Sequence record: SRR20825019_1753
Direction: 5' to 3' (one strand)
DNA: 57,383 bases
The notes beneath the pieces were generated by a model, which made no database searches, was not told where the DNA came from, and saw nothing but the letters and a program-made list of their open reading frames with translations. How positions within the stretch are numbered: the stretch's first letter is position 1; the number at the start of each line of letters is the position of its first letter. The position numbers and the translations under genes are program-made. Shown piece after piece: positions 1 to 57,383 of this stretch.

Positions 1-21
1 TGCTTCGATTAACATCGAACT

Positions 22-705
22 ATGAAAGACGGACCAGACATCGCGCTTATCGCGTCGCTTATCGGCGACCCGGCCCGAGCCAACATGCTTACCTCCCTGA
101 TGGGTGGCACGGCCTTGACCGCGACCGAGCTGGCAGATGAGGCAGGCGTGACCAAACAAACCGCCTCGAGCCACCTGAGCAAACTGGAAACCGGCGGCCT
201 GCTGGGTATTCGCAAGCAAGGCCGTCACCGCTATTACCAACTTTCAGGGCCTGATATTGCGGACCTTCTGGAGAACTTGATGGGCGTCGCCGTTCGCACC
301 GGCCATATCCGCACCCGTCCCGGCCCCAAAGACCCCGCGCTCAGGCATGCGCGGGTATGTTACGACCATTTAGCCGGTGATATGGGCATCCAGCTTTATG
401 AAGGCCTGCTCGCGCGCGGGCTTTTGTTTGAGCATGAAGGTGAACCCGTTATCACCCCCGTTGGCGAAGGGTTCATGAAACGCCTTGGTCTGCCGCTCGA
501 CACCCTCGTACGCGCCAAACGCCCCTTATGTAAAGCCTGCCTGGACTGGAGCGAACGCCGCACACACCTGGCTGGCGCCCTTGGCGCAGCCCTTCTTGAG
601 CATATCTACGCCAAAGGCTGGGCAAGCCGGAAGGAGGGCAGCCGCGAGGTGACCTTCACCAATAGCGGACGCGAAGAGTTCAACCGCTTTTTCGGCCCGG
701 CTTGA
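22..705 (+). CDS. ArsR/SmtB-family transcriptional regulator (long form)
   Basis: N-terminal wHTH (DPARANML...TATELA...QTASSHLSKL...QGRHRYY); C-terminal ARVCYDHLAG and CLDWSERRxHLAG motifs. Confidence 0.9.
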   Translation: MKDGPDIALIASLIGDPARANMLTSLMGGTALTATELADEAGVTKQTASSHLSKLETGGLLGIRKQGRHRYYQLSGPDIADLLENLMGVAVRTGHIRTRPGPKDPALRHARVCYDHLAGDMGIQLYEGLLARGLLFEHEGEPVITPVGEGFMKRLGLPLDTLVRAKRPLCKACLDWSERRTHLAGALGAALLEHIYAKGWASRKEGSREVTFTNSGREEFNRFFGPA

Positions 706-743
706 GTTTCCGTTCCATGATCTGAGTAAGACATCAAATAAGC

Positions 744-765
744 TATTTGACAGCGCTGTCAAATA
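744..765. promoter_or_regulatory. LacI/GalR-type operator overlapping a TTGACA -35 hexamer
   Basis: Perfect 22-bp palindrome TATTTGACAGCGCTGTCAAATA with central AGCGCT, 90 bp upstream of the aldo/keto reductase gene. Confidence 0.7.
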
Positions 766-854
766 TAGCAATATTAGCCCCTTAACTGGTACCGATTTGT
801 GCAGGCACTGCAAACTGTAAAATACTTTAAAAACAAAGATTAAGAGACATCACC

Positions 855-1784
855 ATGGCAGACGACCTCCTTCACGCACGGCCCAAGTTTAACATTGGGC
901 AATCAAGCCTGTCTGTCGGGCCAATTGCCTATGGCTGTTGGCGCTTTGCGGGCACGGAGGTAGCCCCTGCGCAAGCGAAAATCGAGGCGGCGCTGGCATG
1001 CGGCATGACGCTTATTGATACCGCCGACATATACGGCAAAGGCAGTCCCGGCGGTTTTGGCAGTGCGGAAGAACTGCTCGGTGAGGTGTTGAAGGCGCAA
1101 CCGGGCCTCAGGTACGACATGGTACTCGCAAGCAAGGGCGGCATATGGCCGGGCACGCCATATAACTCCAGCAAAGCTTACCTCACCACAGCTTGCGAAA
1201 AGTCTCTCAAACGCTTGAACACGGAGACGATCGACCTGTACCAGATTCACCGTCCTGACTTGTTGACACCCATGGCGGAGGTGGCCGAAGCGCTGTCCGC
1301 CTTACGGTCCCAAGGCAAGATACGCGAGGCCGGAGTTTCCAATTTCACACCCAGCCAGTTCAGGGCACTGCAAGCGCATCTGGACTTCCCGCTGGCATCA
1401 CAGCAGCCGGAGTTTTCAGCGCTGGAGCTTTCACCTGTTTTTGACGGCACGCTCGACCTATGTCAGGAGTTTGGCGCGCTTGCACTTGCGTGGTCTCCGC
1501 TTGGTGGCGGAAGGCTGATGACCGGACAGGCTGACACAGCCGAAGGCCAAACGCGTCTGGATAATGTTATCAAGGCACTCGATGACATCGCTGAGAAAAA
1601 CAACACAGACCGCGCCGCAGCAGCACTTGCTTTCACCATGGTACACCCGGCTGGCGTGATACCCATCATCGGTACACAGACACCGGCCCGCATCACGGAA
1701 GCTGCGCGCGCTGCTAAAGTCAAGATCAGTCGAACAGACTGGTACGGTGTACTTCAGGCAAGCATTGGTGCCCGCCTGCCCTGA
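855..1784 (+). CDS. Aldo/keto reductase (YdhF-like)
   Basis: AKR motifs GCWR, DTADIYG, SLKRL...IDLYQIHRPD, GVSNF, WSPLGGG, PIIGT. Confidence 0.92.
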   Translation: MADDLLHARPKFNIGQSSLSVGPIAYGCWRFAGTEVAPAQAKIEAALACGMTLIDTADIYGKGSPGGFGSAEELLGEVLKAQPGLRYDMVLASKGGIWPGTPYNSSKAYLTTACEKSLKRLNTETIDLYQIHRPDLLTPMAEVAEALSALRSQGKIREAGVSNFTPSQFRALQAHLDFPLASQQPEFSALELSPVFDGTLDLCQEFGALALAWSPLGGGRLMTGQADTAEGQTRLDNVIKALDDIAEKNNTDRAAAALAFTMVHPAGVIPIIGTQTPARITEAARAAKVKISRTDWYGVLQASIGARLP

Positions 1785-1888
1785 CAAAGCAGGCTAACCC
1801 TCATCATCTTCACACTACCGCAAAGCGGCTTTTCAATTTGACATTGCATGCCTATGCTGTGGGCGGGGAATTGATATTTGGGAAGATA

Positions 1889-2752
1889 ATGTTCCGTACC
1901 ATATTGTGCGCTGCGCTTGTCGCAGCATTTTTCACTGCCCACGCACCGCTTTGGGCTGAAACAGCTGTTATTCGCCATGTCTGGACAGTGGACACCGGCC
2001 TTTTTGAGCCGGAATCTGTCGCTATTGATGAAAACCATGGCGCCATCTATGTGTCTAACGTGGTGGGCTATGGCAAAAACGGCCAAGGCTATATCAGCAA
2101 GCTCTCAATGTCTGGCCGTGTGATTGCAGCGAAATGGATAGAAGGGCTTGATGCTCCAACCGGCATGGTCCTGTTCGGCGAGGAACTCTTCTTCGCAGAC
2201 TTCAACATGCTGAAAGTCGCCGATGTGAAAACCGGTGAAATCGTGCGGGAGTATCCAGCACCCGAGGTTAACCCCTGTTTTAACGACGTTGCTATAGCAA
2301 GTGACGGAACTGTCTATATCTCCGCAAGCTGCAGCCAGAAGATCTATACCCTGAAGGATGACACGCTTGTGCCTCTAATTGAAGACAGCGCAGCGCTTAA
2401 GTTCGTCAACGGGCTCTATGTCGCCAACAATATGTTACTGAGTGGCGGTTGGCAGATATGGATATGGGACCGCAATACCGGCAAGCCTCTGGCAAACGGG
2501 CCAGTAACCCGGCAGGCGGACGTGAAGGACATTGACGGTGTTGCCTGGGATGGTGAAGCCTTCATCATTTCCATGGTGGACGACACCCGGCTTTGGCGGC
2601 TTGGGGCCGACGGGGTCGCTGCCCCTATCTCCGAAGAAGCTTTTCACGCCGTTGATTTCCAGTATGATTTTGTTACAGGCCTTCTTGTAATACCCCGCAT
2701 CATTGGGGAAAGTGACCACCGTGTTTCCGCTTACCGGCTGTCGTTTCAATAA
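1889..2752 (+). CDS. Secreted SMP-30/gluconolactonase-like beta-propeller protein
   Basis: Signal peptide from ATG 1889; PES, YVSN, YISKL, APTGM, NDVA, NGL, DG blade motifs. Confidence 0.75.
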   Translation: MFRTILCAALVAAFFTAHAPLWAETAVIRHVWTVDTGLFEPESVAIDENHGAIYVSNVVGYGKNGQGYISKLSMSGRVIAAKWIEGLDAPTGMVLFGEELFFADFNMLKVADVKTGEIVREYPAPEVNPCFNDVAIASDGTVYISASCSQKIYTLKDDTLVPLIEDSAALKFVNGLYVANNMLLSGGWQIWIWDRNTGKPLANGPVTRQADVKDIDGVAWDGEAFIISMVDDTRLWRLGADGVAAPISEEAFHAVDFQYDFVTGLLVIPRIIGESDHRVSAYRLSFQ

Positions 2753-2790
2753 GCGCGCCCTGAAGCGCCATGAGCACAAAGGATAATATC

Positions 2791-3303
2791 ATGCGCATTC
2801 TGATCACGGCGCTTGCCCTGTTTTTCTCCGCCCATGTGAGTGCAGAGCCTATTGAGCAGCTTGCCCCGCTCGCACCCTTCACCGGCAAAACCTGGCGCAC
2901 GGTTGATGGCAGCGTGGACGGCTCGGAAAACTTTAGCGATATCTCAAAATGGGAGTGGATATTGCACGGCCGCGTGATGCGCATCACCCACAGCGTTGGT
3001 GGCGGCTCCTACGCGGGCGAAAGCCTGATCCATTGGGATGATGTGCAAGGCAAGATCATTTACCGCTATGTCACCACGGCAGGCTTCTACACAGACGGGG
3101 TCATCACACCTGTTGAGGGCGGTATTGACGTGCACGAGTTCATCCGTGGGTCAAAAGGCGGCCCCACCGAGACCCTTTCTGGCTACCGTATTGAGAACGG
3201 GCAGATGCACGGCTGGTCAAAGCTGTTAACAGATGGTGTCTGGAGCGAAGCGAATACCTTCATCTATGAAGAAGCGCCCGATGCAGTGCCAAATATTGAC
3301 TAA
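2791..3303 (+). CDS. Secreted hypothetical protein (beta-barrel-like)
   Basis: AAAGGA RBS before ATG 2791 (alternative start 2770); signal peptide ending VSA; LAPFTGKTW motif followed by beta-strand pattern. Confidence 0.6.
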   Translation: MRILITALALFFSAHVSAEPIEQLAPLAPFTGKTWRTVDGSVDGSENFSDISKWEWILHGRVMRITHSVGGGSYAGESLIHWDDVQGKIIYRYVTTAGFYTDGVITPVEGGIDVHEFIRGSKGGPTETLSGYRIENGQMHGWSKLLTDGVWSEANTFIYEEAPDAVPNID

Positions 3304-3403
3304 CTAACAAGACTGGCAAACTGCGACAATTGCTCACACTGACGGTGCTCGAAACACAGGCTATGTTCCGCGCAGCTTAAAACTGCCAATGGGATGCCTT
3401 GCC

Positions 3404-3661
3404 ATGTCAGACACTGTTTACCGGACCCCTTCGCTTGTCTCCCGCGCCTTCCGTGCGCTGCCCTTTGTTGGCAGCCTTATCAAAGACGCAGGCAAAAGTG
3501 ACGAAGCGCTGATCTTCGCGCTTTTAAACGCTGTTATGCTGTGGGTTTTTGCCGGTATTTTCTGGGGACTTGAAGGCGTGCTTGCGGTCGCGCTCGGCCT
3601 CGTGCCTGTGGTGCTAATCACCTTGTGTGCGGCTATGCTGTTTAGTGGCAAGGCACGCTAA
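3404..3661 (+). CDS. Small two-TM membrane protein, hypothetical
   Basis: ORF fills the intergenic gap and has two hydrophobic segments; start 3404 or 3389. Confidence 0.6.
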   Translation: MSDTVYRTPSLVSRAFRALPFVGSLIKDAGKSDEALIFALLNAVMLWVFAGIFWGLEGVLAVALGLVPVVLITLCAAMLFSGKAR

Positions 3662-3671
3662 CCGGGGCATG

Positions 3672-5645
3672 CTATTCCACCGGGAAACCGAGCGTCACCG
3701 TCGTACCGACACCCTCAATAGATTCGATATCCAGTCGCCCGTCTATCAGCGTCATGAGGCGGCTAACGAGCGGCAGACCAACACTCATGCCGCCGTTAGG
3801 GTCTGAGGTATAGGCGTGACCTGGCCGCTCGAAAACAGATAACGCGACCTTCATTTCTTCCTTGGGCATGCCAGCCCCTGTGTCTGTTATTCGGATCGTG
3901 AAATGGTTTTCATCAAGGGCACCGTGCACGGTTACAACGCCGTTATCGGGCGCATGTTTCATGGCGTTCGACAGCACCTTGATGAGCGCCTGCCGCATGA
4001 TGCGCACATCTCCTTTGATCTCAATCGACTGACACTGGGTATCGAGGAAGATATGCTTCTCACGCGCGACAGGTGCCAAAAGCCCAACACTCATGTCCAC
4101 AACATCCTGCGGGTCGAACGGGTCATGCGCGACCTCAAACCGCCCAGCCTCCAAGTCAGAAACGCTCAATATATCCGACATAAGTACCAGCAACTGCTGC
4201 CCGTTATTGCGAATAAGGCTCAGGTATTCGCGCTGTTTTTGCGCGTCAACCGGGCTATGTGATTGGGAAATCAGCAGGTCGGAAAAACCGATGATGGCAT
4301 TAAGCGGCGTGCGGACCTCATGGCTGATGTTGGCGAGGAAACTTGACTTGATCCGCAAAGCATCCTCTGCGCGTTGTTGCGCGTCATCCAACTCATCCGC
4401 CCTCAGACCCAGAGCCTCATTTGCCATGGCAAGATGTTTGGAAAGGGCCGTCCGCTCAGCCTGCTCCCGCCGGTACCGCATGGTGAAAAGCCACATCAGG
4501 ATAACCGCAAACGCAATCGTCGCCACCGGCACACTTTCAAGTCCACCAAGCGCGCCCGATGCGGTCAGCACTGCGTCCGCCAACATCGCCATGATCATGA
4601 TGGCCCAACCCGCCAGCGCCACGTTCGCCCCCAAACGGCGCTTGTTGCGGGCCCGCAGGAACACCATCAACACCATCACGCCGCAAATGCCGGCCACCAG
4701 CATATAGGGATTGCGCGTTTCAAACACCCAAGGCAGCGGTGCGGCAATCGCGACCAGCGCAAAAAGGCCAGACACCCCAAACAGCAACTGCGCACCGCGC
4801 ACACTGGCTTCCTTGGGGAACAAACCACAAGCCAGCCCGTAGAACATAGGCAACAGTGTGAAGAAGGTGACATATTCGAACCGCAAGGAAGCGGGATAAG
4901 AGATGAAAGGCAGAAACAGCCACTCAAAATCCTGCACGAAAATGAGCCGTATAGCGATCAGCACAAGTACAACACCGCCGCTATAATAATAACTTTCCCC
5001 CGCGTGCCATAGCGCCAGCAAAATGGTGTAAAGCCCGATCGCGATAAACAAGCCCGCAAAAAGCATGATGGCCGCCAGCCTGCCGTCCTCCGTGCGCTGT
5101 GCCAACGCAGCATCCCGGATAACCGGTGCCGTCATCAAGCCAGCCTGAAAATGCGATGTGTTCGCCACATGCAGCACAAGGGTAAAGTCGCTTGCACCGA
5201 AGTCGAGCAGCATATGTTTGGGCGGCGCGCTTGCGCTCGTTTCCGGGTTCACCACTGAGGGGTCCCCATTGCCGCCAAGCTTGTAAACTCGCGGCCCGTC
5301 ATCTCCGTCCACAACGGCGTAATATCTGTAAACGCTTCTGATCTTGCCAGTCACCAAGGCAGAATCCGCCGGAACGCCAGATACACCTCTTATGTAGGTG
5401 ATTGTGCCGAACGCACCATCGGCGCCAGACTGGCCACTCATGAAATCAGGGATCATCACTTCGCGTGCGTCTCTCGCACGCGCGGCGGCCAGTTCAGGGT
5501 TAACAAGCTCTTCGTCGATCGCGCGCCAGCCAGCTTCAAGCGTCATTCCGTCGCCGCGATCGGGCGCATAAAGCACAAACGGCGACGAAACCATCAGGCC
5601 GCCCAAAAATACGATCAACGCAATTAAGATCCAGTGTCTCGCCAA
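3672..5645 (-). CDS. Membrane sensor histidine kinase (extracellular domain + 7TM-DISM-like + HisKA/HATPase)
   Basis: N-terminal TM, periplasmic domain, about 7 TMs, H-box [21 protein letters not shown]-box SNAMKH, G1 DTGAGM. Confidence 0.88.
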   Translation of the reverse strand: MARHWILIALIVFLGGLMVSSPFVLYAPDRGDGMTLEAGWRAIDEELVNPELAAARARDAREVMIPDFMSGQSGADGAFGTITYIRGVSGVPADSALVTGKIRSVYRYYAVVDGDDGPRVYKLGGNGDPSVVNPETSASAPPKHMLLDFGASDFTLVLHVANTSHFQAGLMTAPVIRDAALAQRTEDGRLAAIMLFAGLFIAIGLYTILLALWHAGESYYYSGGVVLVLIAIRLIFVQDFEWLFLPFISYPASLRFEYVTFFTLLPMFYGLACGLFPKEASVRGAQLLFGVSGLFALVAIAAPLPWVFETRNPYMLVAGICGVMVLMVFLRARNKRRLGANVALAGWAIMIMAMLADAVLTASGALGGLESVPVATIAFAVILMWLFTMRYRREQAERTALSKHLAMANEALGLRADELDDAQQRAEDALRIKSSFLANISHEVRTPLNAIIGFSDLLISQSHSPVDAQKQREYLSLIRNNGQQLLVLMSDILSVSDLEAGRFEVAHDPFDPQDVVDMSVGLLAPVAREKHIFLDTQCQSIEIKGDVRIMRQALIKVLSNAMKHAPDNGVVTVHGALDENHFTIRITDTGAGMPKEEMKVALSVFERPGHAYTSDPNGGMSVGLPLVSRLMTLIDGRLDIESIEGVGTTVTLGFPVE

Positions 5646-5840
5646 CTTGCACCCCTTGCCCCTGCCCGAGCCACCATTGTCGGCACACTTTCATGCGGTA
5701 AGGCAATCAGATTTTGGGCATTTCACCAATATAATATAACCGATACTGCAAATGCATGCCTGAAGCTTCAGGCCCGCCTTGTATCGCCGGGATGCTGCCC
5801 AATCTTGGTTCCTCATCAGTTGAGCGAAAGGATTTCCAGC

Positions 5841-6827
5841 ATGAAACGGAAGATTGGCAACTCTGACCTTGAAGTGAATTCAATTGGATTGGGCTGCATG
5901 GGCCTCAGTGCATTTTACGGCAAACCGGTGGAGGAAAGTGAGGGCATATCGCTAACTCACGAAGCAATTGAGCGAGGTGTTGATCACTTCGACACGGCTG
6001 AAATGTATGGGCCGCACACGAATGAAACCCTGCTTGGAAAGGCGCTGAACAGGCGTAGGGATAAAGTGGTGCTGGCTACAAAGTTTGGCATCGTTGCTCC
6101 CGCCCATACCGGCAGCAAAGGCGCACTTGATGGTAGCGCAAAAAACTGCCGCCGGGCCGTTGAAGGCTCACTCAAGCGCCTGCAAACAGACCATATTGAC
6201 CTTTATTATCTTCACCGACTGGACCCTGATACACCGATTGAAGAAACCGTCGGGGCCATGGCTGAGCTGGTTAAGGAAGGCAAGGTGCGCGCAATCGGCC
6301 TGTCCGAAGTGTCCGCCGATACACTGCGCCGTGCGGCCAAAATTCATCCAATCGCCGCCGTGCAATCGGAATATTCGATCTTCACACGGGCAATTGAAAA
6401 CACGCTGTTCCCGGCCCTTGAGGACCTTAACACCAGCCTTGTCGCCTATTCACCACTGGGGCGGGGTATGCTTGCGGGGGCTTATCAAGGCGGGAAACGC
6501 CCGGCGGCAGATGATTGGCGCTCCCTCTCCCTACCTCGCTTTGAAGGCGAAAACTTTGATGCCAACCGTATGCTTGCTGCAGAAGTTATCGCGCTCGCGG
6601 GCCAGAAAGGCGTGTCAGCATCGCAAATGGCCCTTGCCTGGGTGCTTGCGCAAAGCGACCGTGTTGTGACCATCCCTGGCACCACAAAACTGGCAAACCT
6701 GGAAGCCAATTTAGGCGCTTACGACGTCAATCTGACAACAGAAGATCTGGAGCATCTGGCACCGCTTGCGGAACAGGTGGCTGGCACCCGATATAGCGAC
6801 TTTGGCATGAAGCTCGTCGACGCCTGA
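5841..6827 (+). CDS. Aldo/keto reductase (AKR13-like)
   Basis: IGLGCMGLS, DTAEMYG, ATKFG, IDLYYLHR, VQSEYS, YSPLGRG, IPGT; start 5841 after AAAGGA. Confidence 0.93.
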   Translation: MKRKIGNSDLEVNSIGLGCMGLSAFYGKPVEESEGISLTHEAIERGVDHFDTAEMYGPHTNETLLGKALNRRRDKVVLATKFGIVAPAHTGSKGALDGSAKNCRRAVEGSLKRLQTDHIDLYYLHRLDPDTPIEETVGAMAELVKEGKVRAIGLSEVSADTLRRAAKIHPIAAVQSEYSIFTRAIENTLFPALEDLNTSLVAYSPLGRGMLAGAYQGGKRPAADDWRSLSLPRFEGENFDANRMLAAEVIALAGQKGVSASQMALAWVLAQSDRVVTIPGTTKLANLEANLGAYDVNLTTEDLEHLAPLAEQVAGTRYSDFGMKLVDA

Positions 6828-7024
6828 TAACATGTTGGTCAGCCGGGAGATTTCGACCTTCCGGCTGATTAATTCGCCTTCCCGATCACCCTCATCGAAA
6901 CATTCCATTGAGTATGCTGCGCCAATCGCTTGGCAAATGGCGGGCGAGCTTTTATGTAAAGGGCAAGACAGTAATGACCCCGTGTACGGCACTAGGCCGA
7001 ACCGGCAAGATGAGGACACCAGAC

Positions 7025-7993
7025 ATGGCTGAAACCAAACACACCGACCTGCTTATAATCGGCTCAGGCCCAGCGGGCTACACAGCTGCAATTTACGCTG
7101 CTCGCGCCAGCCTCAACCCAACTATCGTGACCGGTATGCAGGCTGGTGGCCAGTTGACCATCACAACAGACGTGGAAAACTACCCCGGTTTTGCTGACGC
7201 GGTACAAGGCCCAGACCTGATGGAGGCCATGCGCCAGCAGGCTGAAAATGTGGGCACGGACATCGTCTACGATCTCATCACTGAAGTTGACCTCAAGGCA
7301 ACGCCAAAGCGGGCTGTGGGCGATAGCGGCACGGTTTACACCGCAGACGCTGTTGTTATCTCAACCGGCGCACAAGCCAAATGGCTTGGCCTTGAGACAG
7401 AGCAGAAGTTCAACGGATACGGCGTATCTGCCTGCGCAACATGTGACGGTTTCTTCTACCGCGGCAAAGAGGTTATTGTGGTTGGCGGCGGCAACACCGC
7501 CGTTGAGGAAGCGCTGTACCTCGCAAATATCTGCTCAAAGGTGACAATCATTCACCGCCGCGATGAATTCCGGGCAGAAAAAATCCTGCAGGATCGCCTG
7601 TTCTCTACCAAGAATGTTGAGGTAAAATGGGATACGGTGCTCGAAGAAGTTGTCGGCACTGAAGCCCCGCTTGGTGTGACCGGTGTGAAACTGAAGAATG
7701 TGAAAACCGGCAATATTGAAGATGTGGCTGTGCACGGTGTCTTTATTGCCATTGGCCACACACCTTCAACTGAGCTGTTCAAAGGCCAACTGCCGATGGA
7801 CGAAGAAGGTTATCTGTTCAAGAAGCCTGACAGCACCCAAACAGACATCCCCGGCGTTTATGCGGCAGGTGATGTAACTGATAAAGTTTACCGTCAAGCT
7901 GTTACCGCCGCAGGCATGGGCTGCATGGCAGCACTTGAAGCTGAAAAATATCTGGCCGAGCTGCACCACGCTGCCTCCAAAGCAGCAGAATAA
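7025..7993 (+). CDS. trxB: Thioredoxin-disulfide reductase
   Basis: IIGSGPAGYTAAIYAARA, redox CATC, VGGGNTAVEEA, AAGDV, RQAVTAAG; GAGGA RBS before ATG 7025. Confidence 0.97.
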   Translation: MAETKHTDLLIIGSGPAGYTAAIYAARASLNPTIVTGMQAGGQLTITTDVENYPGFADAVQGPDLMEAMRQQAENVGTDIVYDLITEVDLKATPKRAVGDSGTVYTADAVVISTGAQAKWLGLETEQKFNGYGVSACATCDGFFYRGKEVIVVGGGNTAVEEALYLANICSKVTIIHRRDEFRAEKILQDRLFSTKNVEVKWDTVLEEVVGTEAPLGVTGVKLKNVKTGNIEDVAVHGVFIAIGHTPSTELFKGQLPMDEEGYLFKKPDSTQTDIPGVYAAGDVTDKVYRQAVTAAGMGCMAALEAEKYLAELHHAASKAAE

Positions 7994-8025
7994 GCACAGC
8001 AGACCACTCGTATATTCGAGATTTC

Positions 8026-8052
8026 AAGGCGGCTTCGGCCGCCTTTTATTTT
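8026..8052 (+). terminator. Intrinsic terminator after trxB
   Basis: AAGGCGGC-TTCG-GCCGCCTT stem-loop followed by TTATTTT. Confidence 0.85.
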
Positions 8053-8193
8053 ACGCCTCAGTTTTTTTGAAACGTAGGGCGATTGTTAGTTTTCTTTTAA
8101 TCGCAATCGATTACTCTGCGCTCATCCTAAGGGGGTCGAACAAAGCTAAATACATATGACGGTTGAATAAATCCCGTCAGAGGAGAATGGTTT

Positions 8194-10059
8194 GTGTTCG
8201 ATGCAATAAAAAAACTTCAGACATCTGATCGCAGTGCGAGTGCATCAATCGATGCCCTATCGCGCTCTCAGGCCATGATTGAATTCAAGCCTGATGGCAC
8301 GATCCTGAGTGCCAACAGCCTGTTCCTCCAAACAATAGGCTATACGCTCGCTGAAATTGTCGGCAAGCATCACAGCATGTTTGTAAGGGACGCGGAGGCT
8401 GCGAGCTCCGGTTACAAAGAATTCTGGAGCGCCCTTCGGCAAGGTACCTATCAGTCACGGACCTTCCAGCGGGTTGCCAAAGGTAACCACCCTATATGGC
8501 TCCAAGCCATCTATGTGCCCGTTACCGATAAAAGAGGCCAAGTAGAAAAAGTTATCAAGTTCGCGACAGACATCACTGCCGCTGAACTCAAAAACATCGA
8601 TGCAGAGGGCAAGTTGGCCGCGCTTGACCGGGCGCAAGCGGTCATTGAATTTGAACTTGACGGAACAATCATCACCGCGAACGAAAATTTCCTTGTCGCC
8701 ACAGGGTATACGCTCGAGGAAATCGTCGGCCAGCATCACAGCCTCTTCGTCAAACCCGAAGTGGCCGCGAGCGAAGAATACAAACTATTCTGGCAGCAGC
8801 TGCGCGAAGGCGAGTTCAAAACCGCAGAATTTCAGCGCATCAATAAGAACGGGGACGATATATGGCTTCAGGCTATTTATAACCCGGTCGTGGACCGCGG
8901 CGGCACACCGTTGAAGGTCGTTAAATTCGCGTCAGACATCACCGAACGAAAAATCAGGAACTCTGATTTCCGGGGAAAAATAGAAGCGCTGAACAAGGCG
9001 CAGGCCATCATCGAGTTTGAACTAGATGGTACCATTATTACTGCAAACCAGAATTTTCTGGACGCAGTGGGATATGCCCTCAACGAAATACGGGGGAAAC
9101 ATCACCGCATCTTTGTCGAGCAAAGCCATCACGGAAGTTCGGAATACGCTGCTTTCTGGAAAGACCTAGCGGCAGGCGCCTTTCAGAGCGACGAGTATAA
9201 ACGCGTCGACAAGGACGGAAATGATCTGTGGTTACAGGCTACTTACAACCCGATCTACGGTCCGGATGGCAAGCCCTTTAAAGTGGTGAAGTTTGCCTCT
9301 GACATCACTGAAACCGTATTGGCGCGCGATGAAGCCGCCCGCATTGCGGCTCTGGTTGATACCAATCTGGAAAACATTCTGACATCTGTTTCCGAGGCTA
9401 GAGAGAAATCTGGCTCAGCGGCCAGCGCCTCGAGCCAAACGGACTCCACAGTACAAACTGTTGCTGCCGCCGCAGAAGAGCTCAATATATCCTTTCAGGA
9501 AATCGCCGTGAACGTGGCAACCGCACGGAAGGCCGCCGAAGAGGCAGTAGCGGAGTCTGGTGCTGCCGATGCGTCGACCAAGGAGTTGACTTCGGCGGCT
9601 GAGGCCATGAACAAAATTGTCACTCTCATCAATGACATTGCCTCCCAGATCAATCTTCTTGCCCTTAACGCCACTATCGAATCCGCTCGAGCGGGCGAAG
9701 CAGGCAGAGGGTTTGCGGTTGTCGCAAGTGAGGTGAAAAACCTCGCAAATCAGGTGGGCACTGCCACCAATCAGATCTCTGGCGAAATTGACCGCATGCA
9801 GTCCATCTCATCCGAAGTTGTCCAGAAACTGGGGAAAATCAATAGCTCTGTCACTAACTTGCAAGGAAACGTTATGGAGATTACAAGCTCCATTGACGAG
9901 CAGACCGTCGTAACACGTGAAATATCTGGCAGCATGAACACAGCGGCCACTGCGGTCGCCGACATCAACCAGAACCTGCTTTCCCTGACCAATAACATCA
10001 GCACAGCTAAAGAATATGCGGAGGAAGGCATCACCCTCTATCGCAGCACCAATACGTAA
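8194..10059 (+). CDS. Soluble methyl-accepting chemotaxis protein with three PAS-PAC repeats
   Basis: Three repeats QA(M/V/I)IEFxxDGTIxxANxxFL...GxHHxxFV...WLQAxYxP; MCP tip [34 protein letters not shown]; no TM segment. Confidence 0.95.
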
Positions 10060-10110
10060 AAATGTGGGTAAGGGACTCTTCTGGTATGCGGAGCCCAATC
10101 CCGCCGAAAG

Positions 10111-10410
10111 TCACTTCAACGCAGCTTCAATGGCGGCTTTTGCCGCCAGCCCAGCCTCGGTCAACAGTACAATATTCCTGCCGTCGCCCTCGTTTTGTAG
10201 CTGGATAATCCCGGCACCGCTTGGTGTCAGCATGGAGATATGCTGATACGCCTGTGGCTCGGTCATACCAACTGCGCGCGCAACATCACCCACCGTTGGT
10301 TCGTTCAAATCCACCACAACAAGGAAACAGATAATGGCTTCTGCGGTAAGCCCAGGGTACTGAGCCTTGAAATAACTGGCCGCATGTTCAAGAACAGCTT
10401 TGTTGCTCAC
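10111..10410 (-). CDS. Small MarR-like winged-helix protein
   Basis: TVGDVARAVGMTEPQAYQHI HTH and DGRNIVLLTEAG wing; likely GTG start at 10410 after GGGGA. Confidence 0.65.
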   Translation of the reverse strand: MSNKAVLEHAASYFKAQYPGLTAEAIICFLVVVDLNEPTVGDVARAVGMTEPQAYQHISMLTPSGAGIIQLQNEGDGRNIVLLTEAGLAAKAAIEAALK

Positions 10411-10571
10411 ACTATGGTCCCCAAGCGATATCTGTACCGTTTCATCACTGCAATCGGGGCTTGCTCCCCCCTCTTGATCAGATAGTATGCAAAACAAAGA
10501 GTTACAGCAACAGCATCGATTAAATGGCTGGCTATGCCCTTTTAGCGTTTTTGCTGACCGGGAGACACCTG

Positions 10572-11465
10572 ATGGACTGGGACAGGTTACGTATATTTCA
10601 CACCGTTGCGGAAAGTGGCAGCTTTACGAACGCCGGTGCACGTCTCAACTGTAGCCAGTCCGCCGTTAGTCGTCAGATCCGGGCGCTTGAGGAAAGCTTG
10701 AATGTTTCCCTGTTCACCCGGCACGCACGCGGCCTTGTCTTAACACAGGAAGGGCAGGAGCTTTATAACACCGCCCGTGAGGTGGTGCTGCGGATCGAAG
10801 AAACCGAACGCAGCCTGATGGAAAGCCGCGAACGCCCCTCAGGCCTTTTGCGGGTAACAACCATGGTTACCTTTGGTGCCGTGTGGCTGACACCGCACCT
10901 TGAGCAGTTCATGACCGAATATCCGGATATCGATATCAAATTGATTCTTGATGACGCAGACCTCGATCTTTCCGCCGGGGAAGCTGACGTCGCCATCCGG
11001 CTGCACGAGCCGGAACAGGCCGAACTTATCCAGCGCCCGCTCGCTACCTTCCACAGCCACATTTATGCCAGCCCCGAGTATCTCGACGCGCGCGGCACGC
11101 CCATCACAACCGATGATCTCGATAACCACGACCTGATCACTTTCGGCATCAGCAACGTGCCCACTATTCGTGGCCTCAACTGGCTACTGACGGTTGGCAC
11201 ACCGCGTAAAAGCCGCGTACCGCGCCTGCAGGTCAACAACCTTTATGGTGTGATGCACGCTGTTGAAGCTGGCATGGGTATTGCCGTACTGCCCGACTAT
11301 CTGGTGCACAACAGGCAAAACCTTGTGCGGGTATTGCCCAAGGCAGAAGGCACGCCGTTCAACGCTTATTATTGTTATGCGCCGGAGCTCAGGGGCTCCC
11401 TTCGCGTGGCTTTGTTCCGCGACTTTATGGTCAGGCAGATCAGAGCAGAGAGCAATATTCTTTAA
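10572..11465 (+). CDS. LysR-family regulator, LsrB/VtlR-like
   Basis: MDWDRLRIFHTVAESGSFT...SQSAVSRQIRALE...LFTRHARGLVLT, the N-terminus typical of the trxB-linked alphaproteobacterial LysR; GGAG RBS before ATG 10572. Confidence 0.9.
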   Translation: MDWDRLRIFHTVAESGSFTNAGARLNCSQSAVSRQIRALEESLNVSLFTRHARGLVLTQEGQELYNTAREVVLRIEETERSLMESRERPSGLLRVTTMVTFGAVWLTPHLEQFMTEYPDIDIKLILDDADLDLSAGEADVAIRLHEPEQAELIQRPLATFHSHIYASPEYLDARGTPITTDDLDNHDLITFGISNVPTIRGLNWLLTVGTPRKSRVPRLQVNNLYGVMHAVEAGMGIAVLPDYLVHNRQNLVRVLPKAEGTPFNAYYCYAPELRGSLRVALFRDFMVRQIRAESNIL

Positions 11466-11494
11466 GGGTTTAGCCTATTGGCGAACCTTATCGC

Positions 11495-13201
11495 CTACTG
11501 GCAAGCTTCATCACCCGCTTTAATCGTACTTGCCTTGCTGATCAGGTCACCCTCTTCAAGCGCAAACGCCGCCTCCAGGCCTTTGGTCACACGGCCAAAC
11601 ACCGTATAGCGCCCGTTCAGGTGTATGTTATAGGCTGTGTTGATGAAGAACTGCGTGCCGCCGGTGTCGCGCCCCGCTGTTGCCACACCCACGGTGCCGA
11701 TCTGATGATTGCTTTCAAACCATTCCTCACGGATGCTGCCCCACTTGTTAATCTCAGGGTCTTCCGTTTGCCCGGCTTGGGCCACAAAGTTCGGGATAAC
11801 CCGGTGCCACAACATCCCATCCATGCGGCCAGCATCAGCGAGCAGCATGAAATTCGCCGCCGCATAAGGCGCCGATGACGACGGCGCGACACATATGGTG
11901 CCGCGCGTGGTTTCAAGGACCAGCTCACGCTTCTGATAGCTCACCACCAACTTGATTGAAGGGGTTTCGCGCGGCGCTGTTATCGCTTCAATTGATGGGT
12001 CAAGCGCTATCGCGGCCTCACGCCCGCGGTTGGTTTCCGGGTTTGCATCCGCATAAGCCTGAAGCACGGCTTTGCCCTCGTCCGACCGGCTCAGCACCGA
12101 CATCGCCTTGAAAGCCTTGTAATAGTCTTCACGCCGAAGCCATATTCTTGCGAACCTGATCGCCTCACCTTCAGAATGAGCATAAAGACTTTCAAGTGCG
12201 GTTGTGGCCAACCAACTGTTTTGGTCCCCCAATGTTTCCTTGAGCTTTTTCACCACGATTGCAGCGCCCGCATTTCGGCCGCCAAGTGCTGTGAGCGCAA
12301 CCTGACGGGTATGGTCTTCACCCCGGCCAGCAGCCCTCACCAGAGATTTCATCGTCTCCGGGTCTGACAGATACCCCATGGCGCGCAGGGCCGCGAGCTT
12401 GACCGGCATCTCTTCGCTCCCGGCAAGCGCCTGCAGTGTTTCAGCCGCAGGATCACCAAATTGCCGCAACACTCGCACCAGCAGGGTGCGCACAATCACA
12501 TTGTCGGCCTTACTGATAGCCTGCTCAACGGCGCTTTGCTCCAACACGGTGCTGAGCTCGGTAAATCTTGTAAGCAGATAGGCGGCAGCTTCAGCCGTAC
12601 CCATCTCACCTGTTAACGCCAGAAGATTCGTGAAGTCGAGCCCGTCTATATCACCTGCCGCCATCTGGTCATAAACAACCGACTGCAGGAGCCCGAACAG
12701 AGGCATCGTTCGCGGGTTGTCCGGATAGCCCACATTAAACGGGCTACCCGGCTTTATCGCGTTCACTTTCTCAACCAGCAGCTTGCGCGCCGCTGGCCCA
12801 CCGGAAAAACCGAGCGCAGGGTATAGGTAGTCGTCCCCTGCCGTTGCTGGAAGTGCTTCGGGGAACGCTAGCAAGGCATCGCTTAGCTCTGTATCGTGGC
12901 AAAGCATAGCGCCTTTGCGCGCTGCGGCCCGAGCATGAACATCTTGGGCTGTAAGATAGGGGGCTAGTTTGGCGCAGGCTTCGCCACCGATTTGCCCTAG
13001 ATATACAAGCGCCTGATAGTTTTCGCGCGCTAAGGCGTCATCAAACACCTGATTCAATGCGTCACGGGCATCGGTTGCAGCCAGCATTTCGGCATTCAAA
13101 CCGTTAAATTTGTTAACTTCATCATTTTTTTGCCACGCCAAAATAGGCGCTGCATTGGAAAAAGTTAACAAGCCGGCAACAGCTGCGTGCTTGAGTTTCA
13201 T
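11495..13201 (-). CDS. Exported HEAT-repeat protein with C-terminal cyclophilin-type PPIase domain
   Basis: Signal peptide; helical HEAT-like repeats; HRVIPNFVAQAG, GRDTGGTQFFI, HLNGRYTVFGRV. Confidence 0.85.
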   Translation of the reverse strand: MKLKHAAVAGLLTFSNAAPILAWQKNDEVNKFNGLNAEMLAATDARDALNQVFDDALARENYQALVYLGQIGGEACAKLAPYLTAQDVHARAAARKGAMLCHDTELSDALLAFPEALPATAGDDYLYPALGFSGGPAARKLLVEKVNAIKPGSPFNVGYPDNPRTMPLFGLLQSVVYDQMAAGDIDGLDFTNLLALTGEMGTAEAAAYLLTRFTELSTVLEQSAVEQAISKADNVIVRTLLVRVLRQFGDPAAETLQALAGSEEMPVKLAALRAMGYLSDPETMKSLVRAAGRGEDHTRQVALTALGGRNAGAAIVVKKLKETLGDQNSWLATTALESLYAHSEGEAIRFARIWLRREDYYKAFKAMSVLSRSDEGKAVLQAYADANPETNRGREAAIALDPSIEAITAPRETPSIKLVVSYQKRELVLETTRGTICVAPSSSAPYAAANFMLLADAGRMDGMLWHRVIPNFVAQAGQTEDPEINKWGSIREEWFESNHQIGTVGVATAGRDTGGTQFFINTAYNIHLNGRYTVFGRVTKGLEAAFALEEGDLISKASTIKAGDEACQ

Positions 13202-13317
13202 GGCAAAGTCCCCCGCTAATTACCTGTAGATTATAGCCTTTTTTAGTCAGCCTTGCTGTACTATTTTTTCTGGTGACCAGAGCTATTCGTTAATCAAACG
13301 CACTCAAACTGTAAGCC

Positions 13318-13341
13318 ATGCAAAAAACGCATACCTGCCAA
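13318..13341 (+). promoter_or_regulatory. LysR-type box ATGC-N7-GCAT, overlapping GCAT-N3-TG
   Basis: ATGCAAAAAACGCATACCTG: T-N11-A dyad lying 45-60 bp upstream of a CATATA -10-like element (13377-13382). Confidence 0.6.
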
Positions 13342-13390
13342 GACAGAAAAATGGGTTTTCTATTAGGCTTCCCAAACATATATAAACCTC

Positions 13391-13551
13391 ACCGCCAACG
13401 AGCACGGGCTTTGATCACTCCCCCCGATCTCCCCCCAAGCCAAGGCTCCGCGGCGACGTGTTTTTGAGTTTGACGGAATTCCGTCATAAAGGTCGATCCC
13501 GGGTTTCCTCCCCCCTCCCCCACTTCCCCCCGGGATCGACCCTTTTACTTT
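13391..13551 (+). ncRNA. Candidate sRNA with two C-rich-loop hairpins
   Basis: GGGCTTTG/CAAGGCTC stem around 2x CTCCCCCC; palindrome TGACGGAATTCCGTCA; 13-bp stem GGTCGATCCCGGG/CCCGGGATCGACC around a 25-nt TTTCCTCCCC... loop, then CTTTTACTTT; ends approximate. Confidence 0.6.
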
Positions 13552-13552
13552 C

Positions 13553-13637
13553 GTCTCTTGAGTGAGACACGATGAACCTCCCTATGTTGACAAACTTTTT
13601 ATAAAGGCTCCGGCGTATTTGCCGGGGCCTCTTTTTT
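13553..13637 (+). ncRNA. Candidate sRNA or 3' domain (suhB/MmgR-like layout)
   Basis: GTCTC/GAGAC hairpin, single-stranded AACCTCCCT, then a strong terminator. Confidence 0.45.
13603..13637 (+). terminator. Intrinsic terminator with no upstream + strand CDS
   Basis: GGCTCCGGC-GTATTT-GCCGGGGCC followed by TCTTTTTT. Confidence 0.8.
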
Positions 13638-13824
13638 CTATGCGCCTTATAACCGTCAATACAAGTTGACAAAGTTTGATGCAGGTTGCCACCATACCGA
13701 TTATCGCAAAGTGCCAGTTGCTGAGCATTGGCACCGGCATATAGGGGCCCATCATGAAATCACACTTGACCGCGATTGCCGCACGCACCGCGTCCCTTCT
13801 GCGCTGAGAGCCGCATAAACCCAC

Positions 13825-14691
13825 ATGATCAAATCTCTCGTCATATACGGTCTCTTTATAGTTAATTTTTTATTAACTATAAGCAGTACTTCAGCCGCAG
13901 CGGATTTCCACCTGCCGCTCTACGATTCGGATGACAAATATTTCGCTGACGTTCTGCGCCTTGCCTTGAAAGCGGAAGGCGGAAAGCACGAACTTATCAT
14001 TCACGACCACACCGTCGGCCAACTGCGAACCATGCGGGAACTGGAAGAAGGCAAGTTCAATATCTTCTATACAGGTTACTCACGCGAGCGGGAGCAAACC
14101 TTCATCCAGATCAATATACCTCTGGCGCGAGGCCTGCTGGGTTACCGAGTCCTTGCCATTCGTCAGGTGAGTGAAGACCTGATACGCCAGTTGCACGGCT
14201 TCGAGGCGTTCAAATCTGTCGTCACCCTTGGCGCAAACGCGTCCTGGCCAGATACCGGGATTATGCAAAGCGCGGGTCTGCAGGTGATCACAGCCCCCAC
14301 CGACGCCTTATGGCCCATGCTGAAACGCGGGCGCTTTTTGGCGTTCCCGAGATCTATCATTGAGGTGAAACCGGAGCTTGAGCGCTTCGACACGGACGCG
14401 AACAACCCACTGATCATCGCGCCCGATGTCATGCTGGCATACAGATACGATACGTTCTTCTATGTCGCCAAAGGCCGCGATGATCTGGCGCGGATCGTTG
14501 AAGACGGATTAAAAGCCGCGTATGAGGATGGAAGCTTCATGGCGCATTTCAATGCCGATCCCAACATGGCCTACGCGATCAGGCAGTTGAAAGACCATCC
14601 TAGAAAAATTCACTGGATCAACATGCCTGACATGAGCGAAACTACCCACACCATCCCCGAAAAATACTGGCACGACCCGGCTGTCAACTAA
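13825..14691 (+). CDS. Orphan periplasmic solute-binding protein (family 3-like)
   Basis: Signal peptide; SREREQ..IQINIPLARGLLGYR, WPDTGIM, MLKRGRFLAFPR, DGSFMAHF motifs. Confidence 0.75.
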   Translation: MIKSLVIYGLFIVNFLLTISSTSAAADFHLPLYDSDDKYFADVLRLALKAEGGKHELIIHDHTVGQLRTMRELEEGKFNIFYTGYSREREQTFIQINIPLARGLLGYRVLAIRQVSEDLIRQLHGFEAFKSVVTLGANASWPDTGIMQSAGLQVITAPTDALWPMLKRGRFLAFPRSIIEVKPELERFDTDANNPLIIAPDVMLAYRYDTFFYVAKGRDDLARIVEDGLKAAYEDGSFMAHFNADPNMAYAIRQLKDHPRKIHWINMPDMSETTHTIPEKYWHDPAVN

Positions 14692-14713
14692 CCACCGAAC
14701 TCTCACAACAACG

Positions 14714-14742
14714 AAAAAGGGGCGAAGCGACTGCTTCACCCC
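14714..14742 (-). terminator. Intrinsic terminator downstream of the YbjN-family gene
   Basis: Minus strand GGGGTGAAGC-AGTC-GCTTCGCCCC-TTTTT. Confidence 0.7.
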
Positions 14743-14791
14743 ATGGTACACCGTCCGCGGCAGTGCAGGTCCTATTTTTGCAGTTTCGTCC

Positions 14792-15304
14792 TTAAGCGGT
14801 ACCTGCACACTCCAGCATCGCGGCGTCAATCGCCTGCTCCGGTGTCTGGCCGCCCCACATCACAAACTGAAACACAGGATAGAAACGCTCGCACTCGCCA
14901 AGGGCGGTCTCGACCATCGTGTTCATATGCTCTTCGCCAATCACCCCCAGAAGCGGGTCGTTGGCAAGGCTTGCGTGCCGATAAAGCAGCGCGTCTTCTT
15001 CAGCCCAATATTCAAAATGGCCTATCCACATGCGCTCGTTGATCAGCCCAATGGTGTGATAAATATCGTTACGCCGCCCTTCAGGAACCCGAAGGTCAAA
15101 CAGGCATGCAAACTGGAGGGTTTTGAAATCTTCGCGCCAGAAGACACGGAATTGCAGATCAGTGTATTGACCTGAGATGAACATGGTCAGCTCATCGTCG
15201 CCGTGACGTTCGACGCCCCATTCATTGGCGCCAGCGAGTTCTTCTGCAAGATCAACCGGATTTTGGCTCAGAACTTCAGAATGCCCGGTGTTCAGTGTCG
15301 TCAT
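14792..15304 (-). CDS. YbjN-domain protein (alphaproteobacterial conserved)
   Basis: NPVDLAE, LQFACLFD, INERMWIGHF, ECERFYPVFQFVMWGG motifs; usual position next to ubiK-lgt. Confidence 0.88.
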   Translation of the reverse strand: MTTLNTGHSEVLSQNPVDLAEELAGANEWGVERHGDDELTMFISGQYTDLQFRVFWREDFKTLQFACLFDLRVPEGRRNDIYHTIGLINERMWIGHFEYWAEEDALLYRHASLANDPLLGVIGEEHMNTMVETALGECERFYPVFQFVMWGGQTPEQAIDAAMLECAGTA

Positions 15305-15395
15305 CTCGTTTCCCCCTGGAGATGAGGCCGCCGGGCTAAAGCTTGACCGACGAACTCAGGTTTCGCCGGTTAGCGTTGTCGTCTTAATACCAGAA

Positions 15396-15442
15396 TCACG
15401 AAATCTGGCTCCCTTAATCTGACTTAACACTATATGTAGCGT
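15396..15442. promoter_or_regulatory. Tandem NrdR-box-like sites
   Basis: TCACGAAATCTGGCTC (15396-15411) and ACACTATATGTAGCGT (15427-15442); both carry the C-x-A-x-A-T-x-T-x-G core; 31-bp period. Confidence 0.5.
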
Positions 15443-15620
15443 GCCAAAGCGAGGACTCGCTGGCAAGGAAGAATTCGGCGTTTGAGGTATTTTTTTGTGG
15501 AAAACTTTGCGCGGCACCGTTCTGGTTTACTGATTAGTCCCTTTCAGACAGCACCTTAGATTCCACTCTTCACCCAAAAAATGGCCTTCACCATATACGC
15601 AAGATAATTGCGTATAAGCG

Positions 15621-15872
15621 TTATTTTTTTGCCTTTTTGGCTTTCAGAAGATCGATTTCGGCGCGAAGGTCTTCATTTTCAAGGCGCGCTTTTTCTGCCA
15701 TATCCCGAACAACTTCAAATTCTTCGCGGCTGACAAGGTCAAGCCCGGCGAGCTGACGGTCAAGCCATGCCCGGAAATGAGCTTCCATTTCGCCTTTTAC
15801 ACTGTGCGCAGCACCCGCCGCACCAGTGGCCAACTTGGCCATATCGTCGAAGAATTTGTTACTTGTCTGCAT
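15621..15872 (-). CDS. UbiK/BMFP-family accessory factor
   Basis: FFDDMAKL...LDLVSREEFEVVRDMAEKARLENE coiled-coil signature; divergent from lgt. Confidence 0.9.
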   Translation of the reverse strand: MQTSNKFFDDMAKLATGAAGAAHSVKGEMEAHFRAWLDRQLAGLDLVSREEFEVVRDMAEKARLENEDLRAEIDLLKAKKAKK

Positions 15873-15901
15873 GGTCTCGTATCCTTGTTATGGTGCCTTT
15901 G

Positions 15902-15929
15902 ATATGGGCGAAACTCATGATGATTGCAA
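15902..15929 (-). promoter_or_regulatory. Possible sigma32-like promoter for the ubiK-family gene
   Basis: Minus strand TTGCAA-N15-CCCATAT. Confidence 0.35.
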
Positions 15930-16012
15930 TGGGCGAGTTGCCGCAGGCCGTGATCGCTTGACAGGAGAGCCTAGCCGGGGATGATGTCCTCAAACAATGA
16001 TAGGGATACAAC

Positions 16013-16840
16013 ATGAGCCTAGCAGGCATCCTGGGCGTGATCGCCTACCCGGAAATTGACCCAATCCTTATTGAGCTCGGCCCGCTGGCCATCCGCTGGT
16101 ACAGCCTTGCTTATATCGGCGGTATTCTATTTGGCTGGTGGTACATTCGTCGCCTGACGGCAAGGCCACGCGCACCTATGTCACCCGCTCATATTGATGA
16201 TTTCATCACATGGGCAATTATCGGTGTCATCGCAGGTGGCCGGCTCGGCTATGTGCTCTTTTATAATCTGCCTGCCTATATCGCAGACCCTCTCGCCATA
16301 TTCCGGTTGTGGGACGGAGGCATGTCATTCCACGGCGGTGCACTGGGCGTCGTGTTGGCGGTCATTTTCTTCTGTCGCAAACATGGGCTTGATCTCATGC
16401 GGGTTGCAGATATCGTCGCGGTTGTGTCACCCATCGGGCTATTCGCTGGGCGACTTGCCAACTTTATCAATGGTGAGTTGTGGGGCCGACCAACGGACGT
16501 GCCATGGGCCATGGTTTTCCCGCACGATCCGTTCGCTTTACCGAGGCACCCCAGCCAGCTTTATGAGGCGCTAGGAGAAGGTTTACTGCTTTTTCTGCTG
16601 CTGCTGTTCCTCTATCACAAAACCGCCCTTGCCAAAAAGGCGCCAGGCGTCATCGCGGGCGTCTTCTTTATTGGCTACGGCATTGCTCGTATTCTGGTCG
16701 AGTTTGTGAGGGAGCCTGACGCACACTTAGGGCTAACAGCGGGTATTTCGCGTGGACAAATGCTGAGCGTGCCGATGTTCGCACTGGCCGCGTGGCTTAT
16801 CTATAAAGGAATTTCCCGCGCACGACAGGCTGGGCAATGA
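16013..16840 (+). CDS. lgt: Prolipoprotein diacylglyceryl transferase
   Basis: IRWYSLAY, GGRLGYVLFY, GGMSFHGG, GRLANFINGELWGR, RHPSQLYE, VEFVREPD. Confidence 0.97.
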   Translation: MSLAGILGVIAYPEIDPILIELGPLAIRWYSLAYIGGILFGWWYIRRLTARPRAPMSPAHIDDFITWAIIGVIAGGRLGYVLFYNLPAYIADPLAIFRLWDGGMSFHGGALGVVLAVIFFCRKHGLDLMRVADIVAVVSPIGLFAGRLANFINGELWGRPTDVPWAMVFPHDPFALPRHPSQLYEALGEGLLLFLLLLFLYHKTALAKKAPGVIAGVFFIGYGIARILVEFVREPDAHLGLTAGISRGQMLSVPMFALAAWLIYKGISRARQAGQ

Positions 16841-17901
16841 CGCCGCTCAAAGACCTGATCATCAAACGTATCAAGGCGACGGGCCCCATCAGCATAGCCG
16901 ATTATATGGCCGAATGTTTGATGCATCCGGAGCATGGCTACTATCAGCAAGAGCGTGTTTTTGGCGTGGACGGCGACTTTATCACGGCGCCCGAAGTCAG
17001 TCAGATGTTCGGCGAAGTTCTTGGACTTTGGTGCGTGGACCGTTGGATAGCCATGGGAAAGCCGCCCGCGTTTCAGCTTATTGAGCTAGGCCCCGGTCGT
17101 GGCACCTTGATGGCTGATATACTGAGGGCCGCAAACTCCGTTCAGGGTTTCCAGTCTGCGGCCCAAGTTCATTTTGTGGAAGCCAGCCTGCAGTTGCGCG
17201 CGTTGCAGAAAACCAAGGTACATAATGCGCGCTGGCACGATACGCTGGGCCAGATACCCCTCGGCCCCACTATCATTGTCGCTAACGAATTTTTTGATGC
17301 TCTGCCCATTCATCAATTTGAAAAGCAGGACGGAAAATGGCTTGAGCGTGCAATCGCCAGCAACGACGACAGGCTTATCCCCGCGCTTACACCTGCAGGC
17401 CCGATCGCAGCCATGCTGCAAGATACCATGCAAACACAGCCAGATGGAGCGATCGCAGAAATATGCCCGGCGGCGCTGTCTGTGATGGGTGAGATAGCGC
17501 ATCGCGCCTCCGCCCACCGGTGCGCAGCCCTTGTTCTGGATTATGGCTACGTCACGTCTGCGTCCGGCGACACATTTCAAGCCCTGAAGGCGCACAAATA
17601 TGTGGACCCACTAGCCGAGCCTGGCAAAGCCGACCTCACTGCCCATGTTGCGTTTGACCAGTTGGCTCAAGCAGCGACAGAAAAAGGCGCCGCGGCCTTC
17701 GGCCCCGTTGAACAGGGCTCATTCCTGATGAGCATCGGTATCGGTGCCCGTGCGCAGCAACTCGCCACCAATCAGGATGCGGCAAAACAGTCAGGCATTT
17801 TATCCGAGCTAAAACGCCTCACCGCACCAGAAGAAATGGGCCAGCTGTTCAAGGTGCTGGCCCTGCAATCTCCTAAGCTTTCGGCTCCGCCCGGGTTTTA
17901 G
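16837..17901 (+). CDS. SAM-dependent methyltransferase, MidA/NDUFAF7 family
   Basis: GYY, DFITAPEVSQMFGE, ELGPGRGTLM, ANEFFDALP, DYG, ADLTAHV, MGQLFKV; 4-bp overlap with lgt. Confidence 0.95.
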   Translation: MTPLKDLIIKRIKATGPISIADYMAECLMHPEHGYYQQERVFGVDGDFITAPEVSQMFGEVLGLWCVDRWIAMGKPPAFQLIELGPGRGTLMADILRAANSVQGFQSAAQVHFVEASLQLRALQKTKVHNARWHDTLGQIPLGPTIIVANEFFDALPIHQFEKQDGKWLERAIASNDDRLIPALTPAGPIAAMLQDTMQTQPDGAIAEICPAALSVMGEIAHRASAHRCAALVLDYGYVTSASGDTFQALKAHKYVDPLAEPGKADLTAHVAFDQLAQAATEKGAAAFGPVEQGSFLMSIGIGARAQQLATNQDAAKQSGILSELKRLTAPEEMGQLFKVLALQSPKLSAPPGF

Positions 17902-19445
17902 TCCGCAAACTGCCTCAGCATGATGGGGCTACGTATGATCTGCCATGCAAACTTGGACCACATGCTCCAGCTGTTTGCATTGCCCTCAATCGCTTCGAGC
18001 ATGGAGTTCAAGTCGTCACGGTTATAAACCCCGCCTGCAAGCACAACAGTCTCCACCTGCTTCAAAGCATCCACACCTTCAAGCGGGTTGGCACGCAGCA
18101 GAACGATGTCGGCTCTCGCGCCCGGGCTAATGGTTCCGGCTTTTCCTGCTAGCCCCAGAAACTTGGCCGGTGTGGTAGTCGCAGCACGGAGCGCATCAAT
18201 GGGCGACAGGCCCGCACGTACCAAGTGCGTGAATTCGTCGTGAATACCAAGCCCTGGGAACGCAAAACTATCTGGTGCGTCTGTGCCCAGCATTACATCC
18301 ACACCCGCTTTATGGGCTTTGCCTGTCAGCTCAATGCCAAAATCAAATACCGCCATATAGCTTTCCTGGCCACCAGCACCCGCGCGTCTGGCCATGCCGT
18401 CCGCGTCATCGAGCCATAGGGTCCGCAAGGGCGCGGGAATATATTTGAGCCGTTCGTCGGTTCTGTATGCCGGGTCTAGCGCAAACGCATCCAGCTTGCG
18501 TGTTGTATGCGTGGGCACAAAAGCTGTGCCGCTTGTTGCCATTTTCTCGAAAAGGGTGTTGCACATTTCCGGGTCATGCTCGGCGACCATCCTGTCACGC
18601 ATTTCATTCGTGAACATATCGTACAGGTCGCCCTGCTCACGCAAGGACGGCATACCCGGATAACAATCCCAGATATACAGGAAACCATGCTCAAAACTGC
18701 GTTGGCCGGCCTCTATTGCCTCAATGGCAGAAACGGCAAACGGCAAATGCCCAGCCAGATACATGTCTTCTTTTTGAGCCTCATCGGCCATTGCAAAATA
18801 ACTGTCTCGTGGCAAGTTCGTGTAGGTTTTGAGGAAGTCGATACCCAAAGCCTTGTCATGCCTTACACGAGCTCGCGCACCTTCAGCGGTTTCGCCCCCC
18901 AACGCACGCGATACATCGCCGGGAATTTCCGAGCCGCCATCGATCGCGAGGCCTGTGACATGGTCATACCGCGGCGCAACGAGGGCACCTTCTGCGGCGG
19001 CGCTGCTCCATGCCCGTTTGTCGTTTTCACACGCTACCCAGGCATCATCAATACCAATACAGCCGCCCATGTCCCGCACAGCTGTGACGCCAGAGGCAAT
19101 GAAGAGCGGATGCATCAATTCCGGTGCCATTTTCATGGTGTGCACGTGCATGTCAAACATGCCGGGAATTGCGTAGAGCCCTTCAGCATCAATGATTTCG
19201 GCACCGCTGGCGTCGAAGTCTGTACCCACATCCTGGATAACACCATCCTCGATCAATACGGAATGCCCGGGCATAAGTTCTCCCGTTTCCATATTCAATA
19301 CAGACGCATTTTGTATCAACAATCTATCCGGTGCCTGGTGCGGCGTTGGGCGGTCTAACGGCCATAAAGCCCCTACTGAGAATACAACAATCGCCAGCAA
19401 CAAAATAAGCCCAACGGCTTTACCAATAAATTTGAGAATTTTCAC
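17898..19445 (-). CDS. Membrane-anchored amidohydrolase-family protein
   Basis: N-terminal TM; PGMFDMHVH, GVTAVRDMG, SFEH, LGTD, GTISPGARADIVLL. Confidence 0.88.
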   Translation of the reverse strand: MKILKFIGKAVGLILLLAIVVFSVGALWPLDRPTPHQAPDRLLIQNASVLNMETGELMPGHSVLIEDGVIQDVGTDFDASGAEIIDAEGLYAIPGMFDMHVHTMKMAPELMHPLFIASGVTAVRDMGGCIGIDDAWVACENDKRAWSSAAAEGALVAPRYDHVTGLAIDGGSEIPGDVSRALGGETAEGARARVRHDKALGIDFLKTYTNLPRDSYFAMADEAQKEDMYLAGHLPFAVSAIEAIEAGQRSFEHGFLYIWDCYPGMPSLREQGDLYDMFTNEMRDRMVAEHDPEMCNTLFEKMATSGTAFVPTHTTRKLDAFALDPAYRTDERLKYIPAPLRTLWLDDADGMARRAGAGGQESYMAVFDFGIELTGKAHKAGVDVMLGTDAPDSFAFPGLGIHDEFTHLVRAGLSPIDALRAATTTPAKFLGLAGKAGTISPGARADIVLLRANPLEGVDALKQVETVVLAGGVYNRDDLNSMLEAIEGNANSWSMWSKFAWQIIRSPIMLRQFAD

Positions 19446-19600
19446 CGCGCTGTCCCCCGATTATATTTATGCATCTTTCTGATATATATCTAATTGATAT
19501 AAAAATAACAAGATAACAATGACCTAGATGCCCCTGTTTTTCGTCATTATCTTGCTTATAGTGGCACTTGGTACCCTGCACATGAGATTGAAGACAGCTG

Positions 19601-20362
19601 ATGACAAACCATAAAACATGCCCGAACTTCCAATCCCCTCATGGGTTTCTAAGCTGTGATGACGGCGTCTCAACCGGACTGTACACTGGCCTCAATTGTG
19701 GGCCGGGCTCCAGCGACGAACCCCGTTGCATTGCTGAAAACCGCCAAATCGCTGCGCAAATTATTGGCGGGGATAATAAACTCCCGGTACTTAGCTGTTA
19801 TCAGGTTCACGGCGACACTGTTGCCCTCGCCGAAGCTGATTGGGGCGATGACAGGCCAAAAGCCGACGCTATGGTGAGCAACACACCAGGGCTTGTCCTT
19901 GGTATCCTGACCGCCGATTGCTGCCCGGTATTATTTGAAGACGCCGCCAATGGCGTCATCGGTGCGGCGCACGCTGGCTGGCAAGGTGCTATTAAGGGCG
20001 TATTGTGCCAAACCATCAAAAGCATGGAAACTTTGGGCGCAAACCGGCACACTATACAAGCCGCTATCGGCCCTACAATTGCGCAGGAAAGCTACGAAGT
20101 TGGTACTGAGTTTTATAACCGCTTCGTGTCAGAAAGTGCTGGTTTTTCTGTCTTCTTCAAACAAGGAAAAGATACCGCGCACTATCAGTTCAACCTTCCT
20201 CGTTTTGTACGCAACCAGCTAGAGGCTGAGGATATTTGCGGCATTTGGGATGCCGCGATTGACACCTACGCCAGCCCTGCACATTTTTCGTATCGGCGCA
20301 CGACTCACAGGCAAGAGGCCGATTACGGCCGTCAGCTCTCCGCAATCATGCTACGCCGCTAG
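19601..20362 (+). CDS. pgeF: PgeF/YfiH-family protein
   Basis: LNCG, QVHG, ADAMV, TADCCPVL, AAHAGWQG, AAIGPTI, FSYRR, YGRQLS. Confidence 0.92.
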   Translation: MTNHKTCPNFQSPHGFLSCDDGVSTGLYTGLNCGPGSSDEPRCIAENRQIAAQIIGGDNKLPVLSCYQVHGDTVALAEADWGDDRPKADAMVSNTPGLVLGILTADCCPVLFEDAANGVIGAAHAGWQGAIKGVLCQTIKSMETLGANRHTIQAAIGPTIAQESYEVGTEFYNRFVSESAGFSVFFKQGKDTAHYQFNLPRFVRNQLEAEDICGIWDAAIDTYASPAHFSYRRTTHRQEADYGRQLSAIMLRR

Positions 20363-20513
20363 GCTAAATTTTTGTAATATTCATGTCGCAATCTCCCATT
20401 TTGCGCCAATCAAACCACAAATAAGCCCCCTCGCGCCCTACCTCCTTTACAGCCTCGCCTCACGCTGTTAAACGAACCGCACACGCAACATCTTCATTGC
20501 ACGGAGGCCTTTT

Positions 20514-21452
20514 ATGGGCATGAAGATTCTAACCGGGAACTCAAACCCGGAATTGGCGGAAGCCATTGCCGCCTATCTGAACATGCCGCTTGCCAAAGCT
20601 GCTGTGAAACGCTTTTCCGACCAGGAAGTCTTTGTTGAGATTCATGAAAACGTTCGCGGTGAAGACGTATTCCTGATCCAGCCGACCAACTTCCCGGCGA
20701 ACGACCATATGATGGAACTTCTGGTGTGCATTGATGCGCTCAAGCGTGCGTCTGCGCGCCGTATCACTGCTGTCATTCCATATTTCGGCTATGCCCGTCA
20801 GGACAGGAAACCCGGCCCACGGACACCTATTTCCGCTAAGCTGGTTGCTAACCTGATCACCACTGCCGGCGCTGACCGTGTATTGACCATGGACCTGCAC
20901 GCCGGTCAGATTCAGGGCTTTTTTGATATCCCGACAGACAATCTTTACGCCATGCCCGTTCTCGTGCGTGACCTGAAGGAAAAGTACGCGGGCAAGAAAA
21001 CCATGATCGTATCGCCTGACGTGGGTGGCGTAGTTCGCGCCCGTGCGTATGCAAAGCGCCTGGACGCGCCAATTGCCATCATCGATAAACGTCGCGAACG
21101 CGCAGGCATGTCTGAAGTGATGCATATCGTGGGTGATGTGAAGGATTATCACTGCGTACTGGTGGATGATATCGTCGACAGCGCGGGTACGCTGTGCAAC
21201 GCCGCCAAGGCACTGCATGCATCGGGGGCAAGCTCTGTCTCCGCTTATGTCGCGCACGGTGTACTTTCAGGCCCAGCCTATGAGCGCATTGAAAACAGCG
21301 TGATGGACGAACTGGTAATCACGGACAGTATCCGCCCAACGGAAGCCTGCAATGCTAACCCGAAAATCCGGGTCGTAACCGTGGCACCGCTGCTCGCAGA
21401 AGCAATGAACCGCATTGCGCATGAAACCAGCGTATCCAGCCTGTTTGACTAA
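20514..21452 (+). CDS. prs: Ribose-phosphate pyrophosphokinase
   Basis: [49 protein letters not shown]. Confidence 0.98.
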
Positions 21453-21473
21453 GGTTTGCGCTATAGAGTTTAC

Positions 21474-21505
21474 AAAGCCCCGCCTTTTCAGCGGGGCTTT
21501 TTTTT
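21474..21505. terminator. Intrinsic terminator between convergent prs and CPBP genes
   Basis: AAAGCCCCGC-N7-GCGGGGCTTT followed by TTTTT. Confidence 0.85.
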
Positions 21506-21509
21506 ACGC

Positions 21510-22244
21510 CTAATCCCCGGTGATGCCAAGATAGCGCATGGTCATCCCCAGAGAGTTGATCGCACCATGTGCCAGAATAAGCGGCATGATATTGCTGCGG
21601 CCAAACCAGATATACAACAGGCCCAGGCCAAGGCCGATAGATCCTGTCACCAGACCACCGTTAAGCCCCTGATAATAGACGTGACGGTAGCCGAAAAAAA
21701 CACTGGCTATGAGCACGGCGATCACATCGGCTTTCTTGTTTCCACCCAGTAACACACTAATTTTCGTGATGATGAATGCCCTGAACAAAAGCTCTTCAAA
21801 AAACGACCCATGTGTCCAGACGAGGACCAGCATGAGCAGATAGGCACCAAGGTTGCCTTCCACATGTGCAAACCGCCCACTGGTGCCGACGTCCTCAGCG
21901 ATAAGATCTGCCACCTCTCCCATCACGCCAGATATCATGATGATAACTGCGAAGGTGAGCACCGAAAGGCCTAAGGTTACGCCCCATTTTTCTGGCCAAC
22001 GCAAACCCAGGTCCGACCATCTCTGAGAGCGCCGCCTCAGCAACCATGTTGCTGCCACCATGGCCGTTAGTGTCGACGCTGGCCCGGCATAAAGCTGAGT
22101 GAAGAGCAGCAAACCCTGCTTTACGGCAACCAGGATACCTACAACAATTATGAGATCACTGAGAGCGCCCAAGTCGCGCGGTGCCGGATTGGGCAAAGGT
22201 AATAGGCCAGAAGCCTCGTCGGCTTTCCGTTTGGTCGTGTTCAT
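21510..22244 (-). CDS. CPBP (CAAX/Abi) intramembrane metalloprotease
   Basis: EELLFRAF, FGYRH, AHGAIN motifs; multiple TMs; GAGGA RBS before ATG 22244. Confidence 0.9.
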   Translation of the reverse strand: MNTTKRKADEASGLLPLPNPAPRDLGALSDLIIVVGILVAVKQGLLLFTQLYAGPASTLTAMVAATWLLRRRSQRWSDLGLRWPEKWGVTLGLSVLTFAVIIMISGVMGEVADLIAEDVGTSGRFAHVEGNLGAYLLMLVLVWTHGSFFEELLFRAFIITKISVLLGGNKKADVIAVLIASVFFGYRHVYYQGLNGGLVTGSIGLGLGLLYIWFGRSNIMPLILAHGAINSLGMTMRYLGITGD

Positions 22245-22391
22245 TATGTATCCTCGCTTTTCGCCCACCTTTATCGGTGTTTGGCTTATGTATTGCCAAG
22301 TAGCAGCTTTACGCAGGAAGCAACAGAGTTATCAGCGCGGAGCCCCCCAACACCATCCCCTCAACGCAGGGAGATTAACTATAGGCAAGTA

Positions 22392-23216
22392 TCAGGGATA
22401 GATAAGAGAATCCCCGAGCCCCTCACGGTCAAAGAAGGACTTCAGGGTACCATCCGCGCTGAGCCGGGCAAGCAGCGTGCGAAGTGCATCAAGGCTGACG
22501 GGTCCCCCTTTTCGCAGCATAATTGGCAGCTCATAACGCTGATCCCCAAAGGGAGAGACCATAAGCCGGTCAGCAAGCTTCGGATTCTCATCAATGGAGC
22601 GCCGGAGAAAAGCATCGTTAACAATCGCAACGTCAGCGTTCCCCATCAGCATATGACGTAACGTAAAGCGCTGCTGGTTGGCAAAAACAACATCGTAACG
22701 CGACCGAATTTGCTCCGGTTCCGCATTGAAGCCAAGGAAGGCATAGTGGTAACCAAAAGTGATAGCGATCCTGCGTTCGTTGAGATCACGAAACACCGTG
22801 TCCCCCAGCTTGTGCCCAACACGAGAAACAAAGAATTCCCTACCAGATAAAATTGGTGCGGACGTATCAACGTGCGACGCTACTTCCGCCCAGCCCCAAA
22901 CCGGCATCTCAAAAAACATCATGTCAATCTTGCCGTCAGCAAGTTGCTCGTAACGTCGTTTTGCGGGGATATGGATAAACTCAAACAGAAATTCTGTCTG
23001 CGCCTCATTTAGCATAGCCGCGAAGTTGGGCGAGACCCCACCTTCATCTTCGACAAACGGCTCAAACTGATACCCGCCAACCACAACAGACCTGCGTGAC
23101 TGTTCGCCGTCGTCACCTGCATGAACAGAAGGCAAACCAAAACATATCATCAGCATAACCAGCGCTAACGCTAGAGGGCAGCTTCCTGTCACAAGTTGCA
23201 ACGAATATCTCCGCAT
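22392..23216 (-). CDS. Orphan periplasmic solute-binding protein (family 3-like)
   Basis: Signal peptide; GYQFEPF, PAKRR, FFEMPVWGW, GYHYAF, ADVAIV, DGTL. Confidence 0.75.
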   Translation of the reverse strand: MRRYSLQLVTGSCPLALALVMLMICFGLPSVHAGDDGEQSRRSVVVGGYQFEPFVEDEGGVSPNFAAMLNEAQTEFLFEFIHIPAKRRYEQLADGKIDMMFFEMPVWGWAEVASHVDTSAPILSGREFFVSRVGHKLGDTVFRDLNERRIAITFGYHYAFLGFNAEPEQIRSRYDVVFANQQRFTLRHMLMGNADVAIVNDAFLRRSIDENPKLADRLMVSPFGDQRYELPIMLRKGGPVSLDALRTLLARLSADGTLKSFFDREGLGDSLIYP

Positions 23217-23455
23217 AGTTACTACCTCAAAACACTGCCCGAAGATTCCTTAAAAAGGAATAAATCTTCGGCACAAACATCAGCGATTCTCTCATTTTTC
23301 AACAAACCACCACTTATACTTGAGAACTAATCTCAGTGGTGTAATGGAACGTGCGCGCTTTATCGGTACCATCCCGGTTCCTGACTATGCCTCTCCATTT
23401 TCAGGCTTGGTGACAAAAAGCTTGGGCTATTAGGGGGCAAAGTATCGTTTGAGCC

Positions 23456-23484
23456 TTGCATTTCGCCGCAAATCGCGGTAAATC
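23456..23484 (+). promoter_or_regulatory. Sigma70-type promoter for rplY
   Basis: TTGCAT-N17-TAAATC followed by a GC-rich discriminator GCGCCC. Confidence 0.55.
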
Positions 23485-23601
23485 GCGCCCGACCGCTATG
23501 GGATCGCCCATACCGGCAACTCCGTCCTTGCATCCCTGGAGGAAGTGACGGTCACCGGGTCCGGATGGTCCGACCGGTGCTTGATAGTTTGGAGAAATAG
23601 T

Positions 23602-24237
23602 ATGGCTAACGCTGTAACCATCGTTGCCGAGCCGCGCGAACGGATTGGTAAGGGAGCCTCCCGCGCCGCGCGTCGTGCAGGCAAAGTGCCTGCCGTAATC
23701 TACGGCGACAACAAAGAACCGGAATCAATTCAGATCCCGCAAAACGAAATCATCCGTCTTCTGAACCGTGGTGGCTTCATGTCACACACGTTTGAAGTTC
23801 AGGTTGGCAAAAAGAAGACAACAGTTCTTCCTCGTGATCTGCAATTGCACCCGGTAACTGACCTTCCAATTCACATCGATTTCCTTCGCCTCGGCAAAGG
23901 TACTGAAGTTGTGATGGAAGTTCCGATTAAAGTTGTCGGCGAAGAGAAGTCGCCCGGTCTTAAGCGCGGCGGCGTGATCAACCATACCCGCCACGAAGTT
24001 GAACTTCATGTTCCTGCGGATGCTATCCCAGAATTCATCGAAGCTGACATTTCTGCGCTCGACATCAACGATTCTGTGAAAATCAGCAACGTGACCCTGC
24101 CAAAAGGCTGCACGCCAACGATTACAGATCGTGACTTCGTAATCTGTGCGATCGTTGCTCCAAGTGGTCTGAAGTCTGCTGAAGCTGCATCTGATGATGA
24201 CGCTGAAGAAGCAGGCGCTGACGACAGCGACGATTAA
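23602..24237 (+). CDS. rplY: 50S ribosomal protein L25/Ctc
   Basis: GKGASRAARRAGKVPAVIYG, QLHPV..PIHIDF, GLKRGG; GGAG RBS. Confidence 0.97.
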   Translation: MANAVTIVAEPRERIGKGASRAARRAGKVPAVIYGDNKEPESIQIPQNEIIRLLNRGGFMSHTFEVQVGKKKTTVLPRDLQLHPVTDLPIHIDFLRLGKGTEVVMEVPIKVVGEEKSPGLKRGGVINHTRHEVELHVPADAIPEFIEADISALDINDSVKISNVTLPKGCTPTITDRDFVICAIVAPSGLKSAEAASDDDAEEAGADDSDD

Positions 24238-24289
24238 TAGAGCTATCCGGGGCGCTGAACTGCGCCCCGCTGTAGCCGGAGGATTTTCC

Positions 24290-25003
24290 ATGCTGCTTTT
24301 TGTCGGTCTAGGCAACCCGGGCAGCGCTTATGAAAAACACCGGCACAACGTGGGTTTCATGGCGCTTGACCAGATTGTCGAGCGCCATATTTTTTCAGCA
24401 GGTCCAAAACGCTGGCATTCAGAGACCTTCGAGGGTCGTCTGGCGGCCAAAAAGATCATCGCCCTTAAACCACAAACATTCATGAACCGCAGCGGGCAAG
24501 CCGTGGGCGAAGCCATGCGCTTTTTCAAGATCACGCCAGCTGATGTCATCGTATTTTATGACGAGCTTGATCTGGCTTTTGGCAAGGTCAAGGTGAAGGT
24601 GGGTGGTGGTGCCGCAGGGCATAACGGTATTCGGTCAATCACCGAACACATTGGGGCCGACTTTACCCGGGTTCGTATTGGTATCGGCCATCCAGGTGAC
24701 AAGGCATTGGTACACGGCCACGTGCTGGGCAACTTTGCAAAAGCCGAGCAAGACCCGCTTGATGATGTACTGCGGGCGCTGTCCAGTGAAGTGAGCTTTC
24801 TAGCCGAACAAGACAACGCGCGGTTCATGTCGGAAGTGGCGCGGCATCTTCAGCCTCCCCGGCCCAGCACTGGCGTTCAGCCGGACAAGAATAAAAAGAC
24901 AAAAGCAGCGTCACCTGCTGATGTTGAACAAAACAATAATGAAGGCCCTATGGCCAGCGCGCTGCGCGCCTTGATGGGCGGCGCGAAGAAAGGAGACAAG
25001 TAA
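24290..25003 (+). CDS. pth: Peptidyl-tRNA hydrolase with C-terminal extension
   Basis: [53 protein letters not shown]. Confidence 0.97.
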
Positions 25004-25004
25004 C

Positions 25005-26108
25005 ATGGGTTTCAAATGCGGCATTGTTGGCCTTCCAAACGTTGGCAAATCAACGCTTTTCAACGCGTTGACAAATACAGCCAACGCTGCGGCAGCCAAT
25101 TATCCTTTCTGTACAATTGAACCCAATGTTGGCCAGGTCCCTGTTCCTGATGAACGCCTTTACACACTTGCAAAGCTCGCTGGCTCCAAGGAAATTATTC
25201 CAACACAGCTATCATTTGTCGATATCGCGGGTCTTGTGCGTGGTGCCTCAAAGGGTGAAGGCCTCGGCAACCAGTTTCTTGCCAATATTCGGGAAACCGA
25301 TGCCATCTGCCATGTGCTGCGGTGTTTTGAAGACGACGACATCACTCATGTTGACGGCAAGGTTAACCCGGTATCCGACGCTGAAACCATTGAAACAGAG
25401 CTGATGCTGGCTGACCTCGAAAGCCTTGAAGGTCGCATCCACGGCCTTGGCCGCCGCGTACGTGGTGGAGACAAGGAAGCCAAAGCCATGATGGAGATGA
25501 TTGAGCGCGTTATCCCTATCCTGAAAGACGGCAACCCCGCCCGCATGGTCACGCTGAACAGCGAAGAAGAAGAGCGCACACTTGTCAGCTTGCAACTCCT
25601 GACCTCGAAACCAATCCTTTATATCTGTAACGTCGACGAGGAAAGTGCCGCCACGGGCAATGCCTTCTCCAAAGCAGTAGAAGAAATGGCTGCAAACCAG
25701 GGTGCCGGTTGTGTGGTGATCTCTGCCGCAGTGGAAGCAGAGATTGCACAGCTGGAGGACGAGGACGAGAAAGGCGAGTTTCTGGAAACACTTGGCCTCG
25801 GTCAAACCGGCCTCGCCCGTGTGATCCGTGCAGGTTACGACCTTCTGGAACTCATCACCTATTTCACCGTTGGACCCAAGGAAGCACGCGCCTGGACAAT
25901 CACTAAAGGCACGAAGGCGCCGCAAGCGGCTGGCGTGATCCATACGGACTTTGAGAAAGGCTTCATTCGCGCAGAGACAACCGCTTATGACGATTTTGTG
26001 AGCTTAGGCGGCGAACAAGGCGCCAAAGATGCCGGCAAAATGCGCCTTGAAGGCAAAGAGTATATTGTGGCCGATGGTGACGTGCTGCACTTCCGCTTCG
26101 CGAACTAG
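25005..26108 (+). CDS. ychF: Redox-regulated ATPase YchF
   Basis: [45 protein letters not shown] domain GVIHTDF. Confidence 0.98.
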
Positions 26109-26578
26109 GCGAACACAAGCGAAAGCGCAAATAACGCAATCACACCAACCATGAAAAACAATATGACAAGCGGCCTCGTTAGCTCGGGGGCGCTTGTTTT
26201 ATATATATGACCGCAGCCTAGGCATTTGCGACGGTTGCCATGTGGGCTTGGTATCAGAAAATCCAGTAACACAAAAACCGGCAGCCAGATTGGCGCCCGG
26301 TAACGAACGACCCTGTCTGAGCTACATGTAGGACATGTATCGATGCAGTCCTCTGGCGCAACTGAGGCTCCACTGGTTGCTTGAGGCGACAGCAGCGCTA
26401 ACGCCTCCTGAAATTCATCATCCGGTACCCAGAGACGATACCCCTGCGACAACGCCAGATGCGGCATGATGCTACCCGCCTCAAAATTGTCCATATGAAC
26501 CAAAAAGCCTTCTTGGTCCAACAAGGCCTTTTTCACCAGTACGTCGGTATAGTCACTGCTCTCAAAAAGTATCCTCAC
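26105..26578 (-). CDS. DUF2007-like protein with zinc-ribbon (CxxC...CxxC) and TM segments
   Basis: KALLDQEG...[18 protein letters not shown], then CPTCSS, a hydrophobic stretch, CLGCGH and a C-terminal TM. Confidence 0.7.
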
Positions 26579-26622
26579 GCTGCCTCTCCGGTCATTTCGC
26601 TATATCGTGTGTGATCATGATA

Positions 26623-27285
26623 CTAAGTAGTACCAGTGCCCTCAACAATACGAAACGACCGCATCAGATAGGGCAGCGCCCCTTGGGTATATAAGAGAAC
26701 GGGGGCGTAGATATAATGCAGATAACCGCCTGTCGTCTCCTGCCACCATATGAGGCCTGCCACAAGCACGAGCGGACTGAACCTGAACGCGGTTGAGAAC
26801 GGTCCGGCTCCTTTCAGGAACGGAGGCAAACGAAATGATCGCTCCATGGACACCTGCACCACCCAAGGCAACGCAACGCCGCAAGCCCACAACCCGAGGC
26901 AAACGGCGATAAGCCAATTAATGGCCGATATATCGGGTCGTTTGGTAAACCAGCCAAGTATTGCACCCGCGATGGCGATCCAGACCGGCAGGAGCGAGGC
27001 AAACATGGCCACAAAGCACTGCGCCAGCCGCACGTAATACCGGCGCCCTTCGGCACTTTTGATCCGCTCAATAAACGAGAACCACACAAGAGCTGCACAG
27101 AGTATTTCGACATTCAGCACGACCTCCCACCACAGGCGGGAGCGGCTGAAACCTACGTCTGTGAGTGTGGTAAAATACGCGCCGCACATAGACGTTAGCA
27201 CGCCACCGGTGAGCAGCATGGCCACAGCCGTCAGAATAGACCTGTTATTTGAAATTCGTATTCGCAATAAAGGTAGCCCCAGCAC
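26623..27285 (-). CDS. Hypothetical polytopic membrane protein (paralog A)
   Basis: About 6 TMs; WWEVVLNVEILC and YTQGALPYL shared with the next gene. Confidence 0.75.
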   Translation of the reverse strand: MLGLPLLRIRISNNRSILTAVAMLLTGGVLTSMCGAYFTTLTDVGFSRSRLWWEVVLNVEILCAALVWFSFIERIKSAEGRRYYVRLAQCFVAMFASLLPVWIAIAGAILGWFTKRPDISAINWLIAVCLGLWACGVALPWVVQVSMERSFRLPPFLKGAGPFSTAFRFSPLVLVAGLIWWQETTGGYLHYIYAPVLLYTQGALPYLMRSFRIVEGTGTT

Positions 27286-27323
27286 TTTTGCCTAGCCTAC
27301 CCCAGAAGAAGTAACGAAAGTGT

Positions 27324-27977
27324 TTAAATGTCGCTATCGCGCGGCGACGCATGATAGGCCTTCTTCAAATAGGGCAAGGCACCCTGAATATACATGAAAA
27401 TGGGCACAAACATATAAAGCGTTACGCTATCCCTGAGCGCTTCGATAACAAGAAGGCCCACCACCACAAATGTTGGCCAGAATGTCTTGGCCCAGGCCAC
27501 AGGTTTAAACCCCAGTGCTTCCCCCGCCGCGCCCAGATGGCGGCGCCCCACAATCATTGCGGTGAAGACAGGCATTATAAACGACCCCATAGCCCACAGG
27601 CCAATCCCCGCAAGCATAAGCACCACAACTGAGCCCTCAGGAGGCGCCACACGGAACCAGTCGAAGTATGCACCAACAACCAGAAGGATTACGGGATAGG
27701 AAACCGAGATAATTCCGACAATGAAGTTGAAAATCGCACGGAGACGCCACTTACCCTCGCCCTGCTGCATGCGGTTATGGTGGCAAAACCACATGAACGC
27801 CAGACATAGTATCTGGAGGTTGAGAACAATTTCCCACCACCACCGGGACGTCAGCGCACCAGAACCAAAAACCTCAGGCGCAAAGAAAAAGCCCACTTTG
27901 AACGCCATAATCGCGCCCACAATCAGCAGCGCCAGGGCACCCAAGAAGGCTCTTGAATCCTGAATTTTTTTGGCCAT
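27324..27977 (-). CDS. Hypothetical polytopic membrane protein (paralog B)
   Basis: About 6 TMs; WWEIVLNLQILC and YIQGALPYL; likely start MAKKIQ at 27977. Confidence 0.75.
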   Translation of the reverse strand: MAKKIQDSRAFLGALALLIVGAIMAFKVGFFFAPEVFGSGALTSRWWWEIVLNLQILCLAFMWFCHHNRMQQGEGKWRLRAIFNFIVGIISVSYPVILLVVGAYFDWFRVAPPEGSVVVLMLAGIGLWAMGSFIMPVFTAMIVGRRHLGAAGEALGFKPVAWAKTFWPTFVVVGLLVIEALRDSVTLYMFVPIFMYIQGALPYLKKAYHASPRDSDI

Positions 27978-28073
27978 TCCGATACTTGGTTCCTCAAAGT
28001 CCCACCTTGTGGGAAAACACGCTCCACCGAGGCGACGAACCGCCCCAGTGGATAGCATTTGCAGGCGCTTATG

Positions 28074-29378
28074 CTACTGCTTTTTAACCTGTTTGCCAGC
28101 CTTCATCACGAAGTCAACATCGAGAAGTTCTTCAATATTCTCAAGTGGGCTACCGTGAGTTGCGATAATATCGGCATGCTTGCCAACCTCGATCGTGCCA
28201 AGGCTATCGGTCATATCAATCAGGTCTGCGGCATTCACTGTCGCAGACACCAGAACGTCCATCGGCGTCATGCCTGCCTTGTGCATGAGAACCGCTTCCT
28301 GCGCATTGGTCCCATGGCGTGAAACCCCGCTGTCGGTACCATATGCGATTTTAACACCCGCTTTATAAGACGCCTGGAAATTATCGATCATATCGCCGCC
28401 AACACGAAGCGCTTTAGACTTGATGTCTTCCGACATGAAGTTGCTGGTTTTGGCCATATTTACAACGGTATCACCCGCCAGAAGTGTCGGCACCAGATAG
28501 GCCCCGCCCTTCTTGAACAGGCGGATGGATTCAGCGTCCGCGTAAGAACCATGCTCGATGCTATCAACGCCTGCGCGCAGTGCTGCATTGATGCCCTCTG
28601 CTGCATGAGCATGTGCTGCAACCTTGCGGCCAAGGCTGTGCGCTGTGTCCATAATTTCCTTGAGTTCATCGTCCGCCATTTGCTGGCCGGTCCCGGTGTT
28701 TGTGTCTGAAAGCACACCACCCGTTGCCGTGATCTTGATGACATCCGCACCATATTTCACAGCTTCGCGCACGGCGCGACGGCAATCAAATGGCCCATCA
28801 CAGATGGTTTTGCTGGTATATTTCTCAAGCAGGTCATGCCGCATGCCGTCCACGTCACCGTGGCCGCCCGTTGGCGATACCCCGCCAGATGCCACAATAC
28901 GGGGGCCTTCCACCCAGCCCCGCTTGATGGCGTCCCGCAGTGCATAGATATGCTGTGGTGATGAAGCGCCCAGATTACGTACCGTGGTGAAGCCCGCCTG
29001 CAACGTCTTGTTTGCAAAATGGACGCTATGCATGCCCACATCTTCAGATGACCAACGTAGGACATTGCTATCTGCGTTCGCGCTCAACTCGCCTTGAATA
29101 TGCACATGCATGTCCATCATGCCGGGCATAACAAAACTATCTTTAAGATCAACCAGCTTGGCGTCGTCGCCATAGTCGGCCGCAGCCTTAAAACCGTCTT
29201 CCACAGCTTTGATCATGCCGTCTTCAATAACAACGGTTTGGCTCTTTTTCGGTGCCTTGCCAGGCACTGCCAAAAGCTCGCCGGCGTGAATAACAGTGAT
29301 GTCCGCCGCGATGGAAGTTCCACCTGCAACAGATGACAACAAAGCGGCAGCCACCGCCATTTTAAGTGAGCGTTTCAT
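28074..29378 (-). CDS. Exported metal-dependent amidohydrolase (Xaa-Pro dipeptidase-like)
   Basis: Signal peptide; PGMMDMHVH, GFTTVRNLG, TGGHGD, KITATGGV, AHAH, SIEHG, GTDSG. Confidence 0.92.
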   Translation of the reverse strand: MKRSLKMAVAAALLSSVAGGTSIAADITVIHAGELLAVPGKAPKKSQTVVIEDGMIKAVEDGFKAAADYGDDAKLVDLKDSFVMPGMMDMHVHIQGELSANADSNVLRWSSEDVGMHSVHFANKTLQAGFTTVRNLGASSPQHIYALRDAIKRGWVEGPRIVASGGVSPTGGHGDVDGMRHDLLEKYTSKTICDGPFDCRRAVREAVKYGADVIKITATGGVLSDTNTGTGQQMADDELKEIMDTAHSLGRKVAAHAHAAEGINAALRAGVDSIEHGSYADAESIRLFKKGGAYLVPTLLAGDTVVNMAKTSNFMSEDIKSKALRVGGDMIDNFQASYKAGVKIAYGTDSGVSRHGTNAQEAVLMHKAGMTPMDVLVSATVNAADLIDMTDSLGTIEVGKHADIIATHGSPLENIEELLDVDFVMKAGKQVKKQ

Positions 29379-29478
29379 CTCATCTCCCCTTTTATTTTTG
29401 TACCCAAATCTTAACTTGGGCGGCAGTCTGTCACAGAAGACAGAAAAATCAAACGGAGATACGATAATGTGACCAGGC

Positions 29479-30426
29479 CTATGGCTCGAGATGTAAACCG
29501 TCAGAAGTTTTCAATTCTTTCAGATACATGCGTACCTTGCCCCAGCCCGTATTGAACCCGGCACGAACAGGCAAAGCGAAACCAAGTTCCTTAACCTCCT
29601 GAAACCATATAGGCAAACCATCCGGGTCATTCTCGCCCTCTTCGTCGTCTTCATCGTCGTCATTTTGATGCCGTTTGCGGTACCGCTCTGCCTTTTTGCG
29701 CGCCTTCTCTTCTTCACGGAGGCGCTTCTCCTTCAGCTTCTCGGTTTCTATGACCTCACCGGCAATCGTCTTGGAGTCAAACCAACATTTCCTCGCCGCG
29801 CCGGACATTGGCGAATGGCGACTTTCTTTTATAGAGCCATCCTCAACCGCACATATGATTCCAACCTCGGTGACATGGTCGCCTTCGAACACGCGATGCT
29901 TCAGCGGCTCTTCAACATTTTCCAGTACCGATTGCCCGAGCATGAAGGCCATAACGGTCGAAAGACCATCAGGGCCGCGCATCATATCCTCGGGTACAGG
30001 CTCACGCTCGATATCTTCGAGCCATTCTTCCGGCCAATCCCGTTCCCAGTGGCTAAAGCTGCCATCCTCAAGGAAAAATATCTCTTTCCGGTAGTCGTCG
30101 CCGCTCCAGCGCCCCTCTGAAAGGAAACGGCGAGCCGTATAACTGCCGTCAGGGCCGAGGGTGCCCTCAGCAACCATGTGCCCCTGCCCTTTACTGAAAA
30201 GGCGCATCAGGCCCCGTGTTCTCACGTCCATCTGAACGGCATAGGAGACCGTGTCACGCTCCACTACCGTTTCGGCTGTGAACACCACCAGCCCGTTCCA
30301 GATAAAATTATACGTTGCCTCGATACGTTCCGCTGCGCTCACGCCCGCAGACGCCAAGCCACAAAGCAAAACTATCCCCAATGTTTTAAAATATCGCACG
30401 CTGTCCCTCGTTATTATTTGGCTCAA
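29479..30426 (-). CDS. Secreted DUF3108-like protein
   Basis: Signal peptide; YNFIWNG, RTRGLMRLF, DGLS, IWF...LPVRA...WG pattern. Confidence 0.65.
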   Translation of the reverse strand: MSQIITRDSVRYFKTLGIVLLCGLASAGVSAAERIEATYNFIWNGLVVFTAETVVERDTVSYAVQMDVRTRGLMRLFSKGQGHMVAEGTLGPDGSYTARRFLSEGRWSGDDYRKEIFFLEDGSFSHWERDWPEEWLEDIEREPVPEDMMRGPDGLSTVMAFMLGQSVLENVEEPLKHRVFEGDHVTEVGIICAVEDGSIKESRHSPMSGAARKCWFDSKTIAGEVIETEKLKEKRLREEEKARKKAERYRKRHQNDDDEDDEEGENDPDGLPIWFQEVKELGFALPVRAGFNTGWGKVRMYLKELKTSDGLHLEP

Positions 30427-30441
30427 GTCGTCCTGAGCTCG

Positions 30442-31122
30442 TTACAACCAGATCAGAGGCAACAGCAACGCCGTTGCCAATCCGTTTACTGCCATTGAAA
30501 AGGCTGCAGCAGCCCCCATTATATCGCTCCGTCTCACTGCTTCAGCCATGCCGATGGCATGCCCAGCTGTCCCCAAGGCCACGCCCTGACCTACTTCATC
30601 ATCTAACCCCAGCATCTTTAGAAATGGTGGTCCAAATATGGCGACCACCAAACCTGTTACGATCACCACGGCCGCTGCCAGCGCAGGCACACCTCCAATT
30701 GAAGGCGCCGCGACAACAGCTATCGGCGTAGTAACCGATTTGGTTGATACACTCGCCATCAATTCAGCAGGCGCACCTAACATCCAAGTGATAAGCAGTG
30801 CACTACATACCCCGGCAATCGAACCCGCCGCTGTCGCGGCAATCACAGCTGCTTTATCCTTCACCAGAACCTCTCGGCTGTTGAAAAGTGGCACAGCAAG
30901 CGCGGCAACCGCTGCCCCCAGCATCAGATCAAACACCTTCGTGCCCGCCTGATAGGCAGCAAACTCAAGATCAAGGTAGGAGAACAGCAGAATAAGAATT
31001 GCTGTCGGCATCAGGGTCGGGTGGGCCCAGGCCTTTTCACCAACCCGGCGATAGATGAAATCAGCAACGCCAAAAAGCAGAACCGTGGCGGCGAACCAAG
31101 TAGCAGGCATAACACTCGTCAT
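30442..31122 (-). CDS. LrgB/CidB-family membrane protein
   Basis: AALAVPLF, KSVTTPIA, VIVTG, GVALGTAGHAIG. Confidence 0.93.
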   Translation of the reverse strand: MTSVMPATWFAATVLLFGVADFIYRRVGEKAWAHPTLMPTAILILLFSYLDLEFAAYQAGTKVFDLMLGAAVAALAVPLFNSREVLVKDKAAVIAATAAGSIAGVCSALLITWMLGAPAELMASVSTKSVTTPIAVVAAPSIGGVPALAAAVVIVTGLVVAIFGPPFLKMLGLDDEVGQGVALGTAGHAIGMAEAVRRSDIMGAAAAFSMAVNGLATALLLPLIWL

Positions 31123-31466
31123 CTGTCATGCCTCATGGCCTTAAATGCCAGCGCAGCGGCGGCAAGGCCCAAAAAGCTGCTTACCGTCACCACTAGCAAA
31201 AGAACGAGCCAGTGGCTTTCAATCAGGTCCGTGAGCGTAATGATTGACACCAGGGCAGGAATGAAGAGGAGTGGAAATATCCGGAAAAGTGCGTTCGCTG
31301 TGTCATCAATGAACTCCGGCACCTTGCCGTGACTGACAAAAAAGATTGCAAGAACACCCATGACAACTATTGGTGTGGGTATAGCGAGTCCCAGCGCTTG
31401 GCAAAGACCGTCGAGCCCCAGAACCAAAAGCGCAAAAAAGACAAACCCGCCAGCAACCTTCACCAT
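31119..31466 (-). CDS. CidA/LrgA-family holin-like protein
   Basis: IPTPIV, FPLLFIPALV; 4 TMs; 4-bp overlap with the lrgB-like gene. Confidence 0.88.
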   Translation of the reverse strand: MVKVAGGFVFFALLVLGLDGLCQALGLAIPTPIVVMGVLAIFFVSHGKVPEFIDDTANALFRIFPLLFIPALVSIITLTDLIESHWLVLLLVVTVSSFLGLAAAALAFKAMRHDR

Positions 31467-31642
31467 TGAGCCAGTTTCCTCCCGATATATTGCGCATGGC
31501 TGGATGCAAAACCTATCGCGTAGCAGTATGTTCGCACAACAGAATAACGCGGTTGGCCATACCGCATCAAAACCAAAAACTTTTCGCTGCTTGACTTCTC
31601 ACCCCCGGCGCACCAATTCACACAACAATCAGGGAGCAAAAC

Positions 31643-32095
31643 ATGTTCAAAATTTTCTACGAAGATCTCATTGTTGGACACAAGGAAGCTTTTGGAGCCT
31701 ATGAAGTCACCAAAGAAGAAGTGATCGACTTTGCGTCAAAATACGACCCACAACCCTTTCATCTTGATGAAGAATTCGCCAAACAATCTGTTTTCGGCGC
31801 ACTTTGCGCAAGCGGGTGGCATACCTCGGCCATGATGATGCGTATGATGGTTGACCACATGATGGAGACCGGCTTTGCTGGCCTTGGCTCCCCCGGCATT
31901 GACGGCATAGAATGGAAAAAACCCGTTTTTCCCGGCAATGTTCTGACCTTGGAAAGCGAAGTGACCGATAAACGGGAAAGCCAGTCGCGCCCCAACATTG
32001 GGTTAGTGAAATCCACCTATCATGTGAAAAATCAGAACGGGGATGTGGTGATGATCATGCGCGGCAACGTTATGGTGGCAAAACGCCGTAAATAG
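31643..32095 (+). CDS. MaoC-family dehydratase
   Basis: YEDL, FASKYDPQPFHLDEEFA, ASGWHT, KPVFPG, NQNG. Confidence 0.92.
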   Translation: MFKIFYEDLIVGHKEAFGAYEVTKEEVIDFASKYDPQPFHLDEEFAKQSVFGALCASGWHTSAMMMRMMVDHMMETGFAGLGSPGIDGIEWKKPVFPGNVLTLESEVTDKRESQSRPNIGLVKSTYHVKNQNGDVVMIMRGNVMVAKRRK

Positions 32096-32114
32096 TCTCA
32101 ACCCTAGCCAACTC

Positions 32115-32747
32115 TTAAACGGCGGCCGCTTTCCGCTTTTTCCGTTTCGGGATTAACCTAGCCAACAGAAGCACAGCAAGAATACCGCCGTAAACAAGCG
32201 GCTCTAGCTGCAATCCCTTGCGCATCATAAAGAAATGAATGATCGCCAGTGGGGCTATTATATATACCGCTTTATGCAGGCGCTGCCAGCGGCGAGCGCC
32301 CAGCCGTTTCACCATGCCTTTGGTGCTGGTGATGGCAAGCGGGGTCAGCAGCAGAAACGCCGCCATGCCGATGGTTATATAGATGCGCTTCAGCACATCA
32401 GCCCACAATTCCGGCCAGTTGAAGAGCATATCAAGCCAAACGTAGCTGAGCATATGCATACACACGTAAAAATAAGCAAAAAGCCCCATCATGCGGCGAA
32501 ACATCAGAAGTTTTGGTGCCCTAAAAAGGCGGGATAACGGCGTAATCGCCAGCGTTACCAAAAGCATCCTCAGTGCCCAGTCGCCTGAGAAGCGGTTTGA
32601 TGTCTCGTTGGGGTTAAAGCCTAGCTCATGGGGCATACCCCCAAACGCCAACCACCACTGATACACAAGCCAAAGTGCTGGCAATAAAGCGGTGGCAAAC
32701 ACCAGCGGTTTACCCACCATGCGAACAGCGCGAACAGAAACCTGCAT
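32115..32747 (-). CDS. msrQ: Heme membrane subunit of periplasmic methionine sulfoxide reductase
   Basis: GDWAL, LAITP, RRMMGL, YVCMH, LAITS, WQRLHKAVY; follows msrP. Confidence 0.93.
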   Translation of the reverse strand: MQVSVRAVRMVGKPLVFATALLPALWLVYQWWLAFGGMPHELGFNPNETSNRFSGDWALRMLLVTLAITPLSRLFRAPKLLMFRRMMGLFAYFYVCMHMLSYVWLDMLFNWPELWADVLKRIYITIGMAAFLLLTPLAITSTKGMVKRLGARRWQRLHKAVYIIAPLAIIHFFMMRKGLQLEPLVYGGILAVLLLARLIPKRKKRKAAAV

Positions 32748-33715
32748 CAGAAGTTTTTCCTGAGATCCATGCCCGCATACAGGTCAGCAACCATATCGCC
32801 ATAGCCGTTAAACATCAGCGTTTCGCGGCGCCCAAACTCACCGATCCGCCGCTCCTGCTTCTGGCTCCAGCGTGGGTGGTCAACTTCCGGGTTCACGTTG
32901 GAATAAAAACCGTATTCCTGTGGCGCAGACAGGTTCCAGCTCGTTTCCGGCATCTTGTCAGTCAGTGATATTCTCACGATCGACTTAATGGATTTGAAGC
33001 CATACTTCCACGGCACTACCAGCCGCATGGGTGCGCCGTTTTGATTGGGCAGTTCCGCACCGTATAAACCAACTGCCATAAAGGCCAGGTCGTTCATCGC
33101 TTCGTCCATACGAAGGCCTTCCCTGTATGGCCAATCAAGCACGTTGAAAAAGCTCTTCACGCCGTTCATCTGCTTTTTATCCGCCAGGGTTTCAAACGCG
33201 ACATATTTCGCGCCAGACTGTGGCTCGATTTTCCTGAGAATGTTTGATAGCGGAATGCCTATCCACGGGATGACCATCGACCATGCTTCAACACACCGCA
33301 GCCGGTAGATCCGTTGCTCCAGCGCGTTCATGTCGATCAAGTCGTCAAAATCATACATGCCGGGGCGGTCTACCATACCATCAACCTTCACCATCCAGGG
33401 CTTGGGTTGCAGCCGCCATGCATTTTCAGCCGGATCTGACTTGCCGGTGCCGAATTCATAAAAGTTATTGTACTGGGTTACAGCTTCAAATGGGGTCAGC
33501 GCTTCACCCGGATCAAAAGAGGTTGTTTTGGCCTGCAGCTCCTTGAGCGTCCGCTCCGTGGATGCAACCGCCGCATCTGCCAGCACCCCACCTGCTGCAA
33601 TTACCGAGGCTGCGCCTACTGCACCAGACATGAACGACCGCCGGTTCAGATAAACTTTTTCCGGCGTTATCGCGCTCTCGCGTTCTTCCCATTTGGCTCG
33701 TGATTTAATCAACAT
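32747..33715 (-). CDS. msrP: Molybdoenzyme protein-methionine-sulfoxide reductase, catalytic subunit
   Basis: Tat motif [53 protein letters not shown]. Confidence 0.97.
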
Positions 33716-34071
33716 GTCTGGCTCTCCTGTTACGCTGAACTTACCATCTGGCCTCTATGGGTCCAGTCACGTCTTGGTCCCAACTGTGTGAACAAGAAGC
33801 GAGCACCAACCCCATTTCCAAACCTTTGGGCTTGCGAAACCCTATGACTTCCCCAAATATCTGATCTATAAAGGTGAAAACCAGTCTAATTCGAGCCTTA
33901 ATACGGTGTGAGCACGACATGCCCAAAAGGAGGACGAATTGGCCATCAGCCGCACTTGTCTGCTATAAACTTAAGTGTAGTAGTAATGGTAGGAACAAGC
34001 TGGGTACAAGAACGCACACGACAGCCAAAAAAGTTGGCCAGGGGGTTAGACATTTGAAGGCCGCACTTTCA

Positions 34072-34668
34072 ATGAAAAACGTGTTGGAGACGCTACACCA
34101 TTCGAAGGCGACGCAAGAGTTGATCCGTTTCTGGCTCAACCTGCCGCGTCCTGCTGGATCAGTGTGTCCAAAACGGTCAGATTTTTCATCCGCGCGCATC
34201 AACGGCTCACTACCTGAAGTTTTTCTTAGCGAATGGTACGGCGACGACGCCTTGGTTGTTGTGCAAGCTGGCACTATTCTGGACCGCCTTATCGGCCTTG
34301 ATATGACAGGCAAAAATATCTTTGATATGACGCCCGCGGAACTCGTACATGACGAACGTATGTACTATAAGGCTTTACGCGAACAGCCCTGCGCCGGGCT
34401 GATAACCCGGTCCATGATCAATTTCGCGGACAAGCCATTTATTTATCGCACCGTGCAACTGCCGCTGATCGACCCGTTCCATAACGTCCGCTATTTTGTA
34501 GGCACAGGCTTTGTGATTGAGGGCGAGCAGATGGAAGCGGAGTTCGGCAATATAGACTTCAAAAAAGCCCGCCTTGCAGAACGCCGCTTTTTCGATATCG
34601 GCGCTGGTGTTCCGACTGAGAAGGCGACGGGCGCCCCCGATGATGGAAGCGCCCGCCCAAACGGGTAA
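34072..34668 (+). CDS. Stand-alone PAS-like (PAS_5-type) protein
   Basis: LIRFW...PKRSDF...AGT...DMTGKN...QLPL pattern; start uncertain (TTG 34054 or ATG 34072). Confidence 0.65.
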   Translation: MKNVLETLHHSKATQELIRFWLNLPRPAGSVCPKRSDFSSARINGSLPEVFLSEWYGDDALVVVQAGTILDRLIGLDMTGKNIFDMTPAELVHDERMYYKALREQPCAGLITRSMINFADKPFIYRTVQLPLIDPFHNVRYFVGTGFVIEGEQMEAEFGNIDFKKARLAERRFFDIGAGVPTEKATGAPDDGSARPNG

Positions 34669-34682
34669 AATTCCCCGCCTAA

Positions 34683-36017
34683 TTACTGTTGAAAATCATA
34701 GATGCTGCCCAGCTTCAATATCTGGGTAAGCTCGTCCAGCGCTGCAAAACTCTCTTCCATCAACAATGGATCGCCGAGGTCATCAGCCGCCAACCGGTCC
34801 CGATAATGTCTACGTCCCCAAGCCTGAAGGGTTTCTATCAGCCCTTCATTCAGCACAGTGTTTGCGCCCAAAGCGTTCATATCATCGCCTGACAAGGCCA
34901 CCCGAAGCCGCAAGCAGGCCGGACCGCCACCATTGCGCATGCTTTGCCTCACTTCCAAATAGTCGGCATGGGTGATCGGCCCGCCTGATGACAAGAGGCC
35001 ATCGACATAGGCTTTGGTGGACGGCGTTTCTGCGACCTCAGATGGCAGGATAAGCGTCATGCCCTCCCTGTCAGGCGTAGAGATCAACTGACTGTTGAAC
35101 AGGTAACTTTTAACGGCATCGGCAAGTGGCACCGCCGACCGGAGAACGCGGACAAAGCGCACGGGCACATCGCCCATGGCCGTCGAGATATCCCGCTCAA
35201 GCGCATCCGGGTCCACAAATGCATCTTCATGGTAGAAGAAAACGTCGCGGTTGGAGACTGCCACCACATCATTGTGGAAAGCACCCGCATTGATCGCCAC
35301 AGGGTTTTGACGCACAAACAGGGTCTTTTTGTCCCGCAAGCCATGCTGACGGGCAACGGCACGGCTGGCTTCAAGGGTTTGACGCCCCGGATAAGTGAGA
35401 TCAGAAGCGTTTTCAAACGCGCCACGCCCAAACACGAAAAGCGCCACACCTTCACCGCCATAGTGATCACAAAACCGGTTATGGTTCGCCGCTCCCTCAT
35501 CACCCAGATGGGTGCCGCCCTCCAGCGCATCATGGTGTGCAAACCGCTCACCTTCCGGGAAGATTGTCTTGAGAACACGGGATGTTACCGGCCATTCGAT
35601 CGATCGGTGATACATGGCGGCCAAGTTCGCGGGGGTAAAGTGTGTGCGCCCGTCCGCTGTGTCGGGGGACGGTGAAATGGTAGCCGCATTTGCTGTCCAC
35701 ATGGTTGCGCTCGACGCCACATTCGCCACCAACGCTGGGCTGGAAACCCAAGCATTTTCAAGGATTTCCCGGTCACTACCGGTAAAACCGTGGGCACGAA
35801 GCGCGCGCAAACTTGGCCTGTCATGCGGGGGCAATACCCCCTGTGTCATGCCAAGGCTCAACAGGTGCCGGGCTTTCTCGAGGCCTTGCAACACACCTTC
35901 GCGCGGGTTTGCAATCCCCCCCCGGTTTTTGGCCGACGCTACGTTACCGTAGGAAAGCCCCGCATAGTTGTGGGTTGGGCCGACGATGCCATCGAAGTTT
36001 ACTTCACGCCAAGCCAT
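34683..36017 (-). CDS. astB: N-succinylarginine dihydrolase
   Basis: EVNFDGIVGPTHNYAGLSYGN, MWTANAAT, DEGAANH, FHNDVVAV, SYLFNSQL, SMRNGGGPACLRLRV. Confidence 0.97.
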   Translation of the reverse strand: MAWREVNFDGIVGPTHNYAGLSYGNVASAKNRGGIANPREGVLQGLEKARHLLSLGMTQGVLPPHDRPSLRALRAHGFTGSDREILENAWVSSPALVANVASSATMWTANAATISPSPDTADGRTHFTPANLAAMYHRSIEWPVTSRVLKTIFPEGERFAHHDALEGGTHLGDEGAANHNRFCDHYGGEGVALFVFGRGAFENASDLTYPGRQTLEASRAVARQHGLRDKKTLFVRQNPVAINAGAFHNDVVAVSNRDVFFYHEDAFVDPDALERDISTAMGDVPVRFVRVLRSAVPLADAVKSYLFNSQLISTPDREGMTLILPSEVAETPSTKAYVDGLLSSGGPITHADYLEVRQSMRNGGGPACLRLRVALSGDDMNALGANTVLNEGLIETLQAWGRRHYRDRLAADDLGDPLLMEESFAALDELTQILKLGSIYDFQQ

Positions 36018-37495
36018 TACGCGTCTCCCGCCTTGAGTTTCAGCCCGGCGGGCAACGCACCAACGGCGACCTTACCCTCGGCCTGCTCCATTGTCGCCAC
36101 ACCATAGGCGCAATAGTCCGCTGCATAATACGCGCTCGGCCTATGGTTGCCGGAAAGGCCAATGCCCCCAAACGGCGCTGTTGATGCAGCGCCCGTAAGC
36201 TGCTGGTTCCAGTTCACGATGCCTGCCTTTGCGCGAAGATAGAACTGATCATAATGCGCGCGACTGTCTGACAACAGGCCTGACGAAAGACCAAATCGCG
36301 TGTTGTTGGCTTCCCGGATTGCGCTTTCAAAGTCAGCCACACGAATAAGCTGCAGGAGAGGGCCAAACACTTCTTCGTCTGGCCTATCTTTCGCGTCGGT
36401 CACATCAATAAGCCCTGGCGTGAGGAACGCTGGGCCGCGCTCAAGCTGCTCGCTACGGCGAAGAGATCGGCCACCGGCCTGCTCTAACTGTTCCTGAGCC
36501 TTCAGTACCTGCTTAGCCGCCCTTTCGCTTACCACAGGGCCCATGAAAGCTTGCTCCTCGTCGTCCCAAGCACCAACTGTTATGCCGTCAATGACCTCAA
36601 GGAGGGCATCAACAAATGCGTCCCCTTCCGCTCCCACAGGCACAATAAGGCGGCGTGCGCATGTGCAGCGCTGACCTGAACTGATGTAAGTCGACAGAAC
36701 GGTCATCAGTGCCGCCGCTTGTTGGTCCTTCACCTTGTGCACGATCAATGGGTTATTACCGCCCATTTCCAGCGCCTGAATAACCTCGGGCCGATCAACA
36801 AGCTGGCGAGAGATAGCAAGGCCTGTGCGGGCACTTCCGGTGAAAAGAAGCCCATCAATGCCTTTTGCGCTAGCAAGCGCCGCGCCGGTATCGCGGCCAC
36901 CTTGCACCAAATTAAGCACCCCTTTTGGCAACCCTGCCTCATCCCAAAGCTTCACCATCAGCTCAGCAACGGCAGGCGTTATCTCGCTTGGTTTAAATAC
37001 AATGGTGTTGCCTGCAATAAGCGCCGGCACAATATGGCCGTTTGGCAGGTGTCCTGGGAAGTTGTAGGGGCCAAACACTGCCATTACACCGTGCGGACGA
37101 TGTGACAGTTTTGAGCGAATAGTCCCGTTCACAGCTTCCTTGAACCCGGTGCGCTCAGAATAGGCAGTCAGAGAAATCTCCACTTTATTCGCCATCGCCG
37201 TTGCTTCGCCTGTGGCGTCCCAAAGCGTTTTTCCTGCATCCTGCGCGATCAGTTTTGCGAGCTCGGCTTTGCGCTCAGCAACAAGCCTGGCATAGGCGCG
37301 TACAATAGCCACCCGGTCGTCAAAGGCCGTCATGGCCCAACCGTCAAACGCCGCCGTTGCCGCGTCAACAGCGGCTTCCACTTGTGCCGAGGTCGCTTCC
37401 CTGCCTTTCCAAATCACATTGCCATTTGAGGGGTCGCACGACTGAAACTCATCCCCGTCACCGGGAAGCCATTTACTACCAATATAATGTGTCAT
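36017..37495 (-). CDS. astD: Succinylglutamate-semialdehyde dehydrogenase
   Basis: GPYNFPGHLPNGHIVPAL, LEMGGNN, GQRCTCARR, SGNHRPSAYYAADYCAY. Confidence 0.97.
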   Translation of the reverse strand: MTHYIGSKWLPGDGDEFQSCDPSNGNVIWKGREATSAQVEAAVDAATAAFDGWAMTAFDDRVAIVRAYARLVAERKAELAKLIAQDAGKTLWDATGEATAMANKVEISLTAYSERTGFKEAVNGTIRSKLSHRPHGVMAVFGPYNFPGHLPNGHIVPALIAGNTIVFKPSEITPAVAELMVKLWDEAGLPKGVLNLVQGGRDTGAALASAKGIDGLLFTGSARTGLAISRQLVDRPEVIQALEMGGNNPLIVHKVKDQQAAALMTVLSTYISSGQRCTCARRLIVPVGAEGDAFVDALLEVIDGITVGAWDDEEQAFMGPVVSERAAKQVLKAQEQLEQAGGRSLRRSEQLERGPAFLTPGLIDVTDAKDRPDEEVFGPLLQLIRVADFESAIREANNTRFGLSSGLLSDSRAHYDQFYLRAKAGIVNWNQQLTGAASTAPFGGIGLSGNHRPSAYYAADYCAYGVATMEQAEGKVAVGALPAGLKLKAGDA

Positions 37496-37500
37496 GCGCG

Positions 37501-38547
37501 CTACTCCTCACTCTGCGTTGTCTCGGTGCGAGCCAAGGGCCCGAATCGAACCGCATCGCCCGTTTTCAGTTCCAGCGCCCCTGCGGCGTCATGTGACAAC
37601 CAGACACCGCTGGACCCCTCCACCACATTCGTCAAAACCACCCGGAAATTATCTATCGCAGGGTTTACAGCCAGATGCTTGGGATGGTGCCCCTCGCCTT
37701 CAACGGTACCACCAAGCACATCGGTAAGGCTTTTGCGCCCGGTCCATATCCCTCGCTTATGGGCTTCCATCACTGGTCCACCGTCAAAAATATCCACTGA
37801 CCCGGAAAAGCGGAACCCCTCCCTCTCCAACAGGCGAATGGCAGGCCGTGCGCCGTCATGAGGCTTGCCGATTACTTCACGGGCCCTATCGGTCAGGAGC
37901 GCGGTATAGATTGGGAATTTGGGCATCAGGTCAGCAATAAACTGGCTGTTACCGCGCCCGTTGATCTCATCAGCTTCTTTGAAATCCATACCAAAGAAGT
38001 GCCGGCCAATGGCCTCCCAAAATGGTGAATGGTGATCCTCGTTTACCCAGCCACGAATTTCGGCGATTACTCTGTCAGGGAAGCGATCAGGGTGTGCTGC
38101 CATCAGCATATAACGTGCCTTCGCCAACAACTTGCCAAGATTGTCACGCCGGTAGTCAGGATCGAGAAACAAGGTTGCCACCTCAGTAGCGCCAATAAAC
38201 TCGTTCGAGAGCTGCAGAAGCTCCGTATCCACACGCATTTCTGGCTCATGGCTTATCTGGGTTTGATGCAAAAGCCTGTAGCTATAGAACGGCTTATCAA
38301 GCCCGATACCCACGATCAGCGCACTTGTGCCCGCAATGGTGCCGTCTGACAGGTCCTCAAGCACCAGAAGGTAGCTTCGCATCTGTTTTGGGTCAGGTTC
38401 AGACGAAAAAGCCTCCAGTGAATTTTGGATTTTGCTTTCAAGGGTGGGTCGGTGGTCAGGTAAAGTTGTCAGGCCCGTGCCGGTTTTTTTGGCAAGCGCC
38501 TGCAATCCATCAAGATCTTGCAATCGTGCTGGTCGCACCACAAACAT
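37501..38547 (-). CDS. astA: Arginine N-succinyltransferase
   Basis: GLTTLP, PFYSYR, LFLDPDYR, AEIRG...SPFW, FIADLMP, VDIFDGGP. Confidence 0.96.
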   Translation of the reverse strand: MFVVRPARLQDLDGLQALAKKTGTGLTTLPDHRPTLESKIQNSLEAFSSEPDPKQMRSYLLVLEDLSDGTIAGTSALIVGIGLDKPFYSYRLLHQTQISHEPEMRVDTELLQLSNEFIGATEVATLFLDPDYRRDNLGKLLAKARYMLMAAHPDRFPDRVIAEIRGWVNEDHHSPFWEAIGRHFFGMDFKEADEINGRGNSQFIADLMPKFPIYTALLTDRAREVIGKPHDGARPAIRLLEREGFRFSGSVDIFDGGPVMEAHKRGIWTGRKSLTDVLGGTVEGEGHHPKHLAVNPAIDNFRVVLTNVVEGSSGVWLSHDAAGALELKTGDAVRFGPLARTETTQSEE

Positions 38548-38656
38548 GAGTTTTTCCTCATTTTAGATCCGGGCAGCATGTGAGGGCCCCGGTTGCCTCA
38601 TGGCCGACCGGCCATGAAAGGAGTGAAACGCGTGTTCTAAATTCCTCCTACGCGCC

Positions 38657-39916
38657 TCATCCCTTGGCCTTCAGTACATGGTCGAGCTCTCCGCTCGCAA
38701 AGGCCATCAGAATCAGTGCAGACAGCTTAGCTCTTTCTGCGAAACTGTCCACGCAAACAAATTCATCCGCGCTGTGGATCATACCGCCGCGCACACCAAG
38801 CGTATCGACATTAGGCAGCCCTGCCGCCGCCAGGTTATTGCCTTCACAGCAACCGCCTGTTGGCACATAATCCACACTGATACCAAGCTCGGCACCGCAC
38901 GACTTAATCGCGTCCATAAGAAGGATATTGGCATCGCTCAATGCTTTCGGCGGCCGATTGATGCCACCGTGAAGCTGCACGCTGTACCCGTCAACACCAT
39001 CCCATGCGGCAACTATTTCACTGACCTTGCGCTCAAAATACTGGGCGTCCTCCGGCTCCTTGAGCCGAACGTTAAACCGGCACCACGCCATATCGGGCAC
39101 AACATTTGGTGCAATGCCCCCTTTTATCACCGCAGGGTTGACCGTCATTTCAGGCCTTTCGCCGCTAAGGGAAGCCAGTGCCGTGATAATGCTTGATAGC
39201 GCGACCACAGCGTTGCGGCCGTTATAAAACTCACGGCCCGCATGTGCAGCTTTGCCGCGCACAACAACGGTGTAGTTCCCGCTGCCTTTCCGCGCGCCAG
39301 CGAGCGTGCCGTCAGCCAGCGCTGGTTCGTAAGTAAGGCCGATATCCGCTGACTTGGCCCGCTCAGCCAGTATCTTGGCACTCGCAAGCGACCCGGTTTC
39401 CTCGTCAGGAGAGAGAAGTATCTCCCAACCCACATGTTCCGCCAGTGGTGTTTCTTCAAAAGCCTGAAGGGCGTTCAACATCACAAGGATACCGCCCTTC
39501 ATGTCCGCCACACCCGGGCCATTCAGTATATTATCATCCAGCCACACGGGTTCCTGGAAGTTGTGGTCTTTCGCGAAGACCGTATCGGTATGCCCAGTCA
39601 TCAAAACCTTGCGGTTTGCCTGTGGGCGCTTGAATAGGCGAATGGTACGGCCATTTTTTATGGTGACAACCTGCCCGGCCTCATTCACAGCTTCGCCGTC
39701 ATCCAGCTCGATCAGTTCAACTTCCGGGCTGAGCGGCGCGAACGCCTCCAGCACCAGATCCTCCATATGAGAGAGGCCTTCGAGGTTGCGACTGCCGCTG
39801 TTTACCTTCGACCACGCGATCACGGTATCAATCATCACCTGAGCTCGGCTATCAATACGGGTAAGTGCTTCCCGCGCCAGCTTGTCTGTGTTCAGAATAG
39901 TGATTGGCGATGACAT
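38657..39916 (-). CDS. M20-family hydrolase (CPG2-like), candidate desuccinylase
   Basis: NSGS, GHTDTVF, GPGVADMKGG, PDEETGS, RKGSG, AHAGR, GGCCEGN, DTLGVRGGMIHS. Confidence 0.88.
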   Translation of the reverse strand: MSSPITILNTDKLAREALTRIDSRAQVMIDTVIAWSKVNSGSRNLEGLSHMEDLVLEAFAPLSPEVELIELDDGEAVNEAGQVVTIKNGRTIRLFKRPQANRKVLMTGHTDTVFAKDHNFQEPVWLDDNILNGPGVADMKGGILVMLNALQAFEETPLAEHVGWEILLSPDEETGSLASAKILAERAKSADIGLTYEPALADGTLAGARKGSGNYTVVVRGKAAHAGREFYNGRNAVVALSSIITALASLSGERPEMTVNPAVIKGGIAPNVVPDMAWCRFNVRLKEPEDAQYFERKVSEIVAAWDGVDGYSVQLHGGINRPPKALSDANILLMDAIKSCGAELGISVDYVPTGGCCEGNNLAAAGLPNVDTLGVRGGMIHSADEFVCVDSFAERAKLSALILMAFASGELDHVLKAKG

Positions 39917-39963
39917 GAAGACCCCACTTTTAATGCTTGAGGTGAATGATTCTCTTGAGTTCA

Positions 39964-39992
39964 GGAGTAAGGGAGCCCAAGCCTTGCGTCAA
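39964..39992 (-). promoter_or_regulatory. Possible sigma70 promoter of the ast cluster
   Basis: Minus strand TTGACG-N17-TACTCC about 50 bp upstream of ATG 39916. Confidence 0.4.
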
Positions 39993-40203
39993 GCCGCCTA
40001 AACTTTGGAAATAAAAGGCCTAAAACATACGGAACTCACCGCATCTTCCACTCGCTTCACCGCATTGGACCAAAGTTCAAACACTTTGTTGCTAAACTTT
40101 TTTCACAAAAAAACATGAGAGCCATGAGGAGCCATATATTTTCGATTGTCCTAAGAGAGAACCGCAAAGGTCATGGGATATAAATCAACAGCGAGGTTGT
40201 ACA

Positions 40204-40926
40204 ATGAAAGCACTAATAGTCGATGGCGAAGAACTGATCCGTCTTTCCCTGAAAGAGGTCATTTCTGTCTCCAGCAACTTCCAGGAAATACTGGAAGCTG
40301 GAAGCCAACATGAATTTCTGGCACGCACTGCCAGCCACGACGAACTGTCCCTGATCGTCGTTCATCCTTCAAGCCTTGGCAACGACGGCGCTGATTGCCT
40401 TCGTCTTGTTCAACGGCTTTATCCTGACGCAGCGCTCGTCGCTATGCTTGACCGTGAAGGCCAGAATGTTGGCGATCTCGGCAATATGGTTACGGTGCTT
40501 CGCAACGCTAGTGTGGGGCAGATGGTGACAGCCATTCGTCGTGCGCTTAAACTTCCCCTTGATGGTTTTGGTTCCGTTTCCAACCAGCCATCTCGCCCGG
40601 ACGTACGCGGCGCTCTTCGGCACGAGTTTGACCGTTTCCAGGAAAACGCAACACCAAACCGCTCGGCAATCGACAGCATCGACCTTGGCCGCCTGTCCTA
40701 CCGTCAGAAACAGATTCTGGCGATGGCTGCGGATGGCCTTCCCAACAAGGAAATTGCTGCTCGCCTCTCCATTGCTGAAGGCACGGTGAAAGCGCACATG
40801 CATGCGATCTTCAAGGTGCTGGGTGTTTCCAACCGCACGCAAGCCGTTATCAGGTATGGCGCAGTGGGAAACGCAAACCCGCGTCCATCGCAAAGCGATA
40901 GCTGGATGTACGCGAACGCGAGCTAA
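40204..40926 (+). CDS. NarL/LuxR-family response regulator with atypical receiver domain
   Basis: Receiver-like N-terminus; LSYRQKQIL...GLPNKEIAARLSIAEGTVKAHM...VSNRTQA HTH. Confidence 0.9.
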   Translation: MKALIVDGEELIRLSLKEVISVSSNFQEILEAGSQHEFLARTASHDELSLIVVHPSSLGNDGADCLRLVQRLYPDAALVAMLDREGQNVGDLGNMVTVLRNASVGQMVTAIRRALKLPLDGFGSVSNQPSRPDVRGALRHEFDRFQENATPNRSAIDSIDLGRLSYRQKQILAMAADGLPNKEIAARLSIAEGTVKAHMHAIFKVLGVSNRTQAVIRYGAVGNANPRPSQSDSWMYANAS

Positions 40927-40946
40927 TCAAGCTTTGATCAGCAAAT

Positions 40947-40977
40947 AAAAAGGGCTGCCAAATTGGCAGCCCTTTTT
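40947..40977. terminator. Bidirectional intrinsic terminator
   Basis: AAAAAGGGCTGCCA-AAT-TGGCAGCCCTTTTT between convergent genes. Confidence 0.88.
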
Positions 40978-40998
40978 GCGTTTTTCTTCAGGCTCTTG

Positions 40999-41889
40999 CT
41001 AAAGCGCACCGGTGAGGTGCTTGAGCACCCCTGAAAAATCTTTACCGCCATGGCCATTTTCATCCATTTCCGTATAGATCTCGGCAGCCTTTGCACCCAA
41101 GGGTGTATTTGCCGCGACGGACGAAACCGCCTGCATGGCAAGCCTCAGGTCCTTCAGCATCAAGGCCGTTGCAAAGCCCGGTTTATAGTCATTGTTGGCC
41201 GGTGACGTGGGCACAGGCCCCGGCACAGGACAATATGACGTTAACGACCAGCATTGGCCCGACGCGTTGGAAGCCACATCAAAAAATACCTGATCGTCAA
41301 GCCCAAGTGCCCGACCAAGATTGAACGCTTCCGAAACCCCGATCATGGAAATAGCGAGCAGCATGTTGTTACATACCTTCGCGGCCTGCCCGTTACCTGA
41401 CGGCCCACAATGCACAATCTTGCCGGCCATTGGTTCAAGCACTGACTTCGCACGCTCAAACGCCGTATCTGTGCCGCCCACCATAAAGGCAAGCGTACCT
41501 GCGGCTGCGCCGCCCACACCGCCAGAGACGGGGGCGTCCACCATCTCGAAACCTTTCGTGCTCGCAGCCTCTGCAACCGCGCGTGCGGTATCCACGTCGA
41601 TGGTTGAGCTATCGATCAACAGCGCACCTTCTTTTGCGTTTTCCAGCACGCCGTCCTCGCCTTCGTAAACGCCTTTCACAATGGCACCCGAAGGCAGCAT
41701 GGTGATAACCACGTCAGCACCTTTTACGGCCTCACCAACGCTGATAAAGCCTTCACCGCCTGCGCCGCGCAGCCCATCCAGAGCATCGGCAGAAAGGTCA
41801 AAACCCCGCACCACCATTTGGGCGCCAAGCAGGTTTTTTGACATTGGCAGGCCCATATTTCCAAGGCCAATAAATGCAACAGTGGTCAT
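40999..41889 (-). CDS. mmsB: 3-hydroxyisobutyrate dehydrogenase
   Basis: FIGLGNMG, DAPVSGG, AKVCNNMLL, SGQCWSL..YCPVPG, LMLKDL. Confidence 0.95.
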   Translation of the reverse strand: MTTVAFIGLGNMGLPMSKNLLGAQMVVRGFDLSADALDGLRGAGGEGFISVGEAVKGADVVITMLPSGAIVKGVYEGEDGVLENAKEGALLIDSSTIDVDTARAVAEAASTKGFEMVDAPVSGGVGGAAAGTLAFMVGGTDTAFERAKSVLEPMAGKIVHCGPSGNGQAAKVCNNMLLAISMIGVSEAFNLGRALGLDDQVFFDVASNASGQCWSLTSYCPVPGPVPTSPANNDYKPGFATALMLKDLRLAMQAVSSVAANTPLGAKAAEIYTEMDENGHGGKDFSGVLKHLTGAL

Positions 41890-41905
41890 TCTTTTTCCTC
41901 CCAAC

Positions 41906-42958
41906 TCAAATTTTCAGTTCAAGCGCATCAAGGCTTGTAAAATAGCGATCAATCTCTGTGTCTTTAACGCGGTCGAGCGCGTTAGGTGACCAGACAGGCG
42001 CGTTATCCCTGTCAATCAGGATCGCGCGTACACCCTCAAAGAAATCATTACCTTCCATCACACGGTTCACCATGCGGTATTCCATGCGCATGTTGTCGCG
42101 GAAGTTTTCCAACACTTCACCACGCCGCAGCTGCGCAAAAGTCAACTTCAGACTAGTGGGTGATTTGCTCATCAGTATCTTGTGCTGCTTTTTCGCCCAT
42201 TCGCTAGCATCCAACTCAAGCGCCTCTAATATCTCTTCGACCCGTACACCAGAGAAGGCACTGTCGATGTCGTCCATCACTTCCGCCAGCGGCGCGGGTT
42301 CCGGGTCGGTATGAAAACGGTCCAGCACTTCTTTTGCATCATCGAGGCTCTTGATCTCAGTGCCCGCAAGCGCCACAATCACATCCTCAACCTGGCTTGA
42401 GCCAATCACATGACTTGCAATACCAAGGGCATAGAGGTCGGGCGCCTTGATGCGCGCGCCGGTAAGAGCCAGATACATGCCCGTTTCACCCGGCAATCTG
42501 GGCAGGAACCAGCCCCCCCCTACATCCGGGAATAAGCCCAGCCCGGTTTCCGGCATGGCGAACAAGGTTTTTTCGGTCGCAACCCACAAATCACCGGGGA
42601 TCGAGACACCAACTCCGCCGCCCATGGTGATGCCGTCAACAAAGCTGATGTAGGGTTTGGGAAACTCATCAATGGCGATATTCATCAGGTATTCGTCATG
42701 GAAGAAGTCGCGCCATTCCGTTGTGCCTGCCTTGTAGGACTGGGTGACTTTCACGACATCGCCACCGGCGCAGAAGGCTTTATCGCCCGCGCCCACCACT
42801 ACAACAGCCTGCACCGAAGGCATGATCGCCCACTCGTCCAGCTGACGCTTCAGCTCAACCGCCATATTATGGGTCAGGCTGTTGAGCGCACGCGGCCGGT
42901 TCAGTGTAACAAGGCCAATGTTGCCACGTGTTTCAAACGATACTTCTGGGTCACTCAT
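41906..42958 (-). CDS. 3-hydroxyisobutyryl-CoA hydrolase-like enoyl-CoA hydratase/isomerase
   Basis: LNRPRALNSL, AFCAGGD, GITMGGG, AMPETGLGLFPDVG, DFFEGVRAILID. Confidence 0.93.
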   Translation of the reverse strand: MSDPEVSFETRGNIGLVTLNRPRALNSLTHNMAVELKRQLDEWAIMPSVQAVVVVGAGDKAFCAGGDVVKVTQSYKAGTTEWRDFFHDEYLMNIAIDEFPKPYISFVDGITMGGGVGVSIPGDLWVATEKTLFAMPETGLGLFPDVGGGWFLPRLPGETGMYLALTGARIKAPDLYALGIASHVIGSSQVEDVIVALAGTEIKSLDDAKEVLDRFHTDPEPAPLAEVMDDIDSAFSGVRVEEILEALELDASEWAKKQHKILMSKSPTSLKLTFAQLRRGEVLENFRDNMRMEYRMVNRVMEGNDFFEGVRAILIDRDNAPVWSPNALDRVKDTEIDRYFTSLDALELKI

Positions 42959-42960
42959 AA

Positions 42961-44100
42961 TCAGTCCTTCAACAGCGCCCGGGAAATCACCACGCGCATA
43001 ATCTCGTTTGTACCTTCAAGGATTTGATGCACACGCAGGTCACGCAAAATGCGCTCTATCGGATAATCCTGCAGATAGCCGTACCCGCCATGCAATTGCA
43101 GCGAGGCATTGGTTACGTCAAAGCCCACATCGGTCACAAAACGTTTTGCCATGGCAGCCGCCGAGGCTGCGTCGTGTGCTTTATTGGTAACCTTCTGCGC
43201 TGCCGAATAGAGAAGGAGCCGCGCTGCCTCAAGCTCGGTCGCCATATCTGCAAGACGGAACTGGGTCGCTTGAAAATCCGCTATCGCACGACCAAACTGC
43301 TTACGATCTTTTGTGTAGGTAACCGCCTCATCAAGGGCGCGCTGCGCACCACCAAGCGAGCACGCGGCAATGTTCAACCGCCCACCATCAAGGCCCTGCA
43401 TGGCGATCTTGAAACCCTGCCCCTCTTCCCCGACAAGATTTGCGGCCGGGATGCGGCAGTCATCAAACATAACGGCAGAGGTAGGTTGGCTATGCCATCC
43501 CATCTTCTTTTCCTGCGCGCCGAATGAGAGGCCCTCGGTGCTCTTCTCAACGATGAAACAGCTGATGCCCTTGGCACCGTCATCGGACGTACGTGCCATC
43601 ACCACATAAACGTCGCTCTCGCCGCCGCCGGATATAAAAGCCTTGGCACCGTTCAACACATAGTCATCACCGTCTCTAACGGCTTTGGTCTTGAGGCTTG
43701 CTGCATCGGACCCGGCACCGGGTTCTGTCAGGCAATAACTGGCCATTTTCTGGAGTGTCGCCAGATCACCCACAAAGCGCTCGCGCTGCTCATCGTTGCC
43801 AAAACAATCGATCATCCAAGTTGCCATGTTGTGGATCGAGATCATCGCGGCAGTTGACGGACAGCCCTGTGAAAGCTGCTCAAAAATCAGCACGCTTTCC
43901 ACACGACTGAGGCCACAGCCCCCGCCCTCTTCCGAGACATAAATGCTACCAAAACCCAACTCGCCAGCGGCTTTCGCCACTTCCACAGGCCACACCTTGT
44001 CTTCATCCCACTTGTGGGCTTCTGGCGTGATCATATCCGCCGTGAAAGTACGTGCCATTTCCTGAATGGCGCGCTGATCTTCATTTAGTGAAAAGTCCAA
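42961..44100 (-). CDS. Acyl-CoA dehydrogenase (isobutyryl-CoA dehydrogenase-like)
   Basis: SIHNM, YCLTEPGAGSDAA, KAFISGG, GLDGGRLNI, LHGGYGYL, LRVHQILEGTNEIMR; TTG start at 44100. Confidence 0.93.
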   Translation of the reverse strand: MDFSLNEDQRAIQEMARTFTADMITPEAHKWDEDKVWPVEVAKAAGELGFGSIYVSEEGGGCGLSRVESVLIFEQLSQGCPSTAAMISIHNMATWMIDCFGNDEQRERFVGDLATLQKMASYCLTEPGAGSDAASLKTKAVRDGDDYVLNGAKAFISGGGESDVYVVMARTSDDGAKGISCFIVEKSTEGLSFGAQEKKMGWHSQPTSAVMFDDCRIPAANLVGEEGQGFKIAMQGLDGGRLNIAACSLGGAQRALDEAVTYTKDRKQFGRAIADFQATQFRLADMATELEAARLLLYSAAQKVTNKAHDAASAAAMAKRFVTDVGFDVTNASLQLHGGYGYLQDYPIERILRDLRVHQILEGTNEIMRVVISRALLKD

Positions 44101-44206
44101 GACTACCCCCTTGGTTACAAATAATCGGCAGGAGAGATACATACATATACCCCGCAGGCCCAATCTGCGGGGTAACGGGCGGGGCCAACACCCCGCCCGA
44201 AACGCT

Positions 44207-47002
44207 TTAGTTCAGCTTGTTGCCATTAGCGTCCCAAACCTCGAGATCGCCAAGGCCAAGCTCACGAATGCCAGCCTCGATCTGCGCGCGGTCGCCCACA
44301 ATCAGCCACACCAGTTGATCTGGGTGAATGTTTGCTTTGGCCTCAGCCTTGATCGCATCGATATCAAGCGCCTCATACTTCGCCTTCAGGCCAGGTACAT
44401 AGTCGTTCGAACGGCCAAAGCGATTGTTTGACAGAAGGCTACCAAGCACGGCCCCCGCTGTTTCAAAATCACCTGGCAGGCTGTTGGTTTGTTTTGCAAC
44501 AAACAGCGATAGCTCCTCCTGCGTGGCAGGACGATCACCAAGATAGGCCGCAAACTCTTTATTGAGTTCCGCTATCGAATCTTTGGTTTTGTCCGTCTGT
44601 ACCGGCGCATAAACAAGCCACATACGCTGCCCACGGGCATCGGTTGTGAAGGTATAGGCACCATAAGCCCAGCCCTTGTCTTCACGCAGGTTCATATTCA
44701 CGCGTGATGTGAACTCACCACCCAAAATGCTGCTGGCCATTTCCTGTGTCATGTAGGTATCGCTACCTGTTGACGGATACAGATGACCGGCCAGAATAAG
44801 GGACTGCGGTGAGCCTGGCTTGTCCATGATAATCACCCGGCCTTCAGACGGCAGGTCAGCATCGGTGATATTCTTGGCCGGAACCGGTGTTGCTGGCGCA
44901 GACCAGTCACCAAACGCTTTTTCAAGCGATGCTGTTGCTTCCGCAAGGGTGATATCACCTACCATGAAGATGGTGGCGTTATCAGGCCGTATCCAGTCGG
45001 TGTGGAACTTCACAAGGTCATCACGGCTGAGGCCTTCAATCGCGGCTTCAGTGCCAGAGCCAGTGTAAGGCACACTATAGCTGTGGCCTTCACCGTACAG
45101 TATGGCTGGGAGCGTGCGCAGTGCGAGCTGCACAGGTTGCGCCTTTTCCTGCGCGATAGACTGGATCCAACGCTGACGTAGGCGGTCCATCTCACCCTGA
45201 TCAAACGCCGGGTTACGCACCACATCGGACGCAAGCGCGAGCGATGCATCAAGGTTTGGTTTCAAGGCTGAGAGCGTAACCGTGCTCATATCCAGGTTGG
45301 AGCCGGTTGAGAGGTTTGCACCAAGGCCTTCTGCCTCAGCAGAAATCTCAAGCGCGGAACGAGACGTGGTGCCTTCATCCAGCATGGCAAGCGCAAAACT
45401 GGCTGTGCCCAGTGCCCGGCCTGCGTCTGCCGCATAGCCTGCATCAAACTGCATCGCCGTTGTCACGATCGGAACCGTTGGGCGGTTTGCCACCACAACA
45501 CGCATGCCGTTCTTGAGCGTTGCTTCCTCAATTGCGGGGAACGTCAGGTCCGGCAGTTCACCAACCTCAGGCAAGCCTTTGGAACGGTCAACTTCCGATG
45601 CCACGGTTTTATACTCAGGATAAGGCCGCACGGTTAGCTGGTAATAACCTTGCCCAAGCCATTTGTTGGCAACATTCTTCACGTCTGCTGCACTTGCATG
45701 GTTCAACTGATCGATGGTTTTTGCATAAAAGCCAGCATCGCCCGCATACAGTTCCCCACGCGCAAGCGCTGTGCCTTTGCCACTAAATCCACCAATCTGC
45801 TCCAGCCCCCGCACTTGGTTTGCCAGAACGCTGGTTTTCACCCGCTTCAATTCTTCGTTTGTTGGGCCTTCCTTGAGGAATTTATCCATCTCAGCATTGA
45901 TCAAACGCTCGACTTCCGCTTCATCAGCGCCTGGCTTCAGTGTGGCCTGAATTTCAAACATGGACGCCAATTCAAAGGGCTGCATGCTGACGCTCACGCT
46001 AACGGCCAGTTGGTTTTGGTAAACCAGCGCCTGATAAAGGCGCGAATTTTTGCCGCCGCCCAGAAGGTCAGCAGCAAGGAACATTTCAGCGGTCGTCAAA
46101 TCTGTGCGCGGTGCCACTGCCCAATTGCGGTAGATGCGCACCTGCGGGGCTTTCTGGTCCACCATCTCTTCAACGGTGTTGTTCACGCGGGTAGGCACCC
46201 AGGCTTTATGCTGCTTCAGCGGCGGGCCTGCTTCAATGTCACCAAAATATTTTTCCATCAACGGCTTTGCTGTTGCCGCGTCGATATCACCAGCCAGTAC
46301 AATCACTGTGTTAGCGGCGCCGTAATATTCCCTGAACCAATCTTTCACATCGTCCAGCGACGCGGCGGAAAGGTCTTCCATCGACCCAATTGTGGAATGA
46401 CGATAAGGGTGGCCAACAGGGAACAAGCCCTCAAGTTGGCGGTATTCCACAAGGCCATATGGTGCGTTGTCGCCCTGGCGTTTTTCGTTCTGTACAACAC
46501 CGATCTGGTTATCCAGCTTTTCCTGGGTAACAGCGCCCAGCAGGTGCCCCATCCGGTCAGATTCCATCCACAGCGCCATATCAAGCGCAGGTGTCGGCAC
46601 GTTCTGGAAATAGTTGGTGCGGTCAAACCATGTGGTGCCGTTCATATTGGTGGCACCCACTGCGTCGAACGGCTTGAAAAATTCGTCGTTATAATTTTCG
46701 GATCCATTGAACATCAAGTGCTCAAAAAGATGGGCAAAACCGGTTTTACCCGTCGGCTCGTCCTTGGAGCCCACGTGATACCAAACCCCAACCGCAACGA
46801 TTGGCGCTTTGCGGTCCTCGTGCACAATGACACGAAGCCCATTATCGAGCGTAAATTTCTCGAATGGAATTTCGACCTTCAGGTCGACACTGGTATCCAC
46901 AACCGGTTGTTCTTTTTCGGTTTTCGCGCCGCCGTCTTGCGCCTGGCACGAAACCAGCGCCGTCATGACAGCAGCCCCGACAATAAAGTTTCTAATCATC
47001 AT
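44207..47002 (-). CDS. M16 zinc peptidase (pitrilysin family), lipoprotein
   Basis: Lipobox LVSC; HLFEH zinc motif; NGTT..DRTNY; second M16 module with RVNMNLREDKGWAYG; alternative start 47011. Confidence 0.95.
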   Translation of the reverse strand: MMIRNFIVGAAVMTALVSCQAQDGGAKTEKEQPVVDTSVDLKVEIPFEKFTLDNGLRVIVHEDRKAPIVAVGVWYHVGSKDEPTGKTGFAHLFEHLMFNGSENYNDEFFKPFDAVGATNMNGTTWFDRTNYFQNVPTPALDMALWMESDRMGHLLGAVTQEKLDNQIGVVQNEKRQGDNAPYGLVEYRQLEGLFPVGHPYRHSTIGSMEDLSAASLDDVKDWFREYYGAANTVIVLAGDIDAATAKPLMEKYFGDIEAGPPLKQHKAWVPTRVNNTVEEMVDQKAPQVRIYRNWAVAPRTDLTTAEMFLAADLLGGGKNSRLYQALVYQNQLAVSVSVSMQPFELASMFEIQATLKPGADEAEVERLINAEMDKFLKEGPTNEELKRVKTSVLANQVRGLEQIGGFSGKGTALARGELYAGDAGFYAKTIDQLNHASAADVKNVANKWLGQGYYQLTVRPYPEYKTVASEVDRSKGLPEVGELPDLTFPAIEEATLKNGMRVVVANRPTVPIVTTAMQFDAGYAADAGRALGTASFALAMLDEGTTSRSALEISAEAEGLGANLSTGSNLDMSTVTLSALKPNLDASLALASDVVRNPAFDQGEMDRLRQRWIQSIAQEKAQPVQLALRTLPAILYGEGHSYSVPYTGSGTEAAIEGLSRDDLVKFHTDWIRPDNATIFMVGDITLAEATASLEKAFGDWSAPATPVPAKNITDADLPSEGRVIIMDKPGSPQSLILAGHLYPSTGSDTYMTQEMASSILGGEFTSRVNMNLREDKGWAYGAYTFTTDARGQRMWLVYAPVQTDKTKDSIAELNKEFAAYLGDRPATQEELSLFVAKQTNSLPGDFETAGAVLGSLLSNNRFGRSNDYVPGLKAKYEALDIDAIKAEAKANIHPDQLVWLIVGDRAQIEAGIRELGLGDLEVWDANGNKLN

Positions 47003-47114
47003 GAGAATCATCTCCCCGCGTGTTCAAGGCAAAAGGCACAGCGTGCATTTTGCGGATAGTCACAAAGGCAGTGAAACACTTGATACTATTATTATTTTGC
47101 CTCGTGACAGATAA

Positions 47115-47140
47115 ACCCGAAGGGCCGAAGCCCTTCGGGT
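47115..47140 (-). terminator. Terminator-like hairpin after mmsA
   Basis: Minus strand ACCCGAAGGGC-TTCG-GCCCTTCGGGT-TTAT. Confidence 0.75.
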
Positions 47141-47148
47141 GTCGTAAT

Positions 47149-48654
47149 TTAGCTGTTCAGCGTCGGAATGACAAACTCCGCGCCAGAACGAATACCGGTT
47201 GGCCAACGTGACGTTACAGTTTTTGTTTTTGTATAGAAACGTACGCCTTCCATACCGTGCTGGTTGATGTCGCCGAATGCTGAGTTTTTCCAGCCACCAA
47301 AAGTGTGGAACGCCAGCGGCACAGGGATAGGTACATTCACGCCAACCATGCCTACTTCAACACGGTTCACATATTCGCGCGCAGTGTCACCGTCGCGAGT
47401 ATAGATGGACGTACCGTTACCAAACTCATGGATCGACGGCAGGTTTGCTGCTTCATCAAAGCTTTCCGTGCGCATAACCTGAAGCGTTGGGCCAAAGATC
47501 TCTTCTTTGTAGGTACGCATGCCCGGCTTGACGTTATCGAACAGGGACCCACCAAGGTAGTAGCCGTTCTCAAACCCCTGCATCTTGTATTCAAAGTTCC
47601 GGCCATCAACCACAGCCGTAGCACCTTCCTGATCAGCAAGATCAAGATAACCACGAACCTTTGCGAGGTGGTCAGCAGTTACAAGCGGGCCCATTTCGGC
47701 TTCGGTGTCCATCGAATGACCGATCTTGAGCGCTTCAACACGCGGCTTCAACATCTCTACAAGCTTGTCCGCAGTCGCTTTCCCAACAGGAACCGCAACA
47801 GAGATTGCCATGCAACGCTCACCGGCTGAGCCATAAGCTGCCCCTATAAGAGCGTCTGTCACTTGATCAAGGTCGGCATCCGGCATGATCAGCATGTGAT
47901 TTTTGGCGCCGCCCATCGCCTGGCAGCGTTTGCCATGTGCTGTGGCTGTTGCATAAACATATTGGGCGATTGGTGTGGAACCAACAAAAGAGACAGCTTT
48001 CACGCGCGGGTCCGTGCACACGGTATCAACGGCTTCCTTGTCACCGTTCACTACGTTGAACACACCATCCGGCAGGCCTGCCTCTTTCCAGCATTCCGCC
48101 AGCAAGAGCGGCACGCTTGGGTCTTTCTCACTTGGCTTCAACACATAAGTGTTGCCGCAGGCGATAGCCACACAGCTCATCCACAGTGGAATCATCGCCG
48201 GGAAGTTGAAAGGTGTGATACCAGCGACAACACCAAGTGGCTTGCGCATGGAATACATATCAATGCCGGTGGACACATTGTCCGAAAATTCACCTTTGAT
48301 AAGGTGAGGAACGCCCTGCGCAAACTCTGCAACCTCAAGCCCGCGCTGTACATCGCCTTGTGCGTCTGAGAATACTTTACCGTGCTCAGATGACAGTGCT
48401 TCTGCCAACCTGTCCTTTTCACGGTAAAGAATGTGAACGAGGTTTTGCAAAACCCGCGCACGCTTCACAACGGACGTGGAAGACCACGCCGGGAAAGCAG
48501 CCTCTGCCGCCGCGATGGCGTTTTCAACTTCGGATTTGTTCGCGAGGGCAACTTTGCCCGCCTGCTCACCGGTTGAAGGATTGAACACGGGGCCAAAACG
48601 ACCGGAAGTGCCCTCTACAGTTTCGCCATTAATATAATGATGACGCTCATACAT
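47149..48654 (-). CDS. mmsA: CoA-acylating methylmalonate-semialdehyde dehydrogenase
   Basis: GITPFNFPAMIP, KPSEKDP, FVGST, GGAKNH, GSAGERCMA, GMVGVNVPIPVP; GGAG RBS before ATG 48654. Confidence 0.96.
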   Translation of the reverse strand: MYERHHYINGETVEGTSGRFGPVFNPSTGEQAGKVALANKSEVENAIAAAEAAFPAWSSTSVVKRARVLQNLVHILYREKDRLAEALSSEHGKVFSDAQGDVQRGLEVAEFAQGVPHLIKGEFSDNVSTGIDMYSMRKPLGVVAGITPFNFPAMIPLWMSCVAIACGNTYVLKPSEKDPSVPLLLAECWKEAGLPDGVFNVVNGDKEAVDTVCTDPRVKAVSFVGSTPIAQYVYATATAHGKRCQAMGGAKNHMLIMPDADLDQVTDALIGAAYGSAGERCMAISVAVPVGKATADKLVEMLKPRVEALKIGHSMDTEAEMGPLVTADHLAKVRGYLDLADQEGATAVVDGRNFEYKMQGFENGYYLGGSLFDNVKPGMRTYKEEIFGPTLQVMRTESFDEAANLPSIHEFGNGTSIYTRDGDTAREYVNRVEVGMVGVNVPIPVPLAFHTFGGWKNSAFGDINQHGMEGVRFYTKTKTVTSRWPTGIRSGAEFVIPTLNS

Positions 48655-48765
48655 GATAAATTCTCCAAATTGGCCGCTTAAGAACAAGGCGTTTCCAAAT
48701 AAGCTTTCGGAAAATTGCTCTTTGGGCGGCACACTCCATCCCAAAATCTCGCGGAGCATACATTA

Positions 48766-48822
48766 TGCGATATTGCAGATCACTAAGAAGTTTTGCATCA
48801 ACTTATGTGCAATATTGCACAT
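48766..48822. promoter_or_regulatory. Paired operator-like dyads upstream of mmsA
   Basis: Perfect palindrome ATGTGCAATATTGCACAT (48805-48822) and a related TGCGATATTGCA (48766-48777). Confidence 0.55.
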
Positions 48823-48889
48823 TATGATATTTTGCCGGGTGTATTGAAATTTCTTCAAAAACCGAACCACAACAGTAGCGCATCGGCTG

Positions 48890-48929
48890 AAATAAACTAA
48901 AGGCTTATAAAATAAACTAAAGGACCATA
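48890..48929. repeat. 20-bp tandem duplication
   Basis: AAATAAACTAAAGGCTTATA followed by AAATAAACTAAAGGACCATA. Confidence 0.8.
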
Positions 48930-49072
48930 AGGCATACGCCTTGCTAGCCCAGGCAACATAGTTTGACTTGAATTCTCAAAGCATCCCCCCCTAAACTAAC
49001 ACCGAAAGTCATAAACTTTCTGTTGGGATTAGTATGAGTTAACATAGGGCACTAACGTTACAGGGGGACGAC

Positions 49073-50287
49073 ATGAAAAGAGCAACCGCCTTAATTACAG
49101 GTCTGCTACTAGTGGCCGCCGGCGCTTTAAACTCACCAAGCTTCGCCGATGAGAAAAATATTCCCGAACCTTTCAGGGGAGAGACCAAAGGTTCTCCTAT
49201 TGAAATCCGCTATGATGACTGGAACGCCATTTTAGACATGACGGTTCTTGATGCTGGTACATCTGACCGGTCAGTAGCGTCTTCACCCCGGCCCGTGTTC
49301 GGTACCAGAACCGTCCGCGGCAATACGAGCAGCACGCGAAACGAAGGCAATCGTATCGCTTTCCCTGCCTTCGCTGACTATGAGGAAAACCTTAGAATTC
49401 TCGAACAGATCAAGACAGAATTAGAGGCGATACCCGAGCAGGCACCACTTCGGTTGTGGACGAAAAACGAACAACTGGCCTACTGGCTAAACTTACACAA
49501 CATCACCATTATTATCGAATTGACCAAACAGTACCCAATGAAGTCGCTCCGCCCTCTCCTTAAAGGGTCCCGCAAAGAGCCAGCCCTTTGGGACCAAAAA
49601 CTGATGACCGTTTCAGGCATTCCATTATCCCTGAATGACGTCCATGATATTCTAGTTGAGAAATGGGATAGCACCTTGGTGATGTACGGCCTGTTTCAAG
49701 GATATGTTGGTGGTCCTAACATTCAAGACAAAGCCTATACCGGTCGCACCGTCCACAAATTACTTGTCGAAAACGCCAAGGAATTTGTTAATTCCAATCG
49801 CGGCATGCGGCCCAAGGGTTCAACCCTGCACATCTCCGAATACTACAAAAAAAACAAGAAACTCTTCCCTGACTGGGAAAAGGACCTGAAGAAACATTTT
49901 GTCAGTCTTACAGAATTCGCCCTGCACGACCGAATTCAAAACGCCAAACGCATCAAGGCCTCAACAAACGACTTTTATATAGCTGACTTGTATGCTGGCT
50001 CTGCCAGTAAAGGTTCAGCGGCAGCATCAAACCCGGCGGCCTTAACAACCGCGCTAGTGAGCTCGAACGACGGGGCAGGCGAAATATTGCCTGACGTTAA
50101 TTTCGGCATCGGTGACTGGAACTTGGATACATATGCCAACTATCAACTGGCTCCAATCGAAAGTCGGTTCCCCGAATATGTCACTGAGTATATTCAGAAA
50201 GTACGCAAGAATAAATCTATGCGACCCGGCAATGTCGACGTCGAAGAGGTTGAAAACGAAACTCCCGAAAAGGAAGGCAATAACTGA
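49073..50287 (+). CDS. Secreted DUF547-like protein
   Basis: Signal peptide; EQLAYWLNLHN, LSLNDV, AKEFVNS. Confidence 0.75.
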   Translation: MKRATALITGLLLVAAGALNSPSFADEKNIPEPFRGETKGSPIEIRYDDWNAILDMTVLDAGTSDRSVASSPRPVFGTRTVRGNTSSTRNEGNRIAFPAFADYEENLRILEQIKTELEAIPEQAPLRLWTKNEQLAYWLNLHNITIIIELTKQYPMKSLRPLLKGSRKEPALWDQKLMTVSGIPLSLNDVHDILVEKWDSTLVMYGLFQGYVGGPNIQDKAYTGRTVHKLLVENAKEFVNSNRGMRPKGSTLHISEYYKKNKKLFPDWEKDLKKHFVSLTEFALHDRIQNAKRIKASTNDFYIADLYAGSASKGSAAASNPAALTTALVSSNDGAGEILPDVNFGIGDWNLDTYANYQLAPIESRFPEYVTEYIQKVRKNKSMRPGNVDVEEVENETPEKEGNN

Positions 50288-50331
50288 TCTTCCTGCTAGG
50301 CGAAGGACGCCTGATCGCGTAGACATAGTCT

Positions 50332-51231
50332 ATGTTTGACTGGAACGATCTACGCTACTTTCTTGAACTGGCTCGCCGCGGTAAACTTGCCGCGGCGGCC
50401 CTGCGTCTTGGTGTTGATCACACCACTGTCGCCCGCCGTATTGCGGCACTGGAAGAACAATTAAACCTGAAACTGTTCGACCGGGAAAACCGCTCCTATA
50501 AGCTCAATGAGAACGGCAGGCGGCTACTCGTACATGCAGAAAAGATGGAGGCAGGCTCTGTCGCCCTCCTTGACGAAATAGAGCCTACGTCCACTGAGGG
50601 ACCTTCTGGTACTGTGCGCCTCGCCACACCCGAAGCCTTCGGCAGCCAGTTCGTTGCACGCCATTGCACCAGCTTCCGCAGCCACAACCCCGGTATCACA
50701 CTCGAACTTGTTGCAGAAACACGCTCCCTTAACTTCAGTCGCCGGGATGCAGACGCAGCGATTACGCTTTCGCCGCCAGGGCATGGACGAGTGGTTTCTG
50801 AAAAACTGGGCGACTACCGGTTGAGGCTATACGCAGCCCCCAGCTATCTGCAGAAACACCCACCAATCGTGAGATTGCCTGACCTGAGCCACCATCACTT
50901 CATCTGGTATGTGGAGGACCTGCTGCCAGTACCCGAACTACAGATGCTTGATAAAGCCATTGGTGACCCTCAGGTTATTTTTCGCACCACAAGCGTGACA
51001 GGCCAGGCGCACGCCGCAGAAGCAGGCCTCGGCATCGCGCTCCTGCCCTGCTATCTCGCAGACCGGATGAAAGGCCTCACCACAGTCCTACCGAACGAGC
51101 TTTCGATACTGAGAGACTTATGGCTTGTGGTTCACGCGGAATTACACCCGGAGCCTCATATTGATCGGGTCGCCTCATTCCTGAAAACGCTGGTGACATC
51201 GGAACGCCGTGCCCTGTTGGGGGCTAGCTAG
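50332..51231 (+). CDS. LysR-family transcriptional regulator (candidate mms regulator)
   Basis: MFDWNDLRYFLELARRG...VDHTTVARRI; SRRDADAAI; divergent orientation relative to mmsA. Confidence 0.93.
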   Translation: MFDWNDLRYFLELARRGKLAAAALRLGVDHTTVARRIAALEEQLNLKLFDRENRSYKLNENGRRLLVHAEKMEAGSVALLDEIEPTSTEGPSGTVRLATPEAFGSQFVARHCTSFRSHNPGITLELVAETRSLNFSRRDADAAITLSPPGHGRVVSEKLGDYRLRLYAAPSYLQKHPPIVRLPDLSHHHFIWYVEDLLPVPELQMLDKAIGDPQVIFRTTSVTGQAHAAEAGLGIALLPCYLADRMKGLTTVLPNELSILRDLWLVVHAELHPEPHIDRVASFLKTLVTSERRALLGAS

Positions 51232-52019
51232 TCTGTAGCGGCGTTGCTTACCAGATATTTCCCGTGCCCTGTTTTCCGAAACAGGTTGCATAGGGGGGTC
51301 AAGTCCCGGCCGCAAGTGAGCATCTTTTCGCGTTTTGCGACCTCTTGCAAGAACTCCGCTGGCTCCCGGCCTGTCAACCTTGCGAGGTTATAGCACCGCT
51401 GCGGCATGAGCGGATTTCCCCAAGCATCCGACGCCTTCTCGCACGTCTGCAACGATAGCATCGCAGCCTGATAATCCCCAAGCGTCATAAGGACGTTGGT
51501 GTGCTTGATCAATGTCGAGCTGAGCATCTCGAGAAGATGCGGGTTCTTTTCGCCTTCAAGCAACAACGTCGCGTCTTCAATAACATTCTCCGCCGGCCCA
51601 TTGCCCACTGCATGCGCGCGTATCACCCGCATTGCAAGCGCAATAAAACGGTCAGCTCTCGCGTCCTTATTGAGGGTTGCCTCGATCTCATCCATCAGGG
51701 CTATTTTGCGCTGTGAACTTGCATAGTAGGGGCTGCGCTCCGCCAGGCTGAGAGAGAGGAACTGCCACATCGAGAGATCGTTTGCGTCCAACAGCAGCTT
51801 CTTCAATTGGGCAAGCTCGATTGATGCAGTTCTCGTTCGCTGGGTCAACCCGGCGTGCAACGCCTGTGCCTCATCACAATAGGGAAGCCAACGCCTGCCT
51901 TCACTTTGCGCTGCCAGACAGCTATCTGGCGCGAACGGGTTATCAACCTTGTCCTGTGCCATAAGGCTACTGTTCCAAGCCACCAGGAGGAATAGAGATA
52001 TTAGAAATCTTGATCTCAC
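51228..52019 (-). CDS. Secreted helical hypothetical protein with six Cys
   Basis: Signal peptide; fills the gap between the LysR gene and the kinase gene. Confidence 0.6.
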   Translation of the reverse strand: MRSRFLISLFLLVAWNSSLMAQDKVDNPFAPDSCLAAQSEGRRWLPYCDEAQALHAGLTQRTRTASIELAQLKKLLLDANDLSMWQFLSLSLAERSPYYASSQRKIALMDEIEATLNKDARADRFIALAMRVIRAHAVGNGPAENVIEDATLLLEGEKNPHLLEMLSSTLIKHTNVLMTLGDYQAAMLSLQTCEKASDAWGNPLMPQRCYNLARLTGREPAEFLQEVAKREKMLTCGRDLTPLCNLFRKTGHGKYLVSNAATD

Positions 52020-52050
52020 CGACTACTCACAAGTTAAATGTTACCGCGAC

Positions 52051-53163
52051 CTAACTGGTCGCCTTTTTCAACGCCCTACCTTCAGGGAACTTGAGGCACA
52101 CACTTGTACCCACGCCTTTTTTGCTCTCGATAAAAATTTCACCACCATGCAGTTGAATAAATGTCCGCACGAGTGAAAGGCCAAGCCCGGTGCCCTCGTG
52201 GCTGCGGGTCATCACGCTTTCAATCTGCCCAAAAGGTTCAAGCGCAATCGCGATCTCCTCATTGAGCATACCTTCCCCTGTGTCATTCACCATCAATGCA
52301 TGTCCGCCATCGGGCATTGTAAACGTTACCGCCGTAATCTTGCCACCTGACTGGGTGAACTTGATCGCGTTCGACAGCAGATTGAGGATCATCTGTTTGA
52401 CGATGCGGCGGTCAGCCCTCAGGTCGAGGCCCTTTACGATCTGTTTTTCTAGAGTGAGCCCTTTGTCACGTGCATTGAACTCAACTATCGGCAAACATTC
52501 GTCGAGCAACTCACCAAGGCAAAAGTCTTCTTCGTCCAACTCCAGCTTCCCGGCCTCCACTTTCGCGAGGTCGAGAATATCGCTGATGATATCCAAGAGC
52601 AGCTTACCACTACGGTGAATGAGATGGCTGTATTCTTCATACCTGCGCTCACCCAGCCGCCCAAACACCTGCATGTTCATCACTTCGGAAAAACCGATAA
52701 TTGCGTTCAACGGTGTGCGGAGCTCATGGCTCATTTTAGCCAGAAATTCCGTCTTGGCGCGGCTTGCGCGCTCGGCCTCTTCAACGGCTTGCTGCAACTG
52801 TTTTGTGCGTTGCCGAAGTTCAGATTCGGCAGCCTTCCGACGCCTGACTTCTTCTTCCCACAAAAGCGAAACCTTGAACCAGCGAGAGAGACCCAGGGCC
52901 GTAAGGAAAAGCCCCGGCACGTACCCAAAGGCCGCCACCATCAGGTTCCAGGCGTCTTTGCTTGCCATGGCATCAAGGTAGGGCTTCAGTGCGGTTTCTT
53001 CGAGATAGTCAACAAACGCCGCCATACACAGAAAAAATGAGCCGAGCAGAATCAGTTTGAGACCACGGTCCAGCCCGGTCAGCCGCCGCACTTTGGCAAG
53101 AAGCGTCACAGGCACCAGTATCATGCCTATCAGAATGAGCAGGTCAGCGTGCAATATGCCCAT
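52051..53163 (-). CDS. Membrane sensor histidine kinase, PleC/DivJ-like HisKA
   Basis: 3 TMs; [50 protein letters not shown]. Confidence 0.93.
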
Positions 53164-53483
53164 CAGCCCCTCCCTTCGGTGGCGCTAAAAGCGTATTTGC
53201 CGCGCAAACACATCTGTTGATCTGACATAGGTTCCCCAAGTAAACAGGTCGAGCAAGGCAGATTTAAGCAAATAACCTGTATTGGTGTCTAACATTTCTT
53301 CCGGGATTTGCCTTCAGGAATATTTTTTTCCTTCTTCCCTTCGCTATTTTTGCCTCCATTACATGAATAAAAACTGGAAAGAGAAGAATAGGTTCCGGGT
53401 TTACCATTGCGCTTATGCTGCCGCTGCGGCAAAACATCTAACAACCGGTTGAGATACCAATAGGATAACTCCTTAGCCATATT

Positions 53484-54533
53484 ATGCCGAAAATACAGAA
53501 AATATATATGTGGCCCGTGTGGTTTTTCGCTCTTTTCACACAGAGCAAGTCTTTCAAGGCGAATCCTTTCATCGGGTCACAGGTATTGAACCGAATGGGG
53601 CTTCATGTATTCCGCGTGCTTGCGGCTCGCATCTCGGCCCATTTTCGCTGGTTTCTACTCAGCCGCAAAATGCCGCAGTCATTACGCCATGAGTATGCGG
53701 AAAATGGCTTCTGTGTGATTCCCGATTTCCTGACACAGGACGAAATAGCAGCCATAAAAAGCGAACTGGCAAGTTTCAACGGCGAAACGCGGCAAATGAT
53801 ACAAGGCAACACAGCGACACAGCGCATTCTGATTACATCCGATACGAAAAAAATCCGCCCTACCCTGTCTGCCATCACAAACTCCTCTCGCTTTCTCCAC
53901 CTGCTGCAATACGCCGGTGCAAAAGCGACCATGCCGCTTCTCTATATCCAGCGCATACGCAACGGTTACCTTGAAGGAAATGCCGACCCGCAAAAGACCA
54001 TGCACTCTGATACCTTTCATCCCACAATGAAGGCCTGGTTGTTTCTGGAAGATGTGAAGCCGGAACATGGGCCGTTCACCTATGTACGCGGCTCAAACCG
54101 CCTCACGCCCAAGCGGCTCCGGTGGGAGTATCACCGGTCTTTGACTGCTGCCCGCTTGCATGATGGATACTCTGAGAAAGGATCGTTTCGCGCGGACGCA
54201 GTAGACCTCGAACAGATGGATTTGCCCGCGCCCGAAGGCATCACAGCATCAGCTGGCACACTTGTTATTGCCAATACCAACGGTTTCCACGGCCGTGGAC
54301 AGGCGGCACCGGGTGCCAACAGGATAGAAATATGGGCCTTTAGCCGCCATAACCCGTTCAACCTATGGCCCGGGTTCGGTTTTAAGGTCATGCGGGGCGT
54401 ACAACATTTTTTCCTGCAAGCCTATTGGCGCCACATGGACAAACAGGCTAAAAAACGTGGGGTAAGGTCCAGCTGGCATCTGATAGATGCAAAAGACATG
54501 TTGGAACATCAAAGGCCGGGGAGCCAAAAGTAA
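53484..54533 (+). CDS. Phytanoyl-CoA dioxygenase (PhyH)-family Fe(II)/2OG oxygenase
   Basis: ENGFCVIPDFL, HxD in MHSDTFH, GPFTYVRGS, distal His in GFHGRG. Confidence 0.85.
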   Translation: MPKIQKIYMWPVWFFALFTQSKSFKANPFIGSQVLNRMGLHVFRVLAARISAHFRWFLLSRKMPQSLRHEYAENGFCVIPDFLTQDEIAAIKSELASFNGETRQMIQGNTATQRILITSDTKKIRPTLSAITNSSRFLHLLQYAGAKATMPLLYIQRIRNGYLEGNADPQKTMHSDTFHPTMKAWLFLEDVKPEHGPFTYVRGSNRLTPKRLRWEYHRSLTAARLHDGYSEKGSFRADAVDLEQMDLPAPEGITASAGTLVIANTNGFHGRGQAAPGANRIEIWAFSRHNPFNLWPGFGFKVMRGVQHFFLQAYWRHMDKQAKKRGVRSSWHLIDAKDMLEHQRPGSQK

Positions 54534-55904
54534 ATGCCGAAGCACCCAATTTCTGTCGTCGTCCTCGCCGCTGGCAAAGGTACACGAATGAAATCCAAGC
54601 TGCACAAAGTTCTGCACGCCATCGGTGGCAAGGCGATGTTGCACCATTTGCTTGATAGCGTCGAAGAACTCTCTCCACAGAAAACCGTATTGGTTGTTGG
54701 TGCTGACCGTGAGCAGGTGGAAGCTCAAGCACGGGACTGTTCAATTGTTACGCAAACGGAACAACTGGGCACAGGCCACGCAGTTATGGTGACCAAAGCG
54801 GCACTTGAAGGCGCCAAGGGCGATGTTCTTGTGCTGTACGGCGATGTACCCTTCATCCCCAAAAGCCTGATGGATGACATGATTGTCGCAAAGGCTACAT
54901 CACCGAACACAGGCCTTGTCGTCCTGGGTTTCCGCCCCAAAGATGCAGCAAAATACGGACGCCTTGTCACCGCAGCCAATGGCTCGCTTGAGCGCATCGT
55001 TGAGTTTAAGGACGCCACAGAGGATGAACGCCAGATCGACCTCTGTAACTCGGGCATGATGCTGATTGACGGGGAGAAGATATTCCCATGGTTAGCGTCA
55101 CTCTCAAATGATAACGCTTCCGGTGAATATTATCTCACTGACCTTGTGGCAGCCGCACGCAAAGACGGCTGTAATGTTGCTGTTGTCGAAGCGCAGGAAG
55201 AAGATGTTCTTGGCATCAATAGCCGTGAAGACCTGGCGCTGGCAGAAGCAACCTTCCAGGACAGAAAACGCTGTGAAGCGCTTGCCGGCGGGGTCACCAT
55301 GGTCGATCCGGCAACGGTATATTTCAGCCATGACACAAAGCTTGGTGCCGACATCGCCATTGAGCCCGGTGTATATTTTGGGCCGAACGTAACTGTTGAA
55401 GACGGCGTAACCATCAAAGCGTATTCACACCTTGAAGGCACACACATCAGGTCTGGCGCTACGGTTGGACCGTTTGCACGCCTGCGACCAGGCGCTGACA
55501 TTGGCGAAGGTGCCAAAATCGGCAACTTTGTTGAGGTGAAAAAGGCCAAGCTTGAACACGGCGTTAAGGTAAGTCACCTGTCTTATATTGGGGACGCCAC
55601 CATCGGTGCAGACGCCAATATCGGCGCTGGCACTATCACCTGTAACTACGATGGTTTCCTAAAGTTCGAAACGCACATTGGCGCAGGTGCCTTCATTGGC
55701 TCCAACTCTGCCCTTGTTGCCCCAGTGACCATAGGCGATGGTGCCCTGGTAGGCGCTGGCAGCGTGATAACCAAGGATGTCGAAGGCGATGCTCTTGCTG
55801 TCGCCCGCGGCTTACAGCGCAACCGAGCAGGCTTTGCAGCCACCTTCCGGGAAACACAAGCAGCCAAAAAAGCGGCGCTCACAGAAAAACAGAAAGGGCG
55901 CTGA
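54534..55904 (+). CDS. glmU: Bifunctional UDP-GlcNAc pyrophosphorylase / GlcN-1-P acetyltransferase
   Basis: LAAGKGTRMKS, EQLGTGHA, LYGDVP, EYYLTD, GPFARLRPG, HLSYIGD, CNYDG. Confidence 0.98.
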   Translation: MPKHPISVVVLAAGKGTRMKSKLHKVLHAIGGKAMLHHLLDSVEELSPQKTVLVVGADREQVEAQARDCSIVTQTEQLGTGHAVMVTKAALEGAKGDVLVLYGDVPFIPKSLMDDMIVAKATSPNTGLVVLGFRPKDAAKYGRLVTAANGSLERIVEFKDATEDERQIDLCNSGMMLIDGEKIFPWLASLSNDNASGEYYLTDLVAAARKDGCNVAVVEAQEEDVLGINSREDLALAEATFQDRKRCEALAGGVTMVDPATVYFSHDTKLGADIAIEPGVYFGPNVTVEDGVTIKAYSHLEGTHIRSGATVGPFARLRPGADIGEGAKIGNFVEVKKAKLEHGVKVSHLSYIGDATIGADANIGAGTITCNYDGFLKFETHIGAGAFIGSNSALVAPVTIGDGALVGAGSVITKDVEGDALAVARGLQRNRAGFAATFRETQAAKKAALTEKQKGR

Positions 55905-55907
55905 GCC

Positions 55908-57383
55908 ATGTGTGGAATTATTGGAATACTGGGTAAAAGTGCAGCAGCACCGCGCATCCTTGAGAGCTTGAAGCGTCTTGAATATCGCGGCTACGATAGC
56001 GCGGGCATTGCCACACTGGATAACGGCGAGCTCACTCGCTGCCGGGCCCCCGGTAAGCTCGAAAACCTGAGCGCAAAGCTTGAGAAGGATGCTCTGGTTG
56101 GCAATAGTGGTATCGGTCATACCCGCTGGGCAACCCACGGCGAACCCACAGAGGCCAACGCGCACCCTCATATGACAGACCGTATCGCCATCGTGCACAA
56201 CGGCATCATTGAAAACTTCCGCACGCTCAAAACTGAGCTCCTTGATAAAGGCGTCACCTTTGAAGGCGAGACTGATACGGAAGTTGTTGCGCACCTCCTT
56301 ACCCGCTATTTGAACGATGGCCTCGCCCCCAAAGACGCTTTCCAGAAAACACTCAGCCGCCTTGAAGGCGCCTTTGCACTTTGTGTCCTTATCAAGGGCC
56401 AGAAAAATTTGATGTTTGGCGCGCGTGAGGGCAGCCCCCTTGTTGTCGGGCTGGGGGACGGTGAAAACTATCTTGGGTCAGACGCCATGGCTCTTGCGGG
56501 CCTCTCAAGCCGCCTGATCTATCTGGAGGAAGGTGACTGGGCTGAGTTGAGCCGCGAAGCCGTGCAGGTTTATGACGCTGGCGGCAATGCTGTAGCCCGC
56601 CCGGTTACACTCAGCCAGGTCGCCGCCACCATGGTCGACAAAGGGAACCACCGGCACTTCATGCAAAAAGAGATTTTCGAGCAGCCGACGGTGGTTGCTC
56701 AAGCTCTTGGCCGATACCTTGACCCCAACAAGGGCAAGGTACACCTGCCAGATATGCCGTTTGAGCTGGCAACTGTTCCCAAAATTACGCTCGTGGCTTG
56801 TGGCACCAGCTATTACGCGGCCCTTGTTGCACGCTACTGGATAGAGAAGCTGGCGCGTGTGCCTGTTGAGGTGGATATCGCGTCGGAATACCGCTATCGC
56901 GACCCGGTTTATGTTGATGGCGGTCTTGCGCTCTTTATCTCGCAGTCAGGCGAAACCGCGGACACACTCGCAGCGCTCAGGCACGCGAAAGCTGCGGGCC
57001 AGCATATCGGTGTGCTCGTAAACGTAATGGGGTCCTCGATGGCGCGCGAAGCGGACGTTGTTTTCCCCATTCACGCCGGGCCCGAGATTGGCGTTGCCAG
57101 CACCAAGGCTTTCACCTGCCAGCTCAGTGTCCTTGCCGCCTTTGCGATAAACCTCGCGGCTGCAAAAGGCCAAATCACCAGTGAGCAGGAGGATGCCTAT
57201 GTGGCAGAACTGGAAACAGCACCAAAATTGATGGCACAGGTGCTACATCATGATGAAAAACTGCAAGATATTGCGCGGTCAATTGCACACGCGCGTGACG
57301 TGCTGTTTGTCGGGCGTGGCATCCATTTCCCCATCGCCATGGAAGGCGCGCTCAAGCTCAAGGAAATCAGCTATATCCACGCC
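55908..57383 (+). CDS. glmS: Glutamine--fructose-6-phosphate transaminase (runs off window end)
   Basis: MCGIIG..., LEYRGYDSAG, GHTRWATHG, NAHPH, VHNGIIEN, ACGTS, SQSGETADT, EIGVASTKAF, EGALKLKEISYIHA; absent from the ORF track because no stop codon lies in the window. Confidence 0.97.
   Translation, partial: MCGIIGILGKSAAAPRILESLKRLEYRGYDSAGIATLDNGELTRCRAPGKLENLSAKLEKDALVGNSGIGHTRWATHGEPTEANAHPHMTDRIAIVHNGIIENFRTLKTELLDKGVTFEGETDTEVVAHLLTRYLNDGLAPKDAFQKTLSRLEGAFALCVLIKGQKNLMFGAREGSPLVVGLGDGENYLGSDAMALAGLSSRLIYLEEGDWAELSREAVQVYDAGGNAVARPVTLSQVAATMVDKGNHRHFMQKEIFEQPTVVAQALGRYLDPNKGKVHLPDMPFELATVPKITLVACGTSYYAALVARYWIEKLARVPVEVDIASEYRYRDPVYVDGGLALFISQSGETADTLAALRHAKAAGQHIGVLVNVMGSSMAREADVVFPIHAGPEIGVASTKAFTCQLSVLAAFAINLAAAKGQITSEQEDAYVAELETAPKLMAQVLHHDEKLQDIARSIAHARDVLFVGRGIHFPIAMEGALKLKEISYIHA

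Follow-up and report, generated by a model that had tools for sequence, protein, structure and literature searches.

We analysed a stretch of 57,383 nucleotides (sequence record SRR20825019_1753, hereafter the window), in which a gap of 623 bp (13202-13824) is bordered by a divergent cyclophilin/HEAT gene (11495-13201, minus strand) on its 5' side and by an ORF of 288 aa (13825-14691) that has no Pfam match. Farther upstream, on the plus strand, are trxB (6908-7993), identified as a thioredoxin-disulfide reductase gene by TIGR01292 (406.6 bits, cut-off 343) and present as the same gene in the nearest complete genome (G001), and a gene for an LsrB/VtlR-like LysR-type regulator (10572-11465) with the Pfam domains HTH_1 and LysR_substrate. 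An earlier sequence-only reading had described the gap as free of any convincing coding sequence. Our analysis agrees: the ORFs in the gap are small (49 aa on the plus strand; 44, 62 and 80 aa on the minus strand), and a Pfam scan of three of these ORFs of 44-80 aa returned no match.

All the elements that this reading had listed are found in the sequence, and they form one transcription unit on the plus strand, made up of a box, a weak -35, a -10 element, a structured RNA and a terminator. The unit opens with an LTTR box, ATGC-N7-GCAT-ACC-TG (13318-13337), in which ATGC occupies 13318-13321, GCAT 13329-13332 and TG 13336-13337; the end of the LysR gene at 11465 is 1.85 kb upstream of it. A conserved GGGTTTTCT (13353-13361) covers the weak -35 and represents a candidate LTTR activation site. 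It is followed by the -10 element CATATAT (13377-13383), which is of the alphaproteobacterial CTATAT type. Placing the start by the -10 element and the end by the terminator T-run yields a predicted sRNA of about 247 nt (approximately 13391-13637). Its 5' domain, SL1 (13392-13453), is defined by the fold and contains two motifs, CTCCCCCC in DNA and CUCCCCCC in RNA (13418-13425 and 13429-13436), which the fold places within a stem. SL2, TGACGG-AATT-CCGTCA (TGACGGAATTCCGTCA, 13471-13486), is a perfect palindrome. SL3 (13491-13541) has a 13-bp stem (13491-13503/13529-13541) and a C-rich loop of 25 nt, TTTCCTCCCCCCTCCCCCACTTCCC (13504-13528). A small hairpin, SL4 (GTCTC-TTGAGT-GAGAC, 13553-13568), is seen in both sequence and fold, and behind it lies an anti-SD motif, AACCTCCCT in DNA and AACCUCCCU in RNA (13575-13583), which is unpaired in the centroid fold and paired in the MFE fold. 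An A/U-rich single strand (13584-13604), a candidate Hfq site, precedes the intrinsic terminator (13605-13637), which has an 11-bp stem (13605-13630) and a T-run to 13637.

Conservation, covariation and transcription of the RNA

The predicted RNA (13391-13637) folds at -87.8 kcal/mol (z = -5.6), and 0 of 200 shuffled sequences folded as well. The heptamer CTCCCCC is not enriched in the window overall (6 copies against 6.8 expected); four of the six copies are located within 104 nt in the sRNA region, all on the plus strand. Of 25 genomes of the same genus, 20 contain the region according to BLAST. Homology to these relatives sets in at the start of the cyclophilin gene and breaks off at 13637, even where the relative is 91% identical, and the unit is thus not a leader of the downstream gene. 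That the gap holds no sRNA gene at all, and is instead a leader of 13825-14691 or a small protein gene, appears extremely improbable to us. It could be argued from the small ORFs that overlap the region and from the 288-aa ORF beginning 188 nt after the terminator, but the sequence beyond the terminator differs in the relatives, one-base changes in the length of the C-runs and the replacement of the 5' domain break every frame, the scanned ORFs lack a Pfam match, and the pattern of conservation is one of stem covariation.

We compared the parts of the RNA among the relatives. The terminator is present in 21 of 22 loci. Relatives have a shortened SL1 domain or another one in its place, with CU-rich motifs in some loci only (none in L006-L010), and the two CTCCCCCC motifs are confined to the sub-clade of the window. 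The conserved core consists of SL2, SL3 with the loop CUCCCCCCUCCCCCAC, a small hairpin, ACCUCCCUAUG and the terminator, and ACCTCCCTATG is kept across most of the genus. The SL3 loop core CTCCCCCCTCCCCCAC is nearly invariant, and the long stem of SL3 extends to 16 nt at 94% complementarity. In a core alignment of 21 sequences, 98.8% of the cells in the 18 core pairs are paired, and eight of these pairs have changed on both sides, a number reached by 0 of 500 shuffles. When the 3' partner was slid by 1-3 columns, only 32-61% of the cells remained paired. SL3 accounts for most of this signal, with 7 of its 13 stem pairs changed on both sides and 100% of cells paired, and SL2 contributes one covarying pair out of five (A-U to G-C, in two sequences; 95.6% of cells paired). 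The position of SL4 is occupied in most relatives by a hairpin of other sequence, as judged by eye and uncounted. The covariation check that the earlier reading had proposed found the core stems and the SL3 loop conserved in relatives.

A covariance model of the core (R1) detects one copy in G001 and matches 36 of 38 genomes of the family, in 10 of its 11 genera. Among the other families of the order it found a match in 1 of 113 genomes, and this match is weak (E 5.6e-4). Two named records carry the element, both of Kordiimonas, and the window thus probably belongs to this genus; they were the only carriers among the loci taken from at least 120 matches to a loop-core pattern that is too loose for any distribution to be inferred. 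One genome (G147) has a single promoter box followed by a single transcript with three tandem SL3 hairpins, and this triplication within one transcript marks SL3 as a working module that can be multiplied.

Sequencing runs provide a view of transcription in this region. We compared four runs (X1, X2, X3 and X10). A contig of 190 nt from X1 covers 13409-13591 and one of 153 nt from X2 covers 13460-13612, the run type RNA being a guess for both; a third contig, of 195 nt, comes from X3, a metatranscriptome record from another study, and covers 13398-13591. Its changes at 13477, 13504 and 13525 are the same as those of locus L002 at these positions. Run X10 did not cover the stretch. All three contigs are wholly inside the predicted RNA, together spanning 13398-13612 and reaching neither flank. 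They back transcription of the unit in a supportive rather than conclusive manner, because strand and RNA ends cannot be read from contigs, and that X1 and X2 are RNA runs is a guess.

The same contigs bear on the number of RNAs, which the earlier reading had given as one or two. A short RNA of about 155 nt ending after SL3, accompanied by a long one or by a second unit, would be in line with the strong 13-bp stem of SL3 and the T-tract CCCTTTTACTTT behind it, and the X1 and X3 contigs, from two studies, both end at 13591, which might reflect processing. Against this, we found no second promoter box, L017-L020 and L099 lack the T-tract that follows SL3, each of the three contigs continues through this tract (13541-13552), and the end of a contig does not mark an RNA end. 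We consider such a pair of RNAs very unlikely. The sRNA gene itself stands, and, given one conserved promoter and terminator, the unit probably produces one RNA rather than two. That the gap encodes a real RNA gene is highly probable in our view, and the earlier proposal, that an LTTR-type box precedes an sRNA gene lacking annotation, is supported by the conserved box spacing, the terminator and the covarying stems.

The promoter box and the LsrB/VtlR-like regulator

The recognition site of LysR-type regulators is usually placed near position -66. The box of the window contains a T-N11-A palindrome centred at about -66 from the inferred start, and GCAT-ACC-TG, which includes the right half of the ATGC-N7-GCAT palindrome, is found at about -62 to -54. 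The LsrB/VtlR motif has been described as GCAT-N3-TG-N3-T (PMC7486931, PMC8844928), and in the S. meliloti abcR1 promoter PabcR1 the LsrB motif is reported between -61 and -49 (PMC8844928). The GCAT-N3-TG motif to which the sequence-only reading had pointed is present, in a PabcR1-like position, but the last T of the full published motif is missing, being A in the window and A, C or G in the relatives. The spacing between box and -10 is identical in 21 of 22 loci, including the conserved GGGTT(T/C)TC over the -35, and the box is also found in other genera of the window's family. GGGTT(T/C)T(C) over the -35 is kept throughout the genus and also occurs in several further genera of the family, but is absent in L013, L026, L016 and L165. 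The -35 hexamer, GTTTTC, fits poorly with the CTTGAC consensus quoted in PMC8844928, where an alphaproteobacterial -10 consensus is quoted as well; at the -10, (C/T)(A/T)TATATAC is kept in 22 of 22 loci. The box palindrome alone occurs four times in the window against 2.2 expected; this count in one window is not significant, and the weight of the palindrome comes from its conservation.

We next consider the regulator. Its best structural match is PDB 9HH1 (E 1.1e-86, 293 bits, residues 17-307), which is A. tumefaciens LsrB (PMC11975290); the next LysR-type regulator in the PDB scores 1.7e-32. The reading frame is open from 10524, and the Met start at 10572 fits the LsrB alignment. A search of G001 for paralogues of the regulator returned none above 35% identity over the aligned part. 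The equivalent of Cys273 is kept (YYCY), whereas C144, C236 and C244 align with valine. A single substitution of Cys273, alone among the four LsrB cysteines, is reported to cause H2O2 sensitivity (PMC11975290). Because three of the four cysteines of A. tumefaciens LsrB are valine here, redox sensing by the regulator of the window may differ, as judged from the alignment.

In the window, trxB, the lsrB-like gene and the sRNA follow each other in this order, all on the plus strand. The order described for A. tumefaciens is trxB-vtlR-abcR1-abcR2 (PMC7486931), and that of S. meliloti is alike (PMC3712013). In all 34 family genomes that have both genes on one contig, the sRNA follows the lsrB-like gene at a distance of 170-4458 nt and is encoded on the same strand; it is directly adjacent to the regulator gene (170-420 nt) in seven family genomes. 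An upstream trxB, on the same strand and within 6 kb of the lsrB-like gene, is found in 33 of 34 family genomes. In the three family genomes without an sRNA match, the regulator gene is near or cut by a contig end (G007 and G018) or has no match either, with trxB near a contig end (G142). The full-length match to 9HH1, together with an sRNA that is always downstream within the family, upholds the assignment of the nearby LysR gene, which at the level of sequence is an orthologue of LsrB/VtlR. LsrB has been stated to be unique to Rhizobiales (PMC11975290); close single-copy homologues of the regulator (E <=1e-70, 41-57% identity) were found in 109 of 201 genomes of the class.

We surveyed the 29 best loci among the class genomes with a close regulator homologue. 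An exact ATGC-N7-GCAT is located within 1.5 kb downstream of the lsrB orthologue in 14 of these 29 loci, which belong to other alphaproteobacterial families, against a chance expectation of about 0.6; three were found upstream. Most of the downstream palindromes lie no more than 140 nt from the point where the protein match ends, and in these other families the TG of GCAT-N3-TG is often missing. ATGC-N7-GCAT may represent a fuller operator than the published half-motif.

A real sRNA could still be controlled by another LysR-type regulator or by none, with the link to lsrB reflecting inherited gene order only. G001 indeed has 16 further LysR-like matches, the published LsrB motif is matched only in part, and only one of the two abcR genes next to lsrB is described as LsrB-dependent in A. 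tumefaciens and S. meliloti (PMC7486931, PMC8844928). We regard this explanation as unlikely: the palindrome follows lsrB orthologues in distant families far more often than expected, its place in the promoter corresponds to that of the proven LsrB site of PabcR1 (PMC8844928), and box and regulator co-occur across the whole family. Our analysis instead suggests that expression of the sRNA depends on LsrB, which we hold to be likely.

Relation to known RNA families

We compared the RNA to families with related features. The Rfam model of ar15 gave no match in 13150-13880 (E <=10), in the window (gathering threshold) or in G001 (E <=1), the threshold for this family being 40 bits. The suhB model (RF00519) reached 11.5 bits (E 3) on 13573-13644, against a gathering threshold of 41, and SorX (RF02784; gathering 46.6) had no match in the window at E <=10. 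No family of Rfam fits the RNA, in line with the earlier view that it is no exact known family. Across 151 genomes of the class, ar15 had 0 matches over the cut-off, a result that is uninformative on the true distribution of AbcR. Literature searches, which included small RNAs of Kordiimonas, yielded no description of the present RNA.

The closest comparison is with AbcR1/AbcR2 (ar15, RF02345). Like these RNAs as described, the present RNA is encoded downstream of trxB-lsrB on the same strand, has a GCAT-N3-TG promoter box near -60, carries CU-rich anti-SD motifs, one in a hairpin loop and one in a single strand, and ends in an A/U-rich stretch and an intrinsic terminator; repeated modules in some genomes are a further shared feature. 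Its architecture differs. It has about 247 nt and five hairpins, compared with about 110 nt and three hairpins in the AbcR descriptions, and its dominant seed is the 25-nt C-rich loop of the third hairpin rather than the 5' loop. In AbcR/ar15, the anti-SD is reported in the 5' hairpin loop, with a second motif between hairpins 1 and 2 (PMC3712013, PMC5461406). In the genome of the window, two genes separate the RNA from the regulator, and the RNA occurs outside Rhizobiales, whereas the ar15 survey reported homologues only in Rhizobiales (PMC3346310).

The 3' part of the RNA resembles suhB/MmgR: a small hairpin is followed by CCUCCCUA, an 8-mer of the suhB consensus that the window carries, and then by the terminator. 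This is the layout that ar15, with its second hairpin and terminator, is described as sharing with suhB (PMC3346310). Unlike suhB, the present RNA has a longer spacer to the terminator and large 5' domains. VrsA of A. tumefaciens is another sRNA with a VtlR/LsrB box in its promoter (PMC7486931), but it is encoded elsewhere in the genome, antisense to atu4670, and the likeness drawn here is that of the described promoter. The actinobacterial 6C RNA (RF01066), whose hairpins present C-rich loops, was the sole structure-type resemblance of the plus strand over SL2-SL3 in the cmscan; at 21 bits (E 2.7, gathering 47) and in another phylum, it is a likeness of loop composition only.

Loci with the palindrome in the class-wide survey appear to encode lsrB-linked sRNAs of their own, characterized by a CGUCUCCCAGACGUGAAGCCUCCCUGUU module. 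Like the present RNA, these follow lsrB behind an ATGC-N7-GCAT, have a box-to-terminator length of about 200-240 nt and close with a hairpin, CCUCCCU and a terminator. These three elements, with an invariant CGUCUCCCAGACGUGAAGCCUCCCUGUU, are usually found about 170-200 nt beyond the palindrome. The invariant 28-mer of these RNAs is missing from the window, they are without an SL3 hairpin, and R1 scores at most 12 bits on them. A model of the class-wide 3' module (R2) gave 7 bits on the window and 10-18 bits, in the right place, on 6 of 20 family loci; we tried this as evidence for homology of the RNA body, and the scores are too weak to claim it. The class-wide RNAs have sub-threshold SorX and suhB scores only (SorX 28-43 bits, gathering 46.6). 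Kinship with SorX was likewise rejected, since SorX is described as deriving from the 3' end of an OmpR-type gene (PMC9438474) and these matches are consequently resemblances of the module only.

Because the models of ar15 and suhB and R2 all fail, AbcR-type homology of the RNA body rests on position and not on sequence. The present RNA takes the position of AbcR with an architecture that is new and larger, and we regard it as an LsrB-linked anti-SD sRNA outside Rfam ar15. Whether it shares an ancestor with AbcR we judge to be about evenly balanced.

Proposed mechanism, targets and significance

These comparisons together suggest a working model. The LsrB/VtlR-like regulator would bind ATGC-N7-GCAT near -66, and the bound regulator would contact the region over the weak -35 and switch on a sigma-70 promoter, probably in answer to the redox state. 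The resulting RNA of five hairpins would expose several CU-rich anti-SD stretches, namely the SL3 loop throughout the family, the single-stranded AACCUCCCU, and the CUCCCCCC motifs of SL1 in the sub-clade only. These stretches may pair with the G-rich ribosome-binding sites of several mRNAs and block their translation. Hfq probably helps, acting at the A/U-rich stretch and the poly-U of the terminator; an hfq gene is present in G001, and ar15 RNAs are described as having an A/U-rich stretch ahead of the terminator (PMC3712013). We find it fairly likely, on the features analysed here, that the sRNA acts in trans through anti-SD pairing. The joint reading, one trans-acting, LsrB-activated anti-SD sRNA of about 247 nt as the positional counterpart of AbcR, is the one that we put forward as probable.

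We searched for possible targets of the SL3 loop. A 13-mer complement of the loop, allowing up to 2 mismatches, occurs 62 times in G001 and 55 times for a reversed control; long complements are thus not enriched, which fits with pairing by short seeds. When 79 ORF starts of the window were ranked by duplex, with starts crudely chosen and no shuffle control, genes with a G-rich SD scored best, 29378 ranking sixth, and no functional gene class stood out. The G-rich sites before 49073, 29378 and 47002, which the sequence-only reading had singled out as candidate targets, do exist, but they are ordinary SD-like sites that are not distinguished from those of other genes with a G-rich SD.

The missing enrichment of long complementary sites could also be taken to mean that the long C-runs mainly bind a protein, or make the RNA a sponge, instead of pairing with ribosome-binding sites. 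A seed of 6-8 nt would require far less length and invariance than the SL3 loop has, and the SL3 hairpin is triplicated in G147, an arrangement like that of multivalent decoy RNAs. We identified no candidate C-binding protein, however, and repeated seed hairpins would also suit base pairing with multiple targets. In AbcR and related RNAs, moreover, the CU-rich loops are proven anti-SD seeds, with the pairing of AbcR reported as confirmed by point and compensatory mutations (PMC8844928, PMC5461406). A mainly protein-binding or sponge RNA hence seems quite unlikely to us, and we retain the anti-SD pairing model.

On a broader scale, the LsrB regulator and an adjacent sRNA with an ATGC-N7-GCAT operator could represent an ancestral module of the class Alphaproteobacteria, to which the family of the window added SL3 as a duplicable 'super anti-SD' hairpin. 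We offer this combined scenario tentatively and consider it rather doubtful as a whole. If it is true, one redox-controlled RNA could engage many G-rich ribosome-binding sites at once, or serve as a multivalent sponge, and would act as a broader, more global brake on translation than AbcR.

The RNA family defined here is missing from Rfam and features an unusual, duplicable C-rich hairpin. The kind of RNA would not surprise a specialist; what the locus broadens is the circuit, beyond Rhizobiales. The close homologues of LsrB found in the class are often followed by the palindromic box and an sRNA, and our survey suggests that an LsrB-sRNA circuit exists in about half of the sampled alphaproteobacterial families. 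In the LsrB-linked RNAs, the target-binding hairpin appears to be swappable and multipliable, whereas promoter, position and 3' end stay. The LsrB/VtlR-sRNA circuit, studied in Brucella, Agrobacterium and Sinorhizobium, would thereby extend to a free-living marine family.

Gene order around the sRNA

In the window, the usual trxB-lsrB-sRNA block (trxB, 6908-7993; lsrB-like LysR gene, 10572-11465; sRNA, 13391-13637, all on the + strand) is split by two genes. A PAS/MCP chemoreceptor gene (8194-10059) follows trxB and precedes lsrB, and lsrB is separated from the sRNA by a divergent gene for an exported cyclophilin/HEAT protein (11495-13201). In seven genomes of the family the sRNA directly adjoins lsrB, and an intervening gene would not fit. 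Since the cyclophilin gene starts 117 nt from the LysR-type regulator box (13318-13337), this box could serve the divergent promoter as well. The open frame of the LysR gene reaches back to 10524; position 10572 is the likelier start, because the alignment with LsrB begins at the Met encoded there and a GGGAGA site is located upstream of it. Downstream of the sRNA, an ORF of 288 amino acids (13825-14691) with a hydrophobic segment at its N-terminus has no match in Pfam or NCBIfam, and its synteny with the sRNA is not kept in relatives.

Hairpin copies and contig ends

In the family genome G147 (locus L247, 3720-4200, contig C93), the hairpin with the C-rich loop, found at 13491-13541 in the window, occurs three times in tandem within one predicted transcript. 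A single box promoter is followed by the three hairpins, which score 54, 45, and 54 bits with the covariance model of the sRNA core, and by a single terminator.

Contigs assembled from RNA-type runs of two studies (X1, presumed to be RNA, and X3, a metatranscriptome) share an end at 13591, within an A/U-rich stretch, and a contig from run X2 extends past this position to 13612. The shared end might represent a processed 3' end or merely reflect assembly limits.

Box copies and lsrB-linked units in other genomes

The nearest complete genome, G001, holds more full copies of the box with an A/T-rich spacer, and we noted three sites on its contig C1 (L174, 599807-599826; L176, 1250920-1250939; and 552667-552691). 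A TonB-C-terminal-like ORF lies downstream of one of the three; one has malate dehydrogenase ~270 nt downstream, with a CCTCCCTG motif and a T-run after the box; and one is a near-perfect palindrome. These copies possibly mark additional regulon members. Across the whole G001 genome, G-rich 13-mers are confined almost entirely to the - strand up to ~2.0 Mb, and beyond that point most of them lie on the + strand; this switch is a replichore strand-composition effect and has no bearing on the sRNA finding.

We compared 29 loci around lsrB orthologues from other alphaproteobacterial families (L188-L216). In about half of them, lsrB is followed by an exact match to ATGC-N7-GCAT and by an sRNA-like unit whose 3' end carries an invariant CGTCTCCCAGACGTGAAGCCTCCCTGTT and then a terminator. 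Rfam returned only sub-threshold matches for these units, to SorX (28-43 bits) or suhB. The units look like a class-wide, lsrB-linked RNA that has so far gone unrecorded.
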